From Deltaproteobacteria bacterium (GTDB taxonomy: Bacteria; Myxococcota_A; Polyangia; Polyangiales; JADJMO01): a DNA stretch of 64,000 nt. Under the pieces are notes generated by a model. That model ran no database searches. It saw nothing but the letters and a program-made list of their open reading frames with translations, and had not been told where the DNA came from. Shown piece by piece: positions 1 through 64,000 of this stretch (the stretch's first letter is position 1; each line of letters starts with the position of its first letter). The stretch lies in NCBI GenBank assembly GCA_022843175.1, contig JALHOE010000023.1, positions 3,011 through 67,010 on the forward strand, given 5' to 3'. The translations under genes were made by a program, and so were the position numbers.

Positions 1-2199
1 GACGACCGCACGGACGTGTTCGCGTTCGGCGTGACGCTGTTCGAGATGCTCACCGGTCAGCGGCCCTTCAAGGGCACCTCGATCGAGGTGCTGATCGCCG
101 CCGATCGCGATCCCGCGCCGCGCCCGTCGACGCTCAACCCCGCCGTGCACGACGACCTCGACGAGCTGGTCCTCGCCTGCATCGAGAAGCGCGCCTCGGC
201 CCGCCCGCCGATGGCCGTCGTCGCGGCGCGCCTCCGCGAGCTCCCGCGCGCGCAGCCGCCGCGCTCGCCGTCGCTGCCGCCGCCGCCTCGGCGGAGGTTG
301 TTGTGGCCGATCCCGGTCGTGGCCCTGTTGGCGGTGGGCGCAGGGATCGCCCTCTCTCGCAAACCTCCGGTGCACGTGGCCCCGCTCGCGCGACCCGACA
401 GCGTGCTCGCGTGTCCGATCCTCGAAGCGCGCGGGGTGGACGAGCCCACCGGTTGGCTCGGCGCCGCCGCGGCGGACGTGCTCTGTCGCGACGCGTTCTG
501 GCTCAGCGGTGGGCGCGACGGCAGCGCGCTCGGTCCGGCGGTGCTGCTCGAGCTGCCGCGGCTCCCCGGCGAGACGTTCCCCGAAGATCCCTACCGCGAC
601 GCGCGCGACCGCTCGCTCGCGGCGGCGAAGAAGCGCGCTCACGCGTATGTCGATGGCGTCGTCACGCGCGAGCCCGACTCGTTCGCGGTGTCGCTCGGGC
701 TGTTCACCCCCGACGGCGCGAAGTTCGCTTCGGCCGAGGCGCGCGACGCGATCCTCGACGAGGCGATCGCCAAGGCGCGCGACGGCCTCGTCGCCTCCGG
801 CAAGCTCCCCCGCGTCGCCGCGCTCGCGCCCGAGCCCGCGCGCTTCCTCGGCACGACCAGCGTCGACGCGATGCTCCTCGGCGAGCGCGTGCTCGCTCCG
901 GGGCGCGCCGAACGCTGCGCGCGCATCTCCCGCGAGGCTGCGTCGCTCGGCTTCCTCCCTGCGGCCGTGGCGCCGCTCTGCGTCGACGCCAAGCACGCAG
1001 TGTTCGACGGCACCTCCACCGAGAGCATCGCGGCGACGGCGCAGTACGTCGAAGCGAGCAAGGCCCTCGCGCTCGTTCCGCGTCTGCAGGGCGCGCGCGC
1101 GTCGGTCACCAGCTCGGTCGCGCGCATGCAGCTCGCGATCGGCGAGTCGAACCTCGTCTACGCAGCGGGCAACGTCGAGGACGCGACCGCGCTCACCCGC
1201 GTCGCGCTCGACGTGAACCCGCACGACGTCGGCACGTGGTTCTCGCTCGTCGAGCTCACCGCGCTGCACAACAAGGACACGTCGGTGGTGCTGCGCGGGA
1301 TGCGCGCGTGGGCGCCCGCGGTGCCGGATTCGTGGATCCGCGTGGGCGCGCCGCCCGGTCCCCCGCGTCTGCTCTTCACCCGACGCGGCTACGCCCTCGC
1401 GCCGCGCGAGGTGATCGCCGCGATCGAGCTCGCGCGCGATCTCGCCTTCAGCGGCTTGTACGAAGAGGCTCGCGCGCTCGCGGTTCGGTGGAGCGGGGGC
1501 GGCCTCGAGCCGACCGCGCTCGCCGACTACATTCACGCGGTCGTCGACCACGAGCTCGGCAAGCAGGGCAGCATGCTCAGCCGCCTCAAGCGCGCGCGCG
1601 CGACGTCGACCGATCCGATGGTGCGGTTCCGCGCCGGCTTCTTCGCGCTCTATCAGTCCGACGCGATGGGGCTCGGCCAGGCGTTCGCCGACGAGTACGC
1701 CAAGACCTACTTCATCGACCGCACGCCGCCGGTCACGCTCGCGTTCGAGCAGATCTTCGTCTGCATGCGCGCCAGCAAGGAGGTCGCGCGGCCGTGCCTC
1801 GCGAGCCTCCGCGCGCGGGCGAACGATCCGCAGATGCCCCCGCTCGCCGCGGCGGCCCTCACCGGCGCCGAGCAGTGGGCCGCGGGTAAGGACAAGGACG
1901 CCGCCACGACGCTCCGCCCGCTGATCCAGAGCGAGACCGTGGTGCTCGGACTGCCCGCCGAGATCTTCGAGCGCGCCGGAGAGCCCGAGCTCGCCGAGCG
2001 CTGCGATCAGGCGCACATCGCGCTCTCCACCAAGACGGGCGTCTCGCTCGGCCACGTGCGCGCGGCGCGGCGAGCGTTTCGCCTCGGCGACAGAGCGCGG
2101 GCCAAGGCGCTCGCCAAACACGTGATCGACGGCTGGGCCGGCGCCGATCTGGAGATCCCGACGCTGAAGGAGATGCGCGCCATCGCGGAGGCGCCGTGA
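1..2199 (+). CDS. Ser/Thr protein kinase, C-terminal part (5' end outside window), followed by a TM segment and a large helical-repeat (TPR-like) domain
   Basis: The frame is open to the window edge. DVFAFGVTLFEMLTGQRPF and LVLACIEKRASARP resemble Hanks kinase subdomains IX-XI. A Pro-rich linker and one TM (LLWPIPVVALLAVGAGIAL) are followed by about 600 aa of Ala/Leu-rich sequence. GC3 is high. Confidence 0.75.
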   Translation, partial: DDRTDVFAFGVTLFEMLTGQRPFKGTSIEVLIAADRDPAPRPSTLNPAVHDDLDELVLACIEKRASARPPMAVVAARLRELPRAQPPRSPSLPPPPRRRLLWPIPVVALLAVGAGIALSRKPPVHVAPLARPDSVLACPILEARGVDEPTGWLGAAAADVLCRDAFWLSGGRDGSALGPAVLLELPRLPGETFPEDPYRDARDRSLAAAKKRAHAYVDGVVTREPDSFAVSLGLFTPDGAKFASAEARDAILDEAIAKARDGLVASGKLPRVAALAPEPARFLGTTSVDAMLLGERVLAPGRAERCARISREAASLGFLPAAVAPLCVDAKHAVFDGTSTESIAATAQYVEASKALALVPRLQGARASVTSSVARMQLAIGESNLVYAAGNVEDATALTRVALDVNPHDVGTWFSLVELTALHNKDTSVVLRGMRAWAPAVPDSWIRVGAPPGPPRLLFTRRGYALAPREVIAAIELARDLAFSGLYEEARALAVRWSGGGLEPTALADYIHAVVDHELGKQGSMLSRLKRARATSTDPMVRFRAGFFALYQSDAMGLGQAFADEYAKTYFIDRTPPVTLAFEQIFVCMRASKEVARPCLASLRARANDPQMPPLAAAALTGAEQWAAGKDKDAATTLRPLIQSETVVLGLPAEIFERAGEPELAERCDQAHIALSTKTGVSLGHVRAARRAFRLGDRARAKALAKHVIDGWAGADLEIPTLKEMRAIAEAP

Positions 2200-2248
2200 T
2201 CGGACAACCCGCTCCCTTACGGTCGCGGCTCCTCTACACTGAGGCCGC

Positions 2249-3616
2249 TTGAAAGCTCTCAGCCCCGCCGACACCGCGTTCCTCCTGCTCGAGAAGCGTC
2301 ACCAGCCGATGCACGTGGGAGGCTTGTTCCTCGCCACGCCGCCCAAAGGGGCAGGGCCCAATTTCCTCGAGCAGGTCGCCGAGCGGATGCGGCTCGCCAC
2401 CAAGCCCACCCCGCCGTTCGACAAGCAGCTCACCCGCAAGTTCGGCGCGTGGTTCTGGGAGCGCGACGAGCAGTTCGACGTCGATCACCACTTCCGCCAC
2501 TACGCGCTCCCGCGGCCCGGCCGCATCCGCGAGCTGTTGCGGATGGTCTCGCAGCTCCACGCCGCGCCGCTCGACCGCGCGCGCCCGCTGTGGGAGCTCT
2601 ACCTGATCGACGGCGTCGACGGCGGACGCTTCGCGATCTACTCCAAGATCCATCACTCGCTCGTCGACGGCATCGCCGCGATGCGCATCCTCCAGCAGTG
2701 CCTCTCCGAGGATCCCGCCGACACCGACATGCCGCCGCCGTGGGCCGCGACGCGGACCAAGAAGGTCAAGGCCGACCAACGTCCGCAGGGCGTCTCCGAG
2801 TTCTTCTCGATGGTCGGCTCGCAGCTCGAGAGCGTGCCGAAGGTCACGCGGGAGATCGCGCGGACGATCCGCGAGGTGCGCAGCGACGAGGACCGCTCCA
2901 ACGACATGCGCGCGCCGCCGTGCATCTTCAACCAGCCGATCTCCGGCTCGCGTCGCTTCGCCGCGCAGTCGTATTCGCTCGATCGCATCCGCGCCGTCGG
3001 CAAGGCGCACCGCGCCACGCTCAACGACGTCGTCCTCGCCATGTGCGCGAGCGCGTTGCGGCGATACCTCCTCGACCTCGGCGAGCTGCCCGCGAAGCCG
3101 CTCATCGCCATGGTCCCGCTGTCGCTCCGCCGCGACGACAGCGACAGCGGCAACCAGATCGCGATGATCCTCGCGAACCTCGGCACCCACCTGCTCGATC
3201 CCGCGCGCCGCCTGAAGACGATCCAACGCTCGGTGCAGCAGTCGAAGGAGCGTTACTCGGCCATGACGCCGGGCGAGATCCTCGCCTACGCGGCCACCCT
3301 GCTCGGCCCCGCGGGCCTCAATTTTCTCACCAGCGCGGTGCCGCGGGTGCAGGCGTTCAACGTCATCATCTCCAACGTGCCGGGGCCGAAGCAGCCGCTG
3401 TACTTCAACGGCGCGCGCATCGAGGGCATGTACCCGGTGTCGATCGTCGTCGACGGCCAGGCGCTCAACCTCACCCTCACGAGCTACGTCGACAAGCTCG
3501 AGTTCGGCGTGATCGCCTGCCGCCGCACGCTCCCGCGCATCCAGCGCCTGCTCGAGTACCTCGAGCTCGGTCTCAAAGAGCTCGAGGGCATCGGCGACGA
3601 GAACGAGCTGCCCTAG
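2249..3616 (+). CDS. Wax ester synthase / diacylglycerol acyltransferase (WS/DGAT family)
   Basis: 455 aa with a TTG start. It carries the HHSLVDG active-site motif (HHxxxDG) and a typical N-terminus (LSPADTAFLLLE...MHVGGL). Confidence 0.9.
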   Translation: MKALSPADTAFLLLEKRHQPMHVGGLFLATPPKGAGPNFLEQVAERMRLATKPTPPFDKQLTRKFGAWFWERDEQFDVDHHFRHYALPRPGRIRELLRMVSQLHAAPLDRARPLWELYLIDGVDGGRFAIYSKIHHSLVDGIAAMRILQQCLSEDPADTDMPPPWAATRTKKVKADQRPQGVSEFFSMVGSQLESVPKVTREIARTIREVRSDEDRSNDMRAPPCIFNQPISGSRRFAAQSYSLDRIRAVGKAHRATLNDVVLAMCASALRRYLLDLGELPAKPLIAMVPLSLRRDDSDSGNQIAMILANLGTHLLDPARRLKTIQRSVQQSKERYSAMTPGEILAYAATLLGPAGLNFLTSAVPRVQAFNVIISNVPGPKQPLYFNGARIEGMYPVSIVVDGQALNLTLTSYVDKLEFGVIACRRTLPRIQRLLEYLELGLKELEGIGDENELP

Positions 3617-3654
3617 GGCCACTCTCCGCTCGGCATGGCGGCCACAAAAGTCGC

Positions 3655-3683
3655 CGGCCCGCTCGGGCAATCCGAGCGGGCCG
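3655..3683. terminator. Bidirectional hairpin between convergent genes
   Basis: CGGCCCGCTCGG-gcaat-CCGAGCGGGCCG forms a perfect 12-bp GC-rich stem with a 5-nt loop. It lies between the stop at 3616 (+) and the stop at 3718 (-). Confidence 0.6.
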
Positions 3684-3717
3684 CATGCTTGCGCTCCCCA
3701 GGGAGCCGACGCTCGCT

Positions 3718-5394
3718 TCAGAGCGACATCTTGCTCGTCACGAGGATGGGATCGAACACCAGCGGCGACAGATAGATGCTGTCGTGGGTGGTCTTCCCCG
3801 GGGTGCGCCCCTGCTCGTCGGCGATCGCGGTGACGCTCACGACCTTGTTGCCGTACGACGCATAGGGGTGCGTCTTGGTGAACATCGTCGAGGGCGTCTC
3901 CCAGAACTCGCTCGAGCTGCCGTCGTTGTAATTGACGCGATACTTCATCTTGTCGGTCCAGGGCCAGCACGGGCGCATGCGACCCTTGGCCTCGACGGTC
4001 GTCGAGCCGAGCGGGTTGGCCTTGGTCTGGAGCATCGGCGCCATCGCGCTCGCACCGGTCGAGGAGCCGAGGTCGTAGAACGCGACGTGCTTGTCGAGCA
4101 GCGTCCAGCTCCACGGGCCGTAGTCCGAGCCGACGAGGCCGGCCTTGGCGACGAGATCGATCCCCACGCGCGCGTCGAGGGCGAGCGCGGTGACGAGCTC
4201 GTTGCTGCCGTTGAAGTCGCCGTCGCCGCAGGTGTTGCCGGCGTAGCCCCACAGCTCGCCCTTCAGCTTCGCCTTCACGCCGATCTCGGCGTTCGCGACC
4301 CAGTCGGTGTACAGGTTCGCGTGCACGCCCGCGTAGGCGTAGGGCGTCACGTTGATCTTGGCCTCGGCTGCGACGGTCGGCGTCGTGCCCGCGGTCCAGC
4401 CGTAGGTAGCCGTCTTGCTGCCGCTGCAGCCGCCGCTGGTGCAGGTCATGTTGAGCGTGGCCTTGCCGGTGGCCGAGCCGTCGAGCTTCAGCGTCGCCTT
4501 GGCGTTGGCCTCGACGCCGACGTGGATCGGCGCGGAGAAGTTGATCTTCACCGGGATCGGTCCGACCGCGAAGGCGAGGGTGCCGAGGCTCGGCTGCGCG
4601 ACCTTCTTGTCGTACTTCCACGACTTCTCGAACGCGGCGCTGACGTTGGCCTTGGCCGTGACGTCGGCGTTGCCGGTGAAGTTCGCGTGCTTGAACTTCA
4701 CCTTGTACGGCGCGCACAGCGAATACCCCGATTTGAAGACGCGGATCGTGACCTTGCCGGTGCCGCTCGCCGCGAGGGTCGCGGTGAAGGCCATCGAGCC
4801 GCTGAAATTGCCGGGGTCGGTGGTCTTGGTGTGGTTGTAGGTTTTGGTCGTGGAGATCGTCTTCGAGTAGCTGCGGTCCTCGTTGCTGCACCACGCCATC
4901 GCAGCAGGGGTGCCGCTCTTCATCGCGGTCTCGATCTGATCGGCCGCGATGGGGTCGACGATGTCGACCTCGTCGCCCTCGGGGAGCGTGTCGCCCGCGA
5001 GGTACGCCGTCTTGGTGATCGTCTTCGCGGCGGCCTCGGCCTCGGCCTTGATCTCGGTCTTCACGAACGACGCGACCGGCGCGCCGTCGACCTTGGCCTT
5101 GTCCTGGATGACGACCAGCTCGCGGTCGACGGCGACCACCGCGTCGGTGGCGCTGTCGATCGCCTTGCCGACGACGCGGATCCTCCGCCACCCATCGCCG
5201 ACGGCGATGGTGCTCACGATCAGATCGTCGGCCGGCGGCGCGATCATCAGATCCGGATCGAAGACCGGCGTCGGATCGGCGGTGAGCAGCGGCTGCTCCT
5301 TCTGGCTCACCTCCTCCTGCGACGACGTCGGCTGGGTGCAGGCGATGAGCGGGAGAGCGGAGAGAGCGAGGAACGAAATGCGGCGCGTGTTCAT
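3718..5394 (-). CDS. Secreted lipoprotein, beta-rich, Lys/Thr/Asn-rich, with a PKD-like C-terminal domain
   Basis: The signal peptide has a lipobox (LSALPLIAC). A GGAGG SD lies upstream of the ATG. The C-terminus (KYRVNYNDGSS...YASYGNKVVSVTAIADEQG) is PKD-like. The central region is Ser/Thr-rich with an alternating residue pattern. Confidence 0.7.
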   Translation of the reverse strand: MNTRRISFLALSALPLIACTQPTSSQEEVSQKEQPLLTADPTPVFDPDLMIAPPADDLIVSTIAVGDGWRRIRVVGKAIDSATDAVVAVDRELVVIQDKAKVDGAPVASFVKTEIKAEAEAAAKTITKTAYLAGDTLPEGDEVDIVDPIAADQIETAMKSGTPAAMAWCSNEDRSYSKTISTTKTYNHTKTTDPGNFSGSMAFTATLAASGTGKVTIRVFKSGYSLCAPYKVKFKHANFTGNADVTAKANVSAAFEKSWKYDKKVAQPSLGTLAFAVGPIPVKINFSAPIHVGVEANAKATLKLDGSATGKATLNMTCTSGGCSGSKTATYGWTAGTTPTVAAEAKINVTPYAYAGVHANLYTDWVANAEIGVKAKLKGELWGYAGNTCGDGDFNGSNELVTALALDARVGIDLVAKAGLVGSDYGPWSWTLLDKHVAFYDLGSSTGASAMAPMLQTKANPLGSTTVEAKGRMRPCWPWTDKMKYRVNYNDGSSSEFWETPSTMFTKTHPYASYGNKVVSVTAIADEQGRTPGKTTHDSIYLSPLVFDPILVTSKMSL

Positions 5395-5524
5395 GACAAA
5401 CCTCCACGTGCGCGTTCGCTACGAACGCGTGCGAGTTGCCGGCGACGCACTCCCGTTCATTCGGGACGCGCGTACACCGGTAACCGGCCCCTACGCGAAG
5501 GGCGCGGCGGGTCTGACATGAGAC

Positions 5525-5577
5525 GACGAAGAATTAATTCTTCGTCAGGTTTGCGCGCGAGCCTCCGTAAGGGAGGC
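5525..5577 (-). terminator. Two hairpins downstream of gene 5587-6393: GCCTCC-N5-GGAGGC (5561-5577) and a perfect AT-rich 22-bp palindrome GACGAAGAATTAATTCTTCGTC (5525-5546)
   Basis: Read directly from the sequence. They sit 10-60 nt after the stop at 5587 and about 130 nt upstream of the next minus-strand gene. Confidence 0.5.
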
Positions 5578-5586
5578 ATGCGCGAG

Positions 5587-6393
5587 CTACTGCCAAATGA
5601 CGACGCTGGTCGCGGAGTAACCGGTGAGCTCCGTCGTGCTGTACGGGGGCATCGTGACCGTGAGGAAACCGCCGCCGGTCCAGATGTCGGTGTGGACGGT
5701 GGAGGAGCCGAACGGGTTGGTCAGGAAGAGGTTGCCGCCGTAGGACACCGCGCACCGGTCGCAGCCGCCGATGATGCCTCCGTAGATGACGCCGGCATCG
5801 CCGCCGCAGGTGCGGACGGGCGGCTTCGTTTGGTCCAATTCGGTCCCCGTGGTGGCCGTGACCGAGCAGTTCGCGGGATCGGTCGCGCACGCCGTCGACC
5901 GCCGCACCATCCACATCTGCTCCTTGCACGTCAGACCGAGGACCCCGAAGTCCGGAAGGGCGCACGTGGGGGTGTTGGCGATCCAGGTCACGGCGCAGAA
6001 CGTGTCGCGGACGTCGGCGTCGGGGGCGCTGGGGAACACCGGGGCGACGCTCCAGGTGCCGCTGCTCGTCGTCTTCGCGAGATCGGCGCAGGTGCGACCG
6101 GGCGACGTGCGGATGTCGTATCGAACGCGCGTGCACGAGGTTGGCGGCGGATTCGAGTTCTCGAACACCGTGGCGAGCGGCTGCGCGAGGCGCGGCGGCA
6201 GGCTCGTGTCAGCGCCCGTGTCCTGACCGGTGTCGCGTACGCCGCTATCGACCGGGGTGCGGACGGGCTCCTCACCCTCCGTACCGAACCGTTTCAGCCC
6301 CTGCTCCGACTCGCTGAGCGATTCGGTGGAGCCCTGGCCTCCACACGCGACGAGGAGGACGAACGGAGCGGCGAGGACGATCGAACGGTGCAT
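5587..6393 (-). CDS. Cys-rich secreted lipoprotein, unknown function
   Basis: The start is taken at MHRSIVLAAPFVLLVAC (lipobox). There is a DSG/DTG linker and more than 12 Cys. GC3 is high. Confidence 0.6.
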   Translation of the reverse strand: MHRSIVLAAPFVLLVACGGQGSTESLSESEQGLKRFGTEGEEPVRTPVDSGVRDTGQDTGADTSLPPRLAQPLATVFENSNPPPTSCTRVRYDIRTSPGRTCADLAKTTSSGTWSVAPVFPSAPDADVRDTFCAVTWIANTPTCALPDFGVLGLTCKEQMWMVRRSTACATDPANCSVTATTGTELDQTKPPVRTCGGDAGVIYGGIIGGCDRCAVSYGGNLFLTNPFGSSTVHTDIWTGGGFLTVTMPPYSTTELTGYSATSVVIWQ

Positions 6394-6474
6394 ACGGTTC
6401 TCCCGGAAGTACGTGGCGAGTGCGCACGGACTTCGTCGTGGATAAAGGGAGAGCGTTCCCGACATCGACGCAGG

Positions 6475-9099
6475 TCAATGTCGAAACAGACGCCACGCCG
6501 CCCAGTCGCTCGCGGGATCGAGCGCGCGCTGCGCGAGAAACAAGGCCTTTCCGGGGTCGTTACCGCGCAAGAGCGCGCGGTAGTAGCCAATGGAAACTTG
6601 CGCTGCGAGCGCATCGGGGACGACGCGCGTCGGCGCCACCACCGTCTCGCTGCCGGCGAGCACGAAGGCGTGCGCGAGGCCGATCGTCTCGGTGCTCGCA
6701 TCGGCGGCGCGTCCGGTCTCGCATGCGCTCAACACGACTCGGCGGGGCACTCGCGTGCGGGTCAGCACGTCGAGGATGCCGAGCGCGGTGCCGTTGGCGA
6801 GCGGGAGTCGCGCCTCGATGCCCTCCGGTCCGCCGAACGCGCCGTGTCCCGCGTAGTGGAAGGTGGCGGAGCTCTCGAGCAGCTGCGCCACCGTCTGCGC
6901 GGTCGCCTCCGAGCCCTCGGCGCGCCGCACCGCGTAGCCGGTGGTGAACAGCTGCGCGATCGCGCTCCCCTCCGCGCGCGCCGCAGGGAGATCGCTCGTG
7001 GGATCGGCCACGATGCCGACGCTCTCGCTCCCCTCGACGGGCGCACGCAGGCGCGGCACGTCGAGCGCGTATTCGACGGGCACCTCGAGTGCCGGCAGCG
7101 CGTGCAGATCGAGCGCGCGGAGCGGCCCGTACGGCAGCATCACGACGCGGCTCACGCCCTCGAGCGGGAGCTTCGCGAGCAGCTGCTCGCCCACGTCGCC
7201 GGCGACATCGAGTGCAAAGTGGGTGACCTTGCCGGTCCTCGCCGCGAACGCAACAAACCCCTCGCGCCGCCGGTGGAAGGCGACCCACAGCTCGCCGGGG
7301 CCCGGCTCGGCCAACGCCGCGCGCGCGTGCGGGAGCTCGAGCGAAGACATCGCGTCGTCGAGCGCCGCGACCATGGCGTTCACCGTGGCCGTGCGGGCGA
7401 GGCCAGCCTTTTGCAGCTCCGGCGCGGCGAGCTTCCAGTCGTTGGCGGCCGCGTCGTCGAGCGTGGTGCGCGTGGCGCGGTACTCCGCGATCGCGCGATC
7501 CCAACGCTTCCGCGCCTCGGGGCGCATCGAGGACACGCTCGTCGCCCGCGCGGTCTGCACGAGGAGGCGCGCGCGCGCGCGGCGGGCGACGGCGAACGCC
7601 GCTGCGGCGTCGTCCACCCGCAGCAGGTGATCGATCAACAGGCGCGCGCTCTTCTCGCTGCGCGAGAGGTACACCGAGCGCCCCTCGCCGAGCGGCAGCG
7701 CGAACACCTTCCCGTCGAGGATCTCCTCGGCGGCCTCATAGGCGGCGCGCGCGCCGGGATCGCCGAGCGCCTCGAGCGCTTCGCCGCGCCCGACGACGGC
7801 GCGCCACAATCGATCGGTCTGCTCGGCGACCGTGGCGATGGCGATCGCTTGGTCGTACTTGGCGACGGCGTCCTGGAAGCGCTTCTCAGCGGAGGCGATG
7901 CGCGCCTCGAGGTCGAGCCATTGCAGCACGTCGATGGTGCGCACGGCCGCGGGCCGCGCCTCGGTGAGCAGACGGGTGGCCTCGCCGGTGTCGCCGCGCG
8001 CGAGGGCTGCGGTCGCCGCGACGTAGAGGGCGATGCTTCGGCGATAGGGATCGGCGCACTTCAGCGCTCGGGCGCGCGCCGCGACGGTGGAGAGCTCGGG
8101 CTCGTCGTACGGTTGATGCAGGTCTCTACGCGCGCGCGCCCGGCGCTCGAGCGAGAGGCCGAGGTTGAGGAGGAGGTCGAGGTGATCGCAGGGCTCCGCC
8201 GTCGCGTCTGCGCTGATGTCGCGATCGAGCGCCTGCAGCGTCGCGATGCCGGCGTCGAAGTGTCCCTGAATTTGGAGGACCGCCGCGCGCAGGCTGAGCG
8301 CGTTGCGCTCGAGGCGCACGAGGCCGAGCTCGGTCGCCGCCACGAGCGAGCTGTCGAGGAGGCGGAGCGTCGCGCGGTCGTCGGCGGTCTCGAGCGCGAT
8401 CTCCGCGCGGTAGAACGGCAGCCGCGCGCGACCCTCGGGGTACTCGACGAGGCTGGGCTCGATCGCGTCGAGCGCGGCGCGCGCCTCGGCGTAACGACGG
8501 CTGCGCTGGTTGAGGGCGAAGGCGAGGGCGAAGGCGTCGTCGGCGCGGTCGGAGACGCGCTTGCTCGGCAGCGCCAGCGCCTCGCGGAAGTGACCGATCG
8601 AAAGCTCCACGTCGCCGCGGGCAAGCTCAATCCGCGCGATCAGTCCGAGCGCGAGCGCGCGTTCGGCGGGATCGGTCGAGGACAGCGCGCGCTCGGCGAG
8701 CACGCGCGCGGCCGCGGGATTCTTTCCACGGATCGCCCGCGCCTCGACGAGCCACGCGAGCGTCGTCGGCGGCGCGACCCGCAGAAGGAACCGCGACGTT
8801 CCGTCGACGACCGTCACCGCGCGCGCGCCGGGGGCTACGACCACCCGGTGCACGGTCCCGTGCGCGAGCACCCGCGAAGGGGTGGTCTGGGTCGGCACGC
8901 CGTCGACCGAGACCCGCGCGTCGGCCGCGGCGAAGATGCGAATGGTGGAGTCTTGCGGCAGCTCGCAGACCCCCCCCGCGAGCACCGCTCCGCAACCCGC
9001 GAACAACGGGCGCGGGGGCTCGGGGCGGAGCGGCGTCGGGCGGCGATCGGCGCCCAGCGCACACGCGAGCGAGAACAAGACGACGCCCCCGATCCGCAC
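6475..9099 (-). CDS. TPR-repeat / CHAT-domain protein (caspase-like peptidase fold), probable lipoprotein
   Basis: The C-terminal CHAT signature is FHYAGHGAFGG ... VVLSACETG (His/Cys dyad). The central region has TPR-like repeats. A GTG start at 9099 gives the signal VRIGGVVLFSLAC. The upstream ORF extension is Arg-rich junk. Confidence 0.85.
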   Translation of the reverse strand: MRIGGVVLFSLACALGADRRPTPLRPEPPRPLFAGCGAVLAGGVCELPQDSTIRIFAAADARVSVDGVPTQTTPSRVLAHGTVHRVVVAPGARAVTVVDGTSRFLLRVAPPTTLAWLVEARAIRGKNPAAARVLAERALSSTDPAERALALGLIARIELARGDVELSIGHFREALALPSKRVSDRADDAFALAFALNQRSRRYAEARAALDAIEPSLVEYPEGRARLPFYRAEIALETADDRATLRLLDSSLVAATELGLVRLERNALSLRAAVLQIQGHFDAGIATLQALDRDISADATAEPCDHLDLLLNLGLSLERRARARRDLHQPYDEPELSTVAARARALKCADPYRRSIALYVAATAALARGDTGEATRLLTEARPAAVRTIDVLQWLDLEARIASAEKRFQDAVAKYDQAIAIATVAEQTDRLWRAVVGRGEALEALGDPGARAAYEAAEEILDGKVFALPLGEGRSVYLSRSEKSARLLIDHLLRVDDAAAAFAVARRARARLLVQTARATSVSSMRPEARKRWDRAIAEYRATRTTLDDAAANDWKLAAPELQKAGLARTATVNAMVAALDDAMSSLELPHARAALAEPGPGELWVAFHRRREGFVAFAARTGKVTHFALDVAGDVGEQLLAKLPLEGVSRVVMLPYGPLRALDLHALPALEVPVEYALDVPRLRAPVEGSESVGIVADPTSDLPAARAEGSAIAQLFTTGYAVRRAEGSEATAQTVAQLLESSATFHYAGHGAFGGPEGIEARLPLANGTALGILDVLTRTRVPRRVVLSACETGRAADASTETIGLAHAFVLAGSETVVAPTRVVPDALAAQVSIGYYRALLRGNDPGKALFLAQRALDPASDWAAWRLFRH

Positions 9100-9141
9100 G
9101 GCGCGGACACTACCACCGGAGTCCGTGGTAGAGGACGGCGC

Positions 9142-9768
9142 GTGGCCGAGCACGTGGACCTCGTTCGACGCGCGATCGCCCGCGAGCCCGACGCGGTGCA
9201 CGCGCTCGTCCAAGAGCTCCGTCCCACGATCCAGACCCGCGTCGTCCGCGCCTTGACGCGGAACATGCGCGGACGGCGCAGCGCGCAACAGGAGGTCGAG
9301 GACCTCGTTCAAGAGGTGTTCCTCGCGCTCTTCGATCAGGACGCGAAGGCGCTGCGCGCGTGGGATCCGAACCGAGCCGTGCTCCCCGCGTTCGTCTCGA
9401 TGATCGCCGAGCACCAGGTGGCGTCGATCTTCCGCAGCGGCCGTCGTCGCCCCTATCGCGACGAAGAGGACGGCGGGATCGAGGTCGACACCTTCACCGC
9501 GCCCGGCGGCACCGAGTCGATCGTCGAGAGCCAGGAGCTCCTCGACGCGCTCCTCGAGCGCCTCCGCGCCGAGCTGTCGCCCAAGGGCCTCGAGCTGTTC
9601 TACGCGCTGCTCGTCGACGAGCAGCCGATCGAAGAAGTGTGTGCGAAGACGGGCATGTCGCGCGACGCCGTCTACGCGTGGAAGAGCAGGCTCGGCAAGC
9701 TGGTGCGCAAGCTCGGCGCCGAGCTCACCGCGTCGTCGCGCAAGATGAAGGCAGCGGAGGCGTCATGA
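9142..9768 (+). CDS. ECF-type RNA polymerase sigma factor (sigma-70 family)
   Basis: Region 2 is AQQEVEDLVQEVFLALF...AFVSMIAEHQVASIFRSGRRR. The region 4 HTH is QPIEEVCAKTGMSRDAVYAWKSRL. The start is uncertain (GTG at 9142 chosen). Confidence 0.8.
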   Translation: MAEHVDLVRRAIAREPDAVHALVQELRPTIQTRVVRALTRNMRGRRSAQQEVEDLVQEVFLALFDQDAKALRAWDPNRAVLPAFVSMIAEHQVASIFRSGRRRPYRDEEDGGIEVDTFTAPGGTESIVESQELLDALLERLRAELSPKGLELFYALLVDEQPIEEVCAKTGMSRDAVYAWKSRLGKLVRKLGAELTASSRKMKAAEAS

Positions 9769-10358
9769 GCGACGACAAGCTTCTGAGTGCGCTCGCGCGT
9801 CGAGCGCGTGAACAGCGCGACGAGCCCGTCGAGCTCGCGCCGATGGCCGACGCTCGCATCGCCGAGAAGATCCTCGGCGCGCGCCCGAAGGTGGTCCCCA
9901 TCCGCCGTCGGCCGGTGCTGCCGTTCGCCTTCGCGGCGGCGGCGGCGATCGCTCTGTTCTTCCTCTGGCCGCGCGACCGCGAGCTGCCGAAGTACGCCTT
10001 CGAGCTCTCGGGTCAGGTCGCCGAGGTTCGCAGCGACGGTCCGCGGGTCGTGTCGCAGAGCATCACGCTGCACCGCGAGGCCACGCTGCAGCTCGTGCTC
10101 CGCCCCGAGAGCCGCGTCGACGGCGTCAAGGCGTCCGCCGTCCTCGTGCGCGACGGCAAGGCGCGCCCGTGGACCGCGCCGATCGAGATCTCCAACGACG
10201 GCGCGGTGCGCATCGTGGGCCCGGTCAAGACGCTGTTCCCCGACACGGACGCGCCGTGGGAGGTCGTCGTCGCGATCGGCAAGCAGCTGCCGAGCGATCT
10301 GCTCGCGGAGCCGCCGCCCGGCGTCAGGATCGCGCGGGCGAAGGTCTCGTTCCAGTGA
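9765..10358 (+). CDS. Single-pass membrane protein, putative anti-sigma factor
   Basis: Its ATG overlaps the sigma stop (ATGA). There is a short cytoplasmic N-terminus, one TM (VLPFAFAAAAAIALFFLW) and a beta-rich domain of about 130 aa outside. No ZAS motif is present. Confidence 0.55.
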   Translation: MSDDKLLSALARRAREQRDEPVELAPMADARIAEKILGARPKVVPIRRRPVLPFAFAAAAAIALFFLWPRDRELPKYAFELSGQVAEVRSDGPRVVSQSITLHREATLQLVLRPESRVDGVKASAVLVRDGKARPWTAPIEISNDGAVRIVGPVKTLFPDTDAPWEVVVAIGKQLPSDLLAEPPPGVRIARAKVSFQ

Positions 10359-10361
10359 CGC

Positions 10362-11672
10362 TCACTTCGGCGGCTTGGGCGCCTCTTCGACGGGCTGCAC
10401 GCAGCTCGCGAGATCGAAGAGCATGAACTCGATCACCCGCTCCTGCGCGGTGAGCGGGCCGTCGACGCACTCGTTGGGGAACTGGATGTACGAGAAGTCG
10501 TCGGAGCCGACGACGTGGAAGTCGCTGTAGATCACGCGGCCGCACTGATCGGCGGCGGGCTTCTCGAGCGGCGTGTTGAAGGTGAAGTGCTGGGTGGACA
10601 CCGGCGACGCGCTGTCGATCCACGCCTGTGCCTTGGGCTTGCTCGTGAGATCGATGTTCGCCTGCTGAAGGGTGAGCTTGCCCTGCTCCTTGGTGGCGCC
10701 GGTGATCTGCAGCCAATCGGCGAGCGCCTTGCCCTTGGGGAAGCTCATGTCGATCGTCGCCGGGAGGTTGTCCTTGCGCGCGCTCGTCGCGCTCCAGCTG
10801 GCGAGGCCCTTCCACCCCGCGTCGGTGGAGTCGCGCAGCCACACGAAGCCGAAGTGGGTGGTGAGCACGCGGCCGCCGTCGTTGACGTAGTCCACGAGGT
10901 TCTTGAGCGCCTCGGCGGGCTTGTCGGTGGTGCGCGGATCGCCCTCGCAGGGAAGCAGGATCTGGTCGAACTGCTTCATCCAGTCGAGCCGCTTGTAGAG
11001 AGAGGAGCCGTTGATCGTGCCCTCGGGCATGTCCGGGCCGTTGAGGGACTTGAAGAAGTTGATGCGGCCGGGGTTGTACGGGAGGCCGTCGGAGCCGAGG
11101 CCGACGAACTCGGCGTCGTCGACGCCCATCTTGCGGAGCACGCACTCGATCGGATCGGCGCGGCCGCTGACGATCGCGGTGAAGGGGATGTCGCCCTCGG
11201 CGCGGTTGCGCGGCAGCCGCGTGAGGTCGCTCGGGAGCGCGGTGGTCGCGCACGCCTTGACCTCGGGGATGAGCACCTTGCGGCGCCAGCGCCCGATCTG
11301 GACCACGATCGGCACGTCTTTGCCGGGCGGGACCCCCTCGAGGCTGAACTTGCCGTCGGCGCCGGTGACCGTCGCCACCTTGAACTTGGTCGTGCCCTCG
11401 AGGGTGCCGCACTTGGCGCAGGTGACGCCCTTCTTGAACGGCTCGAGGTCGCCGACCGGGACGTAGACGACGGCGTTGAAGATCGGATCGGGCGAGGCCT
11501 TGGCGGGGCTCACCACCGTGCCGGTGACGATCGTGGCGGTGCCGGTGGGGCACGACGGGCCGCCGTCGAGGTCGAAGCCGGTCCCGGTGTCGGCTCCGCC
11601 GTTGGTAGTGCCGGAATCCTCGGACGATCCACACCCGATGAGCAGCAGCGGCAGCAGGAGGAGGGATCGCAT
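10362..11672 (-). CDS. Lipoprotein with a carboxypeptidase-regulatory-like N-domain and a C-terminal domain of unknown function
   Basis: MRSLLLLPLLLIGC provides the lipobox, followed by a DTGTG linker. GTVVSP...VTGADGKFSLEGVPPG resembles a CarboxypepD_reg fold. Confidence 0.7.
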   Translation of the reverse strand: MRSLLLLPLLLIGCGSSEDSGTTNGGADTGTGFDLDGGPSCPTGTATIVTGTVVSPAKASPDPIFNAVVYVPVGDLEPFKKGVTCAKCGTLEGTTKFKVATVTGADGKFSLEGVPPGKDVPIVVQIGRWRRKVLIPEVKACATTALPSDLTRLPRNRAEGDIPFTAIVSGRADPIECVLRKMGVDDAEFVGLGSDGLPYNPGRINFFKSLNGPDMPEGTINGSSLYKRLDWMKQFDQILLPCEGDPRTTDKPAEALKNLVDYVNDGGRVLTTHFGFVWLRDSTDAGWKGLASWSATSARKDNLPATIDMSFPKGKALADWLQITGATKEQGKLTLQQANIDLTSKPKAQAWIDSASPVSTQHFTFNTPLEKPAADQCGRVIYSDFHVVGSDDFSYIQFPNECVDGPLTAQERVIEFMLFDLASCVQPVEEAPKPPK

Positions 11673-11692
11673 CCCGCCAGTATGCGGTGCTT

Positions 11693-12595
11693 TCAGAAGA
11701 TCTTCACCCCGCAGCGTCGCTGAACGACCCAGCCGAAAATATTCGCCCACAGCTTCGGGACGGTGGGCAGGGTGGACCACTCCGAGTCGTACTCGATCCA
11801 CTCGTCGCCCCAGGCGAAGACCCGGCCCATCGACACGTCGACGGCGACCGCGACGGGATTGCCGGAGGAGCGCGCGACCACGGCCGTCTTGAAGCCGGCC
11901 ACCGGCGTCACGGCGTAGCCGCCCGCGAAGGTGACCGACGACATGTCCTTGCCGATCGGGTGGGTGAGATCCCAGTCGGTGATCGGCGCGCTCGGGCGGA
12001 TGGTGGTGTCGTATTTCGCGCCGAGCGCTTCGAGGATCTTGTTCGGCCGCGTCGCGTCGGCGCCGGAGTGGTCGTAGCCGGTCATCGCGATGAGGCCGCC
12101 GCCGGCCTTCACCCAGTTGTGCAGGGCAAGGACCTCGGCCGCGTCGTAGTCGCGCGAGAGGCGATCGAGGATCACCACGTCGACGCCGGTGAGATCCGCG
12201 GCGACGAGCGGGCCGCCGGCCGAGTCGAGGCGGCGCTTGGTGGTGGTGCCCTTGGCCTTGAGCCAGGCCTCGAACGCCGAGGCGGTGTTGGAGCCGGGCG
12301 CGCCGAGGATGAGCACGCCGAGGCAGTCGCAGATGCCGTCCTTGCCCACGTCGACGTCGTCGATCGCACCGTTGCAGTCGTCGTCCCTGGCGTTGCACTT
12401 GGTCTCGACGCTCTCGGTCGGGACGCACATGCCGGTGTCGAGCATCGGCTCGACGTCGAAGGTGCCGGTGTCCGTGCTGCTCTCGGCGACGCCGGTGTCG
12501 ACGACGGCGGTGCCCGAGTCGACGAGCGGCTCGGTCTTGTCCGTCTCGGCGGAGCTGCACGCGGCGACGAGGGCGAGGAGCAGGGCGAGACGCAT
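11693..12595 (-). CDS. Lipoprotein with a DDDCNGxIDD metal-binding-like motif and a glutamine-amidotransferase-like fold
   Basis: MRLALLLALVAAC provides the lipobox. It contains CNARDDDCNGAIDD, and VVILDRLSRDYDAAEVLALHNWVKAGGGLIAMTGY. It lies 20 nt upstream of the next gene. Confidence 0.7.
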   Translation of the reverse strand: MRLALLLALVAACSSAETDKTEPLVDSGTAVVDTGVAESSTDTGTFDVEPMLDTGMCVPTESVETKCNARDDDCNGAIDDVDVGKDGICDCLGVLILGAPGSNTASAFEAWLKAKGTTTKRRLDSAGGPLVAADLTGVDVVILDRLSRDYDAAEVLALHNWVKAGGGLIAMTGYDHSGADATRPNKILEALGAKYDTTIRPSAPITDWDLTHPIGKDMSSVTFAGGYAVTPVAGFKTAVVARSSGNPVAVAVDVSMGRVFAWGDEWIEYDSEWSTLPTVPKLWANIFGWVVQRRCGVKIF

Positions 12596-12604
12596 CCCGG
12601 AAGA

Positions 12605-13519
12605 CTACGCGCGGGCCGCGGCGAGCGCGACGAGCTCGGGGAGCGCGTGGAGCCGGACGCCGCGCTCGCGCGCGAGGGCCTCGATCTCCCGGAACACTTC
12701 GGCGTTCTGCCCGGCGAGCTTCTGGCCGAAGTGCTTCTCGAGGAACACGAACGCTTCGGGCGCCTTCGACTGCCCGAGCTTGATCCCGGCCCTGGCCAGG
12801 AGCGGCGAGGAGAACTTGAAGAAGGCGTTGGCCCAGCCGGGCAGCTCGGAGAGCGCGCGCGCCACCTGCTGCGTCTCCTTGGTGGCCGCGAACCCCAACT
12901 TCATAATCTCTTTATTGTTCGCCATCCGGTCGATCGAGCCGCCCGCCGCGGCGATGCCGGTGAGGATGGGGAAGAACGCGATGGTGATCGCCGCCTGCGT
13001 CGCACCCGCCCGCTCCGAGACCTCGGCGGGGAGGCCGACCTGCCGCATCAGGGCGACGAGCTCGGGCAACCCGGCGACGAGGGTCGGCGAGGACTTCGGC
13101 GTCCAGTAGCGGACGCGCCGCTCGTGCGGAGTGTCGGTGGGCTCGTAGGCGATCACACCGGGCATGGCGGCGACGTAGCGATCGCCGAGCTTGTCGCGCA
13201 GCTGCGCCTCGCGTCGCGGGAGCACCGGCGCGAGCACCGCGACCGGGACGTTGGCCGCGGCGAGCTGGTCGACGAGGGAGCCGTCGAGCTGGTCGGCGCG
13301 GACCGCGCAGAGGATCACGTCGGTATCGGCCGGGATCTCGAGCGCCGTGACCGGGGTGAGCGAGTCGCCGTGGGGCGCGGCGCCGTTGATCCGGTCGATG
13401 TGGATCAGCCGAGGTGCACGCGCGAGGTCGCGGACCACGAACACCACCCTCGCGGCGTGCGCCAGCTTGGTGCCGTAGACCGCTCCGAGCGCTCCCGCGC
13501 CGACCACCGTGATGTTCAT
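12605..13519 (-). CDS. Ketopantoate-reductase (ApbA/PanE)-family NAD(P)-binding oxidoreductase
   Basis: MNITVVGAGALGAVYG supplies the Rossmann motif. The start is at 13519 and the upstream ORF extension is junk. Confidence 0.65.
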   Translation of the reverse strand: MNITVVGAGALGAVYGTKLAHAARVVFVVRDLARAPRLIHIDRINGAAPHGDSLTPVTALEIPADTDVILCAVRADQLDGSLVDQLAAANVPVAVLAPVLPRREAQLRDKLGDRYVAAMPGVIAYEPTDTPHERRVRYWTPKSSPTLVAGLPELVALMRQVGLPAEVSERAGATQAAITIAFFPILTGIAAAGGSIDRMANNKEIMKLGFAATKETQQVARALSELPGWANAFFKFSSPLLARAGIKLGQSKAPEAFVFLEKHFGQKLAGQNAEVFREIEALARERGVRLHALPELVALAAARA

Positions 13520-13648
13520 GAACCTCGTCCTTACCGATCTCGATGTCCGTCGAAGGTTTTCGGCGCACGGACGGTAGCAGAGACGCACACGCGCCGCGGC
13601 CGCGTCGAGTGACGCTCGTGGCGACCCGCTTGCAGTCAGCTCACGCCC

Positions 13649-14419
13649 ATGGAGTTCGCCGAACGCTTCCGTGATCGCGTCGATGACAGGGTGGTGTCGG
13701 TGGCGAGGGTGATGATCCACGGGCTCGAGGCGATCCACCCCGTTCGCTTCGACGGCCTCGAGAACCTGCCCGACGGCCCGGCCGTGCTGGTCGGCAATCA
13801 CGGCTTGCTCGGCTACGAGACCGCCCTCTTCTTCGCGCACATCTTCGACGCCACCGGTCGGGTGCCGCGCGGCTGCGCCGACCGATGGTTCTTCAAGGTG
13901 CCGGGGCTCCGCGACGTGCTCGTTCGCATCGGCGGAATGTACGGCGCTCCCGACAACGCTCGTCGCGCGCTCGCCGCCGGCCACCTGGTGGTCTGCTACC
14001 CGGGCGGCGCGCGCGAGGTGCTCAAGCACGACTCCGCGCAGCGCTACAAGCTGCGTTGGGAGCGGAGCGCGGGGTTCGCGCGCGTCGCGCTCGAGGCGGG
14101 GGTGCCGATCATTCCGTTCGCCGCCGCGGGCGTCGATCACACCTACGAGATCGTCTCGCGGCTGCGCGGCAGCGGCCAGCTGTTGATGGGACACGACAAG
14201 TACGACCTGCCGCTGCTCAGCGGCGCGCTCGGTCCGCTGCCGTCGCCGGTTCCGTTCTGGTTCCGCATCGGCGCTCCGATCGCGACCGGGGGGGCGGACG
14301 TTGAGTCGCTCCACCGAACCGCGTGGCGCGCGACGCAGGCGCTCGTCGACGAGCTCCTCGCGGAGTGGGTGCGCGCGGAGAGCCCGGCTCCGGCATCGAA
14401 CGTCGCATGCGCGTTCTGA
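13649..14419 (+). CDS. Acyltransferase (LPLAT / DGAT2-like glycerolipid acyltransferase)
   Basis: It contains VGNHGLLGYE (an NHxxxxD/E-type motif), YPGGAREV, and ARVALEAGVPIIPFAA. Confidence 0.8.
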   Translation: MEFAERFRDRVDDRVVSVARVMIHGLEAIHPVRFDGLENLPDGPAVLVGNHGLLGYETALFFAHIFDATGRVPRGCADRWFFKVPGLRDVLVRIGGMYGAPDNARRALAAGHLVVCYPGGAREVLKHDSAQRYKLRWERSAGFARVALEAGVPIIPFAAAGVDHTYEIVSRLRGSGQLLMGHDKYDLPLLSGALGPLPSPVPFWFRIGAPIATGGADVESLHRTAWRATQALVDELLAEWVRAESPAPASNVACAF

Positions 14420-15384
14420 TCCTCGGCGGCGGCGGCACCCTCGGCGCGTTCAGCGCCGGCGCCCTCCGCGCGCTCGAGGACGCCGGGTGGCACCCCGACG
14501 CGTGCATCGCGTCGAGCGCAGGCGGGATCAACCTCTTGCGCGCGCTCGTCGGCGGGCCGGTCGAGGCCGAGAGGTTCTGGTCGAACCTCGACTGGAAGTG
14601 GATCGTCGGCGATCTCTTTCGGCACAACCCGGTGAGCGGCGGTCTGCTCGATCCCGAGCGGTTCCGCGCGCGCGTCGAAGAGGGCGTCGACTGGCAGAAG
14701 GTGATGGACGATCCGCGGCAGCTCGGGTGGCTGGTCGTGGACCTGCAGACCGGACGGGTGTCGGTCCGGGGCAACCGCACCGAGCAGACGATCGAGGCGC
14801 TCCGCACCGTCGCGCACGCGTCGTACGCGCTGCCCCCGCTGCTCGCTCCGCTCCCGCTCGGCGAGTGCTTGCTCGCGGACGGCGGGCTGCTCCGCAACGC
14901 GCCGCTCGAGTTCGCGCTGGAGATGGGCGCGACGGAGATGGTCTACCTGTGCAACGTCCAGGTCACGCCGCACAAGGACTGGAAGCACGCGCGCATTCCG
15001 GCGGCGCTCGGCCGCTACCTCGACATCTACATCCGCCGCGCATCGAACATCGGCTTCGCGGACGCGCCCATCGTCGAGGGCCGCTACCACGGCGTGCCCT
15101 TTCTCACGATCGCGCCGCCGCATCGGCTCGACCTCCGGGACATGCTCGGCTCGATGATCCCGACGCTCGATCGCATGAAGCGCCTGATCGAGCTCGGCGA
15201 GTCCTCCGCCCGCGAGGCGCTGCGCGGCGCCTACCGCGTGGGGATTCACGAGCGGACCTCGCTCCTCGACCAGGAGCTCGGGCCGGCCTCCATCGGCGTG
15301 CGCCGCATCTATGGGGATCCGTCGACCGTGCACCCGTCGTCCGCGGACGGTCGCGGTCGCGCTGTCCGGGGAGCGGCACGGTAG
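14407..15384 (+). CDS. Patatin-like phospholipase
   Basis: MRVLILGGGGTLGAF is the oxyanion GGGxxG motif. ASSAGG is a nucleophile-elbow variant, and LLADGGL supplies the DGG Asp. It overlaps the upstream gene by 13 nt. Confidence 0.85.
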   Translation: MRVLILGGGGTLGAFSAGALRALEDAGWHPDACIASSAGGINLLRALVGGPVEAERFWSNLDWKWIVGDLFRHNPVSGGLLDPERFRARVEEGVDWQKVMDDPRQLGWLVVDLQTGRVSVRGNRTEQTIEALRTVAHASYALPPLLAPLPLGECLLADGGLLRNAPLEFALEMGATEMVYLCNVQVTPHKDWKHARIPAALGRYLDIYIRRASNIGFADAPIVEGRYHGVPFLTIAPPHRLDLRDMLGSMIPTLDRMKRLIELGESSAREALRGAYRVGIHERTSLLDQELGPASIGVRRIYGDPSTVHPSSADGRGRAVRGAAR

Positions 15385-15395
15385 GCTTCGCCACC

Positions 15396-17141
15396 GTGCG
15401 CATTTCCTCACTTATTCTCAGCACTTTGCTCATCGGGTGCGGCAGCTCGATCGAGATCGCCGACGAGGCCCCCGCGGAGACCGGCGTCGTCGAGGGCGAC
15501 ACGGGGAACACCGTCGTCGACACGAGCTCCCCGCTCGATCCCGACACCGGCGACCTCGACACGGGCGTGATCGTCCCCGAGGACACCGCGCCGCCCTCGG
15601 ACACCGGCACGATGATGGACACCGCGCCGCCCGACACGCCCCCGCCGATGGGCTGCGCGGCGGCGCCGTTGGCGGTCGATCCCGCGTCGACGATCGATCC
15701 GGCCACCAAGGGCACGCTGCCGACCGCGACCAAGACGGTGACGCTCGCGAAGCTCGGCCCGCTCGCCGACGTGAAGGTGAAGATCACCTACCCCACCGCG
15801 CCCGACGGCACCCCGCACCCGGGGCGCCACTCGTGGGTGATGTTCCATCACGCGGTGCACGGGCCGTATCCGGGCGTGGTCTACGACGATTACCCGACCA
15901 TCCACGGCCACTGGGCCTCGCACGGCTTCTACGTCTTCTCGATCGACGGCTCGCGCGTCTTCTTCCCGACGACGACGGGCACCTCGCTGACGTTCACCCA
16001 GCAGCAGACCGTCGCCAACATGATGAGCGAGGCGATCACCCACTTCCTCGCCGAGCAGGAGAAGCCCACGGCCGACTTCCCGTGCCGGCTCGATCCCGCG
16101 CGCGTCGCGGTCGCCGGTCACTCGCGCGGCGGCGGCGCGACGCTGCTCGTGCCGACGGCGCGCACCGACGGCGCGAAGATCAAGGGGCTCATCAGCTTCC
16201 AGGGCGTGGACCCGGGCTCGCTCACGGTGCCGGACGGCTACGTCATCCCCGGGTTCGATCTGCCCGCGCTATGGCTCGACGCCGCGCTCGACGGCGACGT
16301 GATCTATCCGATCAACGCCCTGCAGTACGGGCGCGCGCGCGGCCCGAGCACGATGGTGACCATCCTCGGGAGCAAGCACACCTTTACGTTCGACTCCAAC
16401 GCGACGCCGCACCAGGGCGGCACCACGCCGACGATCATGCCGTCGGAGCACAAAGCGGTGTGCGTGCAGTACTCGACGGCGTTCCTGCGCGCGCGGGTGC
16501 GCGACGCCGCTCCGACCGCGAGCGATCTCGACCGCGTCTTCGGCCAGTCGGGCCTCGCGTCGACCGCGAGCAGCGGCGGCGTGCTCTTCAGCTTCCGACC
16601 CGCGAAGGCGTTCAAGTTCGTCGCGCGCTTCGACGATCTGCCCACGGTCCCGCTCGGCAAGACCGAGGACGGCGCCGCGTTCGCGATGACGGGCTCGATG
16701 ACCGCGCTCCCCTACGAGACGCACGCGACGTCGGTCGCCTCGATGGGCACTGGCACGCGCCGCGTGAGCAAAGAGGTGCTCTCGGTGCAGCTCAAGTGGG
16801 AGACCACCGGCGGCGCGTTCGATGTACCGCTCTCGGCCGGCGCGTTCTCCGGCAAGAAGGCGGTCGTCTTCGACCTGGCGATGCCCAACGAGGGGCTGAG
16901 CAGCGGCACCACGCCGCTCGAGCTCGAGGTGAAGGACTCGGCGGGCGGCACCGCGACCACGCCGATCAAGGACCACCTCGGCGCCGGCTGGTTCACGCGC
17001 CCGCGCCGCTTGGCGACGGCCTACGTGCCGCTCGCGAAGCTCACCGGCGTCGATCTCGCCAAGGCGACCTCGATCCGCATCGTCGCCAAGAGCGGCATCG
17101 TCGCCGGCGTGGCGCTGCTCGACTCGCTGCGCCTCGAATAA
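15396..17141 (+). CDS. Alpha/beta-hydrolase lipoprotein (lipase / PAF-acetylhydrolase / dienelactone-hydrolase-like) with a C-terminal beta-rich domain
   Basis: A GTG start gives VRISSLILSTLLIGC (lipobox), followed by a long DTG linker. The GxSxG motif is VAVAGHSRGGGATLL. Confidence 0.7.
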   Translation: MRISSLILSTLLIGCGSSIEIADEAPAETGVVEGDTGNTVVDTSSPLDPDTGDLDTGVIVPEDTAPPSDTGTMMDTAPPDTPPPMGCAAAPLAVDPASTIDPATKGTLPTATKTVTLAKLGPLADVKVKITYPTAPDGTPHPGRHSWVMFHHAVHGPYPGVVYDDYPTIHGHWASHGFYVFSIDGSRVFFPTTTGTSLTFTQQQTVANMMSEAITHFLAEQEKPTADFPCRLDPARVAVAGHSRGGGATLLVPTARTDGAKIKGLISFQGVDPGSLTVPDGYVIPGFDLPALWLDAALDGDVIYPINALQYGRARGPSTMVTILGSKHTFTFDSNATPHQGGTTPTIMPSEHKAVCVQYSTAFLRARVRDAAPTASDLDRVFGQSGLASTASSGGVLFSFRPAKAFKFVARFDDLPTVPLGKTEDGAAFAMTGSMTALPYETHATSVASMGTGTRRVSKEVLSVQLKWETTGGAFDVPLSAGAFSGKKAVVFDLAMPNEGLSSGTTPLELEVKDSAGGTATTPIKDHLGAGWFTRPRRLATAYVPLAKLTGVDLAKATSIRIVAKSGIVAGVALLDSLRLE

Positions 17142-17145
17142 GTAG

Positions 17146-17697
17146 ATGCCCCTGCCGCGCGAGTTCTACGCGCGCAAGACGCTGACCGTCGCGCGCGATC
17201 TGCTCGGGCGCGTGCTGGTCCACCAAGACGGACCGGTGCGCCGCGCCGGCGTGATCGTGGAGACCGAGGCGTACGTCGGCCCGCACGATCTCGCCTGCCA
17301 CGCGTCGAAGGGACGCACCGCGCGGACCGACGTGATGTTCGGGCTGCCGGGGCACGCGTACGTATATCTAATTTATGGAATGTACGACTGCTTCAACGTC
17401 GTGACGGAGCGCGAGGGGCACCCGTCCGCCGTCCTGGTGCGCGCCGTGGCGCCGATCGAGGGGTGCGTCGGGAAGACGGACGGCCCCGGCAAGCTCTGTC
17501 GCGCGATGAACATCACCCGGGCGCTCAACCGCGCGGACCTGATGACGAGCGCGCTGACGATCGAGGAGGGCACCCGCGTCTCGCCGCGCAGAATCGAGAA
17601 GGGCCCGCGCATCGGGGTGGACTACGCGGGGGACTGGGCGCACGAGCACCTGCGTTTCTGGGTGCGCGGAGATCCGCACGTGTCGCGGCGGCGCTGA
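17146..17697 (+). CDS. mpg: DNA-3-methyladenine glycosylase (Mpg/AAG family)
   Basis: It contains ARDLLGRVLV, IVETEAYVGPHDLACHASKGRTARTDVMFG and HAYVYLIYGMYDCFNVV. Confidence 0.9.
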   Translation: MPLPREFYARKTLTVARDLLGRVLVHQDGPVRRAGVIVETEAYVGPHDLACHASKGRTARTDVMFGLPGHAYVYLIYGMYDCFNVVTEREGHPSAVLVRAVAPIEGCVGKTDGPGKLCRAMNITRALNRADLMTSALTIEEGTRVSPRRIEKGPRIGVDYAGDWAHEHLRFWVRGDPHVSRRR

Positions 17698-17718
17698 GGG
17701 GCCGCCGTATCGGCTAAT

Positions 17719-18117
17719 GTGGAGTCGATGACCGACGAGCGCGCGCGATCGCCGGATCCCCCGCCGCCGCCACGACCGGGTAACGGCGCGTTCGTCGGCC
17801 TCGTGTTCGTGTGGCTCGCGCTCGACGTCCCGCTCTACGCGCTGCGCGGGTTCTTCGGGTTCGGCAACGCGATACTGCTCCTCTGGTACCTCATTTTCCT
17901 GCCGTGGATCGCGGTCGTCGGCGTGCTCGGGTTTGCGTGGGCTGTGGTTACCGCGGTGCGCATGATGTTCTCCGAGAACCAGCAGCGCCGGGGCATCGTC
18001 GCCGTCGTGCTGTGCCTGGCCACCGGCGCGCTCACGCTGCAACTCGCGCGGTGGTGGGTCTCGCCCGCGATGCGCGCGGAGCCGCAAGCAGAGCCGGCGG
18101 AGCCCAAGCCGTACTGA
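17719..18117 (+). CDS. Small integral membrane protein (3-4 TM), unknown function
   Basis: Start is GTG at 17719 or ATG at 17728. There are hydrophobic segments and a Pro-rich N-terminus. GC3 is high. Confidence 0.55.
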   Translation: MESMTDERARSPDPPPPPRPGNGAFVGLVFVWLALDVPLYALRGFFGFGNAILLLWYLIFLPWIAVVGVLGFAWAVVTAVRMMFSENQQRRGIVAVVLCLATGALTLQLARWWVSPAMRAEPQAEPAEPKPY

Positions 18118-18121
18118 GGGC

Positions 18122-18373
18122 GCGTTCGCGTTCGCGTTCGCGTTCGCGTTCGCGTTCGCGTCTGCGTCTGCGTTCGCGTCTGCGTCTGCGTTCGCGTTCG
18201 CGTTCGCGTTCGCGTCTGCGTCTGCGTTCGCGTCTGCGTCTGCGTTCGCGTTCGCGTTCGCGTTCGCGTTCGCGTCTGCGTTCGCGCTCGCGTCGGCGTT
18301 CGCGTTCGCGTCTGCGTTCGCGCTCGCGTCTGCGTTCGCGTTCGCGTCTGCGTTCGCGCTCGCGTCTGCGTTC
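18122..18373. repeat. Tandem hexanucleotide array, 42 units (GCGTTC / GCGTCT, with 3x GCGCTC and 1x GCGTCG)
   Basis: Hand-parsed unit by unit with no interruptions. It starts 4 nt after the stop at 18117. Confidence 0.95.
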
Positions 18374-18416
18374 GCGGCGAGATAGGCGCGCGCGTCAGCG
18401 AGCGCCTGACCAGATA

Positions 18417-18564
18417 GGGCCTCTCTCCGCGGGCTCTTCGATTGTGCCGTCGTGCTCGGGTCGGTCAAGGGTGCGCGCCTGCGGCGCCTCGTCGCTGCGC
18501 TCCTCGCCCTTGACCGACCCTGCGCGCGCCGGCGTGGGGCGGGTGCGCCCGCCGAGAGAGGCTC
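18417..18564 (+). other. Nested inverted repeats forming a predicted structured leader upstream of the four-helix-bundle gene
   Basis: The outer helix pairs 18417-18434 with 18547-18564 (18 positions; 1 G-U, 1 C-C mismatch). The inner perfect 14-bp helix is GGGTCGGTCAAGGG (18458-18471) with CCCTTGACCGACCC (18507-18520). The AAGGAG SD is at 18584-18589. Confidence 0.5.
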
Positions 18565-18596
18565 GGCGTGGGGTGCACGTTCAAAGGAGTCTCACC

Positions 18597-18914
18597 ATGT
18601 TGCGAATCTACGACGAAGTCCTCGAAATCATCCGCACCGTCGCGCCGCTGGTTCACGAGCTTCGCAAGCGCAGTCCGAACCTCGCCGATCAGGCCGAGCG
18701 CGCGTTGAGCGCGGTGCCGCTGCGCATCGCCGAGGGGAGCTACAGCCGCGGGAAGAACCGAGCCGCGCACTACCACGGTGGCGCGGGATCGCTGCAGGAG
18801 GCGATCGGCGCGTTCGACACGGGCGCGGCGTGGGGGTGGATCGCGCCGCTGGATCCGTCGCTCCGCGATCGCATGGAGCGCGCGCGGTCGGTGCTGTTCA
18901 AGAACACGCGGTGA
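18597..18914 (+). CDS. Four-helix-bundle protein (23S rRNA intervening-sequence protein / Avd-like family)
   Basis: 105 aa: [73 protein letters not shown]... This fits my recollection of the family pattern (xAExxxR, GSxxE). A strong AAGGAG SD lies upstream. Confidence 0.8.
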
Positions 18915-18964
18915 CCTGGGCAATGCGGCCCGGCGCCGACCACGCCGGCCCGCACTCGGCTCCC

Positions 18965-19140
18965 CAACGCAAACACAGACGCAAACGCAGACGCGAACGC
19001 AAACGCGAACGCAGACGCGAACGCGCACGCGAACGCAGACGCAGACGCGAACGCAGACGCAGACGCAGACGCGAACGCAGACGCGAACGCAGACGCAGAC
19101 GCGAACGCAGACGCAGACGCGAACGCAGACGCGAACGCAG
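18965..19140. repeat. Tandem hexanucleotide array, about 29 units (GAACGC / AGACGC), the reverse complement of the 18122-18373 array
   Basis: Hand-parsed. The inner units are degenerate (CAACGC, AAACAC, AAACGC, GCACGC). The array ends 18 nt before the ATG at 19159. Confidence 0.95.
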
Positions 19141-19158
19141 TCATGCCATACTCCAACG

Positions 19159-19758
19159 ATGTGGGACCAACGCTACGGCGAGCCCGGCTTCGCGTACGGC
19201 ACCGAGCCCAACGACTTCCTCGCGCCCAACGCCGAGCGCCACCTCCGCGCGGGCGGCGAGGTCCTGTGCCTCGCCGAGGGCGAGGGCCGCAACGCAGTGT
19301 TCCTCGCGCGCCGCGGGTTCCGCGTCACCGGCGTCGACGGCTCCGCGGTGGGGCTCGAGAAGGCCCACCGGCTCGCCGCGCAGCACGGCGTGAAGATCGA
19401 GACCCACGTCGCCGATCTCGCGGACTACGAGCTCGGGGTCGAGCGCTGGGACGGCATCGTGTCGATCTGGTGTCACACCCCGGCGCCGGTGCGCGCGCGG
19501 CTTCACCGCGCGGTCGTCGCCGCGCTCAAGCCGGGAGGGACGCTGTTGCTCGAGTCCTACACGCCGAAGCAGCTCGAGTACCGCACCGGCGGGCCGCCGA
19601 CGGCCGCGCTCATGATGACCCTCGCCGAGGTGCGCGAGGAGCTCGCGGGCCTCGAGCTGCTCACGGCCGAGGAGAAGCTCCGTGAGGTGCACGAGGGCAG
19701 GTATCACGACGGTCTCAGCGCGGTCCTCCAGGTGATCGCGCGCAAACCACAGCCCTAG
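19159..19758 (+). CDS. Class I SAM-dependent methyltransferase (TehB-like small-molecule MTase)
   Basis: The start is [14 protein letters not shown]. Motif I is [26 protein letters not shown]. The upstream part of ORF 18778-19758 is only the translated repeat (TQTQTR...). Confidence 0.8.
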
Positions 19759-19776
19759 CCGGCGAGCACCTATATA

Positions 19777-20499
19777 GTGGAGCCCGTGATCGTCATGCTC
19801 CTGCCCTCGAGCGACTTCGACCCGACGGAGAGCGCGCTCCCGTGGGACGCGCTGATGTCGGCCGGTCACGAGGTCACGTTCGCGACGCCGACGGGTGAGC
19901 GCGCCGCGGCCGACGACAGGCTCGTCAACGCGGGCTTCGGTCCGCTGTCTCCGCTGCTGATGACCCGCAAGGACGCGCTCGCCACCTATCGTCGCCTCGA
20001 GCAGGACCCGCGCTTCAACAAGCCGCGCGCGTACGCCGATGTCGACGCTGGCGAGCTCGACCTGTTGATCGTCCCCGGCGGCCACGCGCCCGGCATGAAG
20101 ACGATGCTCGAGTCCGAAGCGGCGCAGAAGCTCGTCGCCGCGCAGTTCGCGCGCAACGCGCCGGTCGCGGCGGTGTGCCACGGCGTCCTCCTCGTCGCGC
20201 GCGCCGGCGTGCTCCGCGGGCGAAGGACCACGGCGCTCACGCGCACGATGGAGCTCTCGGCGTGGGCGATGACCAAGCCATTCCTCGGCGACTACTACCG
20301 CACCTACCCGAAGACGGTGCAGGACGAGGTCGAAGAGGCGCTCGCCTCGAAGGACGACTTCGTCGCCGGGCCGCTGGTGCCCAAGCGCGACACCGCCGAG
20401 CACCCCGGGTTCGTCGTGCGCGACGGCGCGTACGTGTCCGCGCGATGGCCGGGCGATTGTTATGCGTTCTCGCGCGCGTGCGTCGACCTTGTGTCGTAA
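19777..20499 (+). CDS. DJ-1/PfpI-family protein (type 1 glutamine amidotransferase-like)
   Basis: The nucleophile elbow is PVAAVCHGV, and LLIVPGGHAP is present. The start is ambiguous (GTG 19777, GTG 19786 or ATG 19795). Confidence 0.8.
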   Translation: MEPVIVMLLPSSDFDPTESALPWDALMSAGHEVTFATPTGERAAADDRLVNAGFGPLSPLLMTRKDALATYRRLEQDPRFNKPRAYADVDAGELDLLIVPGGHAPGMKTMLESEAAQKLVAAQFARNAPVAAVCHGVLLVARAGVLRGRRTTALTRTMELSAWAMTKPFLGDYYRTYPKTVQDEVEEALASKDDFVAGPLVPKRDTAEHPGFVVRDGAYVSARWPGDCYAFSRACVDLVS

Positions 20500-20507
20500 A
20501 CTGCGGC

Positions 20508-21221
20508 ATGCGCTACGCCCTTATTCTTTGCCTCGTCTACGGCTGCTCGAGCTCCTCCACCGACACGCCCGCCGATCCGACCGACGGCGCTGCGACCGAC
20601 GAGACGAGCACCCCCTCCGACTCCACGGCCAGCGACGCGCCGGGCAGCGACGCGCCGGGCAGCGACTCCACCACGCCGGCCGACACCGCGCCGTCTGTGA
20701 AGTTCTGCCAGATGACCTGCAGCGCCCCCGCAGACTGCGTCTCGACCGGCGCCGCGTTCGACGCCGACAACTACGCGTGCGAGTCCGGCCTCTGCAAGTA
20801 CAAGGGCTGCAACTCGAACGCGGAGTGCGAGTCCACGTTCATGAGCGCGCAGTACGGCTGCTTCGACGTGAGCGGCACCAAGACCTGCGTGAAGAAGTGC
20901 GGCGCCCCCGCCGACTGCGCCGTCGCGGGCTCCGCCGCCTACGACGCCGACAACTGGGCCTGCGAGGGCGGCGGCTGCCGGTGGAAGGGCTGCAACAACG
21001 ACTCCGAGTGCACCTCGCTCGGCGCCTACGTCTGTCGCGACCTCGGCGGCCTCAAGAACTGCGTGAAGTCGTGCACCGCGCCGAGCGACTGCGCGACGAT
21101 GAGCGCCGCGTTCGACACCGACAACTACGCGTGCGAGTCGGGCGTGTGCCGCTACACCGGCTGCAACACCGACGCGGAGTGCAAGAGCTCGCTCATGAAG
21201 ACCAACTACGCCTGCCGCTGA
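20508..21221 (+). CDS. Cys-rich lipoprotein with three internal repeats of about 58 aa
   Basis: MRYALILCLVYGC provides the lipobox, followed by an Asp/Ser/Thr linker. The pattern C-x-A-P-x-D-C...A-[FY]-D-x-D-N-[YW]-A-C-E-x-G-x-C-[KR]-[YW]-x-G-C-N-x-x-x-E-C occurs three times. Confidence 0.7.
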   Translation: MRYALILCLVYGCSSSSTDTPADPTDGAATDETSTPSDSTASDAPGSDAPGSDSTTPADTAPSVKFCQMTCSAPADCVSTGAAFDADNYACESGLCKYKGCNSNAECESTFMSAQYGCFDVSGTKTCVKKCGAPADCAVAGSAAYDADNWACEGGGCRWKGCNNDSECTSLGAYVCRDLGGLKNCVKSCTAPSDCATMSAAFDTDNYACESGVCRYTGCNTDAECKSSLMKTNYACR

Positions 21222-21225
21222 CCGG

Positions 21226-21939
21226 TCAGAACACGTAGCTCAGGCCGCAGGTGAAGCCGCCGTCGATGGTGGTGAACTTCTTCGCCTCCGGGTCGGCGGT
21301 GACGCCGGCCGGGAGCGCCTCGTTCTTCTGCTTCGCCGAGCCGAGGTAGATGAGCGCCTCGGGACGCGCGAACAGGTTGAAGCGCGCGCTCGAGTAGAAC
21401 ACGAGCCCGAGCCCGGCGCGCAGGACGGGCCCGCTGATCGAGTAGCGCAGCACGGTGTCCGGTTGGCCCGCGACGCCGGGCGATTTCAGCTCGCGGCCGC
21501 CGGCGAAGAAGCCCGCGCCGACCGTCGGCGAGACGAACATCCCTCCGCCGACCGAGGCGTAATACGCGGCGGTGACCGAGCCGACGAAGCCGGTGTCGTT
21601 GGCGCTCACCTCGCTGTCGCCCGTCTTGCTCCCCGCCTTCTTGAAGAACCCGCCGAGGTGGACGCCGAGCGCGAGGTTGTCGACGAGGAAGTAGCGGAAG
21701 ATGCCCGCGCCCATCAGCGACAGGTTGCTGTTGGTGGTGTCGGGCTGCGGCGCCTTGCCCTTGGTCGTGGTGGAGTTGAAGACGATCTGCGTCTCGAGGC
21801 TCAGCTCTTTGACGCCCTTACCGATCACCGTGACCGCGCCGCTGCTGTTGCCGCCGGGCCCGATGCGATCGGCGTGCGCCGCGTGGCTCACCAACAACGC
21901 AGTGCCGACCGAGATAGACGCAAGGAAGAAGCGCTTCAT
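21226..21939 (-). CDS. Outer-membrane beta-barrel protein (small porin/OmpA-like barrel)
   Basis: The signal peptide is MKRFFLASISVGTALLVSHAAHA. It has alternating Gly/aromatic beta-strand patterns and a C-terminal ...GLSYVF. Confidence 0.65.
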   Translation of the reverse strand: MKRFFLASISVGTALLVSHAAHADRIGPGGNSSGAVTVIGKGVKELSLETQIVFNSTTTKGKAPQPDTTNSNLSLMGAGIFRYFLVDNLALGVHLGGFFKKAGSKTGDSEVSANDTGFVGSVTAAYYASVGGGMFVSPTVGAGFFAGGRELKSPGVAGQPDTVLRYSISGPVLRAGLGLVFYSSARFNLFARPEALIYLGSAKQKNEALPAGVTADPEAKKFTTIDGGFTCGLSYVF

Positions 21940-21958
21940 GCGCGCGGCGTAACACGGT

Positions 21959-22318
21959 TCAGCGATCGGGGGCAGCCCCGTAGACCGGCATCGGACCGCC
22001 GCTGTCGTCAGAGCCGGTGTCCGTGGGGGCCGTGTCGTCGGCGACGCCCGAATCGGCGGCGTCTGCCGGAGCGCCGTAGATCGCCATGTCGGACACGACG
22101 TCGGTGGCGGCGTCCGTCTGCGGCCCCGGGTCGGAGCTGCTGCAGCCAACGGCTGCGACCGACGACGCGAACACGAAGGCCGCGCCGCGCGACATGCGAC
22201 GCGAGGTCGCCGGGATCGCGACCGCGCCGGTCATCGCTGCGCCGCAGAAGGGACACGCGCTCGAGAGGCGCGCGTGGCGACGACACGAGGGACACGGAGC
22301 GAGGGGCTGATAGCTCAT
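21959..22318 (-). CDS. Small zinc-ribbon (CPSC...CPFC) membrane-anchored protein with a disordered YGAP-type tail
   Basis: GC3 is high. It has two CxxC pairs in the first 27 aa and a hydrophobic segment AAFVFASSVAAVGC. It starts 4 nt after the upstream vWA gene. Confidence 0.55.
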   Translation of the reverse strand: MSYQPLAPCPSCRRHARLSSACPFCGAAMTGAVAIPATSRRMSRGAAFVFASSVAAVGCSSSDPGPQTDAATDVVSDMAIYGAPADAADSGVADDTAPTDTGSDDSGGPMPVYGAAPDR

Positions 22319-22322
22319 GGAA

Positions 22323-23483
22323 TCACTTGAACTGAGTTCCGCAGCCGAACGCGACGTTCACCTTGCCGCCGGTCTCCGACTGCACCTTTTTGCAGGCGTC
22401 GCCGCAGAGAAGGATCTTCGTTTTGTCGGCGTTGTACTGCCAGCCGTTGGAGCCCATCTCACAGGGCTTGTCGTCTCTCAGGATCGTCGACGTCATGCCG
22501 CCAGCGGACGTGTAGGTGACGTTGACCTTGGTGGGGTCGAGCTTCTCGCCCGCCGGCGGCGGCGGGATGGTGAGCTCGCACGCCACGCGATTGGCGATGC
22601 TCTTGGCGATGTCGAGGAAGAGCGGGCCGAAGTCCTTCGCGCACAGGGGGAACCACTGGCCTCCGGCGAGCTTCACGAGCTGGATGTACGTCGGCCCGTT
22701 GTTGACCATCGTCGAGCCGCACTTGGTCTCCGACGGGTAGGTGGACGCGCCCATGATCGGGTACGCGCCGTACTTGCGCGCGGTCGCCGTGCCGAACATG
22801 CCCGCGCCCTTGGTGATCAGCTGCGTGTCGAAGCTGGCGGCGGCGAGCGCGGAGTTGTCGTCGGTGATCGGCACGAGCGCCTTGAACGCGTCGGGGCGGA
22901 CCGCGTCCTTCCAGCCGATGCCCACGGTGGGGTTGTCGTAGGTGGAGAGGATGATGCTCAGCGCGTTGGTGGAGCCGATCGAGTTGTTGCTCGTGCGGAA
23001 CGCGGGCGGGAGCGAGTTGCGGAGCGGCTTGCTGGTGTTGCTGCAGTCGGCCGTGGGGCCGCCGAGGGGAGGGGGCACGCACACGTCGGTGGAGCTCGTG
23101 GTGCCGACGCGCGCGATCATCACCACGCGGTAGTCGAGCCCGGTGGCCTTGAGGTAGTCCGAGAGCTTGTTGATGTTCGTCTTCACGTTGGCGATGTCGT
23201 CGCTCATCGAGCCGGACTGATCGATCGCGATGATGATGTCGACGGGGGGCTTGATCGCCGCGGCGCTCGTCGACGCGCACGCCGTGTCGCCGCCCGCCTC
23301 GGGGTTGCTCTCGATGACGTCGAACCCGGCGCCGCCGCCGTCGAGCAGGTTGCCCGCGTCGTCGCGGGCGCCGCCGTCGGGATCGTCGAGGATCTCGTCG
23401 GGCCCGCCCTCTTTACCGGCGCCGCAGCCGGCGAGGAGGAGCGACAGCGCGAGCAAACCGTGGCGCTTCCAACCGGCCATCAT
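22323..23483 (-). CDS. von Willebrand factor A (vWA) domain lipoprotein
   Basis: LLALSLLLAGC provides the lipobox. The MIDAS motif is IIIAIDQSGSMSDD (DxSxS). Confidence 0.8.
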   Translation of the reverse strand: MMAGWKRHGLLALSLLLAGCGAGKEGGPDEILDDPDGGARDDAGNLLDGGGAGFDVIESNPEAGGDTACASTSAAAIKPPVDIIIAIDQSGSMSDDIANVKTNINKLSDYLKATGLDYRVVMIARVGTTSSTDVCVPPPLGGPTADCSNTSKPLRNSLPPAFRTSNNSIGSTNALSIILSTYDNPTVGIGWKDAVRPDAFKALVPITDDNSALAAASFDTQLITKGAGMFGTATARKYGAYPIMGASTYPSETKCGSTMVNNGPTYIQLVKLAGGQWFPLCAKDFGPLFLDIAKSIANRVACELTIPPPPAGEKLDPTKVNVTYTSAGGMTSTILRDDKPCEMGSNGWQYNADKTKILLCGDACKKVQSETGGKVNVAFGCGTQFK

Positions 23484-23504
23484 GATCGAGAGTGTACTGA
23501 TGAG

Positions 23505-24185
23505 TTATCGCAGGGCCAGTACGTGGAGCATCTTGAACGTCGAGGGGAGCCCGTCCCGCAGGGTCGGAATTCCGGGGATCGCGTCCCAGGTCCACGTCGG
23601 CGGCACATCGACGTTCACCCACCCACCCTCGAGATCGCCGCGTTTCTGCCCTGCGCCGACCAAGCGGTAGCCGTGCTCGGTGAGCATCTGGAGCGTTGTC
23701 TCGAGCGTGTGACCCTCGACCTGATGCAGCTCGAGCGCCCACGCTTTGACGCGGGACATGGCCGCGAGCGCCTGCGGGAGGAAGGCGTATTCGTGTCCCT
23801 CGACGTCGACCTTCACGACCGTGGCGTCGGGCGCGATCGCCTCGAGACGCCGGCACGCGACGGTGATCCGCTCTCCGCCCTCGTCGACCGGCACCATCGA
23901 GTTCGCGCCCCACGCAGTGCGGATCGGACGCAGCGCGAGGTGCCCGTCGTGCGCGGACACCGCGCACTTCTTCACCGTCCAGCGGTTGCCGGCCCTGGCC
24001 GCGCGGATGCGCGCCTCGATCGCCTTCACGTTCTCGGCGATCGGCTCGACCGAGATCACCTCGTTGGTGCGCGCGCCGCGGTCCCAGAACAGCTGCGACA
24101 GCCGGCCGACGTTGGCGCCGACGTCGACGATCTTCTCGCCGCGAAGCGGGAGGTTCTCTTCGTACCAGCGCTCCTGCTTGTCCAT
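23505..24185 (-). CDS. FkbM-family methyltransferase
   Basis: It contains IVDVGANVGRLSQLF and VKVDVEGHEYAFL. The start codon shares one base with the upstream stop (TGATG). Confidence 0.8.
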   Translation of the reverse strand: MDKQERWYEENLPLRGEKIVDVGANVGRLSQLFWDRGARTNEVISVEPIAENVKAIEARIRAARAGNRWTVKKCAVSAHDGHLALRPIRTAWGANSMVPVDEGGERITVACRRLEAIAPDATVVKVDVEGHEYAFLPQALAAMSRVKAWALELHQVEGHTLETTLQMLTEHGYRLVGAGQKRGDLEGGWVNVDVPPTWTWDAIPGIPTLRDGLPSTFKMLHVLALR

Positions 24186-25264
24186 CAGAGCAGGGGAAAG
24201 ATATGCGACCCGGCGAGGCGCGCGGCCCCGAATGCGCGCGGCAGCGGCGTGAACGTGTGGAGGTCGAGGAGCACGACCGACGCGTGCTTGCCGAAGCTGA
24301 GGACATACGCGCTCCGGTCGCGCGCGAGCTCGATGCCGCGCGGGGACTCGCACTCGTAGGCGCCGAGCAGCTTCTTCTTGGCCACGCTCCAGAACGTAAC
24401 GATGCCCCCGAAGGGGTTGGTGACCGCGGCGACGCCGTCGTGGACGACGACGCTGAGCGACTCGCCGACGACCTTCGCCATCACGCTGGCGGGGCCGCGC
24501 ATGCGCTCTGGCTTGCGCTTGCCGGTGCGGAGGTTGATGCCTCCGGCGGAGGTCTCGGCGGGCAGGCCGTCGCGCGGCGCGGACACCACGGCGAGCGAGC
24601 CGTCGGCGCCGATGCCGATGTGGCCGGCGTTGATCTTGGGATCGCTGAAGCACACCCGCTCGAGGAGCTTGCGCGACGCCACGTCCACGTAGCTCACGCA
24701 CGGCTCGCTCGGGTCGCCCAGCGCGCCGCCGCCGTTGGTGATGACGAGGACCTTGCCGTCGTCGATGGGGACGCAGTCGTGCGGACGGTCGCCGTAGGTG
24801 GGAAACGAGTCGACCTCGCGGTAGCCCTCGGTCTCCCGCACGCTGAGCAAGCCGGCCCCGGTGTCGAGCTCGGTCTCGACGACGAAGAGCTGATCGCCGC
24901 TGTGCGAATAGACGCCGTGCCCGTAGTAGTGGCGGCCGGGCTTGGCGGTGAGGGCGCCGAGCCGCCTGCGCGCGGTGAGGTCGACCAGCGCCGCGCCGGG
25001 CCCCCGCTTCTCGAAGATGGCCGCGAGGTGGGGTGCGCCGGGCTTGCGGGTGAAGCCGTGCGGCAGGAAGTCGACGGAGATGCGGGTGAGCGCGTCTTGA
25101 TCGAGGTCGACGATGTCGAGCGAGTGAACGGCGCGACCGGTCGTCGGATCGCTCCCCGCAGTCCCGCCCACGAACGTTCCGAGCTCCGCCACGGCGATTA
25201 ACGTTAGCCTGTGGGACGTGACCCGGCGAACGAGCGCAGGGGCGATTTCGCTCATCCGTGACAC
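24185..25264 (-). CDS. DUF1513-like beta-propeller protein
   Basis: It contains PHGFTRKPG...HYYGHGVYSHSGDQLFVVE and repeated propeller-like blades. VRRVTSHRLTLIAVA is a possible Tat-like N-terminus. The family call is from memory. Confidence 0.65.
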   Translation of the reverse strand: MSRMSEIAPALVRRVTSHRLTLIAVAELGTFVGGTAGSDPTTGRAVHSLDIVDLDQDALTRISVDFLPHGFTRKPGAPHLAAIFEKRGPGAALVDLTARRRLGALTAKPGRHYYGHGVYSHSGDQLFVVETELDTGAGLLSVRETEGYREVDSFPTYGDRPHDCVPIDDGKVLVITNGGGALGDPSEPCVSYVDVASRKLLERVCFSDPKINAGHIGIGADGSLAVVSAPRDGLPAETSAGGINLRTGKRKPERMRGPASVMAKVVGESLSVVVHDGVAAVTNPFGGIVTFWSVAKKKLLGAYECESPRGIELARDRSAYVLSFGKHASVVLLDLHTFTPLPRAFGAARLAGSHIFPLL

Positions 25265-25283
25265 CGCGGGGCCGCCGCGCGTG

Positions 25284-25955
25284 ATGCTGCAGAAGCTGCT
25301 CCGGCTCGGCGTCGCCCTCCGCGCCTACGCGGACTTCGACGCGCTCGACGCGCGCCTTCGTCGACTGCAGTCGCTCGGTCTCATCGAGCAGGTACCGAAC
25401 CGCACCCAGCTCATCGTCGGCTCGATCGACATGCTGCGGTTCTGGATCGCGCCTGCCGCCGCGGAGTACTACGCGAGCAAGGGCATCGACTTCCGCTTCC
25501 ACCAGCTCCTGCGCTTCCTCGACGACCCGGCCGGCCTCGTCGACCCCACCGGGTTCCTCAGCGCGCGCGACGTGATCATCGGCCACGTGCTGCAGGTCGT
25601 GCACGCCAACCCCGCTTACGATCTGCAGCTGCTCGAGTCCCACGAGAACGGCCTCGAGGAGCTCGAGGCGCAGACCCTCGCGATGCTCGACGGTACCCAC
25701 CCCCGCGCCACCTCGATCGGCGCGATCGTCGAGGAGCCCGACTACCACGCGCGGCTCCTCGAGTACGTGCGGCAGTACCGGCGCGATCGCACGGTGCGCG
25801 CGCCGGTGCGCGAGAACATCGCCAATCCGCGGTGGGAGCGCATCGAGGCCGCGTTCGGCACCCTCCCGGCCGCGATGCGCTACTTCGCTTCGCTGCCGAG
25901 CGGGCCCCTCGGCGCCGCGCTCCACCTGCAGCGAGTCAAAGAGTTCCCCGCGTGA
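25284..25955 (+). CDS. Hypothetical protein
   Basis: GC3 is high. The stop overlaps the GTG start of the next gene (GTGA). The start is taken at ATG 25284 to avoid overlapping the divergent gene. Confidence 0.55.
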   Translation: MLQKLLRLGVALRAYADFDALDARLRRLQSLGLIEQVPNRTQLIVGSIDMLRFWIAPAAAEYYASKGIDFRFHQLLRFLDDPAGLVDPTGFLSARDVIIGHVLQVVHANPAYDLQLLESHENGLEELEAQTLAMLDGTHPRATSIGAIVEEPDYHARLLEYVRQYRRDRTVRAPVRENIANPRWERIEAAFGTLPAAMRYFASLPSGPLGAALHLQRVKEFPA

Positions 25956-27046
25956 AGCTCACCGCCGCCGCCGCGCGCCGCTTTCTCGTGGCCCGTCACG
26001 CGTTGCCGCGCTCGCTCCCGAGCGTGCTCGCCGCGTTCGAACGCATCGGCTGCGTGCAGGTCGATCCGCTCGCCGTCACCGGCATGCGCAACCACGACCT
26101 CGTCCTCGCCGCGCGCGTGGCCGGCTACCGGCCGAGCGCGCTCGACGCGCTGCTCTACGGAAAGAAGCGCAAGCTCATCGAGGTCTACAACAAGTCGCTG
26201 TGCATCGTCCCCATCGACACGCTGCCCTACTACCGCGCCGACTGGGAGCGGGTGATGGGCGCGTTCGGCGACACCTTCCTCGCGGCGGCCAAGAAGCACG
26301 GCCCGCGCATCCTTCGGCGCCTCGATCGAGAGGGGCCGCTGCCGTCGCGCGAGCTCGCCCGGGGCGGCGAACGCGTGGTGGCCGGCTGGGGCGCGGCGAG
26401 CGAGGCGCGTCACGCGCTGTACGTGCTCTTCCGCACCGGCCGCATCGGCACGGTGCGGCGCGAGGGCAACGTGCGCGTCTACGATCGCATGGAGCGGCTG
26501 GTGCCGAAGCAAGAGCCGGTGTCGCGCGAGGCGTCGCTGCGTCACCGGGTGCTCAATCGCTTTCGCGCGATGGGCCTCCTCGGGCTGTCGGGCACGCCCG
26601 AGGTCTACGCGGCCACCGCGCCCGCTCGCGAGCGCGCGCGGATCGTGCGCGAGCTCGTCGAGGAGGGCACGCTCGTCGAGGTCTCGATCCCGGGGAGCTC
26701 GCCGCGCTTCATGTTGGCGAGTGAGCAGCACTTCCTTGGCGCGACCGTGGAGCGCGACCGCGCCGCGATGCTCGCGCCGCTCGACCCCCTGATCTGGGAT
26801 CGCCGCTTCACGCGCGAGCTCTTCGGGCTCGACTACAAGTGGCAGGTCTATACGCCCAAACACAAGCGCATAGGCGGCTACTACGACCTGCCGCTGCTCG
26901 TCGGCGATCGCCTCGTGGGCCTCATCGAGCCGCGATACGCGAACGGTCAGCTCGAGATCGTGCGCATCGACGCGACGCTCTCGCGCGCAGATCGCCGCGC
27001 CGTCGACGACGCGATCCGTGCATTCGGCGCTTCGATCGCGCAATGA
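25952..27046 (+). CDS. Winged-helix DNA glycosylase, YcaQ/AlkZ-like (DUF1006) family
   Basis: It contains ARRFLVARHAL, IGCVQVDPL..MRNHDLVLAARV and YYDLPLLVGDRLVGLIEPR. Confidence 0.75.
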   Translation: MKLTAAAARRFLVARHALPRSLPSVLAAFERIGCVQVDPLAVTGMRNHDLVLAARVAGYRPSALDALLYGKKRKLIEVYNKSLCIVPIDTLPYYRADWERVMGAFGDTFLAAAKKHGPRILRRLDREGPLPSRELARGGERVVAGWGAASEARHALYVLFRTGRIGTVRREGNVRVYDRMERLVPKQEPVSREASLRHRVLNRFRAMGLLGLSGTPEVYAATAPARERARIVRELVEEGTLVEVSIPGSSPRFMLASEQHFLGATVERDRAAMLAPLDPLIWDRRFTRELFGLDYKWQVYTPKHKRIGGYYDLPLLVGDRLVGLIEPRYANGQLEIVRIDATLSRADRRAVDDAIRAFGASIAQ

Positions 27047-27123
27047 TTGGCCGACGCGGCAAGCTCGCGTCGCTGGACCATGACGTGCACTTCGGGCGCC
27101 TGAACCTACCGAAGGGGGCTCTC

Positions 27124-27864
27124 ATGAGAAGCATCGTTTGGCTCACGGCACTGTCTGCGTGCATCACCATCAGCGCGAGTGCGCTGGCGCAGGACGACAC
27201 CACCACGCCGGTCTCTACGACGACGAACGGCGACGTTCACCGCGGCGTCGAGTTCGGCGCACGCCTGGGCGCGGGCCTCGGGTTCGGCTCGGTGCTGCGC
27301 AGCAACCGCACCGGCGAGAACGCCGCGCTCCTCGACAACGGCAACATCACCGTGCCGGTGCAGGTCGACATCGGCTATCGCTTCAACCGCCGCTGGTACC
27401 TCGGCGGCTTCGGCTCGGGCGCGTGGATCTCGCCGCGCAAGGGTGGGAACAGCTTCTGCCCGGACAACAACGAGAGCTGCTCCGCGAGCGTCCTCGCGCT
27501 CGGCACCAACGTGCGCTACCACTTCCGACCGGACGAGCGTTTCGATCCCTCGATCGGCCTCGGCATCGGCTACGAGTGGCTGCGCGATTCGGTCAGCGCG
27601 GGCGGGGTCGAATCCCGACGCACCTTCCGCGGCTTGCAGTGGGTGCAGTTTCAAGCCAACGGCGACTACCGCGTCGCGCCGGGGTTCGTGCTCGGTCCGT
27701 ACCTCAACGCGGCCCTCGGCCAGTACACGAACTACACCGCCGACGTCATCAACGCCGGTCCGCTGTCCGGCTATCGCTCGGGCTCGGTGGACGACATCGG
27801 CGAGAAGCGCATGCACCTCTGGGCGAGCCTCGGCGTCCGTGGCGCGTTCACCGTCGGGCTATGA
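27124..27864 (+). CDS. Secreted beta-barrel-like protein
   Basis: The signal peptide is MRSIVWLTALSACITISASALA. It has Gly/aromatic alternating strands. Confidence 0.6.
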   Translation: MRSIVWLTALSACITISASALAQDDTTTPVSTTTNGDVHRGVEFGARLGAGLGFGSVLRSNRTGENAALLDNGNITVPVQVDIGYRFNRRWYLGGFGSGAWISPRKGGNSFCPDNNESCSASVLALGTNVRYHFRPDERFDPSIGLGIGYEWLRDSVSAGGVESRRTFRGLQWVQFQANGDYRVAPGFVLGPYLNAALGQYTNYTADVINAGPLSGYRSGSVDDIGEKRMHLWASLGVRGAFTVGL

Positions 27865-27867
27865 GCC

Positions 27868-29706
27868 TCAGCGCGGCCCGTACGCCGGAGCCGGCGTGCC
27901 GCGCTCGTGGGCGCCGAGATCGGGCGCCTTGCCCGAGAAGCCGTCGTTGACGTTGGGAATGACGACCCCGACGTCCTCGGCGGCGCTCCCCGCAGCAAGC
28001 GCGAGGCTCACCGGAGCGCGCTCGGGGAAGGGGCTCGTCGGGTAGGCGACCATCGCGGCGAACACGCTCAGCGAGAGCTCCACCGCGTTCTTGTAGGTGG
28101 TCTTGCTCTTGAGGTCGGCGAGGCTCGTGAAGCTCGCGCTCCCGAGCTGGCCCTCGAACTTGCCCGTCGTCGAGCCGAACCCGTCGAAGTCGTAGTCGCC
28201 GGAGGGCGCCGCTGACGTCATGGCGATCACCTTGCCGGTGCCGCTCGAGTAGGCGCCGTAGCTGCCGCCGGGCCCGCCGAGGAACAGGTTGTTGCGGAAG
28301 TACTGCCGCGCGAACACGTCGGACGTGTAGATGCCCAGAGCGTCGCCGTTCTTCACGACGGTGTTGTGCAGCACGACGTCGCCGATGCTGCCGCGCTGCA
28401 GCTTGAACGCCGAGAGGATGACGTTGTACATCGCGTTGCGAATGAAATACGTGGGCCCGCCGAGGCCGGGCTGTGAGCTCAGCGCGATGAAGTTGTTGGT
28501 GAGCTGATTGCGCATCACGCGGCAGTTGTGCGCGCAGAAGTCGGCCTCGACGCCGTCGTCGGCGCAGTTGCGGATGTCGTTCTCGACGATGTCGATGCTG
28601 AACTGGTCCTTGGCCTCGGAGCCCTCGAGCAGCGAGATGCCGTCGCGGAAGCCGCTCACGCGGTTGTGCTCGATGACGTGGCCGGGACCGGTGACCCAGA
28701 TGCCCTCGCCGATGTTGCTGCCGTCGACGCCGAGCGCCGCGACGTTCCACTCGCTTGCGCCGGTGATCGTGTTGTCGGCGATGTAGAGGTTCTCGCTGCG
28801 GAGGGTCGCCGCGACGCCGTGCTCGGCGGTCTTGATCGTGTTCTTCACGATGGAGATGGACGTGGAGAGGTTCGCGCGGATGCGCGCGTTGACCGTGAGC
28901 CCGGTGAGGTAGAGGTGCTTGCGGCCAATCAGCGAGATCTCTCCGGTGACGGTGACCGCGCCGGCGCCGCGGAGGACGATCGGCTTGCCCTCGGCCCCGT
29001 CCTTCGGGAACGTGAAGCCCGCGTAGCTACCGGCCGCGAGCTCGATGATGTCTCCGGGTACCGCGGCGGCTGCCACCGACGCGAACGTGCTCGGCGTCGC
29101 GGGCTTGACCGGCGCGCCGGGCATCGGCGCGGGGACCGCGCGCGTGGTGAAGCCGCCGGTGCGGATCTCGCAGCCGCCGTCGGGATCGAGCAGGAACGCC
29201 TCGACCTCGTACTCGGTGGCCGGCTCGAGATCGAACAGGCTGCCCGAGTGACGGTTGCTCCACGAGTGCATCACCAGCGTGCCCGCGGGCACCCGCCGCA
29301 GCGGCATGCCCCGGCGCCACGCGGTGTCGCCCTTCTTGCGGAAGCGGACGCTGACGACGCCGTCGTTGTCGGCGTCGCCGGTGATCGCCCACTCCACCGT
29401 GGCGTTGCGAATCGTCGGAAACGGAAACGTGAGCGCGCCGGGGATCGTTCCGTTCGGTGCCGCGCCGGGGCCGCTCATTCCACCGGGGCACATCGGCGGC
29501 GGGCCGGAGTCGATCGGCCCGGTGTCCGAGGGCCCGAGGTCCGAGGGGTCGCCGTCCGGAGGCGCGGTCGAGTCCTCGACGACGACGCCATCGGCGCCGC
29601 TCGTGTCCACCGCCGAGTCGTCGACGCTCGCATCGACGTCGGCCGCCTGCTCGGAGCTACCCCCGCACGCCGTGACCAGGATCGCGAGAGCGAGGAGTGC
29701 GCGCAT
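27868..29706 (-). CDS. Right-handed parallel beta-helix lipoprotein with an FN3-like N-domain
   Basis: MRALLALAILVTAC provides the lipobox, followed by a DSG/DTG linker. PbH1-like repeats are present (NTIKTAEHG, IADNTITG, IEHNRVSG, IVENDIRN, VMRNQLTN). Confidence 0.75.
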   Translation of the reverse strand: MRALLALAILVTACGGSSEQAADVDASVDDSAVDTSGADGVVVEDSTAPPDGDPSDLGPSDTGPIDSGPPPMCPGGMSGPGAAPNGTIPGALTFPFPTIRNATVEWAITGDADNDGVVSVRFRKKGDTAWRRGMPLRRVPAGTLVMHSWSNRHSGSLFDLEPATEYEVEAFLLDPDGGCEIRTGGFTTRAVPAPMPGAPVKPATPSTFASVAAAAVPGDIIELAAGSYAGFTFPKDGAEGKPIVLRGAGAVTVTGEISLIGRKHLYLTGLTVNARIRANLSTSISIVKNTIKTAEHGVAATLRSENLYIADNTITGASEWNVAALGVDGSNIGEGIWVTGPGHVIEHNRVSGFRDGISLLEGSEAKDQFSIDIVENDIRNCADDGVEADFCAHNCRVMRNQLTNNFIALSSQPGLGGPTYFIRNAMYNVILSAFKLQRGSIGDVVLHNTVVKNGDALGIYTSDVFARQYFRNNLFLGGPGGSYGAYSSGTGKVIAMTSAAPSGDYDFDGFGSTTGKFEGQLGSASFTSLADLKSKTTYKNAVELSLSVFAAMVAYPTSPFPERAPVSLALAAGSAAEDVGVVIPNVNDGFSGKAPDLGAHERGTPAPAYGPR

Positions 29707-29710
29707 CCAT

Positions 29711-30337
29711 CTAGGATTCGCCGACCACGGGGGCGACACAAGCGCTCTCGCGACGTCCGACCAACTCGTAGTCGGCCGCGTAGTCGGCGCGAAGCTCGCC
29801 GCGATCGTCGACCATCCACGCCGGCGCCACCCGACGGGGGATCCGGACGCGCTCCTGCGGCTTGGTCTCGGTGTCGAAGATGCGATCCCAGATGGGGCTC
29901 GTGACGCCGTGGTTCTGCCGCGGGCTCTTGTGGTGGTGGTAGAGGTGGTGGCGGCGCATCCACCGGCCGTACGCGCCGCGCGGCGCGTGGGTGTGGATCC
30001 GGCGATGGAGCACCTCGTAGCCGAGGTACATCGCGGTGAGCCCGAGCGCGAACGAGAGCGCGCGGCGCGGGCCGACGACCACCGAGCCCACCGCGGTGAC
30101 GGTGCCGGTGAGGGCGACCGCGGCGATGGCCTTCTGGCTGGTCGGCGCGAAGTACATCGGATCGGTGTGGTGGGCGAGGTGCTCCTCGTTGAACGCCGCG
30201 GCGACGCCGCTCGGCGTCACCTGTGCGAGCCCGCTCGGCCGCGTGCGCTTCGGGCCGTGGCCGATGAAGCGGTGGATCAGGTACTCGCTCGCGCTCCACG
30301 TGAGCGCGCCGGCGACGAAGGCGATGGGGGCGACCAT
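29711..30337 (-). CDS. Fatty acid hydroxylase / sterol desaturase-family membrane di-iron enzyme
   Basis: The His boxes are HRFIGH, HLAHH, HRRIHTH and HHLYHHH. Confidence 0.8.
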   Translation of the reverse strand: MVAPIAFVAGALTWSASEYLIHRFIGHGPKRTRPSGLAQVTPSGVAAAFNEEHLAHHTDPMYFAPTSQKAIAAVALTGTVTAVGSVVVGPRRALSFALGLTAMYLGYEVLHRRIHTHAPRGAYGRWMRRHHLYHHHKSPRQNHGVTSPIWDRIFDTETKPQERVRIPRRVAPAWMVDDRGELRADYAADYELVGRRESACVAPVVGES

Positions 30338-30353
30338 GAGATTCTCCTGGGGT

Positions 30354-31073
30354 TTACGAAGAAGGAAGCAGCGCGCGCAGCGCGCGGGTGAGGAGGGCGC
30401 GATCGGCGCCGAGGCCGCGGAGGACGACCGTGGCCGTGTCCGTCGCGAGCGCGTCGGTGTCGGGCGCGTCGGGGGCGAGGCGACGCAGCTTCTCGAGCTG
30501 GGTGACGCCGTGCAGCGCGGCCCACAGGATCAGCGTGCGGCTGCGCGCGTCGCCCGTGTCCACGGCCTCGACCCGCGCGGCTTGCTCGAAGAGCGCCTCG
30601 ACGTCCGCAAGGAAGGCGGCGACGAGCGGCGCCGTGCGGAGCGCCTCTGCGTCGCCGATCAGCGGACGCGGATCGCCGAGGAGGACCGCGACGAGGCGGA
30701 AGGTCTCGGGGTGGGTGCGCGGCAGCGCGACGTAGGCGCGCGAGAGGGCGAGCAACGGCGCGAGCGCCGCGAGCTTCTCGGAGCGTGCGGCGAACTCGCG
30801 TTCGGTCGCCACGCGCACGCGCGTGAAGTGCTCGTGCATCGTGCTCACCGCGCGGCGCTGGAGCGCGGCGATGAGCGCGTCCTTCGAGGGGAAGTAGCGA
30901 TAGATCGCCGTGGTCACCAGGCCGAGCTCGCGGGCGACCCGCTGCAACGTCAGCCCCTCGAGGCCCTCGGCCACCAGGAGCTTCATCGCGGCGTCGAGCA
31001 GCGCCTCGGTCTTGTCCTCGCGGCGCCGGGCGTGGGGAACGAATTCGTGAACCACGTTCACAAAGTGAATCAT
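30354..31073 (-). CDS. TetR-family transcriptional regulator
   Basis: The HTH is TLQRVARELGLVTTAIYRYFPSKDALI. The start is ATG 31073 or the in-frame GTG at 31055. Confidence 0.85.
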   Translation of the reverse strand: MIHFVNVVHEFVPHARRREDKTEALLDAAMKLLVAEGLEGLTLQRVARELGLVTTAIYRYFPSKDALIAALQRRAVSTMHEHFTRVRVATEREFAARSEKLAALAPLLALSRAYVALPRTHPETFRLVAVLLGDPRPLIGDAEALRTAPLVAAFLADVEALFEQAARVEAVDTGDARSRTLILWAALHGVTQLEKLRRLAPDAPDTDALATDTATVVLRGLGADRALLTRALRALLPSS

Positions 31074-31079
31074 GTTCAC
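31047..31079. promoter_or_regulatory. Two tandem palindromes (candidate TetR operators): GTGAAC-CAC-GTTCAC and GTGAAT-CAT-GTTCAC
   Basis: They lie at 31047-31061 and 31065-31079, with centres 18 bp apart. The central CAT and CAC are the reverse-strand ATG and GTG candidate start codons of the TetR gene. Confidence 0.5.
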
Positions 31080-31138
31080 AATTCTGTCAAGGGGCGCGCG
31101 CGCGGCGTCGTGGCAGCCGTCAGCGCGAGCGGAAATCG

Positions 31139-32677
31139 TTAGGATTTCGTCAGCGCGCTCACCAGCGCCCGGACGGTCGCGGTCCCGAACGGTTTCTCGA
31201 GCACCGGCGCGCGAACCGTCTCGAGGAAGTCCCGCCCTCGCGGCGTGAAGGCCCCGCCGGTCATGAAGATGAAGCGGCCCTCGAGCTCGGGCCGGTGGAC
31301 GAGCACCTCGTCGTGGACGTCTGCGCCGGTGATCGCCGGCATCATGAGGTCGCAGAGGATCACGTCGACCGCGAGGCGTCGGTCGACAAGCGCCTCGATG
31401 GCTGCGCGACCGCTCGTCAACACGATCACCTCGTAATCGAGCGAGAGCACGCGCTCGAGCGAGCGGGCGAGCGCGGGCTCGTCGTCGACGATGAGCACCC
31501 GCGGCCGCGCGAGAGGCTGCCGCACGGGCGTCGCCGCGGGCTCCTCGCGCGCCACGGACGGTTTCGGGACCTGCTCGCCCGCCGCCGGTAGGACGATCTC
31601 GAACACGCTGCCCTCGCCCACCTTGCTGCGGACCGAGATCTCGCCGCCCATCGCCTCGACCAACCCAGCCGAGATCGAGAGGCCGAGCCCCACGCCGCCG
31701 CCGACGTCCTTGGTCGTGAAGAAGGGCTCGAAGATGCGGGTCTGCAGCTCCTCGGGGATGCCCGCGCCATTGTCGGCGATCGCGATGGTGATCCGGTCCC
31801 CGTCGCGACGCGTCGTGACTCGGATTTCGTTCTGCGCGGCGCGGCCCTCCGGCAGAGCGTGCCCGGCGTTGAGCAGCAGATTGACGAAGACCTGCGCGAG
31901 CTCGGAAGGGTTGCCGAGGACCGTGCCCACCGCGCCGAGCTCGCGGGTGACGCGCGCGCGATAGCGGATGACGTTCGACGCCATCGCGACGCTGTCCTCG
32001 AGCGTCGCGTCCACGTCGACGGGCTCGCGCTTGCCCGGATCCCCGCGCGCGAGGAGCTTCATGCTCTGCACGATCGCGCTGGCGCGCAGCGCGCTCTCGC
32101 GCGCCTCGGCGAGCGCCGTCCGCACGTCCGCCGATTGCCCGGCTTCGAGGCGCTCGAGCCCGAAGTCGAGGCTCGCGACGATCGACGCGAGGGGGTTGTT
32201 GATCTCGTGCGCGATGCCGCCGGCGAGGGTGGCCATCGCGGTGAGCCGCTCGGTTGCCCGCAGCTTGCGCTCCATGCGCCGCACCGCCTCTTCGGCATTC
32301 TTGCGCGCGGTGATGTCGACGACGAGGACGGTGAAGCCGCGGACCGTGCCGTCGACGACGTCGGAGATGTAGTGGGCCTGGGCGTACCGCGGACGACCGC
32401 CGGCCGGGTCGGGGATCTCTCGCTCGAACAGCTGATCCTCGCCGCGCAGCGCAGCCTCGATGTGCGGGCGGTTGAGCGGGTAGAGCGGGCCGAGGAGGGT
32501 CTCGATGTGCTTCCCGAGGAGCGCCTCGGGCTTCACCCCGAACCACAGCTCGTATGCCCGATTGGCGAAGCGGCACTTCAGATCGACGTCCCAGTAGGCG
32601 AGCATCGCCGGGAGCTTGTCGACGATGGCGTGCAGCTGGGCGAGCTCTCTGAGCGCTCGCCCGTCGTCTTCGGACAT
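31139..32677 (-). CDS. Hybrid sensor histidine kinase / response regulator with a PAS domain
   Basis: The H-box is HEINNPLASI, the N-box is NLLLNAGHA and G1 is DNGAGI. The C-terminal receiver contains VLIVDDEP...ILCDLMMP. Confidence 0.9.
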   Translation of the reverse strand: MSEDDGRALRELAQLHAIVDKLPAMLAYWDVDLKCRFANRAYELWFGVKPEALLGKHIETLLGPLYPLNRPHIEAALRGEDQLFEREIPDPAGGRPRYAQAHYISDVVDGTVRGFTVLVVDITARKNAEEAVRRMERKLRATERLTAMATLAGGIAHEINNPLASIVASLDFGLERLEAGQSADVRTALAEARESALRASAIVQSMKLLARGDPGKREPVDVDATLEDSVAMASNVIRYRARVTRELGAVGTVLGNPSELAQVFVNLLLNAGHALPEGRAAQNEIRVTTRRDGDRITIAIADNGAGIPEELQTRIFEPFFTTKDVGGGVGLGLSISAGLVEAMGGEISVRSKVGEGSVFEIVLPAAGEQVPKPSVAREEPAATPVRQPLARPRVLIVDDEPALARSLERVLSLDYEVIVLTSGRAAIEALVDRRLAVDVILCDLMMPAITGADVHDEVLVHRPELEGRFIFMTGGAFTPRGRDFLETVRAPVLEKPFGTATVRALVSALTKS

Positions 32678-32835
32678 CCCTCGAGAATATCAGCGCGCGC
32701 GGCCTCGACGACGCGCGACGAGCGCGAGGACATCGGTCCACGCAGATCCTGCGCCTCCGGCTGAGCCCCGGGGTGGAGCAGCCGCCCCTCTCGGATGAGC
32801 GAGTGAGAAGGATCCCCGGCTGATACGCTTCCGCC

Positions 32836-33450
32836 ATGCGCGCGGCATGGATGGCCCTTCTCGTCCTCGGCTGCCGGGGGCCGGTCGCGGCGACGCCTCC
32901 GCCCAACGATCAGCTGCGCATGGCCTTCGTCTACGGCGCTCCCGGCGAGAAGGGCTTCACCAGAATGGTCTCGATCCAGACTTACGGGAGCGCCGCGCAG
33001 CGCGGGCAGCACTGGACCGTCGTCGACGCCGAGGGCTTCGTCGCGGACGTCGAGATCACCGAGCCCGAGCCCGGCGAGTGCGATCACTGCCCGCCGTACC
33101 GCATGCTCGCGCGCGTCGTCGAGCATCGCGCGAAGTGGGGCACGAACTACGTCGCGATCGGTCCCGCGACCGGCGCGCTCCGCAGCGCTCGCATCATCAA
33201 GTCGAACTGGCAGTGGCACAGCCAGCTCGACGACAAGCTCTTCACGCTCGAGCTCGAGGTCGACGCAGACGGAGACGGGGTCGGCGATCTCGCGCGCTAC
33301 GTGCGCGGCCCGCGGGTCGAGTACGAGCTCCGCGCTCGGATCGACGGCGCGTGGATCGCGCGCGAGCGTTGGCTGACCGACGACATCCTCGACGTGCAGG
33401 ACAAGTGCCCGGAGGTCCCGTCGGAAGGCGACGACGGCTGCCCTCGGTAG
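32836..33450 (+). CDS. Lipoprotein, unknown function
   Basis: MRAAWMALLVLGC provides the lipobox. GC3 is high. Confidence 0.55.
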   Translation: MRAAWMALLVLGCRGPVAATPPPNDQLRMAFVYGAPGEKGFTRMVSIQTYGSAAQRGQHWTVVDAEGFVADVEITEPEPGECDHCPPYRMLARVVEHRAKWGTNYVAIGPATGALRSARIIKSNWQWHSQLDDKLFTLELEVDADGDGVGDLARYVRGPRVEYELRARIDGAWIARERWLTDDILDVQDKCPEVPSEGDDGCPR

Positions 33451-33503
33451 CCGCTTTCCGCGCACGATCGTTGCTCGGCCGTCCACCCAACGTGGAGGCT
33501 CCC

Positions 33504-34919
33504 ATGACGAAGAAATGGCTGCTGGGCGCAACGCTCGTCGTCGCGTGCAGTTCGGACGCGATGAACGAGGAACCGTACTTCTGCGACGAGCGAACTCGCC
33601 ACACCGAGGCTCCGCTGATCCCGAAGACGTATGCGCCGTTCCTCGATTTCGACGAGGGCGGGGCGAGCGCTGCCGAGATCGCGTTGACCTTCGATGACGG
33701 TCCGGATTGGTCGTACACCCAGCGCGTGCTCGATACGCTGAAGTCGACCGGCGTGCGCGCCACGTTCTTCATCAACACGAAGAATGCGATCGACGTCGAC
33801 AACAACAGCACCGGCAGGGCGCTCGTTCAGCGCATGGTCAACGAGGGGCACCACGTGGGCAACCACACCGTCCACCACCAGGACCTCGGATCGACCTCGA
33901 CGAACGTCAGCGCGGAGTTGACCGGTGTGCTGACCACGTTGCGCAACGTCGCGCCCTCGGCGCTCGCCACGCGCCTCTGGCGCGCCCCCTACGGCAACCC
34001 CTGGTTCGGCCCGCAGTCGCGCCTCGACACGCTCGCGCCCACGTTCGCGAAGGCCGGGGTGCACATCGGGTGGGACATCGATTCGGTCGACTGGGCCTGC
34101 GGCACTGCACAGTGCGTGATCGACAACGTGCTGAACGACGTCGACGCCGGCAAGAGCGGCGTCGTCCTGCTGCACAGCATCAACGCGCTCACGGCGAGCG
34201 CGCTCCCGACGCTCATCAGCCGCCTGAAGAGCCGCGGCAAGCGGTTCATCTTCGTCGAGGACCTGGTCGTTCGAAAGTACGGCGCGCGCTCAACCCGTTT
34301 GATTGTCTGCTCGACCAACGCGGACTGCTACGGCGGCGACCGCTGCGGCAGCGACAGCCGCTGCTCCGGCAGCACGACGACCGACACCGGCGTGGATACC
34401 GGCGCGGTGACGGACGCGGCCGTGGCCGACACGTCCGTTGGCGACGCCGCGTCGACCTCCGTCTCGCTCGCGTGCGGGGCACTCACCGTGGAGTCGGGCG
34501 CGATCGGTGGCCCCGGCGCGCCGACGGCGTGCAGCGGCGGGCCCCCCTCGCTCGCGAGCAGCGACGGCAACTACGTGGCGTGGCTCGAGCGCATCCCGCG
34601 GACGAGCGCCTATGCGACCTTCACCATGCCGACCGGCGTGACGGTCGACTCGCTGCGCGTCGACGTCCGGTTCCTCGGCGACGACGCGACCGAACCGCTC
34701 TGGTACTTCTACGCGCGCAACGTGAGCACGGGCACGTGGACGCTCCTCGGCGACAACTCGTGGGCGGGCAACTGGGTGTGGACCGATCACTCGTTCACGG
34801 TCCCGAGCCCGAGCGCCCACGTCGACGCGCTCGGCCGCATCCAGGTGCGCATGACGACGCTCGAGAGCAACAACAGCGCGGAGCTCGATCGCCTGCGCGT
34901 CCAAGCCACCTACCACTGA
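33504..34919 (+). CDS. Polysaccharide deacetylase (NodB / CE4) lipoprotein with a C-terminal beta-sandwich domain
   Basis: A GGAGG SD is present and LGATLVVAC provides the lipobox. CE4 motifs are TFDDGP, GNHTVHH and WRAPYG. Confidence 0.85.
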   Translation: MTKKWLLGATLVVACSSDAMNEEPYFCDERTRHTEAPLIPKTYAPFLDFDEGGASAAEIALTFDDGPDWSYTQRVLDTLKSTGVRATFFINTKNAIDVDNNSTGRALVQRMVNEGHHVGNHTVHHQDLGSTSTNVSAELTGVLTTLRNVAPSALATRLWRAPYGNPWFGPQSRLDTLAPTFAKAGVHIGWDIDSVDWACGTAQCVIDNVLNDVDAGKSGVVLLHSINALTASALPTLISRLKSRGKRFIFVEDLVVRKYGARSTRLIVCSTNADCYGGDRCGSDSRCSGSTTTDTGVDTGAVTDAAVADTSVGDAASTSVSLACGALTVESGAIGGPGAPTACSGGPPSLASSDGNYVAWLERIPRTSAYATFTMPTGVTVDSLRVDVRFLGDDATEPLWYFYARNVSTGTWTLLGDNSWAGNWVWTDHSFTVPSPSAHVDALGRIQVRMTTLESNNSAELDRLRVQATYH

Positions 34920-34929
34920 ATCAGCGGCC

Positions 34930-35142
34930 TCAGCGCCGTCGCGAACGACCGCGGATTCGCACCCGCGGGACGATCAACGCGGCGGCGCTGACGAGGCCGG
35001 ACAGGATGAGGATCCCCTTGATCGACGTGGTCGACGTCGGTGACTCCTTCTGCGCGTGCGGGCGTCGATGCCCGCCCTCGATCGGTTCGCAACCGATCGT
35101 CAACAGAGCCACCACCAGCGCGGTTCGTGTTGCTCGCTTCAT
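34930..35142 (-). CDS. Possible 70-aa protein with an N-terminal lipobox and a C-terminal hydrophobic + Arg-rich anchor
   Basis: It begins MKRATRTALVVALLTIGC and ends GILILSGLVSAAALIVPRVRIRGRSRRR. GC3 is mostly G/C. No homology was recognised. Confidence 0.35.
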   Translation of the reverse strand: MKRATRTALVVALLTIGCEPIEGGHRRPHAQKESPTSTTSIKGILILSGLVSAAALIVPRVRIRGRSRRR

Positions 35143-35248
35143 GCGCGGCCGTGGAGCAAGCCGCGTGCGCGTCGAGGGAGGTTCGCTCGATGCGTTTGTG
35201 CGATGCCGCAACGAAGCCCGCTTCGCGACGAGCCGCAGAACCTGCAGC

Positions 35249-37461
<2,213 letters not shown>

Positions 37462-37535
37462 GCGCCAAGCATGGTGCCGACGCACGCCGACGGCTCGAGA
37501 TTTTTGCGGCAGAGATGTCTCTCACGGGAGACGGT

Positions 37536-38459
37536 TCAACAGTCGAGGCAGGTCCATTCGACGGTGCCGCTGCTCGTTCCGAAGCGCTCCGCGGTGTACT
37601 TCTCGATATCGATGAGGAAGCCGGTGCTCTTCGCGTTCGCGGTGCAGCAACCGCTGCAGTCGGTGTCGGCACACATGTCGTAGACGGTGACGTCGATCTC
37701 CTTGGTCCCCTGGCGGAGCCGCAGGGTCTTCATCTTGTAGCTGCCGAAGTCCTTCGAGTGCACGGCCGCGATGTTGTGCGACTTGACCCAGGCCTCGGTC
37801 TGCTTGCCGTCGAGCGCGGCGAACTGACCGGCCCACGTGCAGCCGCTGTAGGCGATGCATTCCTCACTGCCGGGGTCGGGGTACGAGGTGAACGTGGTGA
37901 GGTTGGCCTTGCGCCACGCCGAGGTGATCGGGCCCGTGTCCGCGACCGCGGTGCCGGTGTCGGCGACGCTGGTGTCGGCGACGCTGGTGTCGGCTGCGGG
38001 CTTGGTGTCGGGCGTCGTCGAATCGACGGCGACCTTGGTGTCGGGCGTCGTCGAATCGGCGGCGACCTTGGTGTCGGGCTTCGACGAGTCGACGGCCACC
38101 GAGGTGTCGGGCGCGGAGGGCTTGCTCGTGTCGGCCACCACGCTGGTGTCGGCGGCGACGCTCGAATCGGGGAGCTCGGCCGCGCCGGAGTCCGCGCTCG
38201 GCGCCGTGCTCGCATCGTCGGTCGCGGGCGACTCCGGCGTCGGCTCGGTCGACGCCGTGCCGGTGTCCGCGGCCTCCGGCTCGGTCGACGGCTTCGGATC
38301 CGCGGCGGGTGAGAAGGAGCCGGTGTCCGCGGCCTCGTTCTCGGTCGCGGAGGGCGCCGTGGGCGCGGGCTCGTCCTGCGTGGGGTCGGTACCGCCGCCG
38401 CCGCCGCCGCAACCAGCGGTCATGAGCGTCGCCAGGATGAGTGCAACGTGGGTCTTCAT
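37536..38459 (-). CDS. Lipoprotein with a long Asp/Thr/Ser/Pro-rich repeat linker and a Cys-rich C-terminal DPBB/expansin-like domain (tentative)
   Basis: LILATLMTAGC provides the lipobox. The C-terminus contains ECIAYSGCTWAGQFA...IDVTVYDMCADTDCSGCCTANA...EWTCLDC. Confidence 0.7.
   Translation of the reverse strand: MKTHVALILATLMTAGCGGGGGGTDPTQDEPAPTAPSATENEAADTGSFSPAADPKPSTEPEAADTGTASTEPTPESPATDDASTAPSADSGAAELPDSSVAADTSVVADTSKPSAPDTSVAVDSSKPDTKVAADSTTPDTKVAVDSTTPDTKPAADTSVADTSVADTGTAVADTGPITSAWRKANLTTFTSYPDPGSEECIAYSGCTWAGQFAALDGKQTEAWVKSHNIAAVHSKDFGSYKMKTLRLRQGTKEIDVTVYDMCADTDCSGCCTANAKSTGFLIDIEKYTAERFGTSSGTVEWTCLDC
38001..38099 (-). repeat. Three tandem 33-nt (11-aa) coding repeats inside the lipoprotein linker
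   Basis: CTTGGTGTCGGGCGTCGTCGAATCGACGGCGAC occurs twice nearly identically, plus one diverged copy. It encodes VA[VA]DS[TS][TK]PDTK. Confidence 0.8.
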
Positions 38460-38567
38460 GGCCGGCCCCTATCGCAAGCTCGAAGCCGACGTGATTGGGC
38501 TTGTTTTCTCGGGTGAACGCGGCTCGAACTGTCTCCTTCGCAGAGAACTGTCTCCGCGCCGAGACGC

Positions 38568-40061
38568 CTACGCGCGCGCTACGTTCGAGGCGCACATGTC
38601 GGCGAGCGTCATGATCGCGATCTGCGGGTTCACCCCGAGGTTGCTGGGGAACACGCTCGAGTCGGCGACGTAGAGACCCTCCGCCACGTGATGTCGGAAG
38701 TCCGGTCGCACGACGCTCGACGCTCGCTCCGATCCCATGCGCGCGGTGCCGAACAGGTGCGTCATCGACATCGCGTAGTCGCTCGCGGTCAGCGAGCCCT
38801 CGCGCTCGAAGCGCGCCATGTCCGCGCGGTCGCGGACGATCGGGGCGAAGCCGGGGACTCCCGGGTAGACCTCGACCGCACCGGCGGCGAGCATCGTCTC
38901 GCCGAGCACGCGCACCCCGCGGCGCGTCTTCTCGACGTCGGCGGCGGTGAGCGAGTAGGTGACGATCGGCCGCGTCGGCCCGGGCCGAACTCGTCCACGC
39001 CCCGCGGCGCGCACGGCTGCGCCCCACACGGCGTAGCGATCGATCTCCGCGAGCCGGCGCGCGAGCTCGCGCCCGACGCCGGGGATGCGGCTCGCGAGGA
39101 TCGAGAGGTCGAAGCCGAGCGCCTCGAGCTTGAGGCCCTCGTCGCGATAGCCGATCACCTCGTGACCCTGCGTCGCGCCGCGCCAGTTACGGACGGGCTC
39201 GGGGAACCGACCGGTCACCGAGACCCCGGGGTGCGCCGTCAGGCCGTCGCCGACCGGGCCGTGGTCGAGCCCGCTCCTTCGGAGGAGGCACGGTGTCTGG
39301 ATCGCGCTCGCCGCGAGCACTACGGCGTGTCGCGCGCGGATCGCGAACGGCCCACCCGCTGCGCTCACGCCCGCGACGCCGCGCGCGCGGCCGTGCTCGA
39401 CGAGCACCCGATCGACGCGCATGCCGGCGAGGATCCGCGCGCCGTCGGCGACCGCGTCGGGGAGGAAGCTCCGATCCATAGAGAGCTTATGACCGTGCGG
39501 ACAGCCGTGGAGACAACGTCCCTCGCCGACGCACCCGCGCTCGTTGCGCCGGATCGGGCGGTGCGCGACGCCGAGGGCCTCTGCTCCGCGCGCGAGGAGC
39601 AGGTTCTTCGGCCCGGCGACGCTCGGCTCGGTGGGGCGTACGTGGAGCCGCTCCTCGATGCGCGCCTCGGTCTCGGCGAGCAGGTCGTAGGGCAGGGCGT
39701 CGCCGAGGGCCGGGTCGTCGGAGGTCCACTGGTCGAGGACGGCGCGGGGGAAGCGCCAGCTGATCGCGCCGTTGATCACCGAGGTGCCGCCGACGACGCG
39801 ACCTTGCAGGTACGGCATCGATACGTTGCCGAACGCGAGCGAGGTGCCCATGTCGCGATAGAGCGCGGCCATCGCGCGGACGCCGCTCACCTCCGAGACC
39901 TTCGCCTCGTGTCCCTCTTCGACGACGATCACCGAGATGCCCCGGGCAGCGAGGTGACGCGCCACGGTCGCGCCGGCGGGGCCGCTCCCGACGACGACCA
40001 CGTCGGTCTCGGCCTCGTGGCGGCGGTGGACGTAGCGACCGTCGAGCTCGACGAGGGTCAT
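38568..40061 (-). CDS. GMC-family FAD-dependent oxidoreductase (gluconate-2-dehydrogenase flavoprotein-like)
   Basis: The FAD motif is VVVVGSGPAGATVA. It also contains the Cys cluster GCVGEGRCLHGCPHGHK and the C-terminal FGTARMG...LYVADSSVFPS. No signal peptide is present. Confidence 0.85.
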   Translation of the reverse strand: MTLVELDGRYVHRRHEAETDVVVVGSGPAGATVARHLAARGISVIVVEEGHEAKVSEVSGVRAMAALYRDMGTSLAFGNVSMPYLQGRVVGGTSVINGAISWRFPRAVLDQWTSDDPALGDALPYDLLAETEARIEERLHVRPTEPSVAGPKNLLLARGAEALGVAHRPIRRNERGCVGEGRCLHGCPHGHKLSMDRSFLPDAVADGARILAGMRVDRVLVEHGRARGVAGVSAAGGPFAIRARHAVVLAASAIQTPCLLRRSGLDHGPVGDGLTAHPGVSVTGRFPEPVRNWRGATQGHEVIGYRDEGLKLEALGFDLSILASRIPGVGRELARRLAEIDRYAVWGAAVRAAGRGRVRPGPTRPIVTYSLTAADVEKTRRGVRVLGETMLAAGAVEVYPGVPGFAPIVRDRADMARFEREGSLTASDYAMSMTHLFGTARMGSERASSVVRPDFRHHVAEGLYVADSSVFPSNLGVNPQIAIMTLADMCASNVARA

Positions 40062-40696
40062 GACTCGGCCCGCGCGCGGACGATCGGATCGTCGTAGTAG
40101 GCGAAGCACGCGAGCGTCTTGAGCGTGACGAGCGCCTGACGCACGAAGTAGCGGCGGTCGCCGGAGGCCGCGGCGAGGAAGCGCTCGCGCGCCTCGGGCG
40201 ACAACGCGAAGAAGGGGCGGCCGAACCCCGAGACGACCGGCAGGAACGTGAGCGTGTGCACCATCGGGCGGAGGCCCGCGCGCACCAGGGGCGCCGGCGC
40301 CTCTTCCATGCATCGCCAGAACGCTGTGGTGTCGAGCTCGCCGGTGGCGAGAATGGCCGAGAACAGCTGCTCGGCCCACCGCCGCTCGATCGCGGTGAGG
40401 CGGAGCGCGTCGAACGAGGGCGCCGGATCCTCGTAGGGCACGTAGTCGATCGGGTGCTCGCGCTCGAGCGTGAAGTAGGTGGGCGTCTCGAGGCAACGGC
40501 CGCCGACGACGAGGTAGGTGACGCCGAGCAGTTGATCCGCGTTGTCGGGCGAGAGCGCGACCAGCGGGTCCTTGCTGATGCGAATGGGACCCGGCGCGTT
40601 GGGGCCGCGCGAGTAATCGATGAGGAGCCCGCGATCGAAGCCGCGCGGCATCGGCACGCCGTGCGGCTCGATGACCTCGTAGTGCCACTCGGTCAC
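40058..40696 (-). CDS. Hypothetical protein; the N-half is DUF4334-like and the C-half resembles the small subunit of gluconate-2-dehydrogenase-type enzymes (both tentative)
   Basis: It has a GTG start, and its stop overlaps the GMC ATG (ATGA). It contains LLIDYSRG...IRISKDPLVALSPDNADQLLGVTY...TYFTLERE, then LTAIERRWAEQLFSAIL. Confidence 0.6.
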   Translation of the reverse strand: MTEWHYEVIEPHGVPMPRGFDRGLLIDYSRGPNAPGPIRISKDPLVALSPDNADQLLGVTYLVVGGRCLETPTYFTLEREHPIDYVPYEDPAPSFDALRLTAIERRWAEQLFSAILATGELDTTAFWRCMEEAPAPLVRAGLRPMVHTLTFLPVVSGFGRPFFALSPEARERFLAAASGDRRYFVRQALVTLKTLACFAYYDDPIVRARAES

Positions 40697-40744
40697 CGGA
40701 CGGCCGCGCGACCGCTTCGGCCGGCTCGGCGCATCGAGGCCGTC

Positions 40745-40972
40745 CTACTCCAGCCGCACGTTCCAGCCGCGGAGCGCGCCGGAGAATGGATCGCGGTAGA
40801 ACGTCTTCTGAAACGTCTTCCAGGTGAGGCGCTCGACGACCCTCGGCAACCCGAGGCTCGTGCCTCGATAGGCCCAGCCCTCGAGCGCTCGCGGGTCTAC
40901 CGGGTGGCCGTGGACGATCGCGTCGCGCAGGGCGCGGTGCGAGGCGGTGCGGAGCTCGTGCGCGGTGGGCAT
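40745..40972 (-). CDS. Small hypothetical protein (GXWXG-domain-like, tentative), in the same frame as the next ORF and separated from it by one TAG
   Basis: The sequence is MPTAHELRTASHRALRDAIVHGHPVDPRALEGWAYRGTSLGLPRVVERLTWKTFQKTFYRDPFSGALRGWNVRLE. It starts 21 nt after the nosY stop. Confidence 0.45.
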   Translation of the reverse strand: MPTAHELRTASHRALRDAIVHGHPVDPRALEGWAYRGTSLGLPRVVERLTWKTFQKTFYRDPFSGALRGWNVRLE

Positions 40973-40995
40973 CTCGGTCGTCGGCCCGAACTGTA

Positions 40996-41832
40996 TCAGC
41001 CGGTGAGGTCCGCGTGCGCGAGCCGACGATTGGCCGCGACGAGCGCGACCGTACCGACGAGCAACGGCCACCCGACTCCGAGCGCCAGGGAGATCCGTGC
41101 GCCCAGCGTGTGGGCGAGCCAGAACCCGACCGGGCCGAGCACCGACAGCTCCGGGTCGATGCTGCTCAGGATCGCGATCCGCGCCGACTCCGACGGGTTC
41201 GCGGCGGCGAGGCCGAAGATCACACGGGGCGGCAGCGGGGTGTGCAGCATCGCCCCGAGCAGCGCGAAATCATGGAGCAACGAGACGGCGAGCCACAGGC
41301 CGAGGGCGAAGACGAGCGCGCGGTCGGCGGTGCGCGCGACCGCCGACACCCACAGTCCGACCCCCAGAAAGGCCCAGGCGAGCGCCGCGGACACGGCGAA
41401 GCAGCGCGCGACCAGCGGCCAGAACCCCTCCTCCACACCGAGGAACAACGCGGCCACCGAGAGTGCCCCGAACGTCACGAGGATCGGGCCGATCAGCATC
41501 ACGGCGCGCGAGAGCAGGAGCGCGAAGAACCACTGGGACCGTCGGCACGGCTGGGACAGGAGCAGCTCGAGAAGGCCGCTGCGCCGCGCGCGCACGATGC
41601 TCTGGCTGGTCGCGACGAGCACCATCAGCGGGATGGCGATGATCACGAGGTTGGTCAGGTTGAGCACGACTCGCGTGATCCCGGTGAAGCCGAGCACGCG
41701 CGACTCGCCCAGGCCGAGCCAGACAAACGCCGACAGCAGCAGCGCGTACGCCGCGAAGGTGAACGCGAACCATTTCGACCGCAGCGACTCGGACAGCTCG
41801 AGTCGCGAGAGCGCGAGGACGTTGCGCGTCAT
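40996..41832 (-). CDS. nosY: NosY, ABC-2-type permease of the nitrous-oxide reductase maturation transporter
   Basis: It has six hydrophobic segments. The ATG overlaps the nosL stop (ATGA), and its position is within the nos cluster. Confidence 0.8.
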   Translation of the reverse strand: MTRNVLALSRLELSESLRSKWFAFTFAAYALLLSAFVWLGLGESRVLGFTGITRVVLNLTNLVIIAIPLMVLVATSQSIVRARRSGLLELLLSQPCRRSQWFFALLLSRAVMLIGPILVTFGALSVAALFLGVEEGFWPLVARCFAVSAALAWAFLGVGLWVSAVARTADRALVFALGLWLAVSLLHDFALLGAMLHTPLPPRVIFGLAAANPSESARIAILSSIDPELSVLGPVGFWLAHTLGARISLALGVGWPLLVGTVALVAANRRLAHADLTG

Positions 41833-42212
41833 GGCCGCGCCCTTTCGATCACGCGCGCGGTCACCTCGGCGAACGCGATCCCGTCGGCCGCAGGGACGAA
41901 GCCGTAGTCCATCGGGGTCTTCGCGCCGTCGCGGTAGCGCGCTCGTTCGGCCTCGATCCAGCCGTCGCCGCTCGGCGCGCGAACCCAGGCTTGGCCCACG
42001 TGTTCGGGGTGAGCGCGGGTGAACAACACCAGGCAGCCGACGTCGTCGAAGTAGAATCGCTCGCGCTTGGTCACGAGCTGCGCGGCGCTCACGCGGTCGT
42101 CCACCAACATCACGCACTGCGCGCACGGCTGCTTGCCCCACACCGGGTCGAGCGGTTCGCTGCTGCGCTGGCAGCCGATGACCGCGACCAGCAGGAGCGC
42201 GGCGCGTGTCAT
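41829..42212 (-). CDS. nosL: NosL, copper-chaperone lipoprotein
   Basis: LLLVAVIGC provides the lipobox. CAQCVMLVDDRVSAAQL...FYFDDVGCLV matches the NosL pattern CxxCgM...FDdigC. Confidence 0.8.
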   Translation of the reverse strand: MTRAALLLVAVIGCQRSSEPLDPVWGKQPCAQCVMLVDDRVSAAQLVTKRERFYFDDVGCLVLFTRAHPEHVGQAWVRAPSGDGWIEAERARYRDGAKTPMDYGFVPAADGIAFAEVTARVIERARP

Positions 42213-43120
42213 GCGACGCTCCGGATGGGACTCCGTTGCGACTCCGGCGCAGCGGTCGGGAGCCCGGCGTCCTCTTCAATGGTCAGATCGACGACGTCGT
42301 CGCGATGGCGCGCGAGCAGCCGCGCGACGACATCGACCTTGTGCGTCTGGGTCAGCGCCGCGCCGAACCGAGAGGGCGCGATCGGGGTGAACCCCTCGCG
42401 CGTCAGGAACTCGAGAAAAGAAGGCGGCGCGCCGGTGCGCACGAGGACCTCGATGCGCACGGTGTGGAGCGCCGAGAAGAGCTCGGCGACGTCCATGTCG
42501 CGCGCGACGCGCCCGTCGCGGAGCTCGATCACCCGACCGACCAAGTGGCGGACCTCGTCGATCCGATGGGAGCAGAGGACGAGCACAGAGTCGGGCGCTC
42601 GCTCGCGCACCAACTCGAAGAAGGCGAACCGCGCGTGCGCGTCGAGGTTGGCGGTGGGCTCGTCGCAGGCGAGGACCGGCGCGTCGACGGCGAGCGCCAG
42701 CGCCGCCAGCACCTTCTGCTTGGTGCCCCCCGACAGATCGCGGAACCGGGCGCGGGAGACCTCGCCGAGCGAGAGCCCGAGCTGCTCGGCGCGCTCGTGC
42801 ACGCGCGACGCAGGCATGCCGCGGAGGGCGCTGTACGCGCGCACGAGCTCGTCGACCGGTGCGTCGACCGGCGGCGCGATCTGCGGCGCGTAGGCCACGC
42901 TGGCCAACGCCCGCTCGGGATCGCGCGCGACGTCGACGCCCTGGATCAGCACCGTGCCCTCGACGCGGATCAAGCCGAGGATCGCCCGTAGCAGCGTCGA
43001 CTTGCCGGACCCGTTCGTGCCGACGATCGCGACACGCTCGCCCGGGGCGATCGTCAAGGAGATGGAGTCGAGCGCGCGGACGCGATCGAAGCGCTTGCTC
43101 ACCCTGCGGAGCTCGATCAC
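42209..43120 (-). CDS. nosF: NosF, ABC transporter ATP-binding protein
   Basis: The Walker A is GTNGSGKST, the signature is LSGGTKQK and the Walker B is VLACDEPTANLD. Confidence 0.85.
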   Translation of the reverse strand: MIELRRVSKRFDRVRALDSISLTIAPGERVAIVGTNGSGKSTLLRAILGLIRVEGTVLIQGVDVARDPERALASVAYAPQIAPPVDAPVDELVRAYSALRGMPASRVHERAEQLGLSLGEVSRARFRDLSGGTKQKVLAALALAVDAPVLACDEPTANLDAHARFAFFELVRERAPDSVLVLCSHRIDEVRHLVGRVIELRDGRVARDMDVAELFSALHTVRIEVLVRTGAPPSFLEFLTREGFTPIAPSRFGAALTQTHKVDVVARLLARHRDDVVDLTIEEDAGLPTAAPESQRSPIRSVA

Positions 43121-44412
43121 GGTCGCCTCGCGCGATGCGGCCGGAGCGCCGGCGTGCGATCCACGATGAGCGGGCGCGCGCCGACGAGGGGAAACGCGCG
43201 CGCGAGCGCATCGACCAGCTGCAGCGCGAGCGTGCCGTGGAGGAACCGCACCGACGGCTCCTCGGTGACCAGCTCACTCGAGTAGCGCTTCACCTCGTGC
43301 GGGATGTCGCCCCGTCCGTCGCCGTCGAGGTCGTAGCCGTCGTACTCGGACCAATAGTTGTCGCTGAAGTCGAGGCCGAGCGCGTCGCCCCCGCCGTCGA
43401 CCTCGATCACCACCGTGTTCGCGCGGAAATCGTTGCCATGAAACGCAACCCCGCCCGCGGCGCCGTGGACACGAATCGCCACGTCGTTCGCCGCGAACAC
43501 GTTGTCGTCGAACGAGACCTTCTCGCGTGGGTCACGCGGACTGCGGTCGAGGTAGATCCCGGTTGTGTTGCCGGCGATCGACGTGCCCACGATCACCACC
43601 CCGTCGCTCTCCTTGAAGCCGATCCCCATCCCGGCGGCGCCCCGTGCGCCCGCGACCACGTCGCGCTCGAGGTGCAGGCGCGAGCTGTACATCACGAAGA
43701 TCCCGACTGCGTTGCCGATGAGTCGACTGTCGCGCGCGACGCTGTCGTGGGCGTACATGAAGTGGGTGCCGTAGCGGCTGTTGAGCACGTGGTTGCGCTC
43801 GCAGACCACGCGGCGCGAGTACCATACGACCACGTCGCGCACGTGCTCGACGTGGTTGTCGCGGACGGTGGAGTCGTGCGACTCCCACAGCTTGATGCCG
43901 TCGCCGCGGAGCGAGGCGGGCATGTCGGCGCCGCGCACCACGGAGCGCTCGAGGGTGCAGCGCACGCAGCGCTCGAGGATCACCCCGAACAGCGTGTCCT
44001 CGACGACGACGTTCCGAATGGCGACCCCCGCACCCGCCGCCCGGACGCCGGCGTCTTCGCCGAGGTTTCGCCTGCCGGACGCGCGGATGGTCACGTTCTC
44101 GAGCTCGACGTCGTCCGCCTCGATGCGCACCACGGTCTGCGTGCGCGTGCCCTCGATCGTCGCGCCACGGACGCCGCGCAGGGCGACGCGGCGGTGGATC
44201 TTCAGGTCGGTGCGATAGGTGCGGGGCGCGAGCCAGATCTCGGACGGTCCGTCCTCGAGCAGGCGTCGCAGCTCGCCCTCGTCGCGCGCGATGATCGCAC
44301 CGGGCGGCGGGGTGAGCTCGATCGTTCCCGACGCGACCGGGGCCACGGTCGCCACTGCGTGGGCATCGAAGAGGAGCGTGGCCGCCGAGAAGAGGGCAGC
44401 CGGTCGCTTCAT
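43117..44412 (-). CDS. nosD: NosD, periplasmic parallel-beta-helix copper-binding maturation protein
   Basis: It has a signal peptide (MKRPAALFSAATLLFDAHA) and repeated beta-helix turns (VTIRASG, VVVEDTLFG, VRDNHVEH, CERNHVLN, IAGNTTGIYL). Its position is between the nosB-like gene and nosF. Confidence 0.85.
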   Translation of the reverse strand: MKRPAALFSAATLLFDAHAVATVAPVASGTIELTPPPGAIIARDEGELRRLLEDGPSEIWLAPRTYRTDLKIHRRVALRGVRGATIEGTRTQTVVRIEADDVELENVTIRASGRRNLGEDAGVRAAGAGVAIRNVVVEDTLFGVILERCVRCTLERSVVRGADMPASLRGDGIKLWESHDSTVRDNHVEHVRDVVVWYSRRVVCERNHVLNSRYGTHFMYAHDSVARDSRLIGNAVGIFVMYSSRLHLERDVVAGARGAAGMGIGFKESDGVVIVGTSIAGNTTGIYLDRSPRDPREKVSFDDNVFAANDVAIRVHGAAGGVAFHGNDFRANTVVIEVDGGGDALGLDFSDNYWSEYDGYDLDGDGRGDIPHEVKRYSSELVTEEPSVRFLHGTLALQLVDALARAFPLVGARPLIVDRTPALRPHRARRP

Positions 44413-45026
44413 CGCGACGCTCCCGCCCGCGGCCGCACGAGCGCTGCGCCGACGAGCAGCGCGACGGCCGCCACCGAGAGCCAGAACCCGGCTTCGGCGC
44501 GCGCGAAGGTCTCGAACTGTCCGATCGTGCCCTCGCCGAACATGTTGGGGGTGAACGGCTTGATCCGCAGCGGCGCCCTCGGATCGAGGCCGTGACCGAA
44601 CCTGCGCAGCCAGGTCATGCTGTCGACCACGAACACGATCGGGAGGAGCGCGGTCAACGCCGCGGCGATCCACACCGTCGCCCGGCGTCGAATGATCAGG
44701 AGCAGCGCGACCGCGACGCAGAGCGCCATCATCGCGGGCCCGGAGACCGCGCGCTCGAACCGCGCGGCGGTGTCGAGGTGCGCCATGCCGATGTAGTGAT
44801 TGAGCGTGTCGATCTCCGCCACGTCGCCGCTGAAGCCGGTCAACGACACGTTGAGGATCAGCCCCTGCGGATACTGCGGCGCGAAGAGCCAGAACTTCCA
44901 CCACAGCTGACCGGTGCTCAGCGCGAGGAGCACGATCGCGAACGCGCCGAGCGCGATCGAGGCTGCGAGCCGGAGCGTGCTCCGCCGCGCCGTCGGCCGT
45001 GCCGCCGTGGGTGCGACGTTGGCCAT
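44409..45026 (-). CDS. NosB-like integral membrane protein of clade II nos clusters
   Basis: It has 4 TM segments and lies between the cytochrome c gene and nosD. The stop overlaps the nosD ATG. The identity is inferred from position only. Confidence 0.55.
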   Translation of the reverse strand: MANVAPTAARPTARRSTLRLAASIALGAFAIVLLALSTGQLWWKFWLFAPQYPQGLILNVSLTGFSGDVAEIDTLNHYIGMAHLDTAARFERAVSGPAMMALCVAVALLLIIRRRATVWIAAALTALLPIVFVVDSMTWLRRFGHGLDPRAPLRIKPFTPNMFGEGTIGQFETFARAEAGFWLSVAAVALLVGAALVRPRAGASR

Positions 45027-45461
45027 TTACTCGTTCGCCTTGAGGTACGAGAGAAGCGGCATCAGATCGCTCTCGGCGATGCCCTGGTTCGGCATCGGTG
45101 TGAGGTGCGTCTTGAGCAGCTCGCGCGCGGCGGGATCCTCCTTCACCATCAGGTCGGGCCGCAGGATCATCTTCGTGATCCACTGCCGCTCCCGGCGCGC
45201 GGTCACGCCCTTGAGGTCGGGGCCGACGAGCTTTCCGCCTCCGAGCTTGTGGCAGGCGTTGCAGCCCTTCTGGGTGAAGAGCTCCTTGCCGCGCTCGATG
45301 TCGGCGGGCGCCGAGCTGTACTGCACGTCCGGCACCTTGAGGTCGGCGAGGCCGCCGCCGGTCGCGGTCGGGGGCGGCGCCGGCGCCTGCTCCTCGGGTT
45401 GGTCCCTCCCCCGACAGGAGAGGAGGAGCACGGCGAGCACCATCGCTCCGCGCGACATCAC
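45027..45461 (-). CDS. Mono-haem c-type cytochrome (probable electron donor to NosZ)
   Basis: It has a signal/lipobox-like N-terminus (VLAVLLLSC) and a single CNACH haem motif, with a distal Met in LTPMPNQG. The ATG overlaps the nosZ stop (ATGA). Confidence 0.85.
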   Translation of the reverse strand: MMSRGAMVLAVLLLSCRGRDQPEEQAPAPPPTATGGGLADLKVPDVQYSSAPADIERGKELFTQKGCNACHKLGGGKLVGPDLKGVTARRERQWITKMILRPDLMVKEDPAARELLKTHLTPMPNQGIAESDLMPLLSYLKANE

Positions 45462-47413
45462 TTGGCCTTCGGCTTGACCAGCAGGTAGCCGGCCATTTCG
45501 AGGTGGAGCGCGGAGCAGAACTCCGTGCAGAACATCGGGTACACGCCCGGCTTGTCGGCGACGAAGGTGACGTTCTCGTGTCGTCCCGGCTCCAGGCTGA
45601 GCTGCACGTTGTGCATGCTGATCGCGAAGCCGTGGGTCTGATCCTCGGACTGTTCGAGGTTCGTGATGTGCAGCTTCACGGTGTCACCCTGCTCGACCTC
45701 GATCTGATCGGGGGTGAAGTGGCTGCGGATCGCGGTCATGTACACGTCGACCACGTTCCCCTTGCGGACGATCTTCTCCTGGCCCGCCACGGTGGCCGAC
45801 GGGTCCTTGTGACCGATGTATGGGTTCTCGCCGAGCGGATAGGTCTTGATCGGCTTGAGCTTGTCGGCCCGGATCATCTGGGCGTAGTGCGGCTCTCCGA
45901 TGCCGATTGGCATGTCGGCGAGCATCCGCATCTTCTCGCCGTCGATCCCGATCAGCTGGAAGTTTTGGGGGTAGAGCGGCCCGACCTTCGAGAAGCGATC
46001 GAGCGACATCTTGTTCATCGCGATGACGAACTTCCCGTCCGGGCTGACCGTGTCGCCCTCTGCCGCGAGAATGTGGCCGATGTTGTAGTGCACCGGCATC
46101 TTCTCGATGACCTTGAGCTCCTTGACCGACCACTTCGCGACGACGCTCTCGATGAACACCGAGGTGTACGCGTTGCCCTTGTCGTCGAAGACGGTGTGCA
46201 GCGGACCGAGACCGATCTCGGCCTGCCCGCGGATGCTGTCGGAGAACTTCAGGATCGGCAGCCCGTAGGCGTCCTTGCCCTCGAACTGCTGCGCGTCGAT
46301 GAGCTTCTTGATCTTCTCGAAGCTGTACACGGTCGCGTGGGTGTCGAGCTTGCCTCCCACGACGATCTCCTTGCCATCGGGCGTCACGTCGACGCCGTGG
46401 GGGCTCTTCGGCTCGCCGATGAGGGTGATGACTCGCTCGGCGGCCGAGACAGCGAGCGGCAGCACGCGGATCCCCTTGATCGGCTGTCCCTTGCCGTCGG
46501 CGATGAGCTTCTCGGCCTTCTTCCAGTCGATCACGTGCAGGTAGTCCATGTCGTTCTGCGACGCGCCGGACTCGATCGGGGGCTTGCCCTCGAGCGTTCC
46601 GCCGATCGCCATCTCGGTGTTGAACGAGTTGATGAAGACCCAGCCGTCGCTGTCGAGCTTGCCCGCGTCCGCGAGATCCTGCGTGTAGGGCGGCAACTCC
46701 AGCGCCCAGCTCTGGTTGGGATCGATCCGCTTCGTGGTGCGGTCGAACTTCCAGAACACGCTGACGCCGCGGTACTTCTCCTTGTACTCCGCCAGCGGCG
46801 CGTACTCGCGGCCGAGCGGCGCGGGGTACTGGCTGGTCTCGATGACGTAGTCGGTGTTCTGGGTGACGAAGGTCCCACCGTGATCGCTCGCCGCCAGCGG
46901 GTTGGCGACGATCTGCTTGGTCATGAAGTCGGCAAGATCGACCACCGCGACGCGGGCGTTGGCCTTGTCGTTCACGAACAGGACCTGGCCGTCGTACTCG
47001 CCGTTGGTCTCCGACAGGTTCGGGTGATGGACGTCCGCCCACTCGAGCGCGTGGCCGTTCTGCTTGCCGCCCTCGAGCACCGCGTCGCCGTCTCCGCCGT
47101 AGCCGTACCCCTGCCACGGCTCGGGCGTGTACACGCCGATCAGCTTCAACAGGCGCATCGACGGCGCGCCGATCACGAGCACCTGGCCGGACTGCCCGCC
47201 GGACGCGAAGACGATGTAATCGTCGAGCTTCCCCGACGGGACGTACGTGCGGAGCGCCGCTTCGACGTCCGCCTCGGTCAGGCCGCGCGCGGCCATGAGC
47301 TCCTTGACGGAGGCAGACGCAGCGATCGCTCCACCCTTCGACTTCGGCTTGCCGCACGCGAGTGCGACCAGCGCGACCGCGCCAATTCCGGCTCGTGCGA
47401 TCCATCGCTTCAT
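45458..47413 (-). CDS. nosZ: Nitrous-oxide reductase NosZ, Sec-dependent (clade II / atypical) type
   Basis: 651 aa. The CuA motif is CTEFCSALHLEM (Cx3Cx3Hx2M), and beta-propeller His ligands are present (DVHHP, SDHGG, PHGVD, GPLHT, EPHY). The N-terminus MKRWIARAGIGAVALVALACG has no twin-arginine motif. Confidence 0.95.
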   Translation of the reverse strand: MKRWIARAGIGAVALVALACGKPKSKGGAIAASASVKELMAARGLTEADVEAALRTYVPSGKLDDYIVFASGGQSGQVLVIGAPSMRLLKLIGVYTPEPWQGYGYGGDGDAVLEGGKQNGHALEWADVHHPNLSETNGEYDGQVLFVNDKANARVAVVDLADFMTKQIVANPLAASDHGGTFVTQNTDYVIETSQYPAPLGREYAPLAEYKEKYRGVSVFWKFDRTTKRIDPNQSWALELPPYTQDLADAGKLDSDGWVFINSFNTEMAIGGTLEGKPPIESGASQNDMDYLHVIDWKKAEKLIADGKGQPIKGIRVLPLAVSAAERVITLIGEPKSPHGVDVTPDGKEIVVGGKLDTHATVYSFEKIKKLIDAQQFEGKDAYGLPILKFSDSIRGQAEIGLGPLHTVFDDKGNAYTSVFIESVVAKWSVKELKVIEKMPVHYNIGHILAAEGDTVSPDGKFVIAMNKMSLDRFSKVGPLYPQNFQLIGIDGEKMRMLADMPIGIGEPHYAQMIRADKLKPIKTYPLGENPYIGHKDPSATVAGQEKIVRKGNVVDVYMTAIRSHFTPDQIEVEQGDTVKLHITNLEQSEDQTHGFAISMHNVQLSLEPGRHENVTFVADKPGVYPMFCTEFCSALHLEMAGYLLVKPKAK

Positions 47414-47439
47414 GGGGCCCCCTGAGCGGAGACTCCGTC

Positions 47440-47455
47440 ATCAACATCGGTGCCA
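47440..47455 (-). promoter_or_regulatory. Candidate sigma-54 (-24/-12)-like element upstream of nosZ: TGGCAC-CGATG-TTGA
   Basis: The reverse strand reads cTGGCACcgatgTTGATg, ending 27 nt before the nosZ ATG. The consensus is TGGCAC-N5-TTGC; here the -12 GC is GA, so the match is weak. Confidence 0.25.
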
Positions 47456-47522
47456 GCAGCGAACGTGCACGATCGAACCCGCGTTGCGCGCGGAAGCAGC
47501 GTGGCGAATTGCCCTGGGCGCG

Positions 47523-48191
47523 TCAGACCCAGGCGTACGCGCGTCGCACGGCCTCACGCCCGCCGTGCTCCACCGCGGGCCCGTGCGAGAGCACGATCCT
47601 GTCGAAGTCCCAGGCGAGAATGCGCTCGACCTGTCGACGCGCGAGCCCGCGGTCGCGGATCATCAACCGCTCCGGCCAGCCGAAGCCGGGCGCGGTGTTC
47701 CCCATCATCCGCGCGACGACGCGCGTGGTCCAGGAGTCGTGGGTGGAGAGGTTGAGCAGCGCGTCGCAGCAGATCAACGTGCGGCTCACTGCGTGAAAGA
47801 ACACGACCTCGTTCTCTCGGCGAGCAGAGAAGTACACCTGCTTCAGATCGCGCGCCCAAGCCGGGTGGGGTTCGTCGGCGAGCACGCACGTGAAGGCGAG
47901 ATCGGGACGTTTCCACTCGAGCCCGGGGCAGGCGCCGTACACCGCCTTGGGGTAGGCACGCATCCACTCACCCACGTAGAGGTGGTGGAACACGCTCGGT
48001 GCGACCACGGCGCGCACCGGGCCGAGCGCGTCGACGGCGCGACGCGTCTCGTCGTCGAGCGACACCGGCGAGTGGACGAACAAGCCTCCGTCGCCCATGC
48101 GCACGAGCGTCATGCGGCTCCCACACTCGACGCCCCAGAACTTGCCGCTGCGGGTGTCGATCCAAACCTCTTCGGCGAAAGGCGCGAGCAT
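47523..48191 (-). CDS. DUF4336-like (metallo-beta-lactamase-fold) protein
   Basis: The start is MLAPFAEEVW, followed by RMTLVRMGDGGLFVHSPV...VVAPSVFHHLYVGEW..YPKA. The family call is from memory. Confidence 0.6.
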   Translation of the reverse strand: MLAPFAEEVWIDTRSGKFWGVECGSRMTLVRMGDGGLFVHSPVSLDDETRRAVDALGPVRAVVAPSVFHHLYVGEWMRAYPKAVYGACPGLEWKRPDLAFTCVLADEPHPAWARDLKQVYFSARRENEVVFFHAVSRTLICCDALLNLSTHDSWTTRVVARMMGNTAPGFGWPERLMIRDRGLARRQVERILAWDFDRIVLSHGPAVEHGGREAVRRAYAWV

Positions 48192-48370
48192 CGCGAGAGA
48201 ATACTCGGAGCGAGCACGCGCGGGATGTGAACTGCGCAATCTCCGGAGGCGGCCGGTGCAAACTCTTCGTCGCGTCGCGACGGCGCGAACGCCGTTCTCG
48301 TGCGTTCGACGGGGCATCGATGTTGCTCGGCCACTCGTTCCGCTCGAACGGCGAGCGAAAGGGGAGAGCC

Positions 48371-48847
48371 ATGACGAACATCCGGAAGTCCATTCGCATC
48401 AACGCCTCCGTCGACCGCGTCTTCGAGTTCATGTCGAACCCCGAGAACCTCGTCGAGGTGTGGCCGAACATGATCGAGGTCTCCAACGTCCAGACGAAGC
48501 CGGATGGCGGGCGCAGCTACGACTGGGTCTACAAGATGGCCGGCATGAAGTTCCACGGCCACGCCGAGTCGATCGCCGTCGAGAAGAACAAGCGCAGCGT
48601 CGTGAAGAACGACAAGGGGATCCCGAGCACCTTCGAGTGGACGTTCTCGGGCGACAACGGCGGGATGCTCCTCTCGGTGTCGGTCGAGTACGCGATCCCG
48701 GTGCCGCTCGGGCAGAAGCTCGCCGAGCGGCTCGTCGCGCGCATGAACGAGCGCGACGCAGAGACGCTCCTCGAAAACGTCAAGGCGCGCGTCGAGATGG
48801 GCATGCAGGCGACGACGGGCACGCGCGCTCAGCCACAGCGCTCATGA
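48371..48847 (+). CDS. SRPBCC (START / polyketide cyclase-like) superfamily protein
   Basis: MTNIRKSIRINASVDRVFEFMSNPENLVEVWPNM is typical of an SRPBCC N-terminus. Confidence 0.8.
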   Translation: MTNIRKSIRINASVDRVFEFMSNPENLVEVWPNMIEVSNVQTKPDGGRSYDWVYKMAGMKFHGHAESIAVEKNKRSVVKNDKGIPSTFEWTFSGDNGGMLLSVSVEYAIPVPLGQKLAERLVARMNERDAETLLENVKARVEMGMQATTGTRAQPQRS

Positions 48848-49026
48848 TCGGGAGGATCCTCTTGGAATCGCGGTGAGCTCGAGCGCGCTGCCACCACCGC
48901 CCACACACGCGATCACGAGCAAGTCTCGCAAAGCTCGCGCGCCTCCGGGCGCAGGCTTTGCGGGACGCGCAAAAATGCCTACGGCCGCGCCTGCGTGCTT
49001 GCTGCGTTGCCCGTACGGTCAGCGGC

Positions 49027-50235
49027 ATGAAGTCACCGAGCACCTTCCACGCACTCGGGCTCATCGCGATGATGCTCACCGCGTGCTCGTCGGGGACGAT
49101 CTCGTCGCCCGACGACGAAGCCACCGTCGCCGCAAACCCTGCAGACCCGGCGGCGCCCGGGTCGTCGGCAGCTCCGGCGCCCACGACCGCGCCGCCGACG
49201 TCCGGTTCGTCACCCGACGCCGGCGCGCCTCCCACCGCTCCGCCCGGCTCGCCGCCGTCGTCTGCGACCTCGCTCGACATCGGGGTCACCGACACCATCG
49301 ACGATCTCGGCTTCAACTTCGCGACCGCCCACGCCGACGGCCTCACGCGGACCACGTTCTACACGATGTGGCGTGACCTCGAGCCGAGCAAGGGTGTCTA
49401 CAAGTTCGGGGACATCGACGACATGAGCAAGCGCGCCGCCGCGGCCGGTCTGAAGCTGTCGGTCGAGATCGAGATCACCAACACCGACTGCGTCGAGAAC
49501 GGCATGAGCGACGCGTTCTGCGTCACCTCGAAGTTCCCCACCGATCAGCCGTTCAGCCGAACCGGCGCCGGGTTCGCCGATCCGGCGATCGCCAGCCGTC
49601 TGTCCGCGCTCCTCGGCGCGATCGCGGCGCGGTACGACTCGTCGGTGCTCACCCACGTGTTCCTCGGCAACGAGGTCGATCGCTACATCCAGATCGTCCT
49701 CCACGACAACAAGATCGATCTCACGCCGGGCTTCGTGAACATGCTCGGCACGGTGCGCAGCGCCGTCGCCGCGGCGCACCCGAAGCGCCCGAAGCTCGGC
49801 ACCGTCGTCGAGTTCCAGCCGAGCCCGGAGTACGCGACGGTCCCGTCCAAGGCCTGCGCCAACGTCGACGTGCTCGGCCTCACCATGTACCCGACCGAGC
49901 CGGACGCCGAGGGCAGCGATCCGGCCCCCGCGAAGATCCAGCGCTGGCTCGCCGCGGCGCGGACCTCGATCGCCGGCGCGTGCCGGCTCGCGGTCACCGA
50001 GGTCGGCGCCTCGGCGGTGTCGCCGTTCGGCACGCCGGAGTCCCAACAAGCGGTCGCTCAGGCGATCATCGATTGGCTCCACGCGCAGCCGACCGTCTAC
50101 GACTACGCGACCTGGTTCGCCATGAGCGACAACCCCGATCCGAGCGGAGACGTCTTCGGCGGCATGGGCCTGATGACCCGCACCGGAGTGCCGCGCCCGG
50201 TCTACAAGACCTGGCTCGCCGCCGGCAAACCCTGA
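49027..50235 (+). CDS. Lipoprotein, putative clan GH-A (TIM-barrel) glycoside hydrolase
   Basis: LIAMMLTAC provides the lipobox, followed by a Pro/Ala linker. The candidate acid/base is FLGNEVD and the candidate nucleophile is AVTEVGA. Confidence 0.55.
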   Translation: MKSPSTFHALGLIAMMLTACSSGTISSPDDEATVAANPADPAAPGSSAAPAPTTAPPTSGSSPDAGAPPTAPPGSPPSSATSLDIGVTDTIDDLGFNFATAHADGLTRTTFYTMWRDLEPSKGVYKFGDIDDMSKRAAAAGLKLSVEIEITNTDCVENGMSDAFCVTSKFPTDQPFSRTGAGFADPAIASRLSALLGAIAARYDSSVLTHVFLGNEVDRYIQIVLHDNKIDLTPGFVNMLGTVRSAVAAAHPKRPKLGTVVEFQPSPEYATVPSKACANVDVLGLTMYPTEPDAEGSDPAPAKIQRWLAAARTSIAGACRLAVTEVGASAVSPFGTPESQQAVAQAIIDWLHAQPTVYDYATWFAMSDNPDPSGDVFGGMGLMTRTGVPRPVYKTWLAAGKP

Positions 50236-50236
50236 G

Positions 50237-52492
50237 TCAGTAGAGCAGGTACGCCTTACGGCGCGCCTCGAACGCGCGTTCGTCGGCGGACCATGACGTC
50301 ACGATCGAGTCGAGCGGATCGCCCCGTTCAATCGCCTTGATCGTGGCGTCGTGGCCGACGATCTCGATGAGCTTCTTCGTCTGCCACGCGCCGGGGTAGA
50401 GCGTCCGCAGCGAGAGCGCGAGCGCGACGCCGAGGCGCAGCGGCACGACGCGCTCGGGCTCGGTGATGGCGATCGAGACGCCGCCACACGGGACTCCGGC
50501 GTGCGTGCTCGACGCGGGGGTGAAGCGCGTGGGTCGGAACAGCAGCCCCGGGAGCCTCCGCTCGTTCATGTGCTTCGCCAGCGCCTCGCCGTCGATGAAC
50601 GGCGCGCCCACGAGCTCGAACGGCGCGCCCGTGCCGCGGCCCACGCTCACGTTGGTGCCCTCGAGGAGCGCGACGCCCGGGTAGAGCAGGGCCTCGAGAT
50701 CGGTGCGCAGGTTCGGCGAGGGCGGGACCCAGGCGAGGGCGGTGTCGTGGAACAGCATGTCGCGCCGGTAGTCGAGCATCTTCACGACCTCGACGCGCGC
50801 GCCGACCGAGCGCTCGCCCTCGAACATGCGCGCGAGCTCGCCGACGGTCATCCCGTGGCGGATCGGCGTGCGGTGATAGGCGGTGAACGAGGTCCGGCCG
50901 ACGTCGAGCAGCGGCCCCTCGACCGCGCCGCCGAGCGGGTTCGGGCGATCGAGGACGACGACCGGCAGACCGAGCTCCTTCGCGCTCTCGATGACCAGCC
51001 CGAGCGTGGTCTCGTAGGTGTAGAACCGCGCGCCGGCGTCCTGCAGGTCGAACACGATCGCGTCGGCGCCCGCGAGATCCTTGGCGCTCGGCTTCTTGCG
51101 ATCGGCGCCGTAGAGGCTCTTGATCGGGAGGTGGGTCTTCTCGTCCACGCCGCTCGGCACGAACTCGTCGGCGGTCGCGTCGAGGCCGTGCTCGGGGGCG
51201 AGCAGCGCCACGACGTTCACGCCGGCCGCGCGCAGCACGTCGAGCGTGCGCTGCCCCTTGCGATCGACGGCGCTCCGGTTGGTCACGAGCGCGACCTTCT
51301 TGCCCGCGAAGCGCGCGAAGCCGTCGCGTTCGAGCACGTCGATCCCGGTCCGCACGCCGGGCGCCGCGATCGCGACGCGCACGGCCTCGGCGAGCTCGCG
51401 TCGCAGCCTGCTCACGTCTCCCTTCTCGTCCGGGTGGAGGCGGCTCGTGAGCAACACGATCGTCGTCTTGGTGCGGGGATCGATGGAGAGCGAGGTCCCG
51501 GTGAACCCGGTGTGCCCGAACCCGAGCCCGTGCACGTCCCACCCGAGGGTGCGGCGCGCGCCGGGGACGTGCACCGGCTTGGTCATCGTCGTGACGAGGT
51601 CGCTCGGAAGGACGCGCACGCCGCCGAGCTCGCCGCCGTGGAGCAGCATCCGCGCGAACGTGGACAGCTCCTCCGCCGTCGAGAACAACCCGGCGTGGCC
51701 GGCCACGCCGCCGAGCGCACTCGCGCACGGGTCGTGGACGACACCCTCGAGGATCCCACCGTCGCGGCAGGTGGGCGCGACGCGAGGGAGCAGCGCGGCG
51801 GCCGGTCGAAACCCCGTCGCCCTCAGCCCGAGCGGCGCGAACAGTCGCTTGTGGGCGAACGCGTCGAGCGGCTCGCCGCTCACGCGCGCCACGATGGCGC
51901 CGAGCAGGATGAAGCCGAGGTCGCTGTATTTGTAGGCAGCGCCGGGCGGGCTCGCGAGGCGCAGCGCGCCGATCCGCTCGAGCGCTCTCTTCTCGCCGTC
52001 GCGGAACGAAGAGAGCGAGCCGGCCGCGGGCAACCCCGAGGTGTGGAGCAGGAGCTGCTCGATGGTGATCGCGCCCTTGTCGTCCCCGAGCTCGGGGAGG
52101 AATTGCTTGGCGGAATCGCCGAGCGCGAGTCGCTTTTCGGCGGCGAGCAGGTGGATCGAGAGCGCGGTCGCGAGCGGCTTGGTGAGCGACGCGAGATCGA
52201 ACACCGTATCGACCGTCATCGGCACTCGCTCCGGAGCGACGCGCCGATGCCCGTACGCCTTGCGATGCACGAGCTGGTCGTTCGACCACACCTCGACGAC
52301 CGCGCCGGGCGCGTCGCCGCGCACCAACGCCTCCTCGACGACCCGATCGATCGCCGCGGTGCTGCGCTCGGGAGCGCTCGCGTGCTCCCCGGGGCTCACC
52401 GGCGGGCTCACCGGCGGCCCCGCCTCGCTCGGCGGTGCGCTCGACCTCCGCCCGCACGAGAGCAGCGCGAGGACGAGCACGGCGCGGCGCAT
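50237..52492 (-). CDS. Fusion protein: beta-lactamase-fold serine hydrolase (N) + DUF1343 / NamZ-like exo-N-acetylmuramidase (C), lipoprotein
   Basis: MRRAVLVLALLSC provides the lipobox. The N-half has SLTK (SxxK) and LLLHTSGL. The C-half has GIDVLERDGF..KKVALVTNRSAVD...LLAPEHG...IVFDLQDAGARFYTY. Confidence 0.85.
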   Translation of the reverse strand: MRRAVLVLALLSCGRRSSAPPSEAGPPVSPPVSPGEHASAPERSTAAIDRVVEEALVRGDAPGAVVEVWSNDQLVHRKAYGHRRVAPERVPMTVDTVFDLASLTKPLATALSIHLLAAEKRLALGDSAKQFLPELGDDKGAITIEQLLLHTSGLPAAGSLSSFRDGEKRALERIGALRLASPPGAAYKYSDLGFILLGAIVARVSGEPLDAFAHKRLFAPLGLRATGFRPAAALLPRVAPTCRDGGILEGVVHDPCASALGGVAGHAGLFSTAEELSTFARMLLHGGELGGVRVLPSDLVTTMTKPVHVPGARRTLGWDVHGLGFGHTGFTGTSLSIDPRTKTTIVLLTSRLHPDEKGDVSRLRRELAEAVRVAIAAPGVRTGIDVLERDGFARFAGKKVALVTNRSAVDRKGQRTLDVLRAAGVNVVALLAPEHGLDATADEFVPSGVDEKTHLPIKSLYGADRKKPSAKDLAGADAIVFDLQDAGARFYTYETTLGLVIESAKELGLPVVVLDRPNPLGGAVEGPLLDVGRTSFTAYHRTPIRHGMTVGELARMFEGERSVGARVEVVKMLDYRRDMLFHDTALAWVPPSPNLRTDLEALLYPGVALLEGTNVSVGRGTGAPFELVGAPFIDGEALAKHMNERRLPGLLFRPTRFTPASSTHAGVPCGGVSIAITEPERVVPLRLGVALALSLRTLYPGAWQTKKLIEIVGHDATIKAIERGDPLDSIVTSWSADERAFEARRKAYLLY

Positions 52493-52533
52493 GGCGACAT
52501 CATGACCCACAGTTGGTTGATAGACTCTACCGG

Positions 52534-53502
52534 GTGACGCCCGCTCGGACGGTGGAGGGATTGCTCGCGGCGATGGAGCGCTCCGGCATCGACGTCGCGC
52601 GCGTCCGGGCCGCGGCCGGCGTCCCCCCGGCGCTCGATCCCGACGCCGAGCTACCGCGCAAGGTCACGGCCGCGCTCTTCGCGGCGGCCGCCGAGCAGCG
52701 TCCCGACCCCGAGCTCCCGACGATCCTCGGCCTCGCGGCGCCGTTCGGCTGCTTCGGCGTCGTCGACTACCTCGCCGGCAGCTCGGCCACGATCGAGGGG
52801 GCGATGCGGGCGCTCTCCGCGCACTTCGCGGGCATCACCCGCGATCTGCGGCTGGTCGTCGACGAGGGCGAGGGCCTGTCTCTCGAGGCGCGGGGCGGCG
52901 ACACGCCGGACGGCATGTTCGGCGAGGAGTCGGCGATCGCGATCACCACCGGTCGCTTCGCACGACTCGGCGGGCCCGAGTACAAGCTCGAGCGCGTCAC
53001 GCTGCGCCGTCCGTCCCCCGGCCCGAGTCGGCATCGAGAGCTGCTCGGGTGCCCCGTCGAGTTCGGCGCCTCGGTGAGCGCGATGCACGTGTCGCGCGCG
53101 GTCGCGGCGCTGCCGCTCGCATCCGCCGATCCGAACCTGCGCTCGGCGCTCGCCGACGTGGTGAAGCGCCTCGATCTCGCGCCCGCCGACACGCCCGATC
53201 TCGAGGTGGCGATCCGCGGACGACTCCGCGATCTGATGCCGCGAGGCGTGATCACCGCCGCCGCGGTCGCGCGCACCCTCGGGCTGTCGGAGCGTACGCT
53301 CCACCGCCGCCTCGCCGCGATCGGGCGGACTTTTCAGGACGTGCTCGACGGCTTCCGCGTGCGCGAGTCGGAGCGACTCCTGCGCGAGCGACGGCCGCTG
53401 GTCGAGATCGCGCTGACCCTCGGATACGCGGATCAGTCCGCGTGGTCGCGCGCGTTCCGCAGGTGGAAGGGCCTCAGCCCGACCGCGTGGCGACCCGACT
53501 GA
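52534..53502 (+). CDS. AraC-family transcriptional regulator (with an N-terminal AraC-binding-like domain)
   Basis: The C-terminal HTHs are VARTLGLSERTLHRRLA and IALTLGYADQSAWSRAFRRWKGLSP. The start is uncertain (GTG 52534 or TTG 52513). Confidence 0.8.
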   Translation: MTPARTVEGLLAAMERSGIDVARVRAAAGVPPALDPDAELPRKVTAALFAAAAEQRPDPELPTILGLAAPFGCFGVVDYLAGSSATIEGAMRALSAHFAGITRDLRLVVDEGEGLSLEARGGDTPDGMFGEESAIAITTGRFARLGGPEYKLERVTLRRPSPGPSRHRELLGCPVEFGASVSAMHVSRAVAALPLASADPNLRSALADVVKRLDLAPADTPDLEVAIRGRLRDLMPRGVITAAAVARTLGLSERTLHRRLAAIGRTFQDVLDGFRVRESERLLRERRPLVEIALTLGYADQSAWSRAFRRWKGLSPTAWRPD

Positions 53503-53533
53503 CGCTGGCCGCTCGCTTGCACCTTCGCACCGG

Positions 53534-54565
53534 ATGGCCACGATCTTCGTCGCCGGCGGAGGCGCTTGGGGGACCGCGCTCGCGTGCCACGCGACGCGTC
53601 AAGATCACGCCGTGACGCTCTGGGCGCGCGAGCGCACCGTCGTCGACGACATCAACGAGCGGCACGAGAATCGCGGCTTCCTTCCGCGCATCGTGCTCCC
53701 GCAGGCGTTGCGCGCGACGGACGACCTCTCGCTCGCCGCGAACGCCGAGCTGGTCGTGCTCGTCCCACCTGCGCAGCATTTGCGGGCGCTCGCCGAGGCG
53801 TTGCGCGACCACGTGCGTGACGACGCGTGCGTGGTCGTGGCTTCGAAGGGCATGGAGGAGCACTCGCTGCGGCTCATGTCCGAGGTGCTCGCCGAGTGCT
53901 GTCCGAAGATCGGCGCCGAGCGCATCGCGTTCCTCTCGGGGCCGAGCTTCGCGCGCGAGGTCGCGCACGGTCTCCCCACCGATGTGGTCGCCGCCTCGGT
54001 GGGCAAAACCGCCGCGCTCTTGGCCCAGCGGTTCCTCCACTCGCCGCTCTTTCGCGTCTACAGCTCCGACGACCCGATCGGCGTGCAGGTCGGCGGCGCC
54101 GTAAAGAACGTGATCGCGATCGCCGCCGGGGCGTGCGATGGGCTGCAGCTCGGCCACAACGCCCGCGCGGCGCTCGTCACCCGGGGGCTCGCGGAGATCA
54201 CCCGGCTCGGCGTGGCGCTCGGCGCGGACCCGCTCACGTTTCTCGGCATGTCCGGCGCGGGCGATCTGTTCCTCACGTGCGGCGGAGACCTGTCGCGCAA
54301 CCGCACGCTGGGCCGCAAGATCGCCGAGGGCATCGACGCGCGCGCGTGGGTCGAATCGCAGACGTCGGTCGCCGAGGGGTATCACACCGCGCTCGCGGCT
54401 CGCGCGATCGGGCTTCGGGAAGGGGTAGAAATGCCGATCACCGAACAGGTTCACGCCGTATTGCACGAGGGTCGTCCGCTGCTCGAGGCGATCCAGAGGC
54501 TCTTGACCCGCCCGTTCAAGGACGAGCAGCTGGCCCTCCGCCCGCCGCACGCGAGCCACCGATGA
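53534..54565 (+). CDS. gpsA: NAD(P)H-dependent glycerol-3-phosphate dehydrogenase
   Basis: It contains IFVAGGGAWGTALA, SGPSFAREVA, GGAVKNVIAIAAG and GDLFLTCGGDLSRNR. Confidence 0.9.
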   Translation: MATIFVAGGGAWGTALACHATRQDHAVTLWARERTVVDDINERHENRGFLPRIVLPQALRATDDLSLAANAELVVLVPPAQHLRALAEALRDHVRDDACVVVASKGMEEHSLRLMSEVLAECCPKIGAERIAFLSGPSFAREVAHGLPTDVVAASVGKTAALLAQRFLHSPLFRVYSSDDPIGVQVGGAVKNVIAIAAGACDGLQLGHNARAALVTRGLAEITRLGVALGADPLTFLGMSGAGDLFLTCGGDLSRNRTLGRKIAEGIDARAWVESQTSVAEGYHTALAARAIGLREGVEMPITEQVHAVLHEGRPLLEAIQRLLTRPFKDEQLALRPPHASHR

Positions 54566-56616
54566 AGAGCCACGCACAGTGCTTCGACGACCGGGTGGCT
54601 GCCCTCGCGAACCGCGTGCCCGCGGCGCTGCGGTTCCACGCGCGCATCGCCTACGACCTCGGTTGGACGTATCGGCCAGGGGGCGACGAGCTCTTTCGCG
54701 CGATCGAGCCCCAGCTGTGGGAGAGCAGCGGGCGCAACGCGGTGCAGCTGCTGTCGACCGCCCCCCTCTCGTGCCTCCACCGCGCAGCTGCCGACGACGG
54801 GCTCGTCGGGCGCGCCGAGGCGATGTCGCGCGCGCTCGACGAGATCCGTAGCGCGCCGTTCTCGCCGGGGCCGCGCGTCGCCTTCTTCTGCGCCGAGTTC
54901 GCCCTCCACCAGTCGCTCGCGATCTACGGTGGCGGCCTCGGCGTGCTCGCCGGCGATCTGCTGAAGGAGGCGGCCGACGCCGGGGTGGACCTCGTCGGCG
55001 TCGGGCTCCTCTATCACCGCGGCTACTTCCGCCAGCGACTCGACCGCAGCGGACGTCAGCACGAGTACTGGACAGAGGCGAGCAAGGAGCTCCTGCCGAT
55101 CCTCCCCGTGCTCGACGACTCCGGCGCGCCCCTGGCGGTGGAGGTGTTCATCCGTGGACACGCGGTGCGCGCGCTGATCTGGCGGGTGCAGGTGGGGCGC
55201 GCGTCGCTCTTCCTCCTCGACACCGACGTCGAGGAGAACGGCTCGGTCGATCGCTTCATCACCGCGCAGCTGTACGTCGCCGATCGCGCGTTTCGGCTGA
55301 TGCAGTACGCGCTCCTCGGCATCGGTGGGGTGCGCGCGCTGCGCGCGATGGGCATCGAGCGTGACGTCTTCCACCTCAACGAGGGCCACCCGGCGCTCGC
55401 GGCGGTCGAGCTGGCGCGCGGCGCGATGGCCCCCGGCGAGGAGCTCCGCGCCGCCGTCGCGCGCGTGCGCGACAAGCTGGTGTTCACGACCCACACCCCG
55501 GTCGCCGCCGGCAACGAGCACTACGAGGACGACGAGCTGGCGCGCGTGATCCACGACGTCCCGCTCGCGGAGGTGCTCACGCTCGGGCGGGGAGAGGAGG
55601 GCAAGTTCGGCATGACCGAGCTCGCGCTCTCGGTGTCGCGCTCGGCCAACGCGGTGAGCGCGGTGCACGGCGGCGTCGCGCGCGCGATGTGGAAGCGACC
55701 GATCGGTCACGTCACGAACGGCGTGCACCTTCCGACGTGGATGGCGCCGCCGATGCGCGCGCTGCTCGATCGCTACCTCGGCGAGGGCTGGAGCCGGCGG
55801 GCGAGCGATCCCGCGACCTGGCGCGCCGTCGACGAGATCCCCGACGGCGAGCTGTGGGCCGTCCGCAACGAGCTCCGCTCCACCCTCGTCGACTTCGTGC
55901 GCGTCCGCAGCGAGCGGGACCGCCTCGCGCGCGGCGAGCCGATCGATTACGTCGAGGCAGCGGCGCGCACGTTCGACCCGCGGGTGATCGTCGTCGGCTT
56001 CGCGCGACGGGTCGCCTCGTACAAACGACTCCACCTCCTGATCCACGATCCGGCGCGCGCGCTCGGCCTGTTGTCCGCCGCGCACCCGATTCAGGTGCTC
56101 CTCGCGGGCAAGGCGCATCCGCAGGACGAGCCGGCCAAGACCTTCATCGAGCGGGTCTTCACGCTCAAGGGCGATCCGGTGGTCGGCCGGCGCGTCGCGT
56201 ACCTCGAGGACTACGATCTCGCGATGGCGCAGACGCTCGTCGCCGGCTGCGACGTGTGGGTGAACATTCCGCGCCCCCCGCTGGAAGCGAGCGGCACGAG
56301 CGGGATGAAGGCCGCGCTGTGCGGCGGGCTGAACCTCGCCGTGCTCGATGGGTGGTGGAGCGAGGGCTACGACGGCGCGAACGGCTGGGCGATCGCGAGC
56401 AACGGCGACGACGCGCGCGACGCCACGGCGCTCTACGATCTGCTCGAGAAGCAGGTGGTGCCGGAGTTCCACGCGCGCGACGAGCACGACGTGCCGCGCG
56501 CGTTCGTCGCTCGCATTCGCGCCTCGCTCAAGAGCATCGGGCCGCGGTTCTGCGCCTCGCGGATGCTCGCCGACTACGCCCGGCAGGTGTGGCCCGCGAC
56601 CGCACCCCTCAGGTGA
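54562..56616 (+). CDS. glgP: Alpha-glucan (glycogen/maltodextrin) phosphorylase, GT35, alpha-glucan-family type
   Basis: It contains VAFFCAEFALHQSLAIYGGGLGVLAGD and the PLP-Lys region EASGTSGMKAALCGGLN. The ATG overlaps the gpsA stop (ATGA). Confidence 0.9.
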   Translation: MKSHAQCFDDRVAALANRVPAALRFHARIAYDLGWTYRPGGDELFRAIEPQLWESSGRNAVQLLSTAPLSCLHRAAADDGLVGRAEAMSRALDEIRSAPFSPGPRVAFFCAEFALHQSLAIYGGGLGVLAGDLLKEAADAGVDLVGVGLLYHRGYFRQRLDRSGRQHEYWTEASKELLPILPVLDDSGAPLAVEVFIRGHAVRALIWRVQVGRASLFLLDTDVEENGSVDRFITAQLYVADRAFRLMQYALLGIGGVRALRAMGIERDVFHLNEGHPALAAVELARGAMAPGEELRAAVARVRDKLVFTTHTPVAAGNEHYEDDELARVIHDVPLAEVLTLGRGEEGKFGMTELALSVSRSANAVSAVHGGVARAMWKRPIGHVTNGVHLPTWMAPPMRALLDRYLGEGWSRRASDPATWRAVDEIPDGELWAVRNELRSTLVDFVRVRSERDRLARGEPIDYVEAAARTFDPRVIVVGFARRVASYKRLHLLIHDPARALGLLSAAHPIQVLLAGKAHPQDEPAKTFIERVFTLKGDPVVGRRVAYLEDYDLAMAQTLVAGCDVWVNIPRPPLEASGTSGMKAALCGGLNLAVLDGWWSEGYDGANGWAIASNGDDARDATALYDLLEKQVVPEFHARDEHDVPRAFVARIRASLKSIGPRFCASRMLADYARQVWPATAPLR

Positions 56617-59194
56617 GCTCGACGGTCAGCTCGCGCGCGGCGTCGAGGCCCACGACGAGCCGCGAGCGGGTCGAGCCGCTCCCGAGCCGCGCGAGGATCT
56701 GTCGTGACAGCATTGGCAGCAACGTCCCCTGCAGGATGAAGTCGATGTTGCGCGCGCCGGTCTCGACCTCCGCGCAGCGGTCTGCGATCTGCGTGATCAC
56801 CGTGGGATCGACCACCAGCTCGATGCCGTGCGTCTCGCGCAGGCGCCGCGAGAGCGTGCGCAGCTTCAGCTCGGCGATCGTGGTGAGGGCGCCGCGTTCG
56901 AGCGAGAGGAACGGCACGATCGTCGTGCGCGCCAACCACGCCGGCTGCAGCGCGGCGCTGAGCAGCGGACGGATCGCGGAGAGCACGTCGGCGGCCGCGG
57001 GACGCCCGTCGCGGCACAGGTTCTGGATGACGTCGGCGGTGAGGTTGGTGGTGAGGAAGATGACGGTGTTCTTGAAGTCGATCCGCCGGCCGGTGCCGTC
57101 GGTCAGCTCGCCCTTGTCGAACACCTGGTAGAAGAGGTTGCGCACCTCCTGGCAGGACTTCTCGATCTCGTCGAGCAGCACCACCGAGTAGGGCCGGTGG
57201 CGTACCGCCTCGGTGAGCGCGCCGCCCTTGCCGTAGCCGACGTAGCCCGGCTTCGCGCCGATGAGGCCCGACACGCCCATCTCGCGGTCCTGGTACTCGG
57301 ACATGTTGATCGTCACGACGAACCGCTCGCCCCCGAACAGCACGTCGGCCACGGTGAGCCCGAGCTCGGTCTTGCCCACGCCGCTCGGGCCCACGAGGAG
57401 GAACACCTGCGGCTTGTTCGGATCCTGCAGCCCGACCTTCGCGCCACGCAGCGCGGCGCCGACGACCGACAGCGCGTGGTCCTGGCCCTTGATGCGTTCC
57501 TCGAGCCGCGACTCGAGCTCGAGCACGCGGGCCGCGTCGTCCTGCACCATGCGACCGACGGGCACGCCGGTCCAATCGCCGACCACTTGCGCGACGACCT
57601 CGGGGTCGACCTCGAGGCGCACCAGGGGCTCGGCGCCCTGTAGCTTCTCGAGCTCGGCGAGCGCTGCGTCGAGCTCCGCCGGGGGCGACGAGGAGCTCGC
57701 GCGCAGCGATTGCACCCGCGCGACCGCCGCTTGCTGCGCGCGCCAGCGATCGGTCAGCGCGGCGAGCTTCCCGCGGTCCTCCTCGAGGCGGCCGGTCAGG
57801 CGGCGCGTGCGCTCGTCGTCGACGTGCGTCCCTCCCTTGCGATCGCGCTCGGTGGCCGCGAGCTCGCGCTCCACGGCGGCGATCCCGCGCTCGAGATCGT
57901 CGAGCGCCCCGGGCTTCGAGGTCTGGCCGATCCGCACGCGGGCCGCCGTCGTGTCGAGGACGTCGACCGCCTTGTCGGGGAGGAGCCGGCCCGAGATGTA
58001 GCGAGCCGAGAGCCGCGCGGCCGCCTCGATCGCGTCGTCGCGGACGGCGACGCCGTGCGCCTCTTCGTATTTCGCCTTCAGCCCGCGCAGCATGAGCGTG
58101 GCGTCGGCGACGCTCGGCTCGTCGATGGTGACCGGCTGGAACCGCCTGGCGAGCGCGGCGTCCTCTTCGAAGTACTTCTTGTACTCGGCCCAGGTGGTGG
58201 CCGCGATCGTGCGCAGCTCGCCGCGCGCGAGGGCGGGCTTGAGGAGGTTGGCCGCGTCGCTGCTGCCGGCCGCGGCGCCCGCGCCGATCAGCGTGTGGGC
58301 CTCGTCGATGAAGAGGATCGTCGTCTTCGGCGACGCCTTGACCTCGTCGATCACTCCCTTGAGGCGGCTCTCGAACTCGCCCTTCACGCCCGCGCCGGCC
58401 TGGAGGAGGCCGAGATCGAGGCTCCAGATCGACACGCCGCGCAGCGGGTCGGGCACGTCGCCGAGCGCGATCCGCAGCGCGAGCCCCTCGGCGACGGCCG
58501 TCTTTCCGACGCCGGCCTCGCCGACGATGATCGGGTTGTTCTTGCGGCGCCGGGCGAGGATGTCGATGAGCTGGCGAATCTCGCGATCGCGCCCGAAGAC
58601 CGGATCGATCTTCCCCTCGGCGGCCGCGGCGGTCAGGTCGGTCGCGAAGCGGGTGAGCGCGGGGCGCTTCTTGGGGTCGGCGCCGGGGACGGCGGGCTTG
58701 TCGCTCGTGGCCGCCGCGACCCCCTCGGGCGAGCGCGCGACGACCTCGGCGAAGGCGCGGCGCAGCTCCTCGAACCGCACCTTGTCGAGCTCCAACAGAT
58801 CGCCGTTCAGGTAGCGCCGCGGCCGCGAGACCAGGGCGAGCAGCAGCGCCCCCGAGCGGATCGAGCCCTGACCGAGCTCGATCGACGTGAGCATCCACGC
58901 GTCCTCGATCCACTCCACGAGGAGCGGCGAGAGCGCGGGCTTGCCCGGGTTGCCGGTGCGGAACTCGTCGAGCGCAGCCTCGATCGACCGCGCGAGCCGC
59001 GGCACGTTGACGTCGAAGCGCGCCAGGATCAGCGCGACGTCGCTCTCGCCGTTCTGCACGAGCTCGCGCAGCGTGTGCTCGACGGTGAGCTCGTAGTGGC
59101 CTCGCGTGAGGCACACCCCGGCCGCACCGTTGAGCGCGCGCGTCGCGGTGTCGTTGAGCTTGGAGAGCAGAGGCTTGAGCTCGACGGAGATCAT
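56609..59194 (-). CDS. tssH: ClpV/TssH-type AAA+ ATPase (type VI secretion-associated Clp/Hsp100 family)
   Basis: The N-domain LKPLLSKLNDTATRALNGAAGVCLTRGHYELTVEHTLRELV has the ClpV pattern, not the ClpB pattern. NBD1 is GEAGVGKTAV and NBD2 is GPSGVGKTEL. The M-domain is short. Confidence 0.8.
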   Translation of the reverse strand: MISVELKPLLSKLNDTATRALNGAAGVCLTRGHYELTVEHTLRELVQNGESDVALILARFDVNVPRLARSIEAALDEFRTGNPGKPALSPLLVEWIEDAWMLTSIELGQGSIRSGALLLALVSRPRRYLNGDLLELDKVRFEELRRAFAEVVARSPEGVAAATSDKPAVPGADPKKRPALTRFATDLTAAAAEGKIDPVFGRDREIRQLIDILARRRKNNPIIVGEAGVGKTAVAEGLALRIALGDVPDPLRGVSIWSLDLGLLQAGAGVKGEFESRLKGVIDEVKASPKTTILFIDEAHTLIGAGAAAGSSDAANLLKPALARGELRTIAATTWAEYKKYFEEDAALARRFQPVTIDEPSVADATLMLRGLKAKYEEAHGVAVRDDAIEAAARLSARYISGRLLPDKAVDVLDTTAARVRIGQTSKPGALDDLERGIAAVERELAATERDRKGGTHVDDERTRRLTGRLEEDRGKLAALTDRWRAQQAAVARVQSLRASSSSPPAELDAALAELEKLQGAEPLVRLEVDPEVVAQVVGDWTGVPVGRMVQDDAARVLELESRLEERIKGQDHALSVVGAALRGAKVGLQDPNKPQVFLLVGPSGVGKTELGLTVADVLFGGERFVVTINMSEYQDREMGVSGLIGAKPGYVGYGKGGALTEAVRHRPYSVVLLDEIEKSCQEVRNLFYQVFDKGELTDGTGRRIDFKNTVIFLTTNLTADVIQNLCRDGRPAAADVLSAIRPLLSAALQPAWLARTTIVPFLSLERGALTTIAELKLRTLSRRLRETHGIELVVDPTVITQIADRCAEVETGARNIDFILQGTLLPMLSRQILARLGSGSTRSRLVVGLDAARELTVELT

Positions 59195-59523
59195 TACCCC
59201 TTGGGTGCGAGCGGCATCTCGCGATAGACGGTCCAGCGGCTGGTGCCGGGGACGATCATCCCCTCGAGCATCCGCAGGTACTCCTGCTGATGGTGGGCGC
59301 GCTCCATGTCGCCCCACGCGGACTCGAGGTCGTTGAGGCAATCGAACTTGGTCTCGAACTCGATCTCCGAGTCCGAGGTGCCGAGGACGCTCTTCATCAA
59401 TCGGACAGAGCCGAGCTTCCATCCGATGCGTTCACCGACGTCGACCTCCCATTTGCGAAGGACGGCAACGCACTCGTCCACCTTTCCGAAGCGAGTCAGG
59501 AATGACCATCTGGCGACGAACAT
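59194..59523 (-). CDS. Small (109 aa) ferredoxin-like / dimeric alpha-beta-barrel-like protein, translationally coupled to the ClpV-like gene
   Basis: An AAGGAGG SD precedes the ATG at 59523. The stop TAA shares one base with the tssH ATG (TAATG). The fold guess rests on the MFVARWSF...FGK pattern only. Confidence 0.6.
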   Translation of the reverse strand: MFVARWSFLTRFGKVDECVAVLRKWEVDVGERIGWKLGSVRLMKSVLGTSDSEIEFETKFDCLNDLESAWGDMERAHHQQEYLRMLEGMIVPGTSRWTVYREMPLAPKG

Positions 59524-59812
59524 GGGAAGCCTCCTTTGCGGCGCTGGCTTTCGACCAGTGGTGCAACCCGCGCGCCGGGGACGATCTCGGAGATCCGGGG
59601 CGCGAACGGGCGCGGTTCGCGCGGGTGCTGCGCGTCGCCGCAAGCGGTTCGCCTCGATTGACGCACCCCATACCTTTGCGCGATTGGCCCAAACGCGACG
59701 CGGGCGCCGCTCCGATCCAAACGCGAGCGTGCCTCCTGCGAAAGATCATGACGGCGCGGAGGTGCGCTGACGTCGGCGCGCCGTGGTGCGTCGTGCCCGC
59801 TTTGAGCAGACC

Positions 59813-59855
59813 TGACGACGTTGCTGAGCTCCGTCGTTTGCGGTTCTTTCTTTTC
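59813..59855 (+). terminator. Weak hairpin + T-rich tract in the 5' leader of the di-haem cytochrome gene (possible attenuator)
   Basis: ACGACG-N11-CGTCGT is followed by TTGCGGTTCTTTCTTTTC. The T-richness is unusual for this genome. It lies about 30 nt upstream of the GAGGAGG SD. Confidence 0.25.
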
Positions 59856-59887
59856 AAGGGCGGGGGCCAACGAGGAGGACAACGAAC

Positions 59888-61501
59888 ATGCACCGACGCA
59901 TCTCCCGAGGACTGGCCGCAGTGATCGTGATCGCGACCGCGAGCGGCTTCGCAGCTTGCACCGTCGACACCGACGCAGACGGCGAGCGCGAGGCGCAAGG
60001 GCTCATGTTCGGCGGCGACAAGGACGTGCGGCACGGCCGCGACGTGTGGTTCAAGAACACCTACGGCGGCGGCTGGTTCCTCACGACCTTCCTCTCCACC
60101 TACGCCCCCGAGGGCAAGCGCCTGAAGCTCGGGTTCGACGTGATGATGAACACCAAGCGCAGCGAGCGCTTCGCGAAGTTCGGTGCGATCAACGATCCCG
60201 ACTGTCGCGCGCCGAAGCCCGGCGAGGCGACCGACCCGATGCACCCCAACGACGTGTGTCCCGATCCCGAGGCGTCGGGCGTGCTCGGGATCCGCATCGA
60301 GCACGACTACAACCTCGCGACGGGCAAGAAGGACTCGGCGCTCCCCCGGCAGTTCGCCGTCACCTGCGCCGGCTGCCACGCCGGCTTCAACCCGGTGAAC
60401 CCGCCCAAGGATCCGAGCGAGCCGCGGTGGGTCAACATCCACCCGACGATCGGCAACCTGCGCTTCAAGTTTGGCGCGGTGTTCGGCGCGAACCTCAGCC
60501 CCACGAACCCGGCCGAGGCGCCGAAGAAGGCGCTCTTCGACTCGTGGAACCCGGGCACCGTCGACACGACCACGCTGTTCGACGACGGCTACAACAACCC
60601 CGGCGTCGTCACCGCGTTCTTCGATGTGCCGCATCGGCCGTACTTCACCAACACCGAGGGCACGTTCCACCGCGGCGGGCAGGGCGGCGAGGACGACGTC
60701 GGCGGGCAGACGGCCGGCGCGCGCGTCTACTCGAACATCGGCATGTGTTACCGCGAGTGCTCGCTGCCGGCGATCATGAGCAACTCGCCGATCGACGTCG
60801 CGGCCTGCAAGAAGAAGTGCGCGATGTGGCCGCCGGACGACGACCTCAACGACATGGTCAAGTTCCTCGAGACGGTGAAGGCGCCGAACAACCCGCTCGC
60901 CAAGTGCGACGACGATCCGCTCGTCGAGGAGGGCCGGGCGGTGTTCAACACCACCTGCGCGAGCTGTCACAGCGGCAAGGTCGGCAGCAACGACAAGGTG
61001 CTGCCGCTCTCGACCACCGCCGGCGCGGCCGGCATCGAGACGAGCACCAACGAGATCGCCGCCAACAACTGCCGTGCGCTCACCACCAACTGGGACACCG
61101 GGAAGATCTGGGCGCAGTTCGGGAGCACCGAGCTCAAGTCGCGCGGCTTCAAGGGCTATCGCGTGATGCCGCTCAACGGCATGTGGGCGACGGCGCCGTA
61201 CCTTCACCACAACGGCATCGGCAGCATCACGCTCGGCGCCGTCAACGTCGCGCAGGAGAACGCCGACTTCGAGGCGAGCGCGTGGCAGCTGCTCACGCCG
61301 CCGCCGTATCGCGCCGGGCAGCGCGCCAAGATGACCACGTTGATGACGCCCACCGGCCCGGTGGCCTATCCGATCAACTGGCTGCCGTCGCTCTCGGGCG
61401 GCAACAAGTGCGACGTCGACGAGCTGCGCGGCCACGCCTGGGGCACCTCGCTGCCGGACAGCAAGAAGAAGGCGCTCATCGAGTACCTGCGCACGCTGTA
61501 G
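59888..61501 (+). CDS. Di-haem c-type cytochrome lipoprotein (peroxidase/oxidoreductase-like)
   Basis: VIATASGFAAC provides the lipobox. There are two haem motifs, CAGCH and CASCH. A GAGGAGG SD is present. Confidence 0.75.
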   Translation: MHRRISRGLAAVIVIATASGFAACTVDTDADGEREAQGLMFGGDKDVRHGRDVWFKNTYGGGWFLTTFLSTYAPEGKRLKLGFDVMMNTKRSERFAKFGAINDPDCRAPKPGEATDPMHPNDVCPDPEASGVLGIRIEHDYNLATGKKDSALPRQFAVTCAGCHAGFNPVNPPKDPSEPRWVNIHPTIGNLRFKFGAVFGANLSPTNPAEAPKKALFDSWNPGTVDTTTLFDDGYNNPGVVTAFFDVPHRPYFTNTEGTFHRGGQGGEDDVGGQTAGARVYSNIGMCYRECSLPAIMSNSPIDVAACKKKCAMWPPDDDLNDMVKFLETVKAPNNPLAKCDDDPLVEEGRAVFNTTCASCHSGKVGSNDKVLPLSTTAGAAGIETSTNEIAANNCRALTTNWDTGKIWAQFGSTELKSRGFKGYRVMPLNGMWATAPYLHHNGIGSITLGAVNVAQENADFEASAWQLLTPPPYRAGQRAKMTTLMTPTGPVAYPINWLPSLSGGNKCDVDELRGHAWGTSLPDSKKKALIEYLRTL

Positions 61502-62035
61502 TCAGAACATCACGCCGACCGTGAGCCCGAGCTTGAGCACGGGCCGCGTGTACGGCGAGAGCCGCCCGCGCTGATCGAACGAGGTGAGCGCGCCCGCTCC
61601 GAGGTAGGGCGTGAGCTCCACGCGCCCGAACAGGAGCGCGCGCAGCCCCACGCCCCCGGTCTCGGCGAGATCGAAGGTGCCGCCGATCGACCGCTCGCCC
61701 ATCCGCACGTAGTTGAGCGAGCCGTCGACGCGGCCGAACAGGTACGGACCGACCATCGCCCCGGCCGGCTGACCGGAGAGCCAGAACGCTCCGGTCAGCC
61801 AGACGCGGCCCTCGACGCCCGCGGCGTAGGTGCGCCCCGAGAAGTCGCCCGAAGCGCCCCATCGCGCGCCGAGGCTCGTGGCCACGCTGAGACGCGGAGG
61901 GAGCACGAAGTGCTCGTACTGCACGACGACGCCGTCGCCGAGGAGGGCGAGGGGCTGCGTGGAGAGCGCGTGGTGATACAGGGGCGTGGGCGACGCGACG
62001 ACGTCGCCGCCGAGCGCGAACAGGAGCGCGATCAC
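61502..62035 (-). CDS. Possible small beta-barrel outer-membrane protein
   Basis: The GTG start overlaps the esterase stop (GTGA). It has Gly/aromatic-rich alternating strands and a C-terminal ...LTVGVMF. The signal peptide is weak. Confidence 0.45.
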   Translation of the reverse strand: MIALLFALGGDVVASPTPLYHHALSTQPLALLGDGVVVQYEHFVLPPRLSVATSLGARWGASGDFSGRTYAAGVEGRVWLTGAFWLSGQPAGAMVGPYLFGRVDGSLNYVRMGERSIGGTFDLAETGGVGLRALLFGRVELTPYLGAGALTSFDQRGRLSPYTRPVLKLGLTVGVMF

Positions 62036-62886
62036 CGGTTCACCGTGCGATCGAGGAAGTCTGCGATCGCGAGCCAGGACTCGGGGGCCACCGTCGCCTC
62101 GTCGATGTGCAGCTCGCCCGGCGAGGGGCCGTAGTTGAGGAGGTGGCCGCCTCCGTCGACGAGCAACATGTCCGCGACGTTGCCCTCGGCTCGGAGCGCG
62201 TCGCGCATGGCGACGACCTGATGCTTCTGGTTCGCGATGTCGGCGCCGCCGAGGACGAAGAGGAACGGCGGCTTGTTGGGCCCCACGTGAAACCGCGGCG
62301 ACGCGAAGCGGTAGGCGTCCGGCACCTCGGCCTCGCTGCCCCCGAGGAAGTCGCGGACCACCTCGCGATCCGTGCCCCGGAAGTCCGGGTTCGCGGCGCC
62401 GGCGACGATCGCGTTCGGCGGCGGGGTCGGCCCCGACGCGCAGTCGGGCACGTGCGCGGGGTAGGTGCCGGCGACGCCCATCAACGCGACGAGGTGTCCG
62501 CCCGCCGAGTAGCCGAGCGCCGCGACGCGCGCCGGATCCATGCCGTACTCGGCGGCGTGGGCGCGGAGGAAGGAGAGCGCGCACATGCAGTCGCGCACCG
62601 CGTTCGGGTAGCGGCCCTCCTCGGCGAGTCGGTAGTTGATGGTGGCGGCGACGTATCCCGAGCGAGCGAAGCGCTTGGCCACGCCGGTGTAGCCGGACTT
62701 GGAGCCGAGCGACCACGCGCCGCCGTGCACGAGGAGGATCCCCGGATGGAGCGAGCCGTCTCGCTCGGGGAGGTACACGTCCATCGTCGTCGCCGCGCCG
62801 AACCGGTCGTCGTACGACACGTCGGCGAGTGTCTCCGGAGCACCGCATCCGAGCGCCGCGAGCATGACCAACAGCGACGCGCGCAT
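62032..62886 (-). CDS. Alpha/beta-hydrolase esterase/lipase lipoprotein (HGG type)
   Basis: MRASLLVMLAALGC provides the lipobox. The oxyanion motif is LLVHGGAW and the GxSxG motif is ALGYSAGGH. Confidence 0.8.
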   Translation of the reverse strand: MRASLLVMLAALGCGAPETLADVSYDDRFGAATTMDVYLPERDGSLHPGILLVHGGAWSLGSKSGYTGVAKRFARSGYVAATINYRLAEEGRYPNAVRDCMCALSFLRAHAAEYGMDPARVAALGYSAGGHLVALMGVAGTYPAHVPDCASGPTPPPNAIVAGAANPDFRGTDREVVRDFLGGSEAEVPDAYRFASPRFHVGPNKPPFLFVLGGADIANQKHQVVAMRDALRAEGNVADMLLVDGGGHLLNYGPSPGELHIDEATVAPESWLAIADFLDRTVNR

Positions 62887-62997
62887 TCGCTGCCCGTGCT
62901 GCACCGCGCGCGCCAGCGAGGAACTCGGCGCGATTTCCGCGATCGCGAGGGACGAAGTGAACCGGCGGTCACGTGGCTACGAGAAGCCTCCGGGCCT

Positions 62998-64000
62998 ATG
63001 CTCGCGCGGGTGAGCGGGGAGGTGGGGCTGCTGCGCTCGCGGGCCGAGCAGACGGCGCGCGCGGCGGTGATCCCCGCCGCGCTGCTGGCATTCGTCGCCG
63101 CGTCGGCGGCGCTCCTCACCGCGGCGCTGCTCGCGGCGATGCCGCTCGCGCTGCTGGTCGGCATTTTCGTGATGCTCCGCGGTGCCCTGGCGCAGCGCCC
63201 GGTCGTCGCGCGGGGCGCTCTTTCGATCCGCGACGGCTCCATCTTCCTCGGCGAGCGTCGCTTGTGCGCGCGCGACGCGGTGCGGTCCGGCACCGTCGTG
63301 CCCGACGAGATCGAGGGAACGCTGCTTCGACTGGAGCGAGGGAGCGGCGTCCCGATCGACCTCGTGCTGCCCGACGTCGAGACCGCGCGGGCAGCGCTGG
63401 CGTCCCTCGAGCTCGACCCGACGCGCGCGGTGGGCCGCTTCCACCTCCTCGCGCCCGATGTGCAGACGTTTCGCACGCGCTTGGTCATGGTCATCGTCGC
63501 GCTCCTCGCGTCGCTCGGCGCCTCGCTGATCGGCGCGGTCCTGAACGCACCGCTGGTGATCCCGCTGGTGCTCCTGCCGACCTTCGCCGCTGCGCTGTCG
63601 ATGATGGTTCCCGCGAAGACCACCGTCGGCACCGACGGGATCACCATCCGTCGCTTCGGCAAGGAGCTGTTTCTGCCGCTCGAGGGCGTGGCTCGGGCGG
63701 TCGCTGCCGAGGGCGAGACGGTGATGGGCTCGCCGATGAGCGTGGTGCGATTGCTCGGCCCGGATGGCGAGTTGCGCCACGAGCTCCTGGTCGACCAGAA
63801 GCGTAACGACGCCTTCGCCGAGGGCATGGACCGCGCGGTCGACGCGCGCGCCCGCGCGCTGGCCGAGCGGATCAACGAGACCCTCCGCCTGCGTGCGAGC
63901 GGTGGGTCCTTCGATCGGGCGACGCTCGTGCGAGGCGAGCGCGACCCCGCGGAGTGGGTCCGCGAGCTCCGCGCGCTGCTCGGGCGCACGGCGAGCTTTC
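62998..64000 (+). CDS. Membrane protein, unknown function (3' end outside window)
   Basis: It is absent from the ORF track because the frame runs off the window end. Hand translation from ATG 62998 gives MLARVSGEVGLLRSRAEQ..., with two pairs of TM segments and very strong GC3 bias. The listed ORFs 62973-63806(+), 62977-63780(-) and 62481-63989(-) are Arg/Ser-rich shadows. Confidence 0.6.
   Translation, partial: MLARVSGEVGLLRSRAEQTARAAVIPAALLAFVAASAALLTAALLAAMPLALLVGIFVMLRGALAQRPVVARGALSIRDGSIFLGERRLCARDAVRSGTVVPDEIEGTLLRLERGSGVPIDLVLPDVETARAALASLELDPTRAVGRFHLLAPDVQTFRTRLVMVIVALLASLGASLIGAVLNAPLVIPLVLLPTFAAALSMMVPAKTTVGTDGITIRRFGKELFLPLEGVARAVAAEGETVMGSPMSVVRLLGPDGELRHELLVDQKRNDAFAEGMDRAVDARARALAERINETLRLRASGGSFDRATLVRGERDPAEWVRELRALLGRTASF

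Follow-up and report, generated by a model that had tools for sequence, protein, structure and literature searches.

A multi-copy Polyangia cassette of tandem-repeat array, structured leader and PF05635 gene, and a copy with inverted arrays that may resemble an rRNA intervening sequence

Can an element with the architecture of an rRNA intervening sequence (IVS) exist outside rRNA, with microsatellite arrays in place of its stem? The question is raised by a locus in a 64-kb stretch of Polyangia DNA (hereafter the window), where a 105-aa ORF lies between two hexamer arrays in inverted orientation. IVSs are seen as selfish elements that move horizontally, and the PF05635 proteins that some of them encode are very widespread, occurring in rRNA IVSs, as the Avd proteins of diversity-generating retroelements (DGRs) and in thousands of stand-alone genes. 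We know of no established function for these proteins outside DGRs, and to our knowledge the origin and mobility of ORF-bearing IVSs have been unsettled since the 1990s. The original prediction for this locus, made from the sequence, was an IVS-like cassette. The protein family, the stem topology and the idea of a discrete cassette have held up, the cassette proving to be multi-copy, but the inverted arrays do not define the ends of that unit.

The locus and its paired arrays

The left array (Table 1) contains 42 unbroken hexamers at 18122–18373 (25 GCGTTC, 13 GCGTCT, 3 GCGCTC and 1 GCGTCG), in agreement with the original count and composition, and the order of its two main units is irregular and non-periodic; TRF sets its bounds at 18121–18376. 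The right array begins 50 nt after the ORF stop codon and, in register from 18965, comprises 29.3 hexamers (14 AGACGC, 10 GAACGC, 2 AAACGC, 1 CAACGC, 1 AAACAC and 1 GCACGC). The predicted number of about 29 was therefore accurate, but 24 units are exact complements of the two main left-array units and five are variants, where all had been taken as exact. No other long period-6 arrays occur in the window. Array lengths are given as assembled; in relatives, many contigs built from short reads are broken within arrays of this kind (those ending in arrays include L056, L057, L069 and L084).

Table 1. Features of the cassette and its flanks (window coordinates; strand in brackets, with a dot for unstranded features)
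Feature	Position	Remarks
Methylpurine-DNA glycosylase gene	17146–17697	precedes the 132-aa ORF
Upstream ORF, 132 aa, hydrophobic, no firm family	17719–18117 (+)	stop codon 18115–18117, 4 nt before left array
Left tandem array	18122–18376 (.)	42 hexamers (GCGTTC/GCGTCT and variants) plus 3 extra bases
Spacer, left array to hairpin	18377–18441 (+)	sequence, MFE structure, equivalent small hairpins in paralogues (GCGCGTCGGCTTCGCCTCGCGCGC)
Outer stem, 5' half GGGCCTCTCTC	18417–18427 (+)	pairs with 18554–18564; sequence and MFE structure
Putative sigma-70-like match TTGACC, 16 nt, CACAAT	18441–18468 (−)	in 5' arm of hairpin, facing left array
Conserved long leader hairpin	18442–18534 (+)	covariance model R1, covariation
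Outer stem, 3' half GAGAGAGGCTC	18554–18564 (+)	pairs with 18417–18427; sequence and MFE structure
Shine–Dalgarno AAGGAG	18584–18589 (+)	7 nt before ATG; conserved in family
Four-helix-bundle gene, PF05635/TIGR02436 family (IVS protein, Avd-like)	18597–18914 (+)	105 aa
Right tandem array	18965–19140 (.)	about 29 hexamers (AGACGC/GAACGC and variants), reverse complement of left array
SAM-dependent methyltransferase gene	19159–19758 (+)	ATG 18 nt after right array

That the arrays could pair over roughly 170 nt in many registers, with the ORF in the loop, was borne out: the best inverted pairing joins 18140–18311 to 18967–19138 (172 nt, 89% complementarity), and more than 25 alternative registers exist. 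Folded as RNA, positions 18100–19160 have a predicted minimum free energy (MFE) of −700 kcal/mol with 161 array-to-array base pairs, compared with −562 kcal/mol when the right array is flipped and, in the shuffling control proposed at the outset, −549 ± 8 kcal/mol for 25 dinucleotide shuffles (native z about −18). Inverted repeats forming a stem around a sense ORF, the arrangement that characterizes an ORF-bearing IVS, are thus present in the window, and family-wide in about 5 of about 60 informative loci.

The surroundings are those of ordinary protein-coding genes. The array-bracketed unit fills the gap between its neighbors at precisely the distances first reported (Table 1), and its predicted position outside rRNA is confirmed, with no rRNA or tRNA in the 64-kb window. 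Equally in line with expectation, a search for a template/variable repeat (TR/VR) pair returned no dispersed near-identical direct repeat of at least 45 nt in the window, whose other direct repeats, besides the arrays and coding tandem repeats, are chance-level matches of 60–76% identity. A search for an empty site anchored on the methyltransferase gene yielded none; the best orthologues of that gene, in Polyangiaceae and about 70% identical, are not syntenic. These orthologues have no glycosylase, 132-aa ORF or 240-aa ORF nearby and no array or cassette upstream; therefore the arrays are not a methyltransferase feature.

A PF05635 gene behind a covarying leader

The 105-aa ORF and its AAGGAG Shine–Dalgarno sequence are both present as predicted. 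The protein falls below the curated cut-offs for Pfam PF05635 (23.6 bits against a gathering score of 33.8; E 6e-5) and TIGR02436 (21.2 bits against 24; E 2.5e-4), so that the original assignment to the IVS-protein/Avd-like four-helix bundles fails on these two models but is upheld by three other kinds of evidence. Specifically, the protein has 131 homologues, and about 110 of the 120 listed carry a precomputed PF05635 match (E down to 1e-27; 45–54% identity). The family profile matches PDB 2GSC (Xcc0516; E 2.9e-5, residues 9–101) with the P-x-x-I-A-E-G motif aligned, a 15-residue segment of the ORF standing opposite IPSNIAEGAARRS of 2GSC; the conserved motif, P-x-N/R-I-A-E-G, lies in helix 2. 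Finally, the AF2 monomer model (pLDDT 96; predicted helices 3–25, 27–48, 52–78 and 87–102) has as its best Foldseek matches 2GSC, 2RLD and Avd (4DWL/8UB7), with TM scores of 0.66–0.72. Because homologues, profile match and predicted fold agree, the ORF is, on sequence and modeled structure, a member of the PF05635 family despite its sub-threshold HMM scores. A genome scan with the single protein gave one match (37%), and the relatives found in a metagenome scan were all at or below 55% identity.

Comparison of relatives shows where the repeated unit begins and ends. Nine paralogous loci of one MAG share 76–94% nucleotide identity over about 590 nt and have unrelated flanks, and even in the 94% pair the homology spans only the interval between the array/leader junction and roughly the stop codon, as befits the discrete "cassette" that had been proposed. 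Copy number is high, with 46 cassette loci in Polyangia/Nannocystaceae MAGs and at least 10 in one MAG. Neighborhoods of family members are unrelated to each other: among called genes within 5–8 kb of six family members no transposase, integrase or reverse transcriptase (RT) recurs and no RT Pfam domain occurs (the neighbors of P0004, P0007 and P0008, on JGI contigs, were read from gene tables). It is thus well supported that this locus represents a non-autonomous cassette, specific to Polyangia and present in multiple copies, whose core of about 0.6 kb consists, in order, of an expandable array of short tandem repeats marking the 5' boundary, a leader (about 250 nt) with a covarying hairpin, and a PF05635 gene that is predicted to be well translated. 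Equally well supported is the copying of this cassette into many intergenic sites that are unrelated to each other, with an array unit that is lineage-specific and a copy number of units that changes fast. We found no description of it in the open-access literature on PF05635, IVSs or myxobacterial hexanucleotide repeats, and it is apparently undescribed so far.

The non-coding feature conserved across the family is the long leader hairpin (Table 1), which the original prediction overlooked. It consists of a covarying outer stem, a near-invariant internal region (UGCUCGG / CCUGCGCG), a covarying 12-bp stem (GGTCGGTCAAGGG / CCCTTGACCGACC) and a variable apex; a small GC hairpin at 18385–18406 lies in the spacer before it. 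Covariance model R1 has a single strong match in the window, the hairpin itself (61.2 bits, E 2.8e-13), and its strong matches in control DNA (about 1.45 Mb) lie solely beside intact or decayed copies of the gene. The alignment shows the covariation directly, with 93% of cells paired against 79% when shuffled and 30–45% in slid controls, and compensatory changes in 11 of 25 pairs. Counts of A-C mismatches and G-U pairs, one conserved U-G pair aside, were considered as an indicator of the folding strand but gave an ambiguous outcome (15 A-C, 6 G-U). None of the 4227 models of Rfam 15 matches at gathering threshold anywhere in the 64-kb window; within 17500–19800 the only hits are to flpD, at chance level (E > 3) and inside the arrays. 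In the cassette the folded leader is always present, and a variable repeat array usually is.

Within the 5' arm of the hairpin lies the one sigma-70-like match in 17600–19400, on the minus strand, where 0.1 would be expected. Across 44 leaders its spacer is fixed at 16 nt and several positions are conserved (−35 T1 in 37, G3 in 38 and A4 in 38; −10 A2 in 39 and T6 in 37), while the −10 box is otherwise weak, with a mean of 2.8 of 6 matches. The conservation of this promoter-like element points to possible transcription of the left array against the direction of the gene. On the sense strand no sigma-70 promoter was found in 17600–19400, nor were terminator-like sites found in that interval, and a sigma-54 promoter in the leader was rejected since the GG/GC spacing is 2–3 nt off at both candidate sites.

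Arrays in the family and in Myxococcota DNA

Arrays are closely associated with the family. Between −400 and −200 from the start codon they reach 3.3 per kb, about 15-fold above a background of about 0.2, a median of 214 nt separates the array end from the ATG, and the array is contiguous with the left homology boundary of the cassette. Relatives carry hexamers in 10–50 copies or 7-, 12-, 13-, 18- or 19-mers, in tracts of 60–330 nt, and among paralogues the number of units ranges from 2–3 to about 50. Because units of 7, 13 and 19 nt occur and array length varies freely, we consider a coding role for the arrays unlikely. Tracts of 100–330 nt are found at the same cassette position in contigs of 0.8–7 Mb. 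Copy number may differ between near-identical loci: L005 and L055 (both from metagenome assemblies, so that an assembly effect may be involved) are 98.7% identical and have one 36-nt indel, the size of the copy-number difference in their downstream 12-mer array. Relative to the gene strand, 41 of 51 family arrays are purine-rich (p 1.5e-5); the left array of the window, pyrimidine-rich on that strand, is among the other 10.

Second arrays downstream of the gene follow a less regular pattern. Most cassette copies have the upstream array only. Matched inverted arrays on both sides recur, with unrelated units, in two to three other lineages (L005/L055, L060, L083; L074), their alignment scores being 49 for L005, 56 for L060, 48 for L083 and 42.5 for L074 against 124.5 for the window. 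In one lineage the whole array–leader–ORF–array unit has, by sequence, been copied, as L055 and L060 are 82% identical over 1134 nt including both arrays and have unrelated flanks. Matched direct arrays (L022, L059, L084, L173, L195) are about as frequent as inverted pairs, and one of their carriers, L084, is the closest relative among those with DNA. In Smith–Waterman comparisons of 39 relatives, the complementarity of the two flanks (median 12.5) is no better than their direct similarity (12.0), which rules out inverted flanks as a family rule. Given also the upstream-only majority and the direct pairs, inverted arrays hence do not define the ends of the element in the way proposed for terminal inverted repeats. 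We also rejected the idea that the inverted array after the gene is what remains of an array belonging to a convergent partner: the units of convergent pairs are usually unrelated, and those that match are direct on the chromosome.

The same repeats are common away from the gene. Arrays of four or more GCGTTC units were seen at 120+ loci in a wide range of genomes; 116 of 120 such loci are without this gene and four are beside it. In addition, a Myxococcaceae MAG contains composite palindromes whose arms are arrays and whose loops, about 100 nt long, have no ORF.

What the inverted copy may do, and what else it may be

The nearest known counterpart is the ORF-bearing IVS of 23S rRNA (Coxiella, Leptospira, Xanthomonas, Brucella; S23p/PF05635), which has in common with the cassette its protein family and sense orientation and, in the window, the placement of the ORF in the loop of a long inverted-repeat stem. 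In Coxiella, RNase III cuts within that stem, and tandem heptamers (GACAGAT, two to three copies, variable between strains) lie just upstream of the S23p ORF (PMC4990558), comparable to the variable repeats upstream of the cassette gene. The two differ in that the IVS sits in rRNA (helix 25 or 45) and the window cassette between protein-coding genes; in that IVS arms are unique inverted repeats, whereas cassette arms are microsatellite arrays that are absent or direct in most members; in the separate upstream hairpin, which is the constant non-coding part of the cassette; and in the strong Shine–Dalgarno sequence of the cassette gene, where the Coxiella ORF appears untranslated.

We favor, at roughly even odds (about 0.5), a Polyangia cassette whose inverted-array copy acts as an IVS-like read-through duplex. 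A second array of the same unit, inverted after the gene as in at least two other lineages, would pair with the left array. As the cassette lies in a co-directional string of genes without terminator-like sites, a read-through transcript spanning both arrays might be expected to fold into a duplex of about 160–170 bp with leader and ORF in its loop, by analogy with the topology of an ORF-bearing IVS. RNase III could then cut the array duplex, releasing the cassette RNA and separating the neighboring messages. The conserved hairpin may be recognized by a sequence-specific partner, for which the four-helix-bundle protein itself is the simplest candidate, as the Avd–RNA complex suggests, and such binding might lead to autoregulation or RNP formation. 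Against this explanation, the inverted arrangement is the minority state in the family, matched direct arrays are about as frequent and are found in L084, and the array polarity of the window is the rarer one (10 of 51). Also against it, most arrays of this unit are away from the gene, the A-C and G-U counts leave the folding strand of the hairpin ambiguous, the minus-strand promoter-like element points to opposite transcription of the left array, and the search for an empty site was negative.

Alternatively, the arrays might be ordinary fast-evolving microsatellites or palindromes of GC-rich Myxococcota intergenic DNA that the cassette adjoins or has landed in, the inverted pair being functionless. 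Such a neutral origin is plausible because ORF-less array-armed palindromes exist in Myxococcaceae; few GCGTTC arrays are beside the gene; the presence of both direct and inverted same-unit pairs around cassettes is expected from insertion into an array or palindrome; and convergent gene pairs lie inside chromosome-direct arrays (L059, L195). Against this reading stand the 15-fold enrichment of arrays at a constant spacing from the start codon, the 41:10 polarity bias relative to the gene, the contiguity of the array with the left homology boundary and the copying of an array-bracketed unit as a whole; in the window, moreover, only the arrays are complementary, whereas the ORF-less palindromes show extended mirror symmetry. 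We regard this account as possible but tentative. Still further from the data would be an assembly artefact, in which low-complexity reads were misassembled into arrays of false existence, length or orientation. The 252-nt array exceeds a typical short read and relatives' short-read contigs often end in arrays, but the irregular unit order argues against a collapsed repeat, comparable arrays stand at the same position in contigs of up to 7 Mb, and the arrangement recurs in independent assemblies, making an artefact most improbable.

The upstream array could alternatively be regulatory. In contingency loci, as in the cassette, a hypermutable tandem repeat lies directly upstream of a gene, and the near-identical pair L005 and L055 may likewise differ in copy number. 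The array might be a hypermutable promoter-region tract that tunes or switches the gene or a divergent transcript, independently for each of 10+ paralogues. The range of units among paralogues, the fixed position just upstream of the leader, the strain-variable heptamers upstream of S23p in Coxiella (PMC4990558) and the scarcity of short tandem repeats (STRs) in bacterial genomes otherwise (PMC12699852) are consistent with such a role. However, the cassette tracts are much longer than classical phase-variable ones, they lie upstream of a 250-nt structured leader and not between −35 and −10 or in the ORF, no sense promoter was found, and arrays that sometimes stand on both sides of the gene are left unexplained; we consider this unlikely. 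A similarly unlikely proposal is that the minus-strand element transcribes the array into a hexamer-repeat RNA that acts with the Avd-like protein, in which case transcription would yield (GAACGC/AGACGC)n RNA from both arrays of the window, through the minus-strand promoter for the left one and as part of the sense transcript for the right one. It would account for the array polarity bias and, through the −35 element, for the invariant GTC.AGG inside an otherwise covarying stem. The element is the sole sigma-70-like match in 1.8 kb and recurs as −10 A2/T6 and −35 TTGAC at fixed spacing in about 85% of the 44 leaders against a 70% GC background, and Avd occurs in an RNA–protein complex in solved DGR structures (8UB7). 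Nevertheless, beyond A2 and T6 the −10 box matches poorly, the A-N-N-N-T pattern reads the same on either strand, neither a terminator nor a defined 3' end was found, and one array in five, including that of the window, has the opposite polarity.

The cassette protein and Avd have a common four-helix-bundle fold (TM about 0.7 to 4DWL and 8UB7) at only about 10% sequence identity, and Avd works bound to a structured RNA encoded beside its own gene, much as the cassette has a structured leader adjacent. DGRs differ in that the window has no TR/VR pair and relatives have no RT among their called neighbors, and the cassette gene, unlike DGR Avd, exists as 10+ dispersed solitary copies per genome. 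As a short, non-autonomous, multi-copy intergenic unit the cassette is also reminiscent of REP/BIME, MITE-like repeats and integron cassettes, and its hairpin is similar in outline to that of attC (imperfect, with a conserved base and a variable apex). Unlike these, it carries a conserved protein gene and has no associated RAYT, integrase or transposase; its hairpin has no attC R-box consensus, and its copies are solitary and dispersed rather than arrayed at attI. The strongest form of the original prediction, a DNA transposon or MITE-like element with hexamer arrays as terminal inverted repeats for a transposase encoded elsewhere, is highly unlikely. Discrete boundaries, many copies and the one lineage in which the array-bracketed unit was copied whole are in its favor, but the second array is absent in most copies and direct in several, no target-site duplication is visible outside the array ends of the window, no transposase, integrase or RT recurs in the neighborhoods, and the paralogues are 6–24% diverged, which argues against a recent burst of copying.

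A broader and doubtful possibility would join several of these elements in a two-component module that is a free-living relative of ORF-bearing IVSs. Solved relatives of the Avd-like protein are pentameric. An outward promoter would make the repeat RNA, this RNA and/or the hairpin would form an RNP with the protein, and the unit would spread as a non-autonomous mobile element, its array ends made or extended during copying, possibly by a polymerase or RT that acts in trans and synthesizes the repeats reiteratively. If such a module were real, insertion of the cassette into rRNA helices would explain the origin of S23p-type IVSs.

Returning to the cassette itself, the locus leads to a lineage in which a PF05635 gene is part of a compact, sharp-edged unit present in 10+ copies per genome, with a covarying hairpin absent from Rfam, a hypervariable array and, in some copies, an array stem that reproduces, outside rRNA, the topology of an IVS. 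The hairpin offers a concrete RNA candidate for protein binding and the cassette a defined unit for mobility assays, while copies with no, direct or inverted second arrays provide a natural comparison for IVS-like processing on mRNAs. Long hexamer arrays and array-armed palindromes also emerge as characteristic of the intergenic DNA of Myxococcota, members of a domain in which STRs are generally scarce.

A multi-copy gene cassette of the Polyangia

With good confidence, we regard the locus described here (see table) as one copy of a non-autonomous PF05635 cassette that is specific to Polyangia and composed of a tandem array, a structured leader and a four-helix-bundle gene. Its relatives are confined to Polyangia, Nannocystaceae and other Myxococcota MAGs, with at least 10 cassette copies in one megabase-scale assembly. 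Among nine paralogous loci in this MAG, nucleotide identity is 76-94% but confined to a discrete 570-590 nt, from 250-280 nt before the ATG to the stop codon or ~40 nt past it; the flanks of the 94% pair (loci L016 and L027) are unrelated. Each locus examined had different gene neighbours, among which no reverse transcriptase, transposase or integrase recurred.

Features of the window copy, its leader hairpin and its surroundings
Feature	Position	Strand	Description
Methylpurine-DNA glycosylase gene	17146-17697		Before cassette
Left array	18122-18373		42 uninterrupted hexamers: 25 GCGTTC, 13 GCGTCT, 3 GCGCTC, 1 GCGTCG
Small GC hairpin	18385-18406		Adjoins array; equivalent in paralogues (GCGCGTCGGCTTCGCCTCGCGCGC)
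Outer stem	18417-18427 with 18554-18564		GGGCCTCTCTC / GAGAGAGGCTC; encloses conserved hairpin
Sigma-70-like match	18468 to 18441	-	TTGACC, 16 nt, CACAAT; within 5' arm of hairpin, faces left array
Long hairpin	18442-18534	+	Leader of window copy
Hairpin part 1 (base)			Covarying outer stem: GCCGCCG/CGGCGGC, ACCUCCG/CGGAGGU, AGCUGCG/CGCAGCU and others
Hairpin part 2			Near-invariant UGCUCGG opposite CCUGCGCG; conserved U-G pair, one mismatch, one bulge
Hairpin part 3			12-bp stem, outer positions freely covarying
Hairpin part 4 (tip)			Apex, length very variable, often further CCGUGCUCG / CUGCGCGCGG modules
105-aa ORF	18597-18914		SD AAGGAG at 18584-18589
Right array	18965-19140		29.3 hexamers: 14 AGACGC, 10 GAACGC, 5 single-base variants
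SAM-dependent methyltransferase gene	19159-19758		After cassette
171-nt coding repeat	20700-21215		~2.5 tandem copies in a secreted-looking Cys-rich protein; repeated C-x-S-G-x-C-x-Y-x-G-C-N motif
33- and 66-nt tandem repeats	37956-38113		~3.4 copies, 88% matches, apparently coding; perfect 15-nt x2.6 repeat adjoins

Membership of the ORF in PF05635, as originally predicted from its likeness to 23S rRNA intervening sequence (IVS) proteins and to Avd, the accessory protein of diversity-generating retroelements (DGR), is secure despite direct scores below both curated cut-offs (PF05635, 23.6 bits against 33.8; TIGR02436, 21.2 against 24). Specifically, nearly all of its 131 database homologues from ~54% identity down carry PF05635, the subfamily profile matches the solved PF05635 protein Xcc0516 (2GSC; E 2.9e-5) in an alignment that includes the hallmark IAEG motif, the AlphaFold model has four helices (pLDDT 96), and its top structural matches (TM 0.66-0.72) are 2GSC, 2RLD ("S23 ribosomal protein family") and Avd (4DWL, 8UB7). 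Since residues are invariant across the subfamily (AEGSY-RG-NR--YH), selection appears to act on it; decayed gene copies are also present (loci L173 and L083).

Copies are arranged in several ways. Two family genes lie in convergent orientation at ~1 in 5 loci (L003, L006, L021, L034, L040, L045, L048, L057, L059, L062, L063, L069, L075, L195), 25-250 nt apart and each with a leader of its own, the partner being mostly a more divergent paralogue. Locus L173 carries a tandem iteration (1150-1860, minus strand) of a GAACGC-type array, a hairpin, a decayed four-helix-bundle gene that reads MLRIYRVALDVV... before its frame is lost, a second array and a truncated hairpin, while at L013 (~2260-3000) the leader module of small and long hairpins stands three times in tandem upstream of one gene. 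At L285/L286 (8001-8324) a family copy directly precedes a type I CRISPR-Cas-like cluster (WYL regulator, Cas3-like helicase, Cas_GSU0053), and the genes called just downstream of it differ between the two assemblies.

In the window, which has 70% GC, the neighbours of the cassette are all on the same strand, with a 132-aa hydrophobic ORF joining the glycosylase gene on its upstream side. The best methyltransferase orthologues (~70% identity, in Polyangiaceae MAGs) assign the window to Polyangia and have neither array nor cassette upstream. Because these closest orthologues are non-syntenic with the window, they offer no clean empty site, so the case for a unit that is mobile or has been copied is built on the paralogue boundaries and on a pair of array-bracketed relatives, L055 and L060. 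These two are 82% identical over 1134 nt—left array, leader, ORF and right array—between unrelated flanks, and the array-bracketed unit was therefore copied whole in that lineage.

A covarying leader hairpin and an embedded promoter-like site

The original prediction overlooked a long hairpin that lies between array and SD in nearly all copies; its motif occurs in 57/81 upstream regions, and most of the remainder carry variants of it. In a core alignment of 41 sequences, 93.2% of hairpin cells are paired, compared with 78.9% in column shuffles and 30-45% with slid partners. Compensatory changes affect 11/25 pairs, and 120 cells are changed on both sides where 37 are expected (0/500 shuffles reach 120). 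No family in Rfam 15 matches the hairpin. A covariance model built from its core gives one strong match in the window (61 bits) and, in ~1.45 Mb of unrelated control DNA, strong matches only beside intact or decayed gene copies. Strand signals are mixed: the conserved U-G pair speaks for folding on the sense strand, but at other positions there are more A-C mismatches (15) than G-U pairs (6).

The minus-strand sigma-70-like match within the hairpin is the only one in 17600-19400. Across 44 distinct leaders (background 70% GC), its spacing is fixed at 16 nt, and conservation falls on T1 (37/44), G3 (38/44), A4 (38/44) and C5 (35/44) of the -35 box and on A2 (39/44) and T6 (37/44) of the -10 box, whose remaining positions are variable. 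This pattern points to a possible divergent promoter directed at the array, which would account for both the lack of variation at GTC.AGG within a stem that otherwise covaries and the polarity bias of the arrays: on the gene strand, 41/51 are purine-rich (p 1.5e-5), the window array being in the minority.

Array pairing and a candidate processing route

Much of what had been proposed for the window arrays was borne out. The composition of the left array agrees with the 42 hexamers claimed, and the right array is its reverse complement in 24 exact units, the other five being variants. The arms, predicted to pair over ~170 nt in many registers, are complementary at 89% over 172 nt, with >25 alternative registers. 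The RNA minimum free energy of 18100-19160 is -700 kcal/mol, with 161 base pairs array-to-array; it rises to -562 kcal/mol when the right array is reverse-complemented and is -549 +/- 8 kcal/mol in dinucleotide shuffles (n=25; native z ~ -18). The tight intergenic fit likewise holds (4 nt from the upstream stop codon, 18 nt to the downstream ATG), and the 64-kb window contains no rRNA or tRNA genes, no DGR-type TR/VR-like direct repeat pair and, by Tandem Repeats Finder, no other long period-6 arrays.

For the window copy we favour, with modest confidence, RNase III processing of a read-through RNA. The cassette lies within a co-directional gene string, and no terminator-like sites were found in 17600-19400. 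A transcript reading through it would fold both arrays into a ~165-bp duplex, looping out leader and ORF, which RNase III would process in the manner of an IVS. In Coxiella, RNase III cuts the IVS inside the stem that inverted repeats form around the S23p ORF, upstream of which lie variable tandem heptamers (PMC4990558). The conserved hairpin would most simply be a candidate binding site for the four-helix-bundle protein itself, a parallel to Avd (8UB7), which works in an RNA-protein complex.

Alternative readings and wider meaning

The arrays might instead be neutral microsatellites or palindromes, or an assembly artefact. They are not specific to the cassette: a (GCGTTC)4 scan of representative genomes returned at least 120 loci, and among the matches listed the family gene was nearby in 4. 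Composite intergenic palindromes, several per genome, also occur in the Myxococcaceae MAG JBGART01 (L176, 3700-4120; L178, 6480-6800; L284, 5500-5880; L225); their arms, a (GCTGCGG)n 7-mer array, spacer, (GCGTTC)4 and G-rich block, are mirrored about a ~100-nt loop without an ORF, so inverted repeats with array arms are a feature of Myxococcota more broadly. Counted from the gene, tandem arrays reach 3.3 per kb between positions -400 and -200 relative to the start codon versus ~0.2 per kb (~15-fold enrichment), ending a median of 214 nt upstream of the ATG (interquartile range 172-257 nt). The repeat unit is lineage-specific (GGGCGA, GGGAGC, GGGCGT, AGCGGT, CCGGTT, GAACGC; also 7-, 12-, 13-, 18- and 19-mers).

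A contingency tract is a further candidate. The array adjoins the left homology boundary, its length among paralogues runs from 2-3 degenerate to ~50 units, and two loci 98.7% identical over 6.3 kb differ in length solely by one 36-nt indel, equal to the copy-number difference of one of their arrays. The array might also be transcribed divergently as a repeat RNA, from the putative promoter in the hairpin arm. The arrays might also be true TIRs, the reading in which inverted arrays form the defining ends. Inverted flanks are not a family rule: the best inverted flank match has no advantage over the best direct one (medians 12.5 vs 12.0; 39 loci with enough flank). Inverted bracketing by one unit is yet not unique to the window (L005/L055, L060 and L083, GGGAGC / GCTCCC; L074, a 19-mer), and direct arrays of one unit are about as frequent (L022, L084, L173 and L051; at L059 and L195 they surround convergent pairs), including L084, the closest relative with DNA to compare (70% protein identity).

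The cassette reading, with its read-through processing route, builds on a protein family, IVSs and bacterial SSRs that are already known. In Rfam and the searchable open-access literature we found no description of the cassette, the covarying hairpin, the systematic link to long arrays or a recurrent IVS-like array stem outside rRNA. Stand-alone PF05635 genes, long uncharacterised, thereby gain a candidate RNA partner and a defined unit for work on mobility and processing.
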